Shown: one piece after another, positions 1-64,000 of the stretch
Numbering within the stretch: position 1 is the stretch's first letter
How the letters are laid out: each line of letters opens with the position of its first letter
Origin: the human T2T-CHM13v2.0 reference genome, Homo sapiens
DNA: 64,000 nt
Direction: 5' to 3' (one strand)
NCBI RefSeq assembly: GCF_009914755.1
Contig: NC_060928.1
Translations under genes and position numbers: made by a program
Notes under the pieces: generated by a model
Databases searched by the model: none
Told to the model about the DNA's origin: nothing
The model's input: only the letters and a program-made list of their open reading frames with translations

Positions 1-107
1 AACAACATATGCTCTTCTAAGATAGACACATTTTCTTAGGCATTTGAAACAAGCAATGGATAGTTTAAAATGGAATGACTTTTATTCTTTGTCAAATATT
101 AACATAC

Positions 108-146
108 CTGGTTCAGAGAAATGATGGGCAAGTTGTACCCTTTCTC
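108..146 (-). CDS. GYPA: Glycophorin A exon 4 (39 bp; (G)ERVQLAHHFSEP(E))
   Basis: Minus strand reads ttatag|GAGAAAGGGTACAACTTGCCCATCATTTCTCTGAACCAG|gtatgt. Canonical AG/GT, phase 1-1, GPA-specific peptide (GPB reads ETGQLVHRFTVP here). Confidence 0.98.
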
Positions 147-1010
147 CTATAAAGCAAAATTTCAATGTAAGTCCAAATAAGTAAGGCATGTGCAAAGAAA
201 AAAATCATTTTGGAATCAAACTGTTCTGTGGGTTTCCTTTTCTTAATCATATTTTGAGAGTTGTTGGTCAACTTTCAACATCTAGCTAGTAACATTTATG
301 AGGTAATATGTCAGTCGTACCATTAGTAATTTCAGTATCTACTTTTAATGACCCAACAAGTATTCATGGATGAGAAATAAGCAAATTGTCTCATAACTGA
401 GGGGGAAGGAATGAGAAAGTATTGGAAGAATCACTTATTGACTTCCACAAGAAGCAATGTATTTTTAAAAAATTTAAAAATAAGGAGAAGAAAGGAGGCA
501 TATGGAACCATTACTCCACACAGATGCCAGTCCCATGCAAAGAGGGATCATGCGGCTATCAATTTTCTGATTTATGCCACAGCCACTGTCTGAATCTAAA
601 CTGTTACTGTGTCTCATTTGAGCTTTTGCCAATAGTCTCTCTGGATTCTATGTCAGTAGCAATTGATAGTATGGTTGCCTTACTGTTCCACCTGTGCTAA
701 CCTTCCCTCTCAGTCCACATCCTACTTTTGTCTCTGTCTCCACTTGCCATTTTATGTCATGAAGCTCTCTTATACCAAAGCCACACAATTTTCTAGAGTT
801 TAATTATTACAAATTACTTAGTATATACTATGCTGTTTGATGATTGAGGATTCAGGTATATTTTTTCATTCTTTAGGCTTTACGTACAAAGGTTAATTGG
901 GGCTTGCCTTCTCTTTCTTGGTCACAGTTAATAGTTGTGGGTGCTATATGGGCTTTGGAGTAAAAGAGATGGGTTTTCTGTCACGAAAGCTTGAGAACTG
1001 TCATGAGTTA

Positions 1011-1202
<192 letters not shown>

Positions 1203-1379
1203 TCAAGAATGAGGTGACTGCGTGGACATAGAGCGTATTATGAAAGACAAACTCTCCCACATCCCTCCCAGCAGCGGCTCCAGAATTTCTTCTTCTCCCC
1301 TGAAAACTAACGAGAGACTGCCACCAGATTACTCTTATCTCAGCACCCAGCTTTGCTTATTGTTTATCAGTCACTGAGA

Positions 1380-1598
1380 ATGTGTGAGGCTCTGAGCTAA
1401 TAACTTTTAGATACATCTTCTTATTTAGCCTTTAGAGAAATGCTGTGAGATAAGTACTGTGTTATTGGCCCCATTTTAAAATTAATGGGATAGAAACCCT
1501 GCAGGGCAACTCACCCTGGGTCAGCAGCTGGCATAGAGCTGAGCCCGGGTCTGAGCTGAACTCATTTTGCCCACAGACCCTCTGCACCACCGCACTAT
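1380..1598 (-). mobile_element. MIR SINE in intron 2
   Basis: Reverse-complement MIR core (gctgtgagataagtactgtgttattggccccatttta...). Confidence 0.65.
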
Positions 1599-1827
1599 TA
1601 GGTCCCCTTTATCTGGCCCACTATTTCATGGTCACGTGCATCATTTCTGTGCTTTGCCACATTGTTTTAATTTCTTTAACTCACAGTATTATTTCTGTGA
1701 GATATTTCAGAGGCAAGAATTCCTCCATAGTAGGAATTGTGTCTACTTAGTAGGCTGTGTCTACTTAGCTCGCATTTCTCAGTGTTTGTCAGTTTCTCTG
1801 CAGTGACAGGTCCCCTAAAATGGGTTA

Positions 1828-2007
<180 letters not shown>

Positions 2008-2077
2008 TTAAGAACGAGGTGACTGAGCGGACCATAAAGCATATTGCAAAAGACAAATTCCCTCACATCCCTCCAGT

Positions 2078-2398
2078 CCCTGAGCTAAGCGCTTTGGTAT
2101 ATATCTTACATAATGTTTAGAGAATTGCTATGTGGTAAGTATTGTATTATTGGCCTTATTTTAAAATTAAGGGGCCAGAAGCCCCTCCAGAATTTCTGCA
2201 TAGCAGAGGTTTACAGATAAAGCGTGCCTTGGTTTTCTCATCTGTACAATAATAATACTTGCCTCAAAATGTCATTGTGAGAACGAAATTAGTTTAAATA
2301 TGTGTGTGTATGTGGTGTGTGTGTATGTAATGTGCATGTGTTAGTATAGTACTTGGCACATAAAGAGCATTACATATATGTTGGGTATTATTGTTATT
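2078..2398. mobile_element. MIR fragments: minus 2078-2180 (paralog of the intron-2 MIR) and plus 2226-2398
   Basis: gccttggttttctcatctgta...gtacttggcacataaagagc matches the MIR core and 3' end. Confidence 0.65.
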
Positions 2399-2578
2399 AT
2401 GCTTATAAAGGGGTAACTTGAAGTTGCATTTTGGAAACTGTCTATGCTAAGAAAGGTGGAAGCGCATAATAATTATATAGAACAAAACTTCTGTCCCATA
2501 TCTCAGTGTCTCCATCTGCTAGGGACAATCTTACTTCTTCAATAAAAATGGAAACAATAATAAAACACTATTACATTG

Positions 2579-2677
2579 TGTGAACCCAGGAGGCAAAGCT
2601 TGCAGTGAGCCGAGATCACGCCACTGCACTCCAGCCTGGGCGACAGAGCGAGACTCTGTCTCAAAAGAAAAAAAAAA
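2579..2677 (+). mobile_element. 5'-truncated AluY-like right-arm fragment
   Basis: gtgaacccaggaggcaaagcttgcagtgagccgagatc...gcgagactctgtctc followed by poly(A). Confidence 0.9.
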
Positions 2678-4462
2678 CCATGCATGCAAACATGAAATCA
2701 GAATGTAGACTCACATATATCCTTTTAAAATCTCATTAAATAAATTGTGAATTATTTCTGTAATTAAACACTTTTTATTCTTAAATGCAATACATTTCAA
2801 ATTTATAAGTTATTTTATAAAATTTTATAAATTAAATTCTTTAAATTGCAAAAGTAATATAGATTCAGTAAAGAAAATTTGGGAACTACAAGAAAGCACA
2901 AAGAATAATATAAAATTCATCTACAGTCAGCCTATGCAAGGTTGAACATTTGACACATTTTGATATATAGCCATCTGAACTTTTAGTTGTTATATCTAAA
3001 TATGGGATCATGGTGTTTAAATATACGTGAATATGTATATAATGTTTACAAGTCTGACTTTCTACTTAATATGCCACAGATATCCCTATGCTGTCAAATA
3101 TTCTTCTATGAGAAGATTTTTATGACTGCAGAGTATTCCATTGTATGAATGTTCTGTGGTTTATATTTCAATCTCCTATTCTGTGCATTCATGTGTTTTT
3201 CACTCTTCTGAGAGTTATAAATCATTATGATAAAAGTCAGTACCCTGAACTCTGTAGATGTACATTTGCTCATCTCTTGGAGATATTCAACTGAGGGGAA
3301 TGGCACCCAAGTGCAATGGAGTGGAGGTGGAAGGGCTTCTTCTCAGAGGCAGCCAACTTGGCCCCTCAGCTGAATGCTCAAAGTTTCCTGGAGAACCCAC
3401 AAACAACAGAAAACATCTTCTCTGACACCTCTCATTAGTCTACCCAAGTGAAGACTTCTAAAACCTTCCTCTATTTATCAGCTGATAGGTAATCAGTTTA
3501 CCTCCAAATCATGGAGAAGACATGATCTATTGTTCCTAAACTGTCTATGTTTTCTCTTCTCTTTTAAGTTCTTTTCTGGCCTTGCTCTTTAACTTGGCCT
3601 GCCACCTGATTCCATCATGTGTGTATAAACGATTGCCATATGAATTCACTAAATAGCATGCAAAACAATTACTGAATGTTTCTAAGTTGTTCAGCACTCA
3701 GGTATAATGGCTTTTAAGATAATATAAAAACCAATGCTTTTAAACAATAACCTGGTGATAGGGATTTTGAAGTTCAACAAATATTAAGATTAAAATTACA
3801 GAAAGAAACATCTTTATGAGTCAACTAAAGTACGTAAAAATTATTTATAAAGATAACTAATGAACAAAAATAATCCATCTCTCTTAATAAATGTTAGATA
3901 TGAGCTTTGGCTTATTTCTAGATAATGGAATATGGACCTTCTATTGTATTTTTGAAAAGGCATACAATCTGAGTAAAATAGGTTTAGCTATGAAAGTGTT
4001 GTGAAAATAGCTAGTAAAACAACAAGCCAAAAAAAATCAAAAGTGTTAATGGCCAGAAGCCTTAAATGGGCATGTAACAATAAACTTGAGATCAGCCTTT
4101 GGCTCAGCAACATGGGAATACAACTGGAAAATGCAGCTGGAGCTCTCATCCTTCACTCAGGTGTGCTCGTCACTTCCATTTCTAACTTTCATCCTCTCCA
4201 AGCTTCTCCCTTTAATCTTCCACTCCTTCTTTACACCTTTCAGTTCAGTGTAATCCACTTACATTTAGGGTGCACATTTCTTAGCCCTGTGGATACCAAA
4301 TGGGCTCTTCTGAAACATAAAACTTGTTCCTAGGACTTCAATTTCCCATTATTTTGAATCTTCTCAGCATGAGAATAGTGCTTTATTCATAAAAGATGTT
4401 AAATGAAATGTTAATTGTTATAAATGCTTGGACAAATTCTTACATAGAAAGAATTAGGTGAG

Positions 4463-5478
4463 TGGTATGGTTTGGATCTGTGGCATCATCCAAATCTCAT
4501 GGGGAAATGTAATCCCCAATGTTGGAGGTGGGGACTGGTGGGTGGTAATTGAATCATGGGGCTGGTTTCTCATTGCTTAACATCATCCCCCTTGATGCTG
4601 TCTGGGAGATAGTGATTTCTCATAAGATCTGGTTGTTTAAAAGTGTGTGGCACCTCCCCACTCTCTCTTGCTCCTGCTCCAAGGCTCTCTCTCCCCACTC
4701 TCTCTCTTGCTCTTGTTCCAACCATGTAAGACGTGCCTACTTTCCCTTCGTCTTTTGCCATGATTGTTTCCTGAGGCCTCCCCAGAAGCAGAAGCACTAT
4801 GCTTCTTGTATAGCCTGCAGAACCATGAGGCAATTAAACCTCTTTTATTTTATTTTATTTTATTTTATTTTATTTTATTTTATTATTATTATACTTTAAG
4901 TTTTTGGGTACCTGTGCACAATGTGCAGGTTAGTTACATATGTATACATGTGCCATGCTGGTGTGCTGCACCCATTAACTCGTCATTTAGCATTAGGTAT
5001 ATCTCCTAATGCTATCCCTCCCCCCTCCCCCCACCCCACAACAGTCTCCAGAGTGTGATGTTCCCCTTCCTGTGTCCATGTGTTCTCACTGTTCAATTCC
5101 CACCTATGAGTGAGAATATGCGGTGTTTGGTTTTTTGTTCTTGCGACAGTTTACTGAGAATGATGATTTCCAATTTCATCCCTGTTCCTACAAAGGACAT
5201 GAACTCATCATTTTTTATGGCTGCATAGTATTCCATGGTGTATATTTGCCACATTTTCTTAATCCAGTCTATCATTGTTGGACATTTGGATTGGTTCCAA
5301 GTCTTTGATATTATGAATAGTGCCGCAATAAACATACACGTCCATGTGTCTTTATAGCAGCATGATTTATAGTCCTTTGGGTATATACCCAGTAATGGGA
5401 TGGCTGGGTCAAATGGAACCTCTTTTCTTTATAAATTACCCAGTATCAGTTATTTCTTTATAGCAGTGTGAGAACAAA
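4463..5478 (+). mobile_element. MST-type (ERVL-MaLR) solo LTR, split by an L1 insertion
   Basis: tggtatggtttggatctgtg start; the end ctttataaattacccag...ctttatagcagtgtgagaac resumes after the L1. Confidence 0.88.
4847..5416 (-). mobile_element. 5'-truncated young L1PA (L1PA2/3-like) with (TTTTA)n tail and TSD AACCTCTTTT
   Basis: L1 3'UTR and ORF2 C-terminus (ORF 5093..5335); TSD at 4837-4846 and 5417-5426. Confidence 0.93.
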
Positions 5479-5929
5479 TGGGTTTTCAGATTGCATCTGA
5501 ATGTGAATATAATAATTTAATTAATAAATTTAACTTAATTATAACACATAATTAATTATAAATTAATCAATTTATAATTAATATATTTAATTAATACAAT
5601 TGTTTAATAAATTAAGCAAACCACATGACAAAATAGCACATGCAGAATGAATGCAAGCATCTGGAAAAATAAGCATCATTTTAAGACCAATGAAATATTT
5701 TCAACATTTCAATAGCGAGCATACTTTTGCTAACATAAGAAAAAAAAAACAAAAAGTAAAAAATAAAAATACACAAAACGTAGTCTGTAAATGCCATCTA
5801 GTGGTTTTGACTATGAGTACAAATATACATATTCCTCCAAGTTGCCTAACTGTTCAGCACGATGTTAGGGACTACCTGCTGCAATTTTCTTTGTGAACAC
5901 CTGCAAGACTCTGCATGGTCCAGTCCTGC

Positions 5930-6850
5930 TTGCCTCACATCTTCATTGCTTCGCCCTTCCCTTCCCTCTTGGGGCTCCAGCCATTCTGCACATCTGTTCC
6001 CTCTATGACTGCACCATACCCTTTTCCGTGTCCTAAATCTTGTGCCATCTCCTCCCTTTGTCTGAAATATTTCCCTCCCTATCTTTGCCTAACTACTGGC
6101 TTTTCAAGTCTCAGTTCAATGCCACTTCCTTTGGGAGGTCTTCGCTGGCCTCTCTAATAAGATTTAGACTAAAAGCTCTCTGAAGTCCCTGGTGCTTAAC
6201 ATGGTGTTGTAAAACCTTATGATTATTTAGAATCCAGATATGCATTCCTTAGGCCTTGATGTTTACTGGGGGCCTTGGGTGTTTCTTAATTTGTTCAATT
6301 ATTTACAAAAGGTTTTTTTTGGGGTGGGAGGTATAGGCTGTGGGCTATGTACTAGGAAGACAATGATAAATAATACATGGCCTTTCCTTTCAGGGTAATT
6401 CCAGTGCAGTAAGAGCGACAATTATTAATCTAAGTATAATAAGTATTTTAGGATGGTGGTGGAAGTGGGGACACAAAGGAGACAGCGGTCAACTCTACTT
6501 GGAGAGGTAGAAAGACCTCATGGAGGTGTCTTTGAATTTATCTTGAAAGAAGTCTAGGATTTTACCAGGCAGGCTGTGTGGTACCAGCAATGCCTTGGAA
6601 TTTGAGACATCATTGCACGTTAGAAAAACTGCAGGTTATCTATGTGGCTGCAGCACAAGGTGTGAGAAGGAGAGGAATAGAGAAATGGGTGAACAGCAAC
6701 TGAGAGGCTGAAGAGGTGGTGAGGCACCAAATGCTGTGGGCCATGTTCTAGAATTTGGACTTTATCTTTAAGGCAGTGGAAAGACAATGAATGGTTTGAA
6801 GCAGTTTTTTATTTAGGGAAAATCACTGTCAGTAGTATGGAGGATAACTT
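5930..6850. mobile_element. Degenerate L2 LINE fragments
   Basis: L2-like text such as gaatttggactttatctttaaggcagtggaaagacaatgaatggtttgaagcag; highly diverged. Confidence 0.5.
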
Positions 6851-9800
6851 AGGGGAAAAAAAAACATGCCAGAGCTTTGCAGTAGAGGGTCCCATCTTGT
6901 GTTCAAGAGTGGCCAAGATAAGCAGTCCCTTTGCAAACAAGCCACTTCTGCTCACAGAAGGTCCTTATCACTTCTTAATATTCCTTTGGTGGAGAAGGCC
7001 TATAGCCTGAGGCTTTAAAGGGGGCAGAAAATTACAGCAGGTTGTCAAAAGAATATGGCAAAGAACCAATAATGGGAGCTAACATCTCTTAAAATTGGCA
7101 CTTTAATTATTTTAATTTTAAATGAAGTCAGAGGAGGTGAAAAGTATTTTAAATTTATAAGCAAAGTATATGTAACTTTTTTATAAAAATGAAAACATGC
7201 TTAGGGAGAGAGAGCTTATTTAGATAAGTTTTGAGCTTTATCAAAACAATTGTAACACTCTAGCAAATAAGTAGACTTCTTTCTTCTTCAACAGCTACTC
7301 CTCACAGTAAAAGAGCACTTGGTGGAAATTTTGTTCTGAAGTGAAGGCTGAAACCCCAGAGATCAAACACTGTACTCAAGTTTACAAAGCTGGACTCAGA
7401 CCCTAACACTGGCTTTAAAATTTGTCCTAAGTTAGACCATAATGCCTCTCTTTCCAGCTGGATCTACATGCCTCCACTCTGGCTTTTAACAAGGCTCTGA
7501 ACTATTGTCAGAACTTGGGAATTTCTAACATTGAAGGTAACACATTGACACAATTTCCTCGATGTAAAATTGTATACACTTTATCCAAGTCCCATCTGAG
7601 CATGTTATGTCCTATTTGTACCCTTACAAAAACTGATTGGTGGCCAAATTGATTTGAGACTGAAAGTTGCCACTTATGTTCTTAGAAATACTTGCTTTAA
7701 TTCACCAGAATCAGTTGCTCTGATACAACTTCTTATAGTCACCTAAGTCAACATAGTAAGAAAATAAACATATAAATGCCCTAAAGATAATTTGATAAAA
7801 ATTGTTTTTTATATCATTTCCTCAACAATCTCATAGTGGTAGCTGACCTATAAAATGACCTTTTTCATAGTTCATTTTTCTTCCATTTCTGGAAAAAAGA
7901 TAGCATAAGTCTTTCAGTAGGAATTAATACCCATGCATGCTTAGTGGTAAGAAGAAGGCACAGAGGCTTGTTACTGGAAGTCTATAGTTTACAAAACAGT
8001 GTCATCTTGAAGGAACAATAGCTCCCATAAAAATGAGTTTTCATATTTTCTTGTATTAATTAACTTTTAAATAATTTCGTAGTTATTCCAGAGTAGAATC
8101 ACATGGGGGCAATTTAAAGAATTTCATCAATACCTTCAAATTAAATAAACCAGCATCTGGTTGAAAAAAAAAAAATCACTTACCTGGAAGGAGAAACAAA
8201 AGAAACATCCTCAAATTCTAAAGCTTCATTCAAAATTCAAGGTAAGGAAACCAAATTTCCACAATATGATCCCTTAAAATCACCAAGAATGTTCAAAACT
8301 ACATTTGATAACAACAGCTCACACAACTACTTGGCTCTCCTAGATTCCTAAGACCCTAACCAGCTAATAGACGTCTGTGGACATATTCAATTCTGCAAAG
8401 CTGCAAAATATCTGTGAGAAGCTGGTTTTTGAATAGGACTTTTTACTATAGCTATATACTATTTAGTTCAGTAAACTGGGTAGAAAGCATTGAAGCAAAC
8501 TCGTAACCATTGAACAACAAACTTTAGTTTGCCAAAACTGCTTAGGGACTGGATTAAGGGAAGGCTCTCCTGTTATTTTTATCTCTTTGCCTTTGGTGCT
8601 CTCAGCTTTCTGTAGCTAAAGTAGCTTTCAAAAATCTACTTGTGTCATTCCTAGATTAAAGGTCAGTTTAAGTATTGTCCTGTTGAATTCAGAAGGTACA
8701 TTTAAGCTAGAAAACCACTTGCAGCACATCTAATCCAAATTGCCGACTTTACAGATAGACATTTGGTCTCATAAAAATTAAATGACTAGCTCAGATCAGC
8801 ATATCTGGTAAGCAGCAGAACTGAGACTTAATTCTGCTGACCCTCAATATTAGTCTCACCTTCCGGATCTCGCTGACTGGTTGAGATCTTGTCAGCAAGA
8901 TTTCTCTAATGTTTTAGTACATTAGTCAGCAAGCATTGGGGCATATTGTACATACAAAAAAGGACAGCTAAATTCCTGAGCTCCCTGGACATCCTAAAAG
9001 CTAGAATTTTAGTAAAAACCATGTAGTCTTCATTTTGATGATTTTTCCACACTAATTTATTGTATTACTTAGATTATATCTCTTACCCCTCAGTGTCCTT
9101 ATACTATAGCCACTATGAGAAATTATGTTTTGCTCTAGCAATACGGAGATGAGAGTCAGTTTCTTAATCCCTTCACATCTTCTGGCAGGAACACATCCAG
9201 TCTATACCTGCAAAATTTCACCTCTCTCTCCAAGTGAAGTATATTTACCTTGTGGTGTTATGAAAGATGTGTCCAGCATCTGGCTACCCAGGAATAGACA
9301 GACCTTGTGCCAACACTGCACATTTTCTTAGCTGCATGGGCCTCTGAGAAACATACTCTGAAGACCTTACCCCATGCCTGCTTGCAAATGAATCACTGGA
9401 TGAACCCTGAAGGATGGGCAGAGTTTTAGGTGAAGATGCAGAGGAGGAGGGATAAAGAAATAGCATGGGCCTAACATATGGAGAAAGGGGAGTATAACAT
9501 GCATTGATGTGGAGGCTTAGGTCACCTAGCAGGCAAGTGTTGGCAAATCTCTCAGATTGATAAGAGTTTAATGATTAAGTGGCAAATTAGTGCAAAATAA
9601 AATATAAAGGTATGTTTTGTCATATTAGTGAGGCCTCAAACTCCTACTTTAAATTTATGTTTTTCAGTTTTCAGGCACTGAAATGGCATTTGCTATGGTA
9701 CTTAGTACAAAGTAAATCTGTGTGACCTGAATTGAATTCTGTAATTTAGGTTTGAGAAGGGTGGAATGAATTGGTATACTTTCTAGAAAATGAAATATTC

Positions 9801-11382
9801 AATATTTGCGTTTGGATCATCTCACAGCTTATACTTGTATAACATCGGATATGTTCCAGAACATTTCACCTCTCTTGTCTCTTATCCCCATGTGTTGGGG
9901 GAGAGAGCGTGGACTTCTGCCACAGTTCCCATTGTACCATGGAGGTGGGGTGACTTGGGGGCCCAAGACATGTTAGGATAACGACTGGAAATAGCCAGCC
10001 TCCTAGCTCTCTGCTGCATGCTTTATCTACCAGACCACTCAGCTTTCCCAAATAATTGACATTTCTAACCTGGAATGCTATTAGAAACAATAAAAATAAA
10101 ATGTGATATTGTATAAGTACGCTTCAGTTTCGCTGTATGCCAAAACTTCCAGTGGCTGAGCTCTTGTCAAGATGTGATAAAGTCAGCTCATGCAGCTGCT
10201 GCTTTGAGTTTTGGTTCGCTCCTGACTTGCAGCTGAAAGAAGCCTTATCTTGCATAAGCAAACTCTCACAAGGACACACCCTTCATATGAAATGCCTTAA
10301 ATAGTTTCCAAGTCTGAAAACTAAATTTTCTAAATGCTACAGTTTTTTGGCATTGCAATGACCATGAAAACTACTTGATAAATGCATCTGTGGAAGTTAT
10401 GCTCAGCTAATTTGTGGTAAAACTGGGATAAAAACTCATATCCATTGACTTCCAACTCAATGCCTTTTCTGCCCAATCTCATTGTCTTGAACAGAATTAA
10501 TGTATAAATGGGAATCTTGCCTGTGCTAAAAGATGTTTGAAGAAGACTGTTCCCATGAAGCAATATTTTAAGGGAACGATTTTGTTTGGCTCTTGAACCA
10601 AAGGATTGGCAAGTTCAATCTTGGTCAAGTTGTGATAATATAGTTAGATACCCATACTGTCTGTGGCCATTCGTTTTTCTTTTTTGGAAGTTTTTATTAA
10701 GCCAAAGCAGCCAACTACAATTTAGAAAAATTGAACTTAAGGATAAAGTGCTTTGTGTGATAGCATCTGAGCCTACTGTTTTGGGTAGCCTATTCTCAAT
10801 ACTTTTTATTTGATCTCTTCAGCCAATGGCTCTGGAGAAAAGCATGGCCTATTAACGGATGCAGTTAGTGTGCTAGGTGCCAAATGGAATGAGCCAGTTT
10901 CTGCTCATCTTCAGACTGGCATGCTTTGGCAGTCCCCATACAGCTAATTGGTCACACTTCTTCCTTTCCTAACTTGGTAGAGAAGGGTGCTTTATGTATT
11001 CTATCTCGAAGGTGTTGTGGCCTAGGAGGACTGCAGCTTCCCTTCAGGAAGCCTGAACTCTTTAGCCTGGCTCTGTACTATCCAGCTTCTGGTCATCCAC
11101 ACTGTCCCAAACCATTGCTGAGACAGCAGAGGTGGAGAAAAAAAGTCGGTCAGTCTGTCATTCCAGCCAGTGCACATTCTTCAGCCTGGACAGATGGAAA
11201 TCAAGACGAATTTCTTCCACTGTCCCAGTGGGAAAGGAGAGCAGAGTTCTCTTCCTGGCTTTGCCACCAAATGGTTGGGGGATCTGTGCAAGTCTCTGAA
11301 ATTATCTGAGCCTCAGTTTTATGGCCTCTAAGATGAGAGTAGTGGAACAGATGTCTCTCTTTTTAAACTTTAAAAAATGTTT

Positions 11383-11510
11383 TGCTTTTTTCTTGAGATA
11401 GGGTTTCACCATATTGCCCATACTAGCCTCAAACTCCTAGGCTCAAGCAATTCTCCTGCCTCATTCTACTGAGCAACTTGGACTATAGGTGCACACCACC
11501 ATGCCTGGCC
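11383..11510 (-). mobile_element. FLAM/AluJ monomer within a MIR-rich stretch
   Basis: Single Alu arm ending atgcctggcc; degenerate TSD tggaacagatgtct / tggaatggatgtct. Confidence 0.8.
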
Positions 11511-12911
11511 TGGAATGGATGTCTTCTAAGATGCTTCACCATTCATGAATCATGGAAATCTGTATGTCTAAGATAATAATATTTGTAGTTAACACTTACT
11601 GCACACTTACTTCATTCCACACATCTCTCTAACCATTTTTAAAACAACTAGCTGAGACCCTATTGTTATATGTTAATTATTCTTTGTGGAGGAGGAAAAA
11701 AACATCAGAAGCATTGCCTGACTTGCTTAAGTTCACACAGCCACCAAGTGGCAGACCTGGATTTTGAATTCAGACCTATGTAACTACAGAACTGTCTGCC
11801 AAGGTCTACTGTGATCTATGTAGCAGAAAGAGAATGAGGGAATCAAGTAAGTTGTCATTGAGAGATTAAATTCTCACCAAATTATAATGCAACCAACTCT
11901 CAAGCGAGCCTTCACTTCAGCAAATCAGGGCTAAATGAAGAGATATAAAGATAATAATTCACCTTGTTTATAGCCTGAGGGTAAGAGTGTTGTACCTCTA
12001 ACATAGCATTGTAGGGTGACCTGCAGTGGCAAATCCACATTACGGAAGAGCAGATGGTCCTGGTTATTAACAGTTTGTTAACTTGAATCTTAATTTTTCC
12101 AGCCAAGCATATTCCTATCTGGTCACTCCTGCCTACTAAAGAATCCTCAGAACAAAAGAGGATTTCACATATTTTACCTGTGTCCGCTTTAGTCTAAGGT
12201 TTGGTATTTCTGTAGCTGAACTTCACACACATTAAATTTGGGCTTAAGGAAGTTGGGCTGGATGAAAATAATTTTAATTGAAAACAAAAACTTTATCCCA
12301 AAGTTCTCACACCACTGGTACTTCGTTTTCACTGGTTGAACAATAAAAAAATTGCAGAAATGAACCTAGTTTGTTCTCATCCTTGACTGCATGGTAGAAT
12401 CATCTGTGATATCCCAGGAATTGGATTCTGATGTGCGGCCAGCAGTGAGAACAACTGCTCCAGTTGGTAATATAGATTAATATATGTAAACTTCATCTTC
12501 CTGAGTTTCGAGGTCCACTCTTACATTTTCTATGGTTGTAGTGTCACCTTTATCTATAAAGTGAACAGCTATAGTATGTGATATTAGCCTGAACGACTTT
12601 AGAAATAACATCATTTGCCATCTTAAATGTTGGTGTTTCTTAGGGTTTTGTTTTAGAGCCACAGTCTCCCTCACTTCCTCCCTCAATTCGCATTTAATTT
12701 TACTTTAATCACTTTCCAAGGATAAGCTCATCAGTGTGTGAAACAGACAGAGTTGAACTGCTTGGTGGAAGCTGGCCTGAGTGTTTGGCCTGCAGCCTCA
12801 CAACCTGTTCCCATCTCCACCTGGCAGCTTCAGAAAGCTCCACAGGAATTTAGATTGGAAATCTTTAGTCTAAAACTTAAGTTTTTCAGATTGTCTGTTG
12901 AGATCCCTTAG

Positions 12912-13585
12912 CACAAGTATTAGTAAACTTCCTATGTAAAGGGAGAGAGAGTAACTACTTTAGGATTTGTGGGCCACAACTACTTTAGGCTTTGTGGACC
13001 ATCTATTACAAATATTCAACTCTGTCACTGTGCAAAAGCAGCTACAGACAATATGTAAACCAAAGCATAAATAAATGAGTATGACTATGTTCCAACAATG
13101 ATTTGTGGGCAGTAGAATTTGAATTTCATATAATATTCACATATTATTATTATTATTTTGATTTTTTTTGTGTCTTTCTTTTTTTTTTTTTTTGAGACAG
13201 AGGCTTGCTCTGTTGCCCAGGCTAGAGTGAAGTGGCATGATCTTGGCTCACTGCAAGCTCTGCCTCCCGGGTTCACTCCATTCTCCTGCCTCAGCCTCCC
13301 AAGTAGCTAGGACTACAGGCGCCCACCACCAAGCCTGGCTAATTTTTTGTATTTTTAGGAGAGATGGGGTTTCACTGTGTTAGCCAGGACGATCTCGATC
13401 CTCTGACCTCGTGATCTGCCTGCCTCAGCCTCCCAAAGTGATGGGATTACAGGCTTGAACCACTGCACCCGGCCTATTTTGGTTTTTTTAAGCACTTAAA
13501 AAAGTAAAAATCATTTGTAACTTGTAAGGTATACAAAACCAGGGGGCCGGCCATTCACAGGCTATAGTTTGCTTGGCCTCTGTAT
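12912..13585. mobile_element. MER58-type hAT DNA transposon interrupted by an Alu
   Basis: gtaaacttcctatgtaaaggg...ttaggctttgtggacca...caactctgtcactgtgcaaaagcagctacagacaatatgtaaa; resumes after 13474. Confidence 0.7.
13178..13474 (-). mobile_element. AluY
   Basis: Full dimer with AluY diagnostics (gcaagctc, ccattctcc, gtgttagccagg). Confidence 0.92.
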
Positions 13586-13745
13586 TAGCATAACTAGAAT
13601 CTCTGGATATGAAACCCAATCATCAGTGCTACATAGATTCCCTGAGAAAATTCCAACCTTCAGTCAAGATGGTGCATTCCTCTACTAATGGGTTATGAAA
13701 TCAGTCCAGTGGGTTGTCACTGGCACTAAAAAATTAAGTTGTATT

Positions 13746-14039
<294 letters not shown>

Positions 14040-14657
14040 TTAAGTTGTATAAAACAGGAGAGAATATATCAAAGTACATCACACAGAATAAGGGAAGGTA
14101 TTATTTTGTGGAATTTTATTTCAGACAAGTGTGTGTGTGAGCCTGTGTGCTGTGAGTTGTAGTGCACATTAACTATGTCTCAATAATACTTGATTATGTT
14201 TTGAGCCTGATGAACCTGGTTATACCCTATCTGAATACCTGGCTGCCAGATCAATAGCATATGAAATACCAGAAATGCACTCACCGCCTGCACAAGCCAT
14301 TGACCAGTGGCTCATGCACACCTTTATCCAGCTTATCTAGCTCCAGAAAGCACTTAGACTTTCTATGTGTGCTGCACCACTAAAATGGGAATTCTGAGAG
14401 AGAATGCTTTCAAAAACATAAAGTTAGCTAATGGGACAATTACACGTAGGCTATATACTTTAGAAACACATGAAAGGATAAGGGCAAATAAAACATAATT
14501 TATATATCAAAAGAGCAGAAACAAGGAATCATAAAATATGAAATAGGATAACAGAAATAAGATACTAAATGTCAGTTGTGAATTAATGAATGCATATGGA
14601 TTGTGGTTTTGTATTAAAAGACAGAAACTTTTAGATTGAGTCAAAAGAGATAGGTTA

Positions 14658-14958
<301 letters not shown>

Positions 14959-16009
14959 CATATAAAACTAAACAGGAATAACCGTATTAATCTTAGGCAA
15001 AGTAGAATTAAGAGCAAAGACATTACAAACAATGAAAAAGATTTACTTGTGTCATTAAGCAATATATTTCACAGTGATTCTTAAGTAATTATGGACCATT
15101 ATAGCCCAATAATATAGCAACGAGAAACATAAAGCAGAATAAGAAATTGGCAAAAATACAATACCATTGAGAAATTTTAAGTTTTCTCCAATTGTGATAG
15201 ATCAAGAAAGCAAAAAAACAAATACAGAAAGTATCTGAAATATATCTGCTTGCAATCACAAGGTATTGATTTATATGATTTTTGCTAACGAATCAATGAG
15301 GACAGATTTTATTAGGCATTCCCACATTCCCATACACTCATTTTGAAAGAACATTTCTGTATTTCCTGATACAATGTTTTTGAAGTCTGAATCTAGCAGA
15401 ATAGTTCAGGAAAGGTAGCAAGGGGAGAACTTTTGTGGTCTTTTTCCTAGCAAAATGCAATTTCAGTGCCATGATCTCTATTCTCAGTTGCCTCAAATAG
15501 CTGTACTATTCATGTTTTATGTTTTGTATTTATTTCCTTCTATTTTGGCTTTTAAAAATATAGTGATGACTGGGAAATAAGTGATAACATCAAAAGGAGG
15601 CCTCCAGGATTTAAAAACATTTTCTATAGCCCATATAAAAAGGAGCAAAAGGCTAACATAACAGCCACACAGTTAGAGTTCCTTAGCTGCACCACGTGAG
15701 GAAGACAGACCGTCAACCTTCATTAAAGTCTTCAGCTTGGTGAAAGCACAGGCAGAACACTGAGTGACAATGTTGTAAGAGTAAAGGAGCCAATCCAGGA
15801 ACATCACTAGGTATGGTACAGGCAACATGACATATTCTCTAAGTGCACAGATTCTGCAGTGGAACTGCCTAGGCTCAAACTAATTCCTCTAGCAACTACC
15901 TGAGACCTTGCAAAATTTACTTAATCTCTATATTTTTGTTCCATCATTATACATGGATTAGTCTCTACCTTATAGAGTTATTGAACAGGTTAAGTTAAAA
16001 TGCACATAA

Positions 16010-17562
16010 TTATTTTTTTGCAAGAATGGAAAACCTAATCCTAAAATTTCTATGAAATTGTTAGGGATCTAAATAGGCAAAACAATCTTGAAGAACAAAG
16101 TTTGGTGAATCACACTTCATGAATTAAAAACGTATAACCAAGTAACAGCAATAAAAACTGTGTGATTTTGCCCCAAGAACAGACATATTCTTAGGATAGA
16201 ATTGAGACTCCAGAAATAAACTCATATATCCATGGCCAATTAACTTTCAAGAAGGGTGTCAAGACCATTCAATGGGCAAAGGATAGTCTCTTCAACAAAT
16301 GGTGCTGGGACAGCTGCAAAATAATAAAGGTGGACTCTTATCATACATCATATAGAAAAATTAACTGATAATAAACCAAAGATCTAAATATAAGAGAAGA
16401 AATACAAAACTCTTAGAAGAAAACATAGGGAGAAATTTTTATGACTTTAAATTTGGCAATTATTTTTAGATATGATATCAAAAGCGTAAGCAGCAAAAGA
16501 AAAAAAAATAAATTGGACTTGAAAATGAAAAACATTTGTGCATCAAAGGACACTATCAAAAGTAAAAACAAAAATCTACAGAATGAAGGAAAAGATTTGC
16601 AAATAGTATATCTGATAAGACTCTTTATCCAGAACATAGAAAGAACTCTTACAACTTAGCAACACAAAAAGAAAAATAGATTGAAAAATGGGTGAAGGAC
16701 TAGTATCAACATTTCTCCAAAGATATGCAAAATGCAGTTACCAACAATTACATGAGAAGATTCTCAGCGTCATTAGTTATTAGGAAAATGCAAGAAACCA
16801 CAGTGAAAAACCATTTCATACCCTCTGAAATGGCTATAATTAAAAAAATGAAAAAGTACAATTTCTGGCAAGATTGTGGAGAAATTGGCACCTCATACAC
16901 CCTGGTGAAAAGGTCAAAAGGTGCAGCTCCTGTGGAAAAGAGTTGAGCAGTTCCTTAGTAAGTTAAACATAAAATTACTATGACCCAGCAATTCTACCCC
17001 TATACATCTTTGAGTATTAAAAGTGGGTTCAAACAAAACTAGTACAGGAATATTTATAGCAGCACTATTCACAATAGCCAAAAGGTGGAAACAACACAAA
17101 TTTTAATCAAATGATGGATCGATAAGCAAAATGTGATATGCCAACCCAAATTTTAATCAAATGATGGGTGGATAAACAAAATGAGATATACCAACACAAT
17201 TATAAAAGGAATGAAATACTGATACATGCTACAATATGGATGAACTTTAAACACATTATTTTAAGTGAAAGAGGACATACACAAAAGGCTACCTATTATA
17301 TGATTCCATTTATATGAAATATCTACAATGGGTATATCTGTAGATGTAGAAAACAAATTAGTGGTTTCCAGGGGCTGGAGGAATTGGAAGTGGCTGCTAA
17401 TGGGTAAGAGGTTTCCTTTTGGAGTGATGAAAATGTTCTGGAGCTACATAATGGTGATGGGTGTGCATCATTTTGACTGCATTAAATGCTACCCATTGTA
17501 CACTTTAAAATGGTTCAAATGGTAAATTTATATTATGTGTATTTTACTACAATTTTAAAAAT
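16010..17562 (+). mobile_element. L1MB-type 3' fragment inserted into a MIR (MIR halves ~15810-16010 and 17563-17635)
   Basis: Degenerate ORF2 C-terminus and L1MB 3'UTR (ttttggagtgatgaaaatgttctggagc...). Confidence 0.82.
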
Positions 17563-19039
17563 TAAGTGTATGTAAATTGCTTAGAACAGTGCACGGCACA
17601 AAGTAAGTGCTATTATCAGTGTTGGTTATTATTATTCAGAACCTGCCTCTGTATGGAACCTAACCTGCTGTATATAAATCTAGGGATGGAAATACCAAAG
17701 TTGATCAAATAGCTGTTTATAGAACTTTGTACACTACAAACAAAGATGACATCATTTTTCCCGTGCTTACATATAATAATTTGGGTTAGACAGAAATTCT
17801 TAATACATATCACAAATAAATTGTATAGTCATAGTCTATGACCAACGTACAAAAATTAAAGACTTCTTAGAAAGCAGAGATTGTGTTTGTTCGGTTTACT
17901 TTTTAAAATATATTAAAACTTGTCCTGATTAGATTATATGGTTCTCTTTGCAGAAAATTTAGAAAGTATTTAAAATGAGAAAAAAAAACCTTGCAATCCC
18001 AACACTCAGAGATAAACCTGGAATTTTTTTTCAACATTTTTGCTTTAGTTTTAGTTTAGTTCATTTATCACAGAAAACTACACAGATAGGTACTTACTAA
18101 AGATGTGGATATGATAATAATGGCTGGAAATCTATGATGTAAAAATGTAGGTCCAGCCTGATTTTGTCAGCACCATGTAAGTAGGATTGGGTTTTTTTTG
18201 AGTAAAAGATATTACATTTGCAGTTGATGTCAAAATATAATCTATAAAGATAACTTGGGGAAATTCCCCAAAAGTATACTTCTCAAATAGTCTCACAGAT
18301 GTTTTGAATAATCTTCTAGAAACCAAGGTGAAAAGAAATTTATCACAAGAATGTGAAGCTAAATTTCCTAATTTAAAATCACTACAAAGTAAGTTTGAGA
18401 TACCATCCCTACTTTCCCCTCTATTCAGACCTTTTCTGCAAAGGAGTTCACAGTGGGTGTCTGTTTCTTTCTAAAAACCCTATTTCACACCATGCTAAAG
18501 ATGTTTATAGGTTTTGCAACTAGTCCAGCTCATCTCAGGCTGAATTTTGGGGATTCATTGGGGTTTACAGATGAAAAATGCTTGTAGATACCATCTACTC
18601 GGCGCTTTATTGAATAGGCACAAGAAAACTGAGGCCCACGGGTGTTAAATGATTTTTCATGGCTAAACTAGTCTGCCGCAGAATTCTGGTCATTTGTCAT
18701 TTGTCATTTTGAGTAGTTGATATTGACTGCCTACTATGTGGCTGACAATGTGTGGGACACATAAGCGAAGACACAGGTTTTGCTTTTAAAGAATTTATAG
18801 TCATGTATTCCCTGGCATACAGTTCCTGTAACTCTTTCCTGTGCCAATTAAATAGCAGCTAGCAAGGCTCTCTTCTTGGATCCCTGAAAAAAAAAAAAAA
18901 AAGAGATGCCTTGTTTCTTCACTTAACATGTGCTTCTCAGACTGATGTACTTGCAGGGGTATGAGTCAGATGCACAGGGTAATAATGATCTGTCTATGCG
19001 GAGCACTCACTGTGTCTAACCAGATGAAAACAAATATTT

Positions 19040-19213
19040 CCTCTTTCCTTTCCTCCTCCCCTTCCTCCTGTCTCTTCCCTTCCCTTCTCTCTTCTCCCTT
19101 CTTGCCTCCCTCCCTCTCTCCCTCCTCTCTTCTTTCCTTCCCTTTTTCCTTTTCTTTCTTCCTTCCTCTCCCTCTCTGCTTCTCTCTCCTTCTCCCTCCC
19201 TTCACCTCCTTCC
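19040..19213. repeat. CT-rich polypyrimidine/polypurine low-complexity tract
   Basis: ~170 bp of almost pure C/T on the plus strand. Confidence 0.9.
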
Positions 19214-20799
19214 TTGCTTATTCAACCAATATGCTACTATAAATACCAATCGGGAACTGTGCTAGATTCTGGGGATACACGGATGAATAAAGTAGGCATG
19301 ATGATATCATACCAGTGCCTTTGTTTCCTCCAATTAAATTAGTATATTATGACCTAGAATGCAAATTTTGTATGAATTTTTAAGTAAACACAAAAAGCTT
19401 TTGGAGACTCCTGGTTTATGCCATAATTTCCTAGTCGAAGTGATATTGTATTGTATTTTCAAATTGGTTCTTAGCTTCAGAATCTGATTTTCAGATAAAA
19501 GCTCCAGCTTTTCCTTGAAAACACTAACTTACCTGCTGTTTCAGAATTTTTGCTCTTGCTCTTCCCTCTGCCTTCTGTCCTCTTTTCCCAGAATTTTCAG
19601 GGTTGGCTCCGTCTCCTTGTTCCACATTTAGCATAAATGTCATCTACTCAGAAAATAACTCCCTGCTACCCTTTTCTTAAGCAGCTTTCGGCATTCATGT
19701 TTATCATCTTACCTGGTTTTATATGCTTTGTATTAGTTTTGACTGTTTTTATCTTATTTTAATAAGATAGTTGTTGTTCCATTTATTATCTGCGTTCCCT
19801 CCCATCATCCACTGCGCCTACCCTCCGTGTATCCTCCATGGGAGCCCATTTTTCTTCCTGCCCTGGGCTCAGTGTCTGGTTCACAATCTGACATGTAATG
19901 ACTGAATCATCAAATGAGTGCAGGAATTCAGGGACTGGGAATCAAGTCATATTAGAAAAAATGGATTCTCCATTTGGAAGGAGATCTCTGGTAAGTTTAG
20001 AATTAGAAATATTGGCTTTATTCTTAAGATTCCTGGAGAAAGCAAGGCAATCATCTTTTTTTTTATAGCAACATAAAAGAAAAAGAAAAAGACTTCACCA
20101 TGTTTACTCTTCAGCTAATCAGTATGGGGGAAAAACTTGATCTTACACCTTTCTGTTATACTATAAAGTAGCCACATCAAGAGAGTTTCCTTGGAGGGTT
20201 TCTGAAGCTACAAAGATGATAACAGCTTGGGTACTGGAGACCATTGTAGCTTTCAGGGTCATCTTGCCCCAGTGACCAAGTGCCATTTAAGGCTTTAATA
20301 CACTATCTGCTTGTGTAGTTGTAGAAATTTAAAAAAAAAAATCATTTCTTTGCCAGGAACCCTTTCCAAATTTGGGGCACTTGTAAGTCACACAGAGTTT
20401 TCCCAAATGCTGGGCACACCCCCAGTAGAGTATGCAGTGTCTAATTTTGCTTGAGTTACATCCAGTTTGGTTTGCCCCATGGAGCAACACAAAGAATACA
20501 TCTTTTTTTCTGTGTAATAGCACTTCAAATATATGAATATATATACAAATATTACACTACATCCCTTTCATTTGTTTTCTTTTCTTCAAACTAAACGTTT
20601 TCATACTTTTCTGCTTAAAAAATTAGAGTAGCTATGTTTGTTTTCTGTTTTCTTTCTGTAATTTTCTTTTCTCTCTGACTTTTCAGAAATCACCAATCAC
20701 ATACGTAGGTTTGTTCCCTAGTCTGTAACTATTGATAGCTACTGCTTATTTTAATAATATATTATTAATACTTTTTAATCATGATAGTTAATTCTAATC

Positions 20800-21060
20800 A
20801 CAGAAAATGCATAGTAATCTTAACATTTTACTTTGTTTCAGGCATCAGTAAGTGTATTCCATTAAATATTTTGTTTAATCTTTATGCAATTATTATGAGG
20901 TAAGTACCAACACTGCCTGCATTTTAAAGACGAGGACACATAAAAATGTGGGCACATAATTTGCCTTAATGTTCCCCAGCCTTGAGAAGTAAAAGTAGAT
21001 TTGAACCCAGTTCTGTCTGTTCCTCATGCCTGTGCTCTTAACTATTGCACTATTTTATCC
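20800..21060 (-). mobile_element. MIR
   Basis: ttatgaggtaagtacc...cattttaaagacgagga...atttgaacccagttctgtctg. Confidence 0.65.
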
Positions 21061-21971
21061 TCCCCTAGGGTATCTTAGAAAATGCTGATCTCTCCTCCCT
21101 GTGTGCTACAGAGTGCTCAGTAGCTCCTTGATACTTGCTCTCACTTGGGATACAGCAATGTCTAATAGACTCAGAATGTTTCAAGCAACTGCCTGCCCGC
21201 TGTGTGCTGGGCACTAGTATTGCTAACACATAAGCACTGCACTTGAGAGGATGTTTAACTATAATATTCTCAGAAAGAGGCCAAAATCATGTTAATTTAA
21301 GACACTAAATTAATAATTAAATTTAAACTAAGTTAAATTCAAATTATTGAATTAATACAATTTAATAATAACCCTATGATATTTCTTTATTTTAATGGAT
21401 TTAAATTTCTCCTAAAATTCACAGGATACCTAAGCCAGTAAGAGTTGTTTTTGTTTTTTTTCTTCCTATGTGACACTTTAGTAATGGACCCACAGAGAAG
21501 CGAACAACTCCCCACGGTTTCAGTGTTCATGCTTTTGGCTTCTCGCCATTTGGCAGAAATAGGAAATTATACCTTTTGAAAACTAAAAGCCATATAGCTA
21601 CCAACATCTTCGTTAATAACTCTTTAGTTTGGAAATGAATCTCCTTATAACTCAAACAAAGCAATACATTTATTCACAGAGAGGTATTTCTCATAGCATT
21701 TGATAAAATTATTTTAATTCTAGCTAGACTTAGAATTGAAGTAAGCTTCTCATACTAGAAAACTGGATTTGGCCATAAATACTGGGCTCCCTTGTGCCAT
21801 TTCCCCCACATTGGTAGCTGAGTTCCAGTAAAATCCATCCACCAGACTGGAAGAGGAAATACTACTCATTTATTGATTTAAATAAGATAGAACTAAAATA
21901 GGGTAGTTCATATTTTATTCTATGATCTCATACCCAATATAACAGAACCAAGATGAAATAAAATCACTTAC

Positions 21972-22008
21972 CTGACAATAGTAATACAAAGATTATTTTT
22001 CCATACAT
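21972..22008 (-). CDS. GYPA: Glycophorin A exon 1 coding part (37 bp; signal peptide MYGKIIFVLLLS)
   Basis: Minus strand ATGTATGGAAAAATAATCTTTGTATTACTATTGTCAG|gtaagt; splices in frame to exon 2. Confidence 0.98.
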
Positions 22009-22063
22009 CCTGAGATCATGAGCTGGTTCCTGAAGTTAGTGCAAAAAACTACCAAAGACAACT
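22009..22063 (-). other. GYPA: GYPA 5' UTR (TSS approximate)
   Basis: AGTTGTCTTTGGTAGTTTTTTGCACTAACTTCAGGAACCAGCTCATGATCTCAGG precedes the ATG. TSS placed from recalled GYPA mRNA 5' end and the GATA site ~36-41 bp upstream. Confidence 0.75.
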
Positions 22064-22094
22064 GCAAGTGTCAGTGTCTGACCTTAGCCTGCTA

Positions 22095-22145
22095 GCTGTT
22101 ATCTTCCAGGCCCACCTTCCTGCGGCCATCATCAGCTGATAGGCA
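22095..22145 (-). promoter_or_regulatory. GYPA: TATA-less erythroid promoter of GYPA: GATA, Sp1/CACC-like box, overlapping E-box/GATA
   Basis: TTATCT 22099-22104, GGCCCACC 22109-22116, CAGCTG 22133-22138 overlapping TGATAG 22137-22142. Matches the known GATA1/Sp1/TAL1(SCL) architecture of glycophorin promoters. Confidence 0.9.
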
Positions 22146-24494
22146 GGGGAGGCATTTTAAATGATGCAAGTTGTTAAGCGCCTGTTAATAAAGATACATG
22201 GATATCTTGGGGCTATGAAAGTGGTAAGTAAAATTTTCACTGCAAGGAACAGGTTGCTACTTGTGATATTAACTTTGCATCAGTTAAGTGGGCATGGTAA
22301 GTGGTAGACAGGAGCCACCCAACTGGACAAAGAACTGGACTGTGAATCTCTGAGGCCAGGGCACGTGCCAGGCTGAGGTAGCTGTTGTGGAGCCATGGAC
22401 CTTCTCATTTCTAATGTCAAGACCCAGTGGTCCAAATGAAAGTGACTTCCTATATGTGAAATGAATGTATTTGAGAAATTTAAATCATTTGAGTGTTCTG
22501 AGGTTCTGAAAGACTCCCAAACTCATGGTGAGCCACACAGCAATGTAAGAGACATGAGATGCAACAGATCTTTCAGTGAAAAGAGAGTTTGAACTGAAGA
22601 GCTAGTACTGCGCAGCTATGAAACCAGTGAGCTGTTTCTGTCTGAAATATACCTTGCTAAGTAAGCATAAATGAATACCAAGACAATAAATGCAAACAGT
22701 CAGAAACAAAACCCAACAAACCAAAAACCTTATCATTAAAGTAGGTTAAAATGAAAGGTATGAAAATGCGAGGAAGCTCAATTTTAAAGGCAGACAGAAC
22801 AAAAAATATAAATTAGGTCTGAAATGGTTCAACAGAAGGTGACTGGATACTCCATCTAAATCATCTTACTTCCTGTAAGATTTTTGTGAAAGTCTTTCCT
22901 GCCTGACCCAGAAAATCAATTTGCTATGTGAGCAATTTGCCACATATAACATACATACATATTTACCCAAAGTGTGGTTTAAAAAAATCATTTATGAAGC
23001 TAATGTTTGCAGCTTCAGGAAACTGGGCGACAGAGAAAAAAAATTATTTACTGGAGAAAGATGGAGATAAGTATCAGCAGAGCATCCCAGAGAGGGAGGA
23101 GCCTGAGAATGAGGGACTAGTGGATGGAGGCAGCGGAGATGCAGACTTGGGGAGGATGGAAGAATGAATGACACAGAGGGGGTAATCTGAGCAGCAGGAC
23201 AAGAATCCAGAATGCCTCTTAAGGCCCTGCCAATTCATGTAAAACAACTGCAGCAAATTTTATTAAAAAGTTAAAATTAAACAATACATAATAAATTAAT
23301 ACCTTCTATAAATTCAGTGTTTGTTATGGCTGGATATCAGGTTGAGTTGCAGGAATTGTGCTCAAGAGTCAGCCAAGTAAAGGAAATGTTGTTGATATTC
23401 ATATAAGCAGTAAGAATTATTTCACACAATTTTATATTGACAAAGGGAGAGCGATTAGCATGAGTCTTAAAAATGCTATTTCTGAAAATGGGTAAATAAA
23501 TGTCACTATTCTTACGATGGACTATTAGAGCAACTATTAAAATCATGTTTTCAAAAATAAAGATATGGAGACTCAGGATAAAATGGATAAGTGGAAAACA
23601 GCAAGATCTGAAAATTGTATATACACAAATAAAATCCTATTGGATTCTTTTTTTCCTGGGTTGTGCTATCTTCACCTGGAATACACCTACTCTTTTAAGT
23701 GGCCTCCAATTCTGCTTGGGGTCTCAATTGAATAGTACTTCCTCCACAAAGCCTTCCCTGACTTCCTGTCTTTGTCAGGTGCCCCTGCTCTATACTTGTG
23801 TGGTTTCATCTTCTTCTCTTATCATAGGACTTATTACACTACATTGCAATCATTGTGTCTCTACTGGACTACAGTTTTTAAGTGGGCACACCCTATGACT
23901 ATTTTATTTACCAATGAGTGCTTGGGGCACACTTGACAATAAATATTTCTCAAATCAATAAATGACAAATAAATATTGCAGTGCAGAGGAAAGCAACTTC
24001 TCACAGGCAGTCCTGGGTGTATAGGCTGATCATTTTTTATATATCCTGCGGGTAACCTATGTCATGTCCTAGCTTCAGGTTCCCTCCAGTATGGAGGTCC
24101 ATTGCTAAGGCAGGAAGGGGAAAACGAAAAGGAAACTCAGCCTAAAATTCAGCTTTCATACCTCCTTCAGCCTGGACTGGTCAGAGTCTGAGAGTGCTTT
24201 CTCTTCCATGACCTCCCACTTTCCTTTCCTGCAGAATCACATCGTTAGCAATTCTCTAAACTCCTGTAGTGCTTACACATGCCTGTTTATTAACACCTGT
24301 CTCAGGTTGTTGTGAACAATCTGTTGCTTTGTATTTGTGGGTCCTGTCTCTGTTGTTCTGTTTCCAGCATCTGGCACAATGCCCTATAGAGTACCTGGCC
24401 CTATTAAAGTAAGTCAAAACCTGGAGGGTTCTCAATGAGGAAATCAGAGGTCAGATTCAGCACCTCACACAAGGTGTGAGGAAGCAGAGCCATA

Positions 24495-24511
24495 TAGTGC
24501 CCTCTAGTGGC
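24495..24511 (-). promoter_or_regulatory. Strong CTCF motif ~2.4 kb upstream of the GYPA TSS
   Basis: Minus strand GCCACTAGAGGGCACTA, a close match to the CTCF core. Binding not demonstrable from sequence. Confidence 0.7.
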
Positions 24512-25619
24512 GTATCTGCACAATGGAAGGAAAAAATGTGAGCCCTGAAAATGCAACAGAAAAAAATATACGTCAGATTACATATTTCTTTTTCAGGCAT
24601 TCCCTAATCTTCTTTAATTTTTTCAAAAATATTTTTACTGAAGTACACATTCAGAATTATCATAAAATTCTACCTATGAGCTATATCATGCAAATTATTA
24701 GATAAATCCACATCTTTTAAGAATTTTGACTCTTTGCATAAAATAAAACAAGTACTTTTGAGGCATTTGATCAAACATAAAAAACTTATCCAATTTTCTT
24801 GATACTACATGTCTTTAAGCTATTTTTTGAATTGCCTGAGTCATTTCTATGACGTAGTTAAGAAGGATGAAGTTCAATGTTATAATCAAGGAAAGGCAAC
24901 TTGGATCGATCAACACAAACTTATACCTTGCTTGTTTCATGACAGAGAACCATTCATTTTTGTCAATTACTTACCTCTCAACTATTTCAGGCTTAGATTA
25001 TTCCTGAAGATGGTTGCATGCTAGTCTGATCTGCCAGTGGAGAAGTGTGCTTTTCATGTTTTGCATGGAGGAGTGGAGAACAGGGGAGGGGCAGGAAAGT
25101 GGAGGCACAGTGGTTTATACTACTAGCCTCCGTGGTACCTCGTTGCCTTAGAATTGTCCAGCCTGCTTTGCCAGAGTAATCTAAGAACTTTCCCTGACCT
25201 TTGTTAGTTTATCATTTCAAAATTTTTTTAAATAAAAAAACAACTACAAGGTAAGATAAATCTAACGCTCAAAATAACCCTGTTAGAGAGACAGAACAGA
25301 TATTAGCATTCTTATTTTATATATGAGCAAACTATGGAATGGAAAAGAGATTATGGGTGTATTACCTGATTTGATTTGCCCTAAGTGTTTTTTAAACGTA
25401 TGGATTTAGCTGCCAACATTTAAAAAGAAGGTATATTTTAATTAAAATCAGGAATTGATTTAATTAAAAATTTGGCTCCTCTTACAGGAAGATCTGGCAA
25501 GAGTTAGCATGCAGGTCTACATTGTGACAATCCATGAGAGCTAAGGACTGGCTGTCTCTTGGGACAAATAGGCTTTCTTGAGTCTGGTAAGTGCTCCACC
25601 TGATGCTTGCTTCCATTTC

Positions 25620-26020
25620 TTAGATTAGGTTTTACTGTGGTAAGGCCTCAAAATCTCAGTGTCTTGCAGCAACACTGGTTCATTTCCTGCTCACATTACA
25701 TTTGGTCTATGATGGTGACAAGTTCCAGGATCAAGACTGAAGGAGCCACCTCCGTTTGGAATATGCTGTTCTTGTTGCAAACTGGGGGAAAAAGGCCAAA
25801 TAAGGAATGGCTTTTAATGCTTCCTCTCAGACATGGTATGTGTTATTTTTTTTTCTCACATTCTATTAACCAAAGTAAATCAGTGGCCAAGCTGACCTCA
25901 ATGGGACAAGTAAATATAATTCTTCCAAATGGAAGTCCTGCAAGTCATAGTTCAATGGTGAGGATATATAAAACACTTACAGGAAGGGCCCTAATAATTG
26001 GGAGCAAAAACGCAATCCAT
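25620..26020 (-). mobile_element. Old MLT1 (MaLR) LTR
   Basis: ttaggttttactgtggtaag...caaaatctcagtgtcttg...ttcctgctcacattaca...cacattctattaaccaaagtaaatca. Confidence 0.6.
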
Positions 26021-27030
26021 CACATGCATTTATACTCTTTCTAAGCTTTTGGCATTTGGGTTTGGAAATCTAATTTATTTAGGAGTCTTCTTCAACACCT
26101 TCTAGTGATGAGATTTCTTTAATCCAATTTTCAGTTTCCTTTCTTTAAAATTATAATGAGATGTGATGTGTGTTGAAGAAACCCCAGAAGTGAGAAACTC
26201 TCATCACTACAATGGTGACGTAGACAGTGATTAACTGTTCCCAGTTGCCTCTAAGTCCATTGTGCTATACTGCTGGAATCAGGAATCATGCATGATCTTT
26301 CTGCTGAGAATTGATAGGTCCAGCTTGTTCTACATCCAAATAATAATTCAACACATGATTTGTGAGCACCTACTGGGCACTGTGCCAAGTGTGGAAGATA
26401 CAACCTTCAGTAACTCAAGTTTCCCTTCAGGAACTGACAGCTTAATTGGGAAACAAATTAAGAAGGCAACTGCATTATGGAGTGTCAAGTGGATGATAGT
26501 AGTAAGCAAAGGGTGTTATAAGAGTACATAAGAGGGGTACCTAACTCAGACTTGGGGTTCTGGAAAGGTTTTCCAGAGCAAGCAATGAGACCTAAAGGAT
26601 GAGTAGACAAGTCACGGGAGAAGTAAGAACATTTTAAGCAGAGAAAGCAGCATGAGCAATGGTCTGATATCAAGAAAGAGAGAGATAGTGCAAGAGTACA
26701 CAATGTAGTAGTTTTCAAAACTGTTTGAAATTTTAATCTCACATTTGTTCTTTTCAATGTCTAGGATATCAATTCATTCTGCCGTTTACCTTTGTAAACA
26801 TGAATTTAGCCCTGTTTCTCTATATGAATACTAGTGGAAGTATATTGATAAAAGAAAAAGAACAAATATGTAGTCATTTCTAAGATTTATTTTTATTAAA
26901 ATGTAACACTCACAAACTGTAAGTGTATAACTCATATATATATATACACACACATATACACACACACACATACATGAGTATATGTGTGAAACTGTCACTC
27001 AAATCAAGACATAGAACATTTCAGATGTAT

Positions 27031-29283
27031 TCCAGAGATCATGGTGGATGGGAGGCAGGACTGGATTGCAGCTCCCACTTGAACAGACAAAGCAGCGTGT
27101 GGAGGCTTGTATCATGAACTTTGACTGCAGGAATAAATCAGGAAAGCTGAGAGAACCCACAGACCCTCAGAAGGAAGCGGATTGCTCCTGCAGGTCTCAG
27201 GAGACACCCCAAATGCTGTGGGAGCCCAAACTGCAAACTGTGGAAGTGGGAAAGGGGAATAGTCAGCTCCTGAACACACATCCTCACTGGGGAACCTAAA
27301 GGTCTAGATCACAGGAGAAGATTTTGACCTTACTTGGAGCTGAGTCAATTTAGAGAGCCAAGTGACATACACTGCTAGAGAAAGCAGCGCGAAAAGCCCT
27401 GTGGGCTCACAGGGTTCCCTAGCTATCCATTTCTGCCTTGCCTCTCAGGGGTCCTTGAGGAGGGCTACCAGAGGCACTGGGAAATGGTCACAAAGAGAAG
27501 GAAACTTCCAGCTGAACTTTGTAACAATTTGAACAGATTGAGAAGTCTCCTGGCCAGAACCTGGGGGAGGGCATGAATCCAGTGTGCAGACTCCACAGGT
27601 GGGGAAGTACCAAAGCCCTACTTGCTTTTGCAGCTGGGAGGCTGGTAGCCTGGGGCAAATTCTCAGCCCTGCTCACCCACTGCCTTGAAACAGACTCAGT
27701 GCTGTTGTAGGGGCTATGGTGGGAGTGAGACCAGCCCTTCGGGTTATGTGGGAGCTGGGTGAGGCCTGTGACTTCAACTTCCCTGACAACCTGCATGGGA
27801 TAAAAATCAGGGATAAAAATCACTACAGCTCTGCCCTCAGGAAGCCACATCCCTGGGAAAAGTGGGAGAGTACTACATCAAGGGAACACCCCGTGGGACA
27901 AAAGAATCTGAACAACAGCCTTGAGCCCTAGACTTTCCCTCTGACAGAGCCTACCCAAAGGAGAAGGAACCAGAAAGCCAACTCTGGTAATATGACAAAA
28001 CAAGGTTTTTTAACACCCCCCCAAAATCTCACTAGCTCACCAGCAATGGATCCAAATGAAGAAGAAATCCCTGATTTACGTGGAAAAGAATTCAGAAGGT
28101 TAGTTATTAAGCTAATCAAGGAGGTACCAAAAAAGGCAAAGCCCAATTTAAGGAAGTGAAAAAAAAAAGATAAAATGATACAAGAAATGAGGGGAGAAAT
28201 TTTCAATTAAATAGATAGCATAAATAACAATCAAAACTTCAGGAAAAAATGGGTGCACTTATAGAAATGCAAAATGCTCTGGAAAGTCTCAGCAATAGAT
28301 TCCAACAAGCAAAAGAAAGAACTTCAGAGCTCGAAGACGAGGTTTTCAAATTAACCCAAACCAACAAAGACAAAGAAAAAAGAATAAGAAAATACAAGCA
28401 AAGCCTGCAAGAAATCTGGGATTATGTTAAACAACCAAACTAAGAATTATCAGCCTTCTTGAGGAAGAAGAGAAATCTAAGTTTGGAAAACATATTTTGG
28501 GGAATAATCAAGGAAAACTTCCCGGCCTTGCTAGAGACCTAGACATCCAAATACAAGTTCAAAGAACACCTGGGAAATACATTGCAAAAAGTCATTGCCT
28601 AGGCATATTGTCATCAGGTTATCTAAAGTTAAGATGAGGGAAAGAATCTTAAGAGCTGTGAGGTAAAAGGATGACTTAACCTATAAAGGAAAACCTATCA
28701 GATTAACAGCAGATTTCTCAGCAGAAACTCTATAGACTAGAAGGGATTTTGGCCCTGTCTTCAGCCTCCTTAAACAAAATAATTATCAGCCAAGAATTTG
28801 TATCCACCGAAACTAAGCTTCATAAATGGAGGAAAGATACAGTCTTTTTCAGACAAACAAATGCTGAGAGAATTTGGCACTACCAAGCCAGCACTACAGG
28901 AACTGCTAAAAGGAGCTATAAATGTTGAAAGAAATTCTGGAACAACATTAAAACAGAGCCTCTTTAAAGAGTAAATATTACAGGACCTATACAACACCAA
29001 CAACAAACAAACAACAACAACTAAAAAACAAGGTATACAGGCAAGAAATAGCACAATGAATGGAATGGTACCTCATATCTCGATACTAACATTGAATATA
29101 AATGGCCTAAATGCTCCACTTAAAAGATACAGAATTAAAGAATGGATAAGAATTCATAAAGCAACTATCTGCTCCCTCCATGAGACTCAACTGACACATA
29201 AGGACTCACATAAACTTAAGGTAAAGGGGTAGAAAGAGACATTCAACGCAAATGCAACCAGAAGCAAGCAGGAGTAGCTTTTC
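27031..29283 (+). mobile_element. L1PB-type 5' portion (5'UTR, broken ORF1, start of ORF2), truncated at a younger L1
   Basis: L1PB-like 5'UTR (catggtggatgggaggcaggactggattgcagctccc); ORF1 remnant 28249..28443; ORF2 endonuclease start near 29055. Confidence 0.85.
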
Positions 29284-35424
<6,141 letters not shown>

Positions 35425-36265
35425 AATCCTACACTTTCTACAAGGCTGAATGGATGCACTTTCTCTTTTAGATCATGTTCCTTCTTAAAAGTGTATTTTT
35501 GAGTGTACATACTTTGATAGCCCAGCTTTGCCATTCAGGCACAGACTATTCCATCTAATAATAAGATAAAATTGATATTTCTGTGCAGATACTGGATATT
35601 TTTGCTGACTTTTGCAAATTAGCTTTTTTCTTTTGCCCTGCTAACTTCACGTATTACTTCTAGTAGTTGTTTTTTGTATTTTCTATAATTGTTATGTAAG
35701 CAATCATATAATCTGAAAATAGAGACAGTTTTACTTCTTTCTTTCTTATTTTTATGAACTTACATATTCTTTTTTCAAGGTAGCCTTTGATATTTTACAT
35801 CTTTGAGGCGGGATGTAGAGATGCACTTTCACCTATTAGTTTTAGAATCAGGTTGTTAATTTCCACCAAAAGAATGTCCTGGAATTGCATTAAATCCTTA
35901 AATCTTTTGGGGAGGAATTGAAACCTTAACAGTATTGCATTTTCCAATCCATGAACACAGTATCTGACTCTATTTGTTTGGTTCTCTTTAGTTTCTCTCA
36001 TCAATGTTTGGTAATTATTTATGCAGAAGTCTTCCTCATTATTTATTAGATTTATGCTATTGTATGTGGCTTGTTTACTTTAAATTTTCAATTGTTTATT
36101 TTTATATAGAAATACAATATTTTCATTTTGATTTTATATCAAGTTATCTTTCTAAAATTCACATTAATTCTAATAGTTTTATGTATTATTTTGTATATTC
36201 AATGTACATAATCCTATTAGTCTGTAAATAATGCTAGGTTTACGTTATATGTATGTGCATGCACA

Positions 36266-36296
36266 CAAACACAAACACACACACACACACACACAC
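36266..36296. repeat. (CA)n microsatellite
   Basis: caaacacaaacacacacacacacacacacac. Confidence 0.9.
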
Positions 36297-36711
36297 TTGC
36301 TTGTTTTGCACTGTCTAGAACCTCCAGTAATAAGTTTAATAAAGTGATAGTAGTAGACACATTTTGTCAAATAAGACAGTTGTATTTCTAGTTATGAGAA
36401 ACTTTATCATGAAATGTTGTTAAATTTTATCAAGTGCTTTTCCTGCAGCTATTGCAATTATCATATCATTTTCCTCTTTTTATCAATAAATTTTATTATT
36501 TACATAAATCTATTTTTGTTTTTTATTTTTTTCTGGAAAAGATTAAGATGAGGTATTTTTGAATTTTAAAGTGACATTTCGTTCTAGAGTAAAGCCAATT
36601 TAGACATAAGGTATGTTTTTATATACAGTCAGACTCAATATCCATATATTCTAAAGACTTATAAATTTACATGTATAAGAGCTAATGCCCTGTTATTTCT
36701 CTCTCTCTCTT

Positions 36712-37020
36712 TTATTTTATTTTTATTTTTTTATTTTGAGACGGAGTCTCACTCTGTCACCCAGGCTGGAGTGCAATGGCACGATCTCTGCTCACTGCAA
36801 GCTCTGCCACTGGGTTCACGCCATTCTCCCGCCTCAGGTTCCTGAGTAACTAGGACTACAGACTCCCGTCATCACGCCTGGCTAATTTTGTTTTTGTGTT
36901 TTTAGTAGAGACGGGGTTTCACCGTGTTAGCCAGGATAGTCTCCATCTCCTGACCTCATGATCCACCCTCCTTGGCCTCCCAAAATGCTGGATTACAGGT
37001 GTGAGCCACCGCGCCCGGAC
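36712..37020 (-). mobile_element. AluY with TSD TATTTCTCT
   Basis: Full dimer, AluY diagnostics. Confidence 0.92.
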
Positions 37021-37133
37021 TATTTCTCTTTTTTACACTCTCTTTTCAGGTTTTGTTAGCAAGCTTTTACTGTATTCATAAATAGAAAGCTTTTTCAATA
37101 ATCTGAGTTTGTGTAAGATTAAGATTAATTATT

Positions 37134-37237
37134 TCTTTTTTTTAAGTTTTTTTTCTTTTATTATTATACTTTAAGTTTTAGGGTACATGTGCACATTGTG
37201 CAGGTTAGTTACATATGTATACATGTGCCATGCTGGT
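37134..37237 (-). mobile_element. Very short young L1 3' end (L1HS/L1PA2-like)
   Basis: ttattatactttaagttttagggtacatgtgcacattgtgcaggttagttacatatgtatacatgtgccatgctggt. Confidence 0.85.
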
Positions 37238-37386
37238 TAAATGTTGAAAAACTTTAAAATAAAACAATCCAGGCCTGAAGTTGTCTTTGTAAGAAATGTT
37301 TTAATTTCTTTAAATTATGGATTCAACTGGATTTCACAGATACAACTTCTTTATCAAAGTACAATTCAGTTTATCTATTTCTTTTT

Positions 37387-39439
<2,053 letters not shown>

Positions 39440-39921
39440 ATCTATTTCTTTTTTAAAAAAAACTTTTATTTTAGGTTCAGGGGTACGTGTACAGGTTTGT
39501 TATGTCACACCGTCACAGGGGTTTGCTGTACAGAGTATTTTGCCACACAGTTACTAAGCCCAGTACCCAATAGTTATCTTTTTCTGCTCCTCTCCTCCTG
39601 CCACCCTCCACCCACAAGGAGACCCCAACGTGTGTTGTTCCCTCTTCATGTTCATGAGTTCTCATGATTTAACTCCCACTTTTAAGTCAGAACATGTGGT
39701 ATTTGTTTTTCTGTTCCTGCATTAGTTTGCTAAGGATAATGGCCTCCAGCTACATCCATGTCCCTGCAAAGGATGTGATCTTGTTCTTTTTTATGGCTGA
39801 ATAGTATTCCATGGTGTATATGGAATTTTCTTTATCCAATCCAACATCAATGAGTATTAGGTTGATTCCATGTCTTTGCTATTGTGAATAGTGCGGCAAT
39901 GAACATACATTTGCATGCATC

Positions 39922-40229
<308 letters not shown>

Positions 40230-40394
40230 ATGTGCATGCATCTTCACGGTAGAATGATTTATATTCCTCTGGGTATGTACCCAGTAATAGGATTGCTGGG
40301 TTGAATGGTAGTTCTTTTTATATTTCTTTGAAGAATCACCACACTGCCTTCCACAATGGTTGAACTAATTTACATTCCCACCAACAGTGTATAA

Positions 40395-40749
<355 letters not shown>

Positions 40750-43298
40750 GACTTTTTAATTATAGCCATTCTGACTGATATGAGATGGCATTTCATTGTG
40801 GTTTTTATTTGCATTTCTCTAATAATCAATGATGTTCAGCTTTCTTTTCATGTGCTTGTTGGCCACATGTATGTTTCCTTTTGAAGAGTGTCTGGTCATG
40901 TTCTTTGCCCACTTGTTAATGGGGTTACGTGTATTTTTCTTGTAAATTTGTTTAAGTTTCTTATAGATACTAGATATTAGACCTTTGTCAGATGCAGAGT
41001 TTGCAAAATTTTCTTCCATTCTGTAGGTTTTCTGTTCCTTATGTTGATAGTGTCTTTTGCTGTGAAGAAGCTCTTTAGTGTAATTAGATCCCATTTGTCA
41101 ATGTTTGCATTTGTTGCAATTGCTTTTGGCATGAAATCTTTGCCTGTTCGTATGTTCAGAATGGTATTGCCTAGGTTTTCTTCCAGGGTTTTTATAGTTT
41201 TGGGTTTAACATTTAAGTCTTTAATGCATCTTGAGTTGATTTTTACATGTGGTTTAAGGAAGGGGTCTAGTTTTAATCTTCGGCATACGGCTAGCCAGTT
41301 ATCCCAGCACCATTTATTGAATAGGGTGTCCTTTTCCCATTGCTCGTTTTTGTCAGCTTAGTCAAAGATCAGATGTTTGTGGGTGTACAGCCTTATTTCT
41401 GTGTTCCAGTGGTCTATACATTTGTTTTTGTACCAGTACCATGCTGTTCTTTTCTGTTCCATTGGTCTATACATTTGTTTTGTACCAGTACTATCTTCCC
41501 TTTTCTGTTCCATTGGTCTATACATTTGTTTTTGTACCAGTACCATGCTGTTTTGATTACTGTTGCCCTGTAGTATAGTTTGAAGTCAGGTAGCATGATG
41601 CCTCCAGCTTTGTTCATTTTGCTTAGGATTGCCTTGACTATTTGGGCTCTTTTTTAGTTTCATATGAATTTCAAATTTTTTTTTTTTTTTTTTTTTTTTA
41701 GTTCTGGAAGAATGTCACTGGCTTTTTGATAGGAATAGCACTGAATCTGTACATTGCTTTAGACAGAATGGGCATTTTAATAATATTAATTATTTCTATC
41801 CATGAACATGTAACGTTTTTTCCATTTGTTTGTGTCATCTCTGATTCCTTTGAGCAGTGTTTTGTAATTCTCATTATAGAGATCTTTCATGTCCATGGTT
41901 ACCTGTATTTCTAGGTATTTTATTCTTTTTGTGGCAACTGTGAATGAAATTGCATTTCTGATTTGGCTCTTAGCTGGGCTGTTATTGGTATAAAGGAATG
42001 CTAGTGATTTTTGTACATTGATTTTGTATTCTGAAAATTTGCTAAAGTTGTTTATCAGATCTAGGAGCTTTTCAGCCAAGACTATGGAATATTCTAAATA
42101 TAGAGTCACATCATCTGCAAACGGAGAAGTTTGATTTCCTATCTTCCTATTTGGATGAACTTTATTTCTTTCTCTTGCGTAGTTACTCTGGCTAGGACTT
42201 CCAATGCTATATCGAATAGGAGTGGTAAGAGTGGGTATACTTATGTTGTGCCGGTTTTCAAGGGGAATGCTTCCAGCTTTTAGTCATTCATTACGATGTT
42301 GGCTGTGGTTTTGTCATAGATGGCTCTTATTATTTTTAGGTATATTTCTTCAATATCTAGTATATTGAGAGTTTTTAACATGAAGGGGTGTTGAATTTTA
42401 TTTAATATCACAAGGCTTTTTTTGTATCTATTGAGATAATCATGATTTTTGTCTTTAGTTCTGTTATGAATAGCATTTATTGATTTGCATATGTTGAATG
42501 AACTTTGCATCCCAGAGATAAAGCCTAGTTAATTGTGATGGATTAACTTTTTAATGTGCTCCTGTATTCGGTTTGTAAGTATTTTGTTGAGGATAATTAC
42601 ATCAATGTTCCTCAATGATACTGGCCTAAAGTTTTCATATTGTGTGGTGTCTCTGCCAGGTTTTAGTATCAGGATGATGCTGGCCTTGTAGAGTTAGTTG
42701 GGGAAGTGTTCTTCCTCCTCAATATTTTGGAGTAGTTTCAGTAGAAATGGAACCAACTCTTCTTTGCACATCTGGTAAAATTAGGCTGGTCTGGGCTTTT
42801 TGTTTGTTTGTTTGGAAGGCTATTACTGATTCAATTTTAAAGCTTGTTATTGGTCTGTTCAGGGAATCAGTTACTACCTGGTTGAGTCTTGGGAGGGTGT
42901 ATATGTCCAGGAGTTCACCCACATCTTTTAGGTTTTCTAGTTTGTGCGCATATAAGTGTTCATAATAGTCTCTGATGATTGTTTGTATTTCTTTGGGGTC
43001 AGTGATTATATCCCCCTTATCATTTCTGATTGTGTTTATTTGAATCTTTCTCTTTTCTTCTTTATTAGTCTAACTAGCAATCTATTATATTAATTTTTTC
43101 ATAGAACAAGCTCCTGGATTCATTGATCTTTTAACTTTTTTTGTGTATCTCTATCTCCTTCAGTTCTGCTGTGATTTAGGTTACTTCTTGTCTTCTGCTA
43201 GCTTTGAGGCTGGTTTGGTTTTGGTTCTCTAGTTCTTTTAGTTGTGATGTTAGGTTGTTAATTTGAGATCTTTCTAACTTTTTGGTATGGGCGTTTAG

Positions 43299-43620
<322 letters not shown>

Positions 43621-46600
43621 ATAAACTTCCCTCTTAATGCTGTCTTACCTATCTTTCAGAGATTCTAGTATGTTGCATCTTTATTCTCATTTCTTTCAAA
43701 GAACTTCTTGATCTCTGCTTTAATTTTATTATTCACCTAAAAGTCGTTCAGGAGCAGGTTGTTTAATTTCCATGTAATGGCATAGTTTTGAGTGATTTTT
43801 TAGTTTTGACATCTATTATTGCATTGTGATCTGAGAGTGTGTTTGGTATGATTTTGGTTCTTTTGCAATAGCCGAGAATTGATTGTGTGGTCAATTTTAG
43901 AGTTTGTCCCATATGGTGATTAGAAGAAAGTCTATGTGTTGTTTTGGGGTGGAGAGTTGTGTAGAGGTGTATCAGATCCACTTGATCCAATGTTGAGTTT
44001 AGGTCCTGAATATCTTTGTTAATTTTCTGCCTCAATAATCTGTCTGTGGAATACTGAGGTCTCCCATTACTATTGTGAGGGAGTCTAAGTCTCTTTATAG
44101 GTCTCTAAGAACTTGCTTTATGAATCTGGGTGCTCCTCTATTGGGTGCATGCATATTGATTAATTGACCCCTTTACCATTATGTAATGCCCTTCTTTGTC
44201 TATTTTGATCTTTGTTGGTTTAAAGTCTGTTTTGTCAGAAACTAGGATTGCAATCTCCACTTTTTTCTGTTTGTTTTCCATTTGCGTGGTAAATTTTCTT
44301 CCATCCCTTCATTTTGAGCCTATGGGTATCACTGTGTGTGAGATGGGTCTCTTGAAGACAGCATACCATTGAGTCTTGCATTTTTATCCAGCTTGCCACT
44401 CTGTGCCTTTTAAATGGCACATTTAGCCTGTTTACATTCAAGTATTAATATGTGGATTTGATCTTGTCATCATGGTTTTAGCTGGTTATCATGCTGGCTT
44501 GTTTGTGTGTTTGCTTTATAGTGTCACTGCTCAGTGTACTTCAGTGTGTTTTTGTATTGGCTGATAATGGTTTTTCCTTCCATACTTAGTGCTCCTTTCA
44601 AGATCTCTTATTAGGTGAGTCTGGTGATAACAAACTCCCTCAGCATTTGCTTATCTGAAAAGGATCTTATCTCTCCTTCACTGAGAACGTTTAGTTTTAC
44701 TGAATATAAAATTCTTGGTTGAAGACTTTTAAAATAATGTTGAATATAGTCTCCAATGCATTCTAGCTTTTAGGGTTTCTGCTGAGAAGTTCACTGTTAA
44801 CCGGATGGAGTTTCATTTGTAGTGACCTGTCCTTTCTCTCTAGCTGCCTTTAACATTTTTCATTTCATTTTGACCTTGGACAATCTGATGGTTATGTATC
44901 TTGGGGATAATCTTGTATAGAATTATGCAGGGGTTTTCTGTATTTCCTGAATTTGACTGTTGGCCTCTCTAGCTAGGTTGGGGAAGTTCTCATGGATGAT
45001 ATCCTGAAATATGTTTTCCAAGTTGTTTGCTTTCTCCCTCTCCCTTTCAGAGATGCCAGTGATTCATATATTTGGCCTCTTTACATAATCCCATATTTCT
45101 CAGAGGTTGTGTTCATTCCTTTTCATTCTTTTTTCTTTATTTTTGTCTGTGTTATTTCAGAGAGCCAGTCTTCAAGTTCCAAGATCCTTTCCTCAGCTTG
45201 GTCTGTTCTGCTGTTAATACTTGTGATTGCATTGGGAAATTCTTGTAGTGTGTTTTTCAGCTCTATCAGATGTGTTAGGCTCTTTTTTATACTGGTTATT
45301 TTGTCTGTCAGCTCCTGCGTCATATTATTGTTATTCTTAGTTTCCTTGGATTGGCTTTTGCCATTCTCCTGAATCTCAATAGTCTTCATTCCTATCCATA
45401 GTCTGAATTCTACTTCTGTCATTTCAGCTAACTCAGCCTGGTTAAGAACCCTTGTTGGAGAATTAGTGTATTTGGAGGACATAAGATACTCTGGCCATTT
45501 GAGGTGCCAGAGTTCTTGTGTTGGTTCTTTCTCATCTCTGCATGTGGATGTTCCTCTAACTGCTGAGCTGCCTCTGATTAAAGTGATTAGGTGGGGGAGG
45601 GTGGTTGTGCTAGTGTCACAGGTCAGGTGGCCCTGATTAGTGAGAAGTGAGGTCTGGGACCTATGTGGAGAATAGTCTGGCCACTTTTCTGAGTTGGGTG
45701 CTCTGTGCTGGGTGGATGCAGAGCTCCTGGACTCTATGGACTTCCAGAGCCACCTGGCCACTTTTCTGTAGGGCTACTGCAGTATGCTGGGGGTCAGCTC
45801 TTGTCCCTAGTCACCTCAACTTTCAAGCATCTGTTGCCACCCTGAACACACCAGTGGACGTGGTTGTAGCCTTTCTTTGCGGGATTTTGCCCAATGAAGA
45901 GAAATGGGTTCCAGGACCCATGTGAAAAAGCAGTCTGGCTACTCCACAGAGCTGCTACATTGTGCCAAAGGACAGCTCCAGTTCTTAGTTGCCTCAGACT
46001 CCCACTTTCTTGCATGGGGGACGCTCCCCTGGCTCTGTGTTGCTCCCTGGTGGGCGGTCATTCTGCCTTGCTTTTCTCTGTTCTCCATGGGTTGAATTAT
46101 TCCTCTTGAATCCAAATGACTGTACCTGGATGTTTCAGTTGAAGGTGCTATGTTTACTTGCCCCTTCTATTTCTCTCTGTGAGAGTGGCACACACTAGCT
46201 GCTTCTAGTTGGCCATTCTGGCTAGCCTCTCCTTGTTACATTTTTAATGTTATCAAATCCCTAGTGATAGCTCATTTTTCATTCCTGACATTGGTAATTG
46301 GTATTTTCTCTCATGCTTCCTTAATAATTTTTAATATTTTTGAAGAACTAACTTTGGATTTTAATGTTTTTCTCTGTTGAGCATCTGCTTCCTATTTTAT
46401 TTATTTTTGCTTTATAGTATTTCTTTACTTTTTTCCCTCTGGGTTTAATTTGATGTGACTTTTCCTAGTTTGTTAAGATAGAAGATTACATCCTATTTTT
46501 TTCTACTTTTTTGTTTGCTAATATGAATTTAAAACTATATATTTTTCATGAACTAATATTTTAGCTGTATCTGACATGTTTTATTATATTTTCATTATAA

Positions 46601-47673
46601 TCCAGTTCAAAATATTTTATAGTTTTCTATTTTTTTCTTTGACCTATGGGTTATTTAGAAGGATGTTATTTACTTGACAATCATTTACGGATTTTCTATT
46701 TATCTCTCTGTTATTGATTTCCAATTAAATTTCATAGTTGTCAGTGAATGTGCTTTGTATTTTTTTAATTCTTCTTTGTATTTGTTGAGATACCACTTAC
46801 ACTCTAGTGTATAGTTGACTTTTCAAATATTTCATGTGCAGTTAAAAGGAATGTGTGTTTTGCAATTTGTTGGCCATAATGTTCTGTATATGTCGTTATG
46901 TCAACTTAGTTAATCATGTTTTTAACAATATTTCATCTGCTTTTTCTATCAGTTACTGAAAGAAGTGTGTTAAATATTCAGTCATGACTGAAGATTTGTT
47001 TATTTCTTTTAATTCTGCTATTTTTTCCTTTATATATTTTAAAGTATGTTATTTGCATATGCATTTAGGATTGTTATATCTTACTATTGAATTGCCCTTT
47101 TTATTTTTATGAAATTTTGCTCTTTGTCTCAACTCTTGCTTCTTGCATTAAATTCTCTTTAGTGTAATAGCTTTCTTTTGATTAATATTTTCATACAACA
47201 TCATTTTTCATTCTCTTACTCTCAACAAGTTTCTTTATAATTAAAGTGTGTCTCTTACAAACAGTATAAAGGTAGATATTTTAATTTAGTCTGGCACACT
47301 TTATCTTTTAATTGGAGTTTTTAATCTATTTACATTTAATGAATTAACTTTATAGTTGTATTTAAGTCTACCATCTTTCCTGGTTGCTTTGCATTTCTTC
47401 CTTTGTTCTTCGGTTATTTATAATTTCCTGCTTTCTTTTATATAAATCAATAATTTTGTGCTTTAGTTAAGCAGTCATGTATTTTTAAGACTGATTTATT
47501 ATAATATACCTTAAGTTGGTAGTTTTACCAGTTCCTGAATAATGCAAGAGACATACCACATATTGCCTCTTTTTTCCCTTTTGTTGTTTGCACCATTATT
47601 ATTTTTATTATTATTGCATATGTGATGCATTTTACTTTGTGTAGGGCTTGAGGGAACATGACTGTTAAATATT

Positions 47674-47945
<272 letters not shown>

Positions 47946-48292
47946 TTATTTTCCAAAGTGCTTAAAATATCATGCATGGACTGTGAAGTAAACCTGGGTT
48001 CAGACTTTTACTCTGCTTATGGCCAAAGGTACTTTTGTCAGATTACTAAATTTCTCTGAGCTTTCAACTTCCTCAACTGATTAAACATAGGGGATAAGAT
48101 CTAAGTATGGAATGATTGTGTAATTACAATAAATAACAATATTTTTACTTCTATATATTATAAATATCATAAGACATTATTAGTAGTAGTTTAAAATTCT
48201 TGTCTATTTATTCATATATTTACACTTCCTAGCTTTCTCTGTGCCCTTTCCAATCCCATGCTCCCATTTGGGATCCTTTTCTTTCAGCATGA

Positions 48293-48295
<3 letters not shown>

Positions 48296-48340
<45 letters not shown>
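48296..48340. repeat. (TG)n microsatellite, ~22 units
   Basis: Uninterrupted TG run. Confidence 0.97.
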
Positions 48341-48343
<3 letters not shown>

Positions 48344-49011
48344 TTGCATTTCTGGTAGTACTGGTAGTTCTGGCAGTACTGATGAAAAATTTGCTCAACT
48401 TATGTTTATATTTAAATGACTTTCTTTTTTTTTTTTTTCTGAGGGTATTCTAATTGTGTATAGATGTCCAGGTTTTCAGGGGCTGGTTTGTTTGACACTT
48501 AGAAGATACCATTTTTTATCTTCCGGCTTTCATAATTTTTGTTGAAATCAGTCATCGGTCTTATTGATCCTTCAGTGAAGATAATATGTTTTAGTCCTTT
48601 AATTGCTTTTAAGATTTTCTCTTTGTTTTATATTTTTGGGAGTTTGATTATGATGTATATTCTTGTCATTTTCTTTGGTATTTTCTTAGTTTCTTAAATT
48701 TTGGGTTCATATTATTTGCAGTTTTGGAAAAATCTTGATTATGATTTCAAATATTGTCTCTCTTTTCCTTCTGGGACTTCAATTTTTCATACATTAGACC
48801 TTTTAATTATTGTTGCTCACATTTTTTACATTCTTTTTTTCCTTACTGTGCTTCAGCTTGGCTACTATGTAATGACTTTTAACAATCTTATCTGCTGTGT
48901 CTAGGCTGCTGTCAAACCTGTATCATTAGTTCTTTGATGCTGATATTAAATTTTTCAGTTCAGAATACACATTTGATTTTTATAAGTTTCAATTATATTT
49001 GAAATTCTACT

Positions 49012-50187
49012 AATATTTAAATGTAAGACCTCAAACTATAAGAATCCTAGAAGAAAATTTAGGAAACATCATTCTGGACATTAGCTTTGGAAAATAGTTT
49101 ATGACTAAGTCCTGAAAAACAATTGCAAGAAAAAAATTGACCAGTGGGAACTAATTAAACCAAAGAGCTTCTGTATGGCAAAATAAACTATCAATGGAGT
49201 AAAGAGACATCCTACAGAATGAGAGAATATATTTCCAACTATGTATCTGACAAAGGTATACTATCCAGATTTGTAAGAAACTTAAACAATTGGACAAGCA
49301 AAAAACAAATAACTCCCTTAAAAATGGGTGAAAGACAGAAGCTTGTCAAAAGAAGATGTACAAGCAACCAACAAACACGTACAAAAATATTCCTTATCAG
49401 GAATCATCAGAGAAATGCAAATCAAAACCATAATGAGATATCATCTCACACCAGTCGGAATAGCTATTATTAAAAAGTCAAAAGACAACAGATGCTGGCG
49501 AGACTGCAGAGAAAAGGGAAAGCTTATACATTGTTGGTGGGAATGTAAATTATTATACTTGTGCATCAACCTAACAGTTCAGGTCCTGTGGAAAGAAGTT
49601 TGGATATTTCTCAAAGAACTTAGAACTACCATTCAATCCAGCAATCCCATTACTAGGTATATACCCAAAGGAAAATAAATCATTCTACTAAAAAGATACA
49701 TGCACTTTTATGTTCATTACAGCACTATTAGCAATAACTAAGACATGGACTCCACCTAAGTGCCCATCAATTATAGATTAAATAAATAAGATGTGATACA
49801 TATACACCATGGAATACTACACAGCCATTTAAAAATAACAAAATCATGTCTTTTGCAGCAACATGGATTCAACCAGAGGCTGTTATCTTAAGTGAACTAA
49901 TGCAGGGACAGAAAACCAAATACTACATGTTCTCACTTATAAGCAGGAGCTAAACGTTGTATATTCATGGATATAAAGATGGCAAGAACAGAAACTGGAG
50001 TCTACTAGAAGGGGGAGAAGGGAAGAGGGCAAGTGCTTAAAAACAGACTATTGAGTATTATGTTCAATACCTGGATAATGGGATGAATCATACCCCAAAT
50101 CTCAGCATCATGCAATATACCCATGTAACAAACCTGCACCTGTCCTCTCTAAATCTAAAAGTTGAAATTATTTAAAAAACAAAAAAA
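49012..50187 (+). mobile_element. 5'-truncated L1PB/L1PA16-type element, TSD GAAATTCTACT
   Basis: ORF2 C-terminal remnants (49219..49678) and 3'UTR; TSD at 49001-49011 and 50188-50198. Confidence 0.88.
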
Positions 50188-51997
50188 GAAATTCTACTTA
50201 TTTCATTTATTCTATGTAACTCACTCTGCTTTCTTGAATATGCTAATCATAATTATTTTAATGTATTTGTCTCTTGGTTCCAATATATAGATATCTGTAG
50301 TTCAGTTTTTATTTATGTTTTTATTATCATAAAATATATATAACAAAATTTTATCATTTAACATTTTAAGTGTATAGTTCAATAACATTAAGTGCATTCA
50401 CACTCTAGGTGTACAACCATAAGCTTTCATTTTTAAAAATCTTGATTATTTGCCACATTTTCTGCCACTTTGCATGCCTAAACATTTTTTCCCATATGCA
50501 GAATCTTGACCTCAGCTTTTTAGTTTCCTAAGTGTGCAGCTTCAGTGGAAATGTCTTGAGAAAGATATTAATATGCTTTATTGCAGGTCCCTTCTCTCTG
50601 GTAGGATTTTGCTGTTTTTCCCAATTTAGCTTTTCAGCCTACTGCGCCATTCTGAAACTCAGCAAGTGTCTTTTGGGGAAAACAGGCTTTGCGGTTGGGG
50701 CTCTAGTCTTAACCTGTTATGCCAGCCCTGACTAACCGCTAAAAGCTCTAAAAGTGTTAATACTTCCTCCCCACTTCCATGGCATTTTCCTGCTTATAAT
50801 CTAGTTAGCTGCCATAGAAGAAATCAGCAAATATCCAGATTCCCCCAGGGAAATGAAAGCTCCCCCATGTGACTGTGGAACTCCCTATTATCTCTCATGC
50901 CTGAATGTGATTATGATGCCAGTAACAGAATTTTCTGATGGTATTCTCACCCTTCTTCCAAATATGCCCCAGTTAGAGGAGCAGTTGTATTGCTTGTTTC
51001 AAATAATCAATGAGCAAATAGCCAAGGGTAATTTTTAGTGATAGACTTCCAATTTCCTTAAAATGAGTTCCAAGAGACTGGTAATATTTCATAAAATTTT
51101 AAGACTACAGATCCCAATATCCCTGTTCTTTCCCCTGTTTTGACTGCAGTCTTGGGTCAGAGGACAGAAACTCGGTGGCTTGCTGGAGCAACAAACATAA
51201 GTGAGTCTCTACATGCCCTGAGAGCCAGCTGACCTCAAAGATAATACATTTATTTTTAGATTATAATACCATGGGATGCCTATCACATTGTTACTCCCTT
51301 GCTTATGTTACTCTTGCTTCTGACATTATAAGTTATTGAATACTAACTACATATCAGGCATTGTACTAGTTACTTCTTGTGGGCAATATATTATTCCTCA
51401 TCATGATTTTATGAGATATGTATTATTTTCTAAACATGTGGTAGAGCCAGGATTTGAACCCAGGCAGTCTGTCATTATGGCCCAGGTTTATTCTCTATAA
51501 ACTATACGTCCTCCTGCTATATTAAACATGCAACAAAAGTCAATTAGCATTGTCTGGAGGAGCAGGGATAGGTGAAATGCAAGAATTCGGGCATTATTCA
51601 TAAGCTGCGTGCAGGAGCAGATGAAGAGGCTTTTGAATAGAGACCTCTCTTTCAAAAGAGACAGTTACATACTGTTCTGAGGAGTGAAATTCAGTATGAC
51701 TGGGGAGTATAAAGTGAGAGGTGAGAGTCATAGTAAGAGATATGGCTGTAAGGTATGGGCAGTGAGATCATGATGTTAGGGTTTGGGGCTTCATCCCATA
51801 GACAATTGGTAAGCTGCTGGAGGCTGTGCAGCAGGGTGGAGCCATACTGTCTACAGGATAAACAGATATTAGGGAAGTAACAAGGTTGACAAGCAGAACT
51901 GTAAGAAGCTCTTAGCAGAAATTGAGATAAGAGTAAAGTCAGATATTTCAACTAAGGCAGCTATTGGGGTGTTAGTTAAACTGATTCAATAACCGTC

Positions 51998-52249
51998 TTT
52001 TTTTTTTTTTTTTTTGAGACAGGGTCTCGCTCTGTTCCCCAAGCTGGCATGCAGTTGTGTGATCACAGCTCACTGCAGCCTCTACCTGCAGGATTCAAGC
52101 GATCCTCCCACCTCAGCCTCCTGAGTAGCTGGGACTACAGGTGTGCACCACCTTGGCCAGCTAATTTTTTGGTAGAGACAAGCTCTCACTATGTTGCCCA
52201 GGCTGATCTCAAACTCCTGGGCTCAAGCAAACCTCCTACCTTGGCATCT
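51998..52249 (-). mobile_element. AluJ (5' end missing) within L2 remnants (~51700-52560)
   Basis: gagacagggtctcgctctgt...gatcacagctcactgcagcc...ctcctgggctcaagc. Confidence 0.88.
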
Positions 52250-52699
52250 TTAAGTTTTAACTATTTAGAACTTAATATTGAGTGGCTTTGTGTTTAATTG
52301 GGTGAGGAGGATAAGAGGGAGGCTAAAGGTTGCTTCCAAAGTTTTCAGCTTGAATGACTAGGTAAAGAGTGGTTCTGTTTATAGAGATGGGAAATGAAAG
52401 AAAAATCACATGCTTCATTTTAGATTTGTTAAATTTAAGGTTTCTCTGGAATATGCTAGTGGAGAGGTCAAGGAAGAAGATGGACTCTTGAATTTGGGAC
52501 TCAGAAGGGGAATCGAGACTGAAGACAGAGATGTGGCAGTCATCTGTCTGCCTGTACATGGAGCAAATAGAAGTGTCCACTCTATCCTAATGGATAGCAA
52601 TCAGGAGAAAGACAGGACTGTAGTATCTTCAGATTGTATAAACAGGCGCTAGAAGGTCTCTAAGTCTAGTTGTGAGAACTGGAGAATGGAGATGACCTA

Positions 52700-53150
52700 G
52701 TCCATATCAAATCAATTAAATTCCAGGTTTTGGTAATATCCAGCTGTGGCCTTCTAAGAGATTGTTTTGCCCAGAACCTATCCCTTTTATTGGAGTAATT
52801 TGCTCTCTGTCAGTGGTGGCACTCAGAAGACATAGACTTTGTTATGTGACCATTAATTTTGACTATGGCTGATTAGCTCATGCATGGACACTGGATACAA
52901 CTTCAGGCCTTCTAATTCTTCTCAGGAGAAACACAGAAGACTGGGTGCTAGAAGCTTAGCCCTATTAATAGAATTCTTGAGTGAGAATCACCAAAAATCT
53001 CCTGGGGTCCACTGAACTGCCTGGTTTCCCACCTTTTCTGATGCCTGGAATCTGTGAGGCTCCCCAGTATCCCTCAGATAAATTCTCTTGTTCTATGAAG
53101 ATATTCTAAAGTGGGTTTGGGATACTTGCAACCAAAAGAGTCTTAATTAG
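52700..53150 (+). mobile_element. Old MLT1 (MaLR) LTR
   Basis: 3' end gataaattctc...gggtttgggatacttgcaaccaaaagagtcttaa. Confidence 0.55.
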
Positions 53151-54610
53151 GACAGCCTTGAAGTGTCTAATTAGGGAATCATTAACAGAATGAAGCAAAG
53201 GCTGAGGCTGAGCTGAGCTGGCCAGGGACCAAGATAAGCGGCTTTGCAAGTCTCTCTGTGACACAGTGAAGACTGTGGTGACTGCACTTGCTAAAGCCAT
53301 TGCATATAATTTGGCTTCAAATGACTAAAGGGGCCCTTTTGTGCATGGCTAATCATGTGGGGATGTTTAGTACAAAGCTAAATATGCCCTTCAGTCCTGC
53401 CACGCTTTCTCATAAGTGAGATGTGAGCTTGAATTGTCTCTTCCAGACAAATCCTGCTGCTTCATTTTTTAACAAACTATCTGTCTAGTGTAGAAGGGAT
53501 TCAATTATCCCTTCACCTTAAAAATATGCCAATGGATGGTGTCGGCCTTCTGTGGCTTGGAGCAAACTCATGTTACACAAATCTGTTTCTCATTTATGTG
53601 TTCAGTTAAATCACCAGGGTTGTTTTTTTTCCCTCATAGGATGTGGCAGTACAGAAGGCTGACACCTTTTTTATTTGGGCATTCTACTCAGATCCTGGAC
53701 ATAGGGAGGAAGGAGAAGAAAGTACTTGAAAATGTTGATGTCTTTCTTTATTGGACAAAAGGCCCCAGAATAAGAAATGATGGAAGAAGGCATTTTTAAG
53801 TACTCAGTCACTTTCTATGTCACTAGACTCATATCTTATTAGTTGGTATGATTTAGTGAGTCATATAGTAATGTTTCTAATGTACTACCTTTGGTATAAA
53901 TTGTAACTGATGCAAAATATAGTTTAAAAGAATAAACAAGGAAATGCTATGTCATAAGAAAGAAAAAAGATTTTAGTAATGTAATACTTAAATAACTTCA
54001 ATAGAGATTTAAGGATTTATTTGTATACATTTCATAGATTTGTTTAATGATTCTGCAAAATTCCATAGCTAGTGAAAAAAAAAAAAAAAACTACTAGAAC
54101 CCAGAAATAGCATATAAGTTGTTCCCTCAAGACATGAGATGGTCAATGAGATACCTAATTAGCATCATTATTTATCTGGGAAAACTTTAAAGTACACAAT
54201 TTGATAATATATACTAAGTAGTATAGTAATAGTAAATAAAAATCACTTTGGCTCTATGTAGAATATTTCCTATTGGTAAGCAGGGTTGAAGGAGATACCT
54301 ACATATATGGTGTCTTGAGTGGAGGAATTCGAACACAGAACCTGGTTTAAGCTGGTTTTTCCTAAACACACCCTGGAGAGAATGACTCTTCAGTACCATT
54401 TTCCTGGATCTCCTGAGCAATTCTTTTTGTTTGTTTGTTTATACTTTGTCTTCCATTAGACAGCATTATTTTGCTTTCAACCATATAACCCTAACCAATA
54501 CAAATACGGTAGAAGGCACTCATGATCAAAGAGAAAGAGCCCTAAAATCAGAATCTCAGAGTGAGGTTGTACCTGGGGACCACGATGCATTGGTATCTTT
54601 GTGGATCTGG

Positions 54611-55843
<1,233 letters not shown>

Positions 55844-58801
55844 ATGAGTAGAAAAATTAGAAAACGAATATGTAATATCTAACTCTGTAGAGCCCTCTAT
55901 TTTAGAAAAGAAACTTGGTAGATTTGTTCTAAGATTTGATCGCTAGAGGTCACCAAAGTCACAGAAATTATCAGTATTTTTTTCTTTCCGTTTTTGAGTC
56001 ACAGGCGGATGTCTCTGGCCTCTCCCATTATGCAGTGCATTTACTGGAAGACCTTTTGCTGCTTAGTCTTAAGGAGAGTAAACTGTTTGGACTAGTTTTT
56101 TCTAATATTAAATATTCCAGGAAACAGACAGCCATCTATCTATGGGACTATTCAAAACAGATGGGTGTTTCTAGAGAATGTGATTTATTTCCTTCTCTGA
56201 TACCAAAGGGCCTATTGGTTGATACCTGCTGAATGTGAGTTCTGAGTAATGTTGTTGAGACAGAACCACAGAACACCCAGCAGCAGCACACACCGTTTCA
56301 AGTGAAACAGCATGGACCATTTCAAGGAAAAAACATTGTGCCTTTACTGGTAACATGTCTGGTGTAGGAGGGCTCCAATGAAGCAGAACATTCAAGAACA
56401 CCCATTGCATCTTTTAAATAACAGACCACACTACCTTTTGCATGTTAATAATTCTCCATTTTTTTTTATTGAACTCAACATTAGCCTAAATCCCCAGACC
56501 CTAAATTTGTGGAGATTCAAAAACAAACAAGATTGGAATCCTGAAAAGACTCAATGAAACTGTCTCAATTTAAGAGATGCTTCTAGCAGAGATAGAAAGA
56601 TATAATAGCTAATTTCAGTTTTTTTAGCATGCTCACATTTTAGGGAGGCATAATTCATATTAAAACTTTCTAATTCTGTAATTAGACAAGATGTAGCCTG
56701 TAGAAGATGAATATTTGTCAGGAGTTAAATGCAGCTAACAAAGATGCAACAGGCAAGAAGCCTTTCACATTTTCAAGGTTTCATTTACCAATAGCTACAT
56801 TATTTCCCTGGTTATGTAGATAAGTTTGTGTTTAAATGGTCTCCTGCAGAAACTAAGTAAACCATTTTTTTTCCCATAAGACCTCACAGTGCTTAGATAC
56901 CTGACAAATCCAAAGTTAAGGCTTTGGTACAAGCCATAACCTAAAAGACTCAAGCCAATATCAACGTGACACATTTTGCATTTAGGCTTGTTCTTTATTC
57001 AGTGGACTTCATTTGACTTTGATCTTGGTTAACTTTGAAGTATGCAAGGTTCCCACTTTCCATAAGGGTTTTTTTTTTTTTCCAGTTAAATCAGACAGGC
57101 AGGCAAAGGAAATCTAAACCTTGAAAGAAGTGAAAACAACTAGACACAGTCAGTGATATATTTTCACTACTTTGTTTAAAACAGCACATTGCCATACTTA
57201 AAACACTTCACATCAATGAGTTATTTATTAAGTTTTAAATATAAGTCACATTTTCCACTGTATCTTAGGAGACACATTTGAAAACATGTTGGGAATCTGT
57301 TGTATGATTTGTGTGAAAAGTTTAGTTAAATGCAAAACTACAGATTGTAGTTAATGATGTACTATTACCATGAAATAGCCATTAACTTAAAGGAAATATT
57401 TATATAGGAATTACAATATATGACATTTTATATCTGAAAGCTGGATCTCTTATGGAATTTTATAGACTATGGATTTCAAAATCTACTAGAAACTAGGATT
57501 CACATATGTATTTATAAAATGATCCAGACCCACATCTCAAACATTCATTAATTTTGTTTCACCCTTATCATGTTTTAGATTTATGGAGCTATTTCTTATC
57601 ATGAAGTGAACTTCACTTAATAATGAAGTACATATACACATGCACACACATAAACGTGCATGGGTGTGTACAAATTTATTATTTGGAACAAAAATAGAAT
57701 CATATATGTATCATTATAAAATGTGTCATAAAGGATATTAAGAGAAAAAACTTCTTTTTTGAGAGATTTAAAAATTCAACCCAGCCAGGTATCATTTCTC
57801 TCTTTCATGATACCTCACTTACCCTAGTTATTCTCTTCTCTTAAGTCTGCAAACTGGAACTTCCCTCTATTAAAGAAAGTAGTAAATTTGTGTTATGTCA
57901 GATTAACAGCAGGGGGTCCTGAAGTCAGTACACGTTACTATTTCAGCCCTATTCTAGAAAGAAGCAAAAATTTGAATTACATTTCAAGTCATCTAGAAGG
58001 GCTAAATTCTCTTTGGAGTAAGTCTGACCCTGTCAAATTACAAATCTAATATTGTTTTTGGACATACAGTCTGACCAGTGACTCATGTAAGAACTGTTAC
58101 AGTTGAGTTACCAACTGTGGTCTTACAAACCATTTTGGAGTAGAATAAAAACTCTCCATGGATCTGGAGACAACATGTCTCATTCCTGCACCAGCTCTTT
58201 ATCTTCCTATGGACATCTGGAAGAAAGCCCCCAAAATATTTACTTGTATATTTCTCTATAATTATATATATATATGTATAAAATTAAGAAGTTGAGGAAA
58301 TAAACTTTAAAGAAGAGGATTTTGAGATGTAACAGTGATGTAGACTGATATGTGTAAGCCTCCTCTACAAAAATTGTTACTATACAATGAGACATATGGT
58401 ACAGGCTAAGCCTCCCATGGCTTTGACTGTGTTCTTTGGGAATGACACTGGAAACCACCCTAGCAGGTTGGAATGTCAGGTGCAGACTCTGGATTTGGGG
58501 TCTCAATATTCTCAGGTGAAATCCTAAAGCTGTGTGATACTAGACAAGATATTTAACTTATTTGAGCCTCAATTTCATCATTTATGAAATGGAGATAATA
58601 CATGCCTAGAAGGTCTGTCATGAATATAAAGTCAGAGTGTAAATGCAAAGCACTGACATAATATCTAGCTTGAAATAAATGTTTAATTAAAATTTGTGTC
58701 CTTCCACAGAAGGTTGTCGTAGGATTAAATGACTTGACATTTATAAAAGTGCTTTGAAAACCACAAAATGCTACTCAAGTATTAGACTTCATTAATGTTA
58801 T

Positions 58802-60541
58802 TTTAAATTTGTGTTTTATATGCCCTTATTCTTTTGGGAAACTTTAGCCAACAAAATAGATTGTCCAGAATTGATACAGAAATCCTACCAGATAATCCAA
58901 AGTCAAATTTAAGAGAGTATTCATTTTCCCCCAAGAAAAATTTTATGATAATTAACAAAGAGCTAACTTTATTATTTGGAATAACTACCAATTAGCTTCC
59001 TCTAGACACCAAAATGCTGCAGAAGAAAATATATCAGGTGGGGGTGGGGAGGGCAAGAGAAAGAAAGAAAAGAAGGAAAACAAGGGCACTGGGACAGTTT
59101 ACTATAGGAATGACTGAACATGGACTGTGACTTTAATTACTTTAAGGCATGAAAACTAATTTTAAAATGTAGTTTAGTTTGAAGGACACAGTTATTCAAC
59201 ACCTATAATTAGACAAATACCACTAAATAGGCCTGGAAAAGGCTCTTTGGGCTGAAGATACACTTTCAAGGAGCAGGAAGCTATTCCTGAAGTTCCCATG
59301 TGTGTAGTAAAACTTCAGCTCATGTGGACTAAGTTATACATCCATCCTGGCAAATGCCGACACCCCTGGAGGGTTAGACCCTAATAATTCAGTTCCCTGG
59401 TAAAAACAGTGTTGTATACACCTGCGGGAGCACTAAAACTAGGGACTGAGTGTGTAACCACTAGAGCACAGACTATATTATATATAGTCCTCTCCTGTGA
59501 GCAGGAAGCAAATAGAATTCGTTAAATCCAAGTTAATACTCTGTGAAGACGTTTCTTCATAAATCAGGGCCCTAATGTGCAGTGACTTGTTCGAAGTCCT
59601 AGAAGACATCATAGAAGAATCAAGATCATAAGTCAATGTGATACAGGATTACTAGGCAACAAGCCACAAGAGAAGAAACAGCATCTAGGCTGAGAGAGCT
59701 TACTATGAAGTCAAACCAGCCTCTTTCTGTCTCTCTGTGACTTTGATCAACTTGTTCAAATGACAAGCTTCAATTTCTTCACCTGGAAGAGGACAGTAAT
59801 CATGAATACCTTGCAATGTGGGTATGAGGCTGAAATGAGAAACTGTATGTAAAGATTTTAGCACTCTGATACAACAAGTAGCTATGACCATGAATAATAT
59901 TTTTAAACAAAATACTCACAAAAATACTCTATCACATAGATAGGGGCCTGCAACCAAGGGGCCTTTTGTGGAAATATGTTAGGAATGCAGGGGCTGTCCT
60001 GAAGAATGTTCTGTGCTAACTTTAACCGGGAGTGAAAAATGACTGCTTAGATAACAAGAACCAAACAAAATGGGAATCTTATTCTAATATGCTCTTTGAA
60101 TGTCTCTTCAAATAATCGTTACATTAGGCTAAGTAGAAACAGCCTCCAGAAGCTGCATCTTTGAACTGTGACAATTGTCTCTGTGCCAATAGAACTTAAA
60201 CATACTATTGGTTTTTAGCTCTAGAGAAGGTATTCTTTTAAAATGTACTTGATTCTATTTTGCATTAGTCATCTAGGGGTGCTGCATTAAGCATGCTATA
60301 TTTCAGTAAATATCTGTAAAATACATTTAAACCTGTATTTGATCTGCATTTAGTTCTTTTCAGGAACTACAGCTAACAAAGTAGATGGCCAGGAATTGAT
60401 ATGATAATCCTACTAGTTAATGCAAAGCCACATTTAAGTGAGTGTCCATTTCTCTCAAAGAAAAAAATGTATAGTAATTCACAAAGAGTTAACTTTATTA
60501 TCTGGAATAACTACTGTCTTTCTTCCTGAAAACACCAAAAT
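58802..60541 (+). repeat. Diverged direct duplication of ~215 bp (58802-59015 and 60326-60541)
   Basis: Colinear similarity throughout; best block 32/34 identical (58955-58988 vs 60481-60514). Confidence 0.85.
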
Positions 60542-61517
60542 TCTCAAATGCATGCAACTACTGAAAGGCATGGGAAAAGGATGTGTCATCATCAATCTGT
60601 CACTCTTCCCCATAGCCTACACTTTGCTGCTGTCTGAGTTTGCTTTCAGTCCTGCAGCCTGTACCACATCTACTATGAAATCTGTGGGGGCAGGTATGGG
60701 GTTTCCTGGTAGAAGGTAAAATAAAAGCCCAGCTATACTGTAGAAGACATGTTCTGAGAGAGGTGGAATGGAATGGGATGATTCTTCTCCCTCAAGGCAT
60801 ATTTGTCCTGATACTGCTGATACTGAGGCAGTAGCAATGGGGCCTGAGAGGAGAGGGAGGAGTAAAGATATGGAGTAGAGTTTATGTAAGAGTGTGATGA
60901 AGGGGCGGGTCTAAGATGACTTTCAGGTTTCTGGATTAGTAGAGTGTAGACTGGGAGGATGTTGGTGCTATTTTCTGAGATAAGAAGGAAACAGGAAGAG
61001 AACAGATATAAAGGGAAAAATATAAGCTGGTATTGAACAGGCTGAATCATCACATATAACCAGTAAGCAAATGGATAGAAAGATCTAGTTATTTTTTAGA
61101 CTAGTATTTAAATGGAGGCAATAAACTACAGAGCACTATGTATCAAGGACAGTTTGTGATATAAACAGATACAATTTAGTCATGTCATAGATCTGCCTTT
61201 TGTGAGCAATAAAATTTAACTCTTTGGGACTACTCATTATTAGTACAATACATTTGGGAAACAATATGGTAATAAATATCAAGAACCTTAAAATATTACT
61301 ATTTTATTTAATAATTTTACTTCTAAGATGCTATGAAGCTAATCATAGATGTAGACAGTATACAAAACATGTATACTGCAATAATTAAAGGAGCAAAACA
61401 TTGAAATCAACCTGGATATCCAATAATAGGATAGTAAAATAAATCATGATACATCTGTGGAACAGACTATTAGTCAACCATTAAAAATAGTTTTCATGAA
61501 CAGTCTTTAAAGATGTG

Positions 61518-62012
61518 AGTGCTTCAGTTTTCTCTTGCTGCACAACTAATTGCATCAAAACATATTAAATTAAAACAACACACATATATTATGTCACCCA
61601 ATTTCTCAGGATTGGGTGGTTCTGGCTCAGCATGCCTCCTGAGATTTTAGTCATGCTATTGACAAGGGTTATGGTTTTCTCAAGGCTTGACTGGGGCTGG
61701 AGAAGCCATTTCCAAACTCATGCATATGGTTTTTGGCAGGCTTCATGGCTGTTGGCTGGAGGCTTCAGTTCCTCACCATGAGAGCCTTGTTGTAGTGCTC
61801 CTTACAACATGACAGCCTGTTTCACTCAGAGTGAGAGATGGGACAGAGAACCCACTATGGAAGCCACTGTCAGTTATAGCCTATTGATCTCACAGACCAA
61901 TCCTGGTGCAACATGGGAGGAGCCACATTTAAATCAGTGTCCATTTCTCACAAGGGTGTGAATACTAGGAGGCAGGAATCATTCAGGGACATCTTGGACT
62001 CTGGCTACCACA
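61518..62012 (-). mobile_element. MLT1 (MLT1F/G-like) LTR inside an L1ME 3' fragment
   Basis: acaagggtgtgaatactaggaggcaggaatcatt...catcttggactctggctaccaca terminus. Confidence 0.75.
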
Positions 62013-63722
62013 GTAAGTCAATGCTTTTGATAAAGTGTTAAGTGAGCAAAATAAAGAATATATGTATAGCTTAATTATTCAAAAAATGCAAAGAAGGCAA
62101 TGTAAGCATACCAGAATTTTAACTATGCTTATATTGGTTGCATGACTATAGTTTGTTTCAATGGTTTTATATAGTCTTTGATATTTCATAAGAATTTTAT
62201 GATTAGAATGTATTTTATTATGTTCTTTCTAAATGTTAAAGAAGCTTAGAAAACACATTGAGTTATTAATTTTAATTACTTTTACATTGCGTATGAAGAT
62301 GTTCAATAAAACTCAAGTCCTCTACTAAAAAAAAACTGAAGTATTTTACTAATTTAATATAACTAGTTAAGCTTAGGACCAAGAGATTATAATTTGACTT
62401 CTTTTTAAACAGTTCCTTATGTTCCCTAGCATAAGTATTTTATAGATATTCAAACATAATAACTAAACCCCTAGGTCGATGATCATTAAAATATTTTTGC
62501 TATTCAGTTTGCCCACTTTATAAAAAGGTACTATGTGCCAAGGCTAAACATTCTCTAAGGTAACATTTGAACTCTAAAATTCATTGATTTTTAGAAGATA
62601 TTTATTAAATAATAAGTATTTAAAGCACAGTACTTTCTTAGTCAGCTGTACTGCAGTCCAAGATTCATGAGGAATTTAAAGGTGTTTTTGGAAAGAGAAG
62701 TTGGTGCAGATGTTTATTTTTCACTTGCACCATGAAATCTAGGCCCTGCCTAAGCACAGTGGAGGTTGGCATTTGGAGATGTGAAAAGCAATACGGTTTT
62801 CTGCAGCATTCATTGGGTTTCAGTAGCCTGCTACATGGAGTGGCGCATATTTGTGAATTCATTTAGTCCTGAGCAGTGTCTATAGATACCCCAACAAAGA
62901 TCTTTCCTGGTGTTTGAATGTTTACTGGTATTTCCTTCTGCAGGATGTCCGCTCTGCTTGTCTTACCGCATGAGAGAGTGCAGATGTTCCTGAAAGCATC
63001 TTTGCGTGGATTTGCTTGAAGCGAGATGTGAGAGAAGGGGCAAAGCTCGAAGGGAGCTGCTAGAGAGAGAGGAAAGCAGCTGGACAGGGCTTTCCTGATG
63101 ACTGAAATGTAAGCCATTCTCTAGGAAACAAAGTCACTTTCTTTTCTGAGAACAGGCACTTGCCGTCACAGAGGCCAGAAATGTGCTAGAATTCTTTCAA
63201 ATTTTCAAGATCTCAATGTCTCCATTATGACAACACTCTTGGATAGTCTGTTTGTTCCTGTGAGGTGGCTCCAACATATTTTTCAGTGTCTGAAACATAG
63301 GAGACCTGGAGATAGGAAAGGTATGTTCAAGGAGAAAGAAAGATCTGATTTCACTCCAAGCAAGTAAGGTGAATTCGTGATTATAAAATCTAGGCAAAAC
63401 AACTCTGTAAACATATCTCAAATGCTACTCACATGATAAAACTACTGTGAAGAGATTTACAACCAGGCCCCTAGGATGTAGGTGACTACAGGTGCAAACA
63501 AAATATTTAAATGTTTAATTACCTGTGGTGCATTGTACTCTTGAGAGTGACTAGGGGCTTCCTTAAAGATGGAAAATGCTGAGATCTGCCCCAAGGATCT
63601 GAGGACTTAATAAAAGAGGGAGAAATGGTTTGAGGAGATTACTGTCAAAAAGACTGAGTCAAACAGACAAATTTAGAACATGCATACACTATGATGATAA
63701 ATAGATTCTAAAGGGAAAGCGT

Positions 63723-64000
63723 GGCCGGGCACTGTGGCTCATGCCTGTAATCCCGCACTTTGGGAGGCCGAGGCAGGTGGATCACCTGAGGTCAGGAGTT
63801 TGAGACCAGCTTGGCCAACGTGGTGAAACCCCGCCTCTACTAAATATACAAAAAGTAGCTGGGCGTGGTGGTGGGCACCTGTAATCTCAGCTACTCAGGA
63901 AGCTGAGCAGGAGGTTGCTTGAACTGGGGAGGTGGAGGTTGCGATGAGTCAATATCCTGCCACTGCACTCCAGCCTGGGCAACAGAGTGAGACTCCATCT
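63723..64000 (+). mobile_element. AluSx-like, cut by window end
   Basis: ggccgggcactgtggctcatgcctgtaatccc...ggatcacctgaggtcaggagtttgagaccag. Confidence 0.92.

What the first reader, a model, noticed from the sequence alone, without database searches (positions are those of the whole stretch)
8134..8215. Candidate recursive splice site in GYPA intron 1 that regenerates the exon-1 donor
Seen on the GYPA strand: GTTTCTTTTGTTTCTCCTTCCAG|GTAAGTGATTTT, a strong polypyrimidine tract and CAG (AG at 8185-8184) immediately followed by a perfect GTAAGT (8183-8178). The 15-mer CAGGTAAGTGATTTT is identical to the real exon-1 donor (21974-21960). Splicing exon 1 to this AG recreates its own 5' splice site, dividing the intron into 13,788 + 6,204 nt. 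A weaker AAG|GTATTG donor 50 nt downstream (GT at 8133-8132) would define an RS-exon that, if included, reads G|GT AAG TGA, an immediate stop. Known: vertebrate recursive sites have this AG|GT plus poison RS-exon design, mostly reported in much longer introns. Inference: stepwise removal of intron 1, possibly a hidden control or null-allele site for MNS expression. I am not aware of it being described.
Basis: partly seen in the sequence, partly recalled or inferred. Interest (0 to 1): 0.8.

Follow-up and report, generated by a model that had tools for sequence, protein, structure and literature searches.

The report
Strong acceptor-donor motif in GYPA intron 1
Deep inside the first intron of the glycophorin A gene sits an unusually strong back-to-back splice acceptor and donor that could let the intron be removed in two steps, but nothing yet shows that it is used or matters.

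Summary
On the GYPA strand, a 19-of-20 pyrimidine tract and CAG (AG 8185-8184) directly abut GTAAGT (8183-8178). The 15-mer shared with the exon-1 donor is real. The two sub-introns are 13,788 and 6,204 nt. The 50-nt downstream "exon" reads G|GT AAG TGA.

With a weight matrix recalled from memory, this is the best of 435 AGGT sites in the window. Nothing as strong appeared in 6 Mb of simulated sequence.

I found no evidence of use or of selection:
- No RNA data were available.
- GYPA intron 1 is absent from every recursive-site list I could search, though almost none of those lists came from erythroid cells.
- The GYPB copy has lost the GT (CAG|ATAAGT). The GYPE copy has lost the +50 donor.
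- Substitutions in the unit run at the neutral rate.
- Similarity to exon 1 does not extend beyond the 15-mer.

Published work counts 105,875 unannotated dual-use AGGT sites in human transcripts, so one more would be ordinary.

My best reading (0.5) is a chance-born, splice-competent site used occasionally and neutrally as a recursive intermediate. The main rival (0.33) is a silent pseudo-site.

The parts
8206..8223 (-). Candidate branch-point region (CTTTAGAATTTGAGGATG). A8219 (35 nt upstream of the junction) and A8211 (27 nt upstream) both sit in a U-n-A context.
   Evidence: Sequence read. The branch-point assignment is inference from the recalled yUnAy consensus and the position of upstream AGs. 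It was not tested.
8186..8205 (-). Polypyrimidine tract, 19 of 20 pyrimidines.
   Evidence: The acceptor weight-matrix score of 15.8 is the best of all AGGT sites in the window. 2 of 8,715 AG sites score as high.
8184..8185 (-). AG of the candidate recursive 3' splice site (CAG).
8178..8183 (-). GTAAGT. After ligation to exon 1 it would regenerate a consensus 5' splice site.
   Evidence: donor score 12.7, equal to the exon-1 donor. It reads ATAAGT in the GYPB copy.
8172..8186 (-). 15-mer CAGGTAAGTGATTTT, identical to the exon-1 donor.
   Evidence: It has 18 copies in the genome, 5 of them in the glycophorin cluster.
8164..8175 (-). Run of 12 T starting 9 nt into the regenerated intron. It is 11 T in the GYPB and GYPE copies.
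   Evidence: A role as a U-rich element next to the donor is inference only.
8134..8183 (-). Putative 50-nt RS-exon. If included after exon 1 it reads G|GT AAG TGA, a stop at the third codon.
8128..8133 (-). Weak downstream donor AAG|GTATTG that could define the RS-exon.
   Evidence: Donor score 4.2. GT is CT in the GYPE copy. Other weak donors lie at +81 (4.9), +324 (4.3) and +336 (6.0).
21960..21974 (-). Annotated exon-1 donor carrying the same 15-mer. The exon ends at 21972.
   Evidence: and the hub annotation. It is identical in GYPB and GYPE.
8240..8246 (-). Heptamer CTTACCT, the exact complement of AGGTAAG at 8185-8179, 55 nt upstream.
   Evidence: It pairs with the site in the predicted folds, but fold energies are not unusual (z -0.7 and -0.9).

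Best explanation
This is a chance-born but fully splice-competent composite signal: a very strong acceptor fused to a consensus donor, on the sense strand of GYPA intron 1.

Most likely it is used in some fraction of erythroid pre-mRNAs as a recursive (dual-specific) intermediate:
1. When Pol II has transcribed 13.8 kb, U2AF and U2 engage the tract and CAG. The branch point is probably A8219 or A8211.
2. The exon-1 donor is spliced to G8183.
3. That junction recreates a donor identical to the original from -3 to +12.
4. The recreated donor strongly outcompetes the weak +50 donor and is spliced to exon 2.

The mRNA is unchanged and the 50-nt poison exon is almost never included. The step is dispensable and not under detectable selection. 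It is not a control point.

Shown here: the anatomy, its rarity, and the lack of conservation. Inferred: that it is used at all, the branch points, and the order of events.
For: Anatomy and strength:
- The site is the best of 435 AGGT sites in the window. Its acceptor score is about twice that of the real GYPA acceptors, and its donor is the consensus.
- None as strong appeared among 20,381 AGGT sites in 6 Mb of simulated sequence.
- The other two CAGGTAAGT on this strand of the window are annotated donors.
- The regenerated donor (12.7) far outscores the RS-exon donor (4.2). Blazquez 2018 names this as the condition for efficient recursive splicing of cryptic RS-exons (passages).

Base rates from print:
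- 105,875 AGGT sites are used as both donor and acceptor with more than 10 reads in the Sequence Read Archive. Donor and acceptor use at AGGT is 3.1-fold synergistic (Duan 2024, section read).
- 60% of 36,870 motif-defined sites have junction reads in ENCODE data (Zhang 2018, passages).
- Recursive splicing is reported as commoner in first introns and in introns over 10 kb (Wang 2026 preprint, introduction).
- The median recursively spliced intron is 10,114 bp (Bass and Salzberg 2026, abstract).

Neutrality:
- GYPB has CAG|ATAAGT plus a T>G change in the tract. GYPE has lost the +50 GT.
- There are 5 substitutions in the 92-nt unit over three lineages. About 3.3 are expected from 32, 36 and 38 lineage-specific changes in 2,962 aligned columns.
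Against: - No RNA evidence of any kind was available.
- No GYPA, GYPB or GYPE entry appears in the supplements of Hoppe 2023, Bass and Salzberg 2026 or Duan 2024.
- The three 'GYPA' rows in Zhang 2018's S1 table lie in a different, 121-kb intron.
- The RS-exon donor is weak, and the 50-nt exon is T-rich with little that looks like an enhancer, so exon definition may fail.
- The exon junction complex represses regenerated donors in mammals (Blazquez 2018).
- The flank of the exon-1 donor has 0 CpG in 200 nt. The Wang 2026 preprint ties recursive splicing in first introns to a CG-rich donor flank (abstract).
- GYPB is expressed without the regenerated donor. So either the acceptor is little used or its use is tolerated.
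Confidence: 0.5

Rival explanations
1. Silent pseudo-site. The motif scores well but is essentially never spliced (well under 1% of transcripts). No RS-exon is defined, or repressors occupy the pyrimidine and U tracts. Intron 1 is removed in one step.
For: - The downstream donors are weak: 4.2 at +50, 4.9 at +81, 6.0 at +336.
- The site is absent from all catalogues searched.
- There is no conservation.
- The exon-1 flank has no CpG (compare the abstract).
- GYPB tolerates loss of the GT while keeping the acceptor.
- In brain, only 3,022 of 1,674,568 motif-plus-SPLAM candidates gained robust read support.
Against: - The catalogues are almost all non-erythroid, and GYPA is erythroid-specific.
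- The site lies at the extreme top of motif strength.
- Published Sequence Read Archive analysis shows that AGGT sites are used far more than annotation suggests, with donor-acceptor synergy.
Confidence: 0.33
2. This is a selected recursive site that controls GYPA output, either through regulated inclusion of the 50-nt poison exon or as a fidelity checkpoint. Variants in it could give MNS-null or weak alleles.
For: - The design matches a recursive site with a poison RS-exon.
- The donor is identical to the exon-1 donor over 15 nt. That 15-mer has only 13 copies outside the glycophorin cluster in 3.1 Gb.
Against: - The paralogues each lost one element, and the substitution rate in the unit is neutral or higher.
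- The site is not among Zhang 2018's conserved putative sites, although intron 1 exceeds their 5-kb cut-off.
- Two full-text searches found no paper linking GYPA to recursive splicing or to a cryptic site in intron 1.
Confidence: 0.07
3. The GTAAGT is the donor of an unannotated exon ending at 8184. One candidate is an alternative first exon whose ATG (8208-8206) opens a phase-1 reading frame, MFLLFLLP. Spliced to exon 2, that frame would give an alternative hydrophobic leader.
For: - The ATG-to-junction distance is 25 nt, the same phase as exon 1.
- The joined translation stays open through exon 2.
- The heptamer AGGATGT around the ATG is shared with exon 1.
Against: - A phase-1 ATG frame lies upstream of 40 of 248 strong acceptors in the window.
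- A shared 7-mer occurs in 529 of 2,000 shuffles and at 293 of 1,215 real CAG sites.
- RefSeq annotates no exon here (hub table).
- No promoter evidence was sought beyond reading the sequence.
Confidence: 0.04
4. On origin only: the site is a decayed internal duplicate of the exon-1/intron-1 boundary, which would explain the shared 15-mer.
For: A second copy of a 15-mer with 18 genome copies lies 13.8 kb away on the same strand.
Against: - The local alignment of the flanks scores 21. Shuffles with the 15-mer held fixed give 18.3 +/- 2.6, and 42 of 300 reach the observed score.
- Nine of the 15 bases are simply the donor consensus.
- The other six (GATTTT) occur at a frequency of about 6 x 10^-4 on this strand.
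Confidence: 0.03

Closest known systems
Vertebrate recursive splice sites with cryptic RS-exons (Sibley et al. 2015, recalled; described in passages of Blazquez et al. 2018, PMC6224609)
   Same: An AG|GT junction deep in a first intron. A strong regenerated donor outcompetes a weaker downstream donor. The RS-exon carries a premature stop. The final mRNA is unchanged.
   Different: The classic sites are conserved, lie in introns of hundreds of kb in neuronal genes, and have saw-tooth, junction and lariat support. This one is in a 20-kb intron of an erythroid gene, is not intact in its two paralogues, and has no RNA evidence.
Dual-specific splice sites (AGGT used as both donor and acceptor; Duan et al. 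2024, PMC10809524, abstract and section 6 read)
   Same: An unannotated intronic AGGT with both signals. The paper reports 105,875 such sites with more than 10 reads each way, and synergy between the two uses.
   Different: Published dual-specific sites tend to have weaker motif scores than single-use sites. This site is near the maximum for both. No GYPA entry is in the two supplementary files held.
Drosophila ratchet points (zero-nucleotide exons; Hatton 1998 and Duff 2015, seen only as citations)
   Same: A long pyrimidine tract and CAG abutting GTAAGT, the same consensus as fly ratchet points.
   Different: Fly sites are constitutive and conserved, and the exon junction complex does not repress them. 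In mammals the exon junction complex represses regenerated donors.
EJC-repressed annotated RS-exons (Blazquez et al. 2018)
   Same: A donor is reconstituted at an exon-exon junction, so the same competition rules would apply after step 1.
   Different: Those are annotated, included exons. Here the RS-exon is unannotated and would be skipped.

Membership tests
Vertebrate recursive splice site (RS-site with RS-exon) | 3' splice-site AG immediately followed by 5' splice-site GT, on the sense strand, deep inside an annotated intron | tested here: met
   The site is 13,788 nt from exon 1 and 6,204 nt from exon 2.
Vertebrate recursive splice site (RS-site with RS-exon) | Strong polypyrimidine tract and acceptor | tested here: met
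   19 of 20 pyrimidines. The score of 15.8 with the recalled weight matrix is top of 435 AGGT sites. MaxEntScan was not available.
Vertebrate recursive splice site (RS-site with RS-exon) | Usable branch point 18-40 nt upstream | tested here: inconclusive
   A8219 and A8211 are in a U-n-A context. Neither is a full consensus. No branch-point predictor or lariat data were available.
Vertebrate recursive splice site (RS-site with RS-exon) | Regenerated donor stronger than the RS-exon donor | tested here: met
   12.7 against 4.2. The criterion is quoted in Blazquez 2018.
Vertebrate recursive splice site (RS-site with RS-exon) | Downstream donor able to define an RS-exon | tested here: inconclusive
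   Only weak donors are present, at +50, +81, +324 and +336. The +50 GT is lost in GYPE.
Vertebrate recursive splice site (RS-site with RS-exon) | Evolutionary conservation of the site | tested here: not met
   Only paralogues could be compared. GYPB has lost the GT and GYPE the +50 donor. The substitution rate is neutral. The site is absent from Zhang 2018's list, which required PhastCons >= 0.5. Other species were not available.
Vertebrate recursive splice site (RS-site with RS-exon) | RNA evidence: exon-to-site junction reads, two lariats, saw-tooth coverage | not testable with these tools
   No RNA-seq access. The catalogues searched hold no GYPA intron-1 site.
Dual-specific splice site (Duan 2024) | The same AGGT observed in junction reads as both a donor and an acceptor | not testable with these tools
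   Only the definition and the counts were read.
Duplicate of exon 1 (pseudo-exon) | Sequence similarity extending beyond the splice-site consensus | tested here: not met
   The flanks align no better than shuffles do.

The most novel reading that the evidence does not exclude
The site is an efficient recursive site in GYPA, and its decay in the paralogues matters.

In GYPB the G>A change at +1 leaves a strong acceptor with no regenerated donor. Exon 1 would then be spliced into a dead end or into a 48-nt exon containing a stop.

That loss could contribute to the lower abundance of glycophorin B (2 x 10^5 against 10^6 copies per cell; Table 1 of PMC6591965). It could also bear on the post-transcriptional differences among glycophorins A, B and E named in the title of Rahuel et al. 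1994, which I saw only in reference lists.
Probability: 0.04. Interest if true: 0.6.

Novelty: new member of a known kind. Interest (0 to 1): 0.25.

Why it matters
If the site is used, GYPA intron 1 would be a compact, highly expressed, erythroid example of two-step intron removal, with a built-in natural experiment: GYPA is intact, GYPB lacks the regenerated donor and GYPE lacks the RS-exon donor. That would make it a convenient system for asking what an RS-exon donor and a regenerated donor each contribute.

It matters little for MNS blood-group genetics unless variants at the AG or GT change GYPA output, and nothing here suggests they do.

Published counts put dual-use AGGT sites above 100,000 and recursive sites in the thousands. 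A further candidate is therefore ordinary.

Tried and rejected
1. Exon-1 duplication. The local alignment of +/-300 nt is not above shuffles with the 15-mer held fixed: 42 of 300 reach the observed score.

2. Pseudo-exon 1 or alternative leader (shared AGGATGT, in-phase ATG, MFLLFLLP). Shared 7-mers occur in 529 of 2,000 shuffles and at 293 of 1,215 real CAG sites. A phase-1 ATG frame lies upstream of 40 of 248 strong acceptors.

3. Structured RNA. Fold z-scores are -0.67, -0.91 and -0.90. There was no Rfam match at E <= 1 in 7000-9500.

4. High-copy repeat. The 401-nt region matches only the GYPA, GYPB and GYPE copies in the genome.

5. Literature.
- 'recursive splicing' plus GYPA gave 3 papers, 2 of them listed. 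I opened one. Its 'GYPA' hit was an author name, Gypas, and both terms occurred only in the reference list.
- GYPA plus 'intron 1' plus 'cryptic' gave 7 papers, none about this site by title. I opened one, which concerned the coding variant c.232G>A.
- 'glycophorin A' plus 'alternative splicing' plus 'erythroblasts' plus 'premature termination codon' gave 5 papers. I judged them by title and abstract start only.

6. Rahuel 1994 is not held.

7. The reversed-pattern control (411 against 89) is not a clean sign of depletion. The reversed word resembles pericentromeric satellite repeats (my recollection), and contigs C5 and C10 gave no hits at all, so the search may be incomplete.

8. I did not try to map the 89 genome-wide motif sites onto published GRCh38 catalogues, because no coordinate lift-over was available.
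Full report
**What is there**

- A 20-nt tract with 19 pyrimidines (8205-8186) precedes AG (8185-8184).
- The AG is followed at once by GTAAGT (8183-8178), then GA, then 12 T (8175-8164).
- The 15-mer CAGGTAAGTGATTTT occurs in the window only here (8186-8172) and at the annotated exon-1 donor (21974-21960).
- The site divides the 19,992-nt intron into 13,788 and 6,204 nt.
- Fifty nucleotides downstream lies AAG|GTATTG (GT at 8133-8132).
- Exon 1 ends in phase 1, so inclusion of that 50-nt segment reads G|GT AAG TGA (one search gives the frame).

**Is it more than chance?**

Within the window:
- CAGGTAAGT occurs three times on the GYPA strand and never on the other. The other two are annotated donors, of exon 1 and of the alternative exon 19533-19615 (and the hub table).
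- I had no MaxEntScan, so I scored sites with donor and acceptor frequency matrices that I recalled. The absolute values are rough.
- On that scale the site is the only one of 435 AGGT sites (207 minus, 228 plus) that reaches its own two scores.
- Its acceptor scores 15.8, against 7.5, 8.1 and 5.4 for GYPA exons 2-4. Its donor scores 12.7, the same as exon 1.
- Only 2 of 8,715 AG dinucleotides in the window score as high as acceptors.
- In 6 Mb of order-3 Markov sequence modelled on the window, 0 of 20,381 AGGT sites matched it. Only 5 reached acceptor >= 12 with donor >= 10, which is 0.11 per window.

Genome-wide:
- Ten pyrimidines followed by CAGGTAAGT has at least 89 matches, two of them the GYPA and GYPE copies. 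That count is a lower bound, and two chromosomes returned nothing.
- The 15-mer has 18 matches. Five are in the glycophorin cluster: three exon-1 donors plus the GYPA and GYPE intronic sites.

A second copy inside one 20-kb intron is therefore very unlikely for that intron. In a scan of all human introns, a few such coincidences are still expected.

**Is the 15-mer a trace of duplication?**

I found no support for that.
- A local alignment of the exon-1 region against the site scores 21. Shuffled flanks with the 15-mer held fixed give 18.3 +/- 2.6, and 42 of 300 reach the observed score.
- The region upstream of the site has an ATG (8208-8206) in the same phase as exon 1. It encodes MFLLFLLP and stays open into exon 2. 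It shares AGGATGT with exon 1.
- Such a phase-1 frame precedes 40 of 248 strong acceptors in the window.
- A shared 7-mer appears in 529 of 2,000 shuffles and at 293 of 1,215 real CAG sites.
- Nine of the 15 bases are the donor consensus. The other six (GATTTT) occur at about 6 x 10^-4 per position on this strand.

**Surroundings**

- The 401-nt region is single-copy apart from its GYPB and GYPE counterparts.
- No Rfam family matches 7000-9500 at E <= 1.
- Predicted folds are unremarkable, with z-scores of -0.67, -0.91 and -0.90.
- The folds do pair the site with an exact complementary heptamer, CTTACCT at 8246-8240. That heptamer lies in the part that a first splicing step would remove.
- Plausible branch points are A8219 and A8211, both in a U-n-A context. 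This is inference from the sequence.

**Paralogues**

- The exon-1 donors of GYPA, GYPB and GYPE are identical over the stretch printed.
- GYPB reads CAG|ATAAGT, so the regenerated donor is gone. It also has a T>G change in the tract, a G>A change in the branch region and a 2-nt deletion.
- GYPE keeps CAG|GTAAGT, but its +50 donor reads CT instead of GT.
- By majority rule the intact design is ancestral, and only GYPA retains all of it.
- Over 2,962 ungapped aligned columns, the lineage-specific substitutions are 32 (GYPA), 36 (GYPB) and 38 (GYPE), about 1.1-1.3% each. I left out the last 460-odd columns, where the GYPB locus is not homologous.
- The 92-nt unit 8219-8128 carries 1, 3 and 1 substitutions plus two indels, against about 3.3 substitutions expected in total.
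- There is therefore no sign of purifying selection.
- GYPB is expressed without the regenerated donor. Either the acceptor is used little or its use is tolerated.

**What is in print**

- Two full-text searches found nothing on recursive splicing or a cryptic site in GYPA intron 1. The one paper I opened from each was irrelevant.
- Zhang et al. 2018 listed 36,870 putative sites. They required AGGT in introns >= 5 kb, a 3' splice-site MaxEnt score >= 5, PhastCons >= 0.5, and no overlap with a UCSC splice site (passages).
- Their S1 table has three 'GYPA' rows, all in a 121-kb intron at hg19 chr4:144918787-145039866. None is in intron 1, and the next row is HHIP.
- Intron 1 passes their length cut-off, and the acceptor is very strong on my recalled matrix, so I expect it to pass their strength cut-off too. 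The likeliest reason for the absence is a failed conservation filter. This is inference.
- Their RNA came from PA1, H9 and neural cells, which are not erythroid.
- Hoppe et al. 2023 used total RNA sets including ENCODE and Mercer 2015 (section read). There is no GYPA, GYPB or GYPE in the three files held.
- Bass and Salzberg 2026 used 900 brain samples. There is no GYPA by name.
- Their Table S3 merges their sites with those of Hoppe, Zhang, Sibley and Wan. It has no coordinate beginning 14411-14414, and the only one beginning 14410 is on chr19.
- That GYPA lies at about GRCh38 chr4:144.11-144.14 Mb is my recollection. It is consistent with the hg19 rows.
- Duan et al. 2024: no GYPA in the two files held.
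- These negatives are weak, because GYPA is erythroid-specific and the stringent lists are short.

**Base rates**

- Duan et al. report 12,703,961 AGGT in human transcripts. Of these, 6.9% are used as donors and 3.5% as acceptors with more than 10 reads. 105,875 are used as both, which is 3.1-fold more than independence predicts (section 6).
- Zhang et al. found junction reads for 60% of their putative sites in 806 ENCODE data sets.
- Against that, only 3,022 of 1,674,568 motif-plus-SPLAM candidates had robust support in brain.
- The Wang et al. 2026 preprint ties recursive splicing in first introns to a CG-rich flank of the upstream donor (abstract). GYPA has no CpG in the 200 nt around its exon-1 donor.
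- Blazquez et al. 2018 state three relevant points (passages). Recursive splicing begins with definition of an RS-exon. Efficient recursion needs a regenerated donor that outcompetes the RS-exon donor. The exon junction complex represses regenerated donors in mammals unless they are strong.
- Here the regenerated donor is the consensus (12.7) and the RS-exon donor is weak (4.2). That favours skipping of the poison exon if the first step happens. It makes the first step itself, RS-exon definition, the uncertain part.

**Verdict**

- Best reading (0.5): a chance-born, splice-competent AG|GT site, used at some level as a neutral recursive or dual-specific intermediate that leaves no mark in the mRNA.
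- Main rival (0.33): a silent pseudo-site.
- A selected control or null-allele point (0.07), the donor of an unannotated exon or leader (0.04) and a relic of an exon-1 duplication (0.03) are less likely.
- Most novel reading not excluded (0.04): loss of the regenerated donor in GYPB turns the acceptor into a trap and lowers glycophorin B output.
- If the site is real, it is a new member of a known and very numerous kind. Interest is low to moderate. Its main attraction is the three-paralogue natural experiment.

Noticed in passing
window 8240-8246 (minus strand): CTTACCT is the exact complement of AGGTAAG at the candidate site, 55 nt upstream. It pairs with the site in the predicted minimum-energy and centroid folds. 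The first splicing step would remove it, which could unmask the regenerated donor. Fold energies are not unusual (z -0.7 and -0.9).
   Followed up: partly
window 8184-8208 (minus strand): An ATG-initiated, phase-1 mini-frame (MFLLFLLP) ends exactly at the CAG. Spliced to exon 2 it would give a hydrophobic alternative leader. Similar frames precede 40 of 248 strong acceptors, so it is probably chance.
   Followed up: yes
window 19533-19615 (minus strand): The alternative RefSeq exon has the consensus donor CAG|GTAAGT but a very poor acceptor score (-5.1). It looks like an alternative first exon rather than a cassette exon.
   Followed up: no
window 1881-1979 (exon 2, minus strand): Translating exon 1 plus exon 2 gives ...SISA LSTTE.... 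By my recollection of the M/N definitions (Leu1 and Glu5 define N), this assembly carries the N allele of GYPA.
   Followed up: no
window 24976 (minus strand): A further AG|GTAAGT on the GYPA strand lies about 2.9 kb upstream of the annotated start of GYPA, outside the gene.
   Followed up: no
L002 (GYPB copy) against L001 and L003; roughly window 6500-6900: About 1.3 kb downstream of the site the GYPB locus stops being alignable with GYPA and GYPE (127 B-specific differences in the last 460-odd columns). This points to a structural difference. The distance from exon 1 to the site is 13.8 kb in GYPA, about 14.6 kb in GYPB and 19.1 kb in GYPE.
   Followed up: partly
whole genome (G000): Ten pyrimidines plus CAGGTAAGT has 89 matches, against 411 for the same word read backwards. 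Contigs C5 and C10 gave none. This could mean depletion of very strong AG|GT sites. It could equally be a control inflated by satellite repeats, or an incomplete search.
   Followed up: no
G000:C11:4337303-4410816: Three copies of the 15-mer CAGGTAAGTGATTTT lie within 75 kb on chromosome 11. They probably mark donors of a duplicated gene family.
   Followed up: no
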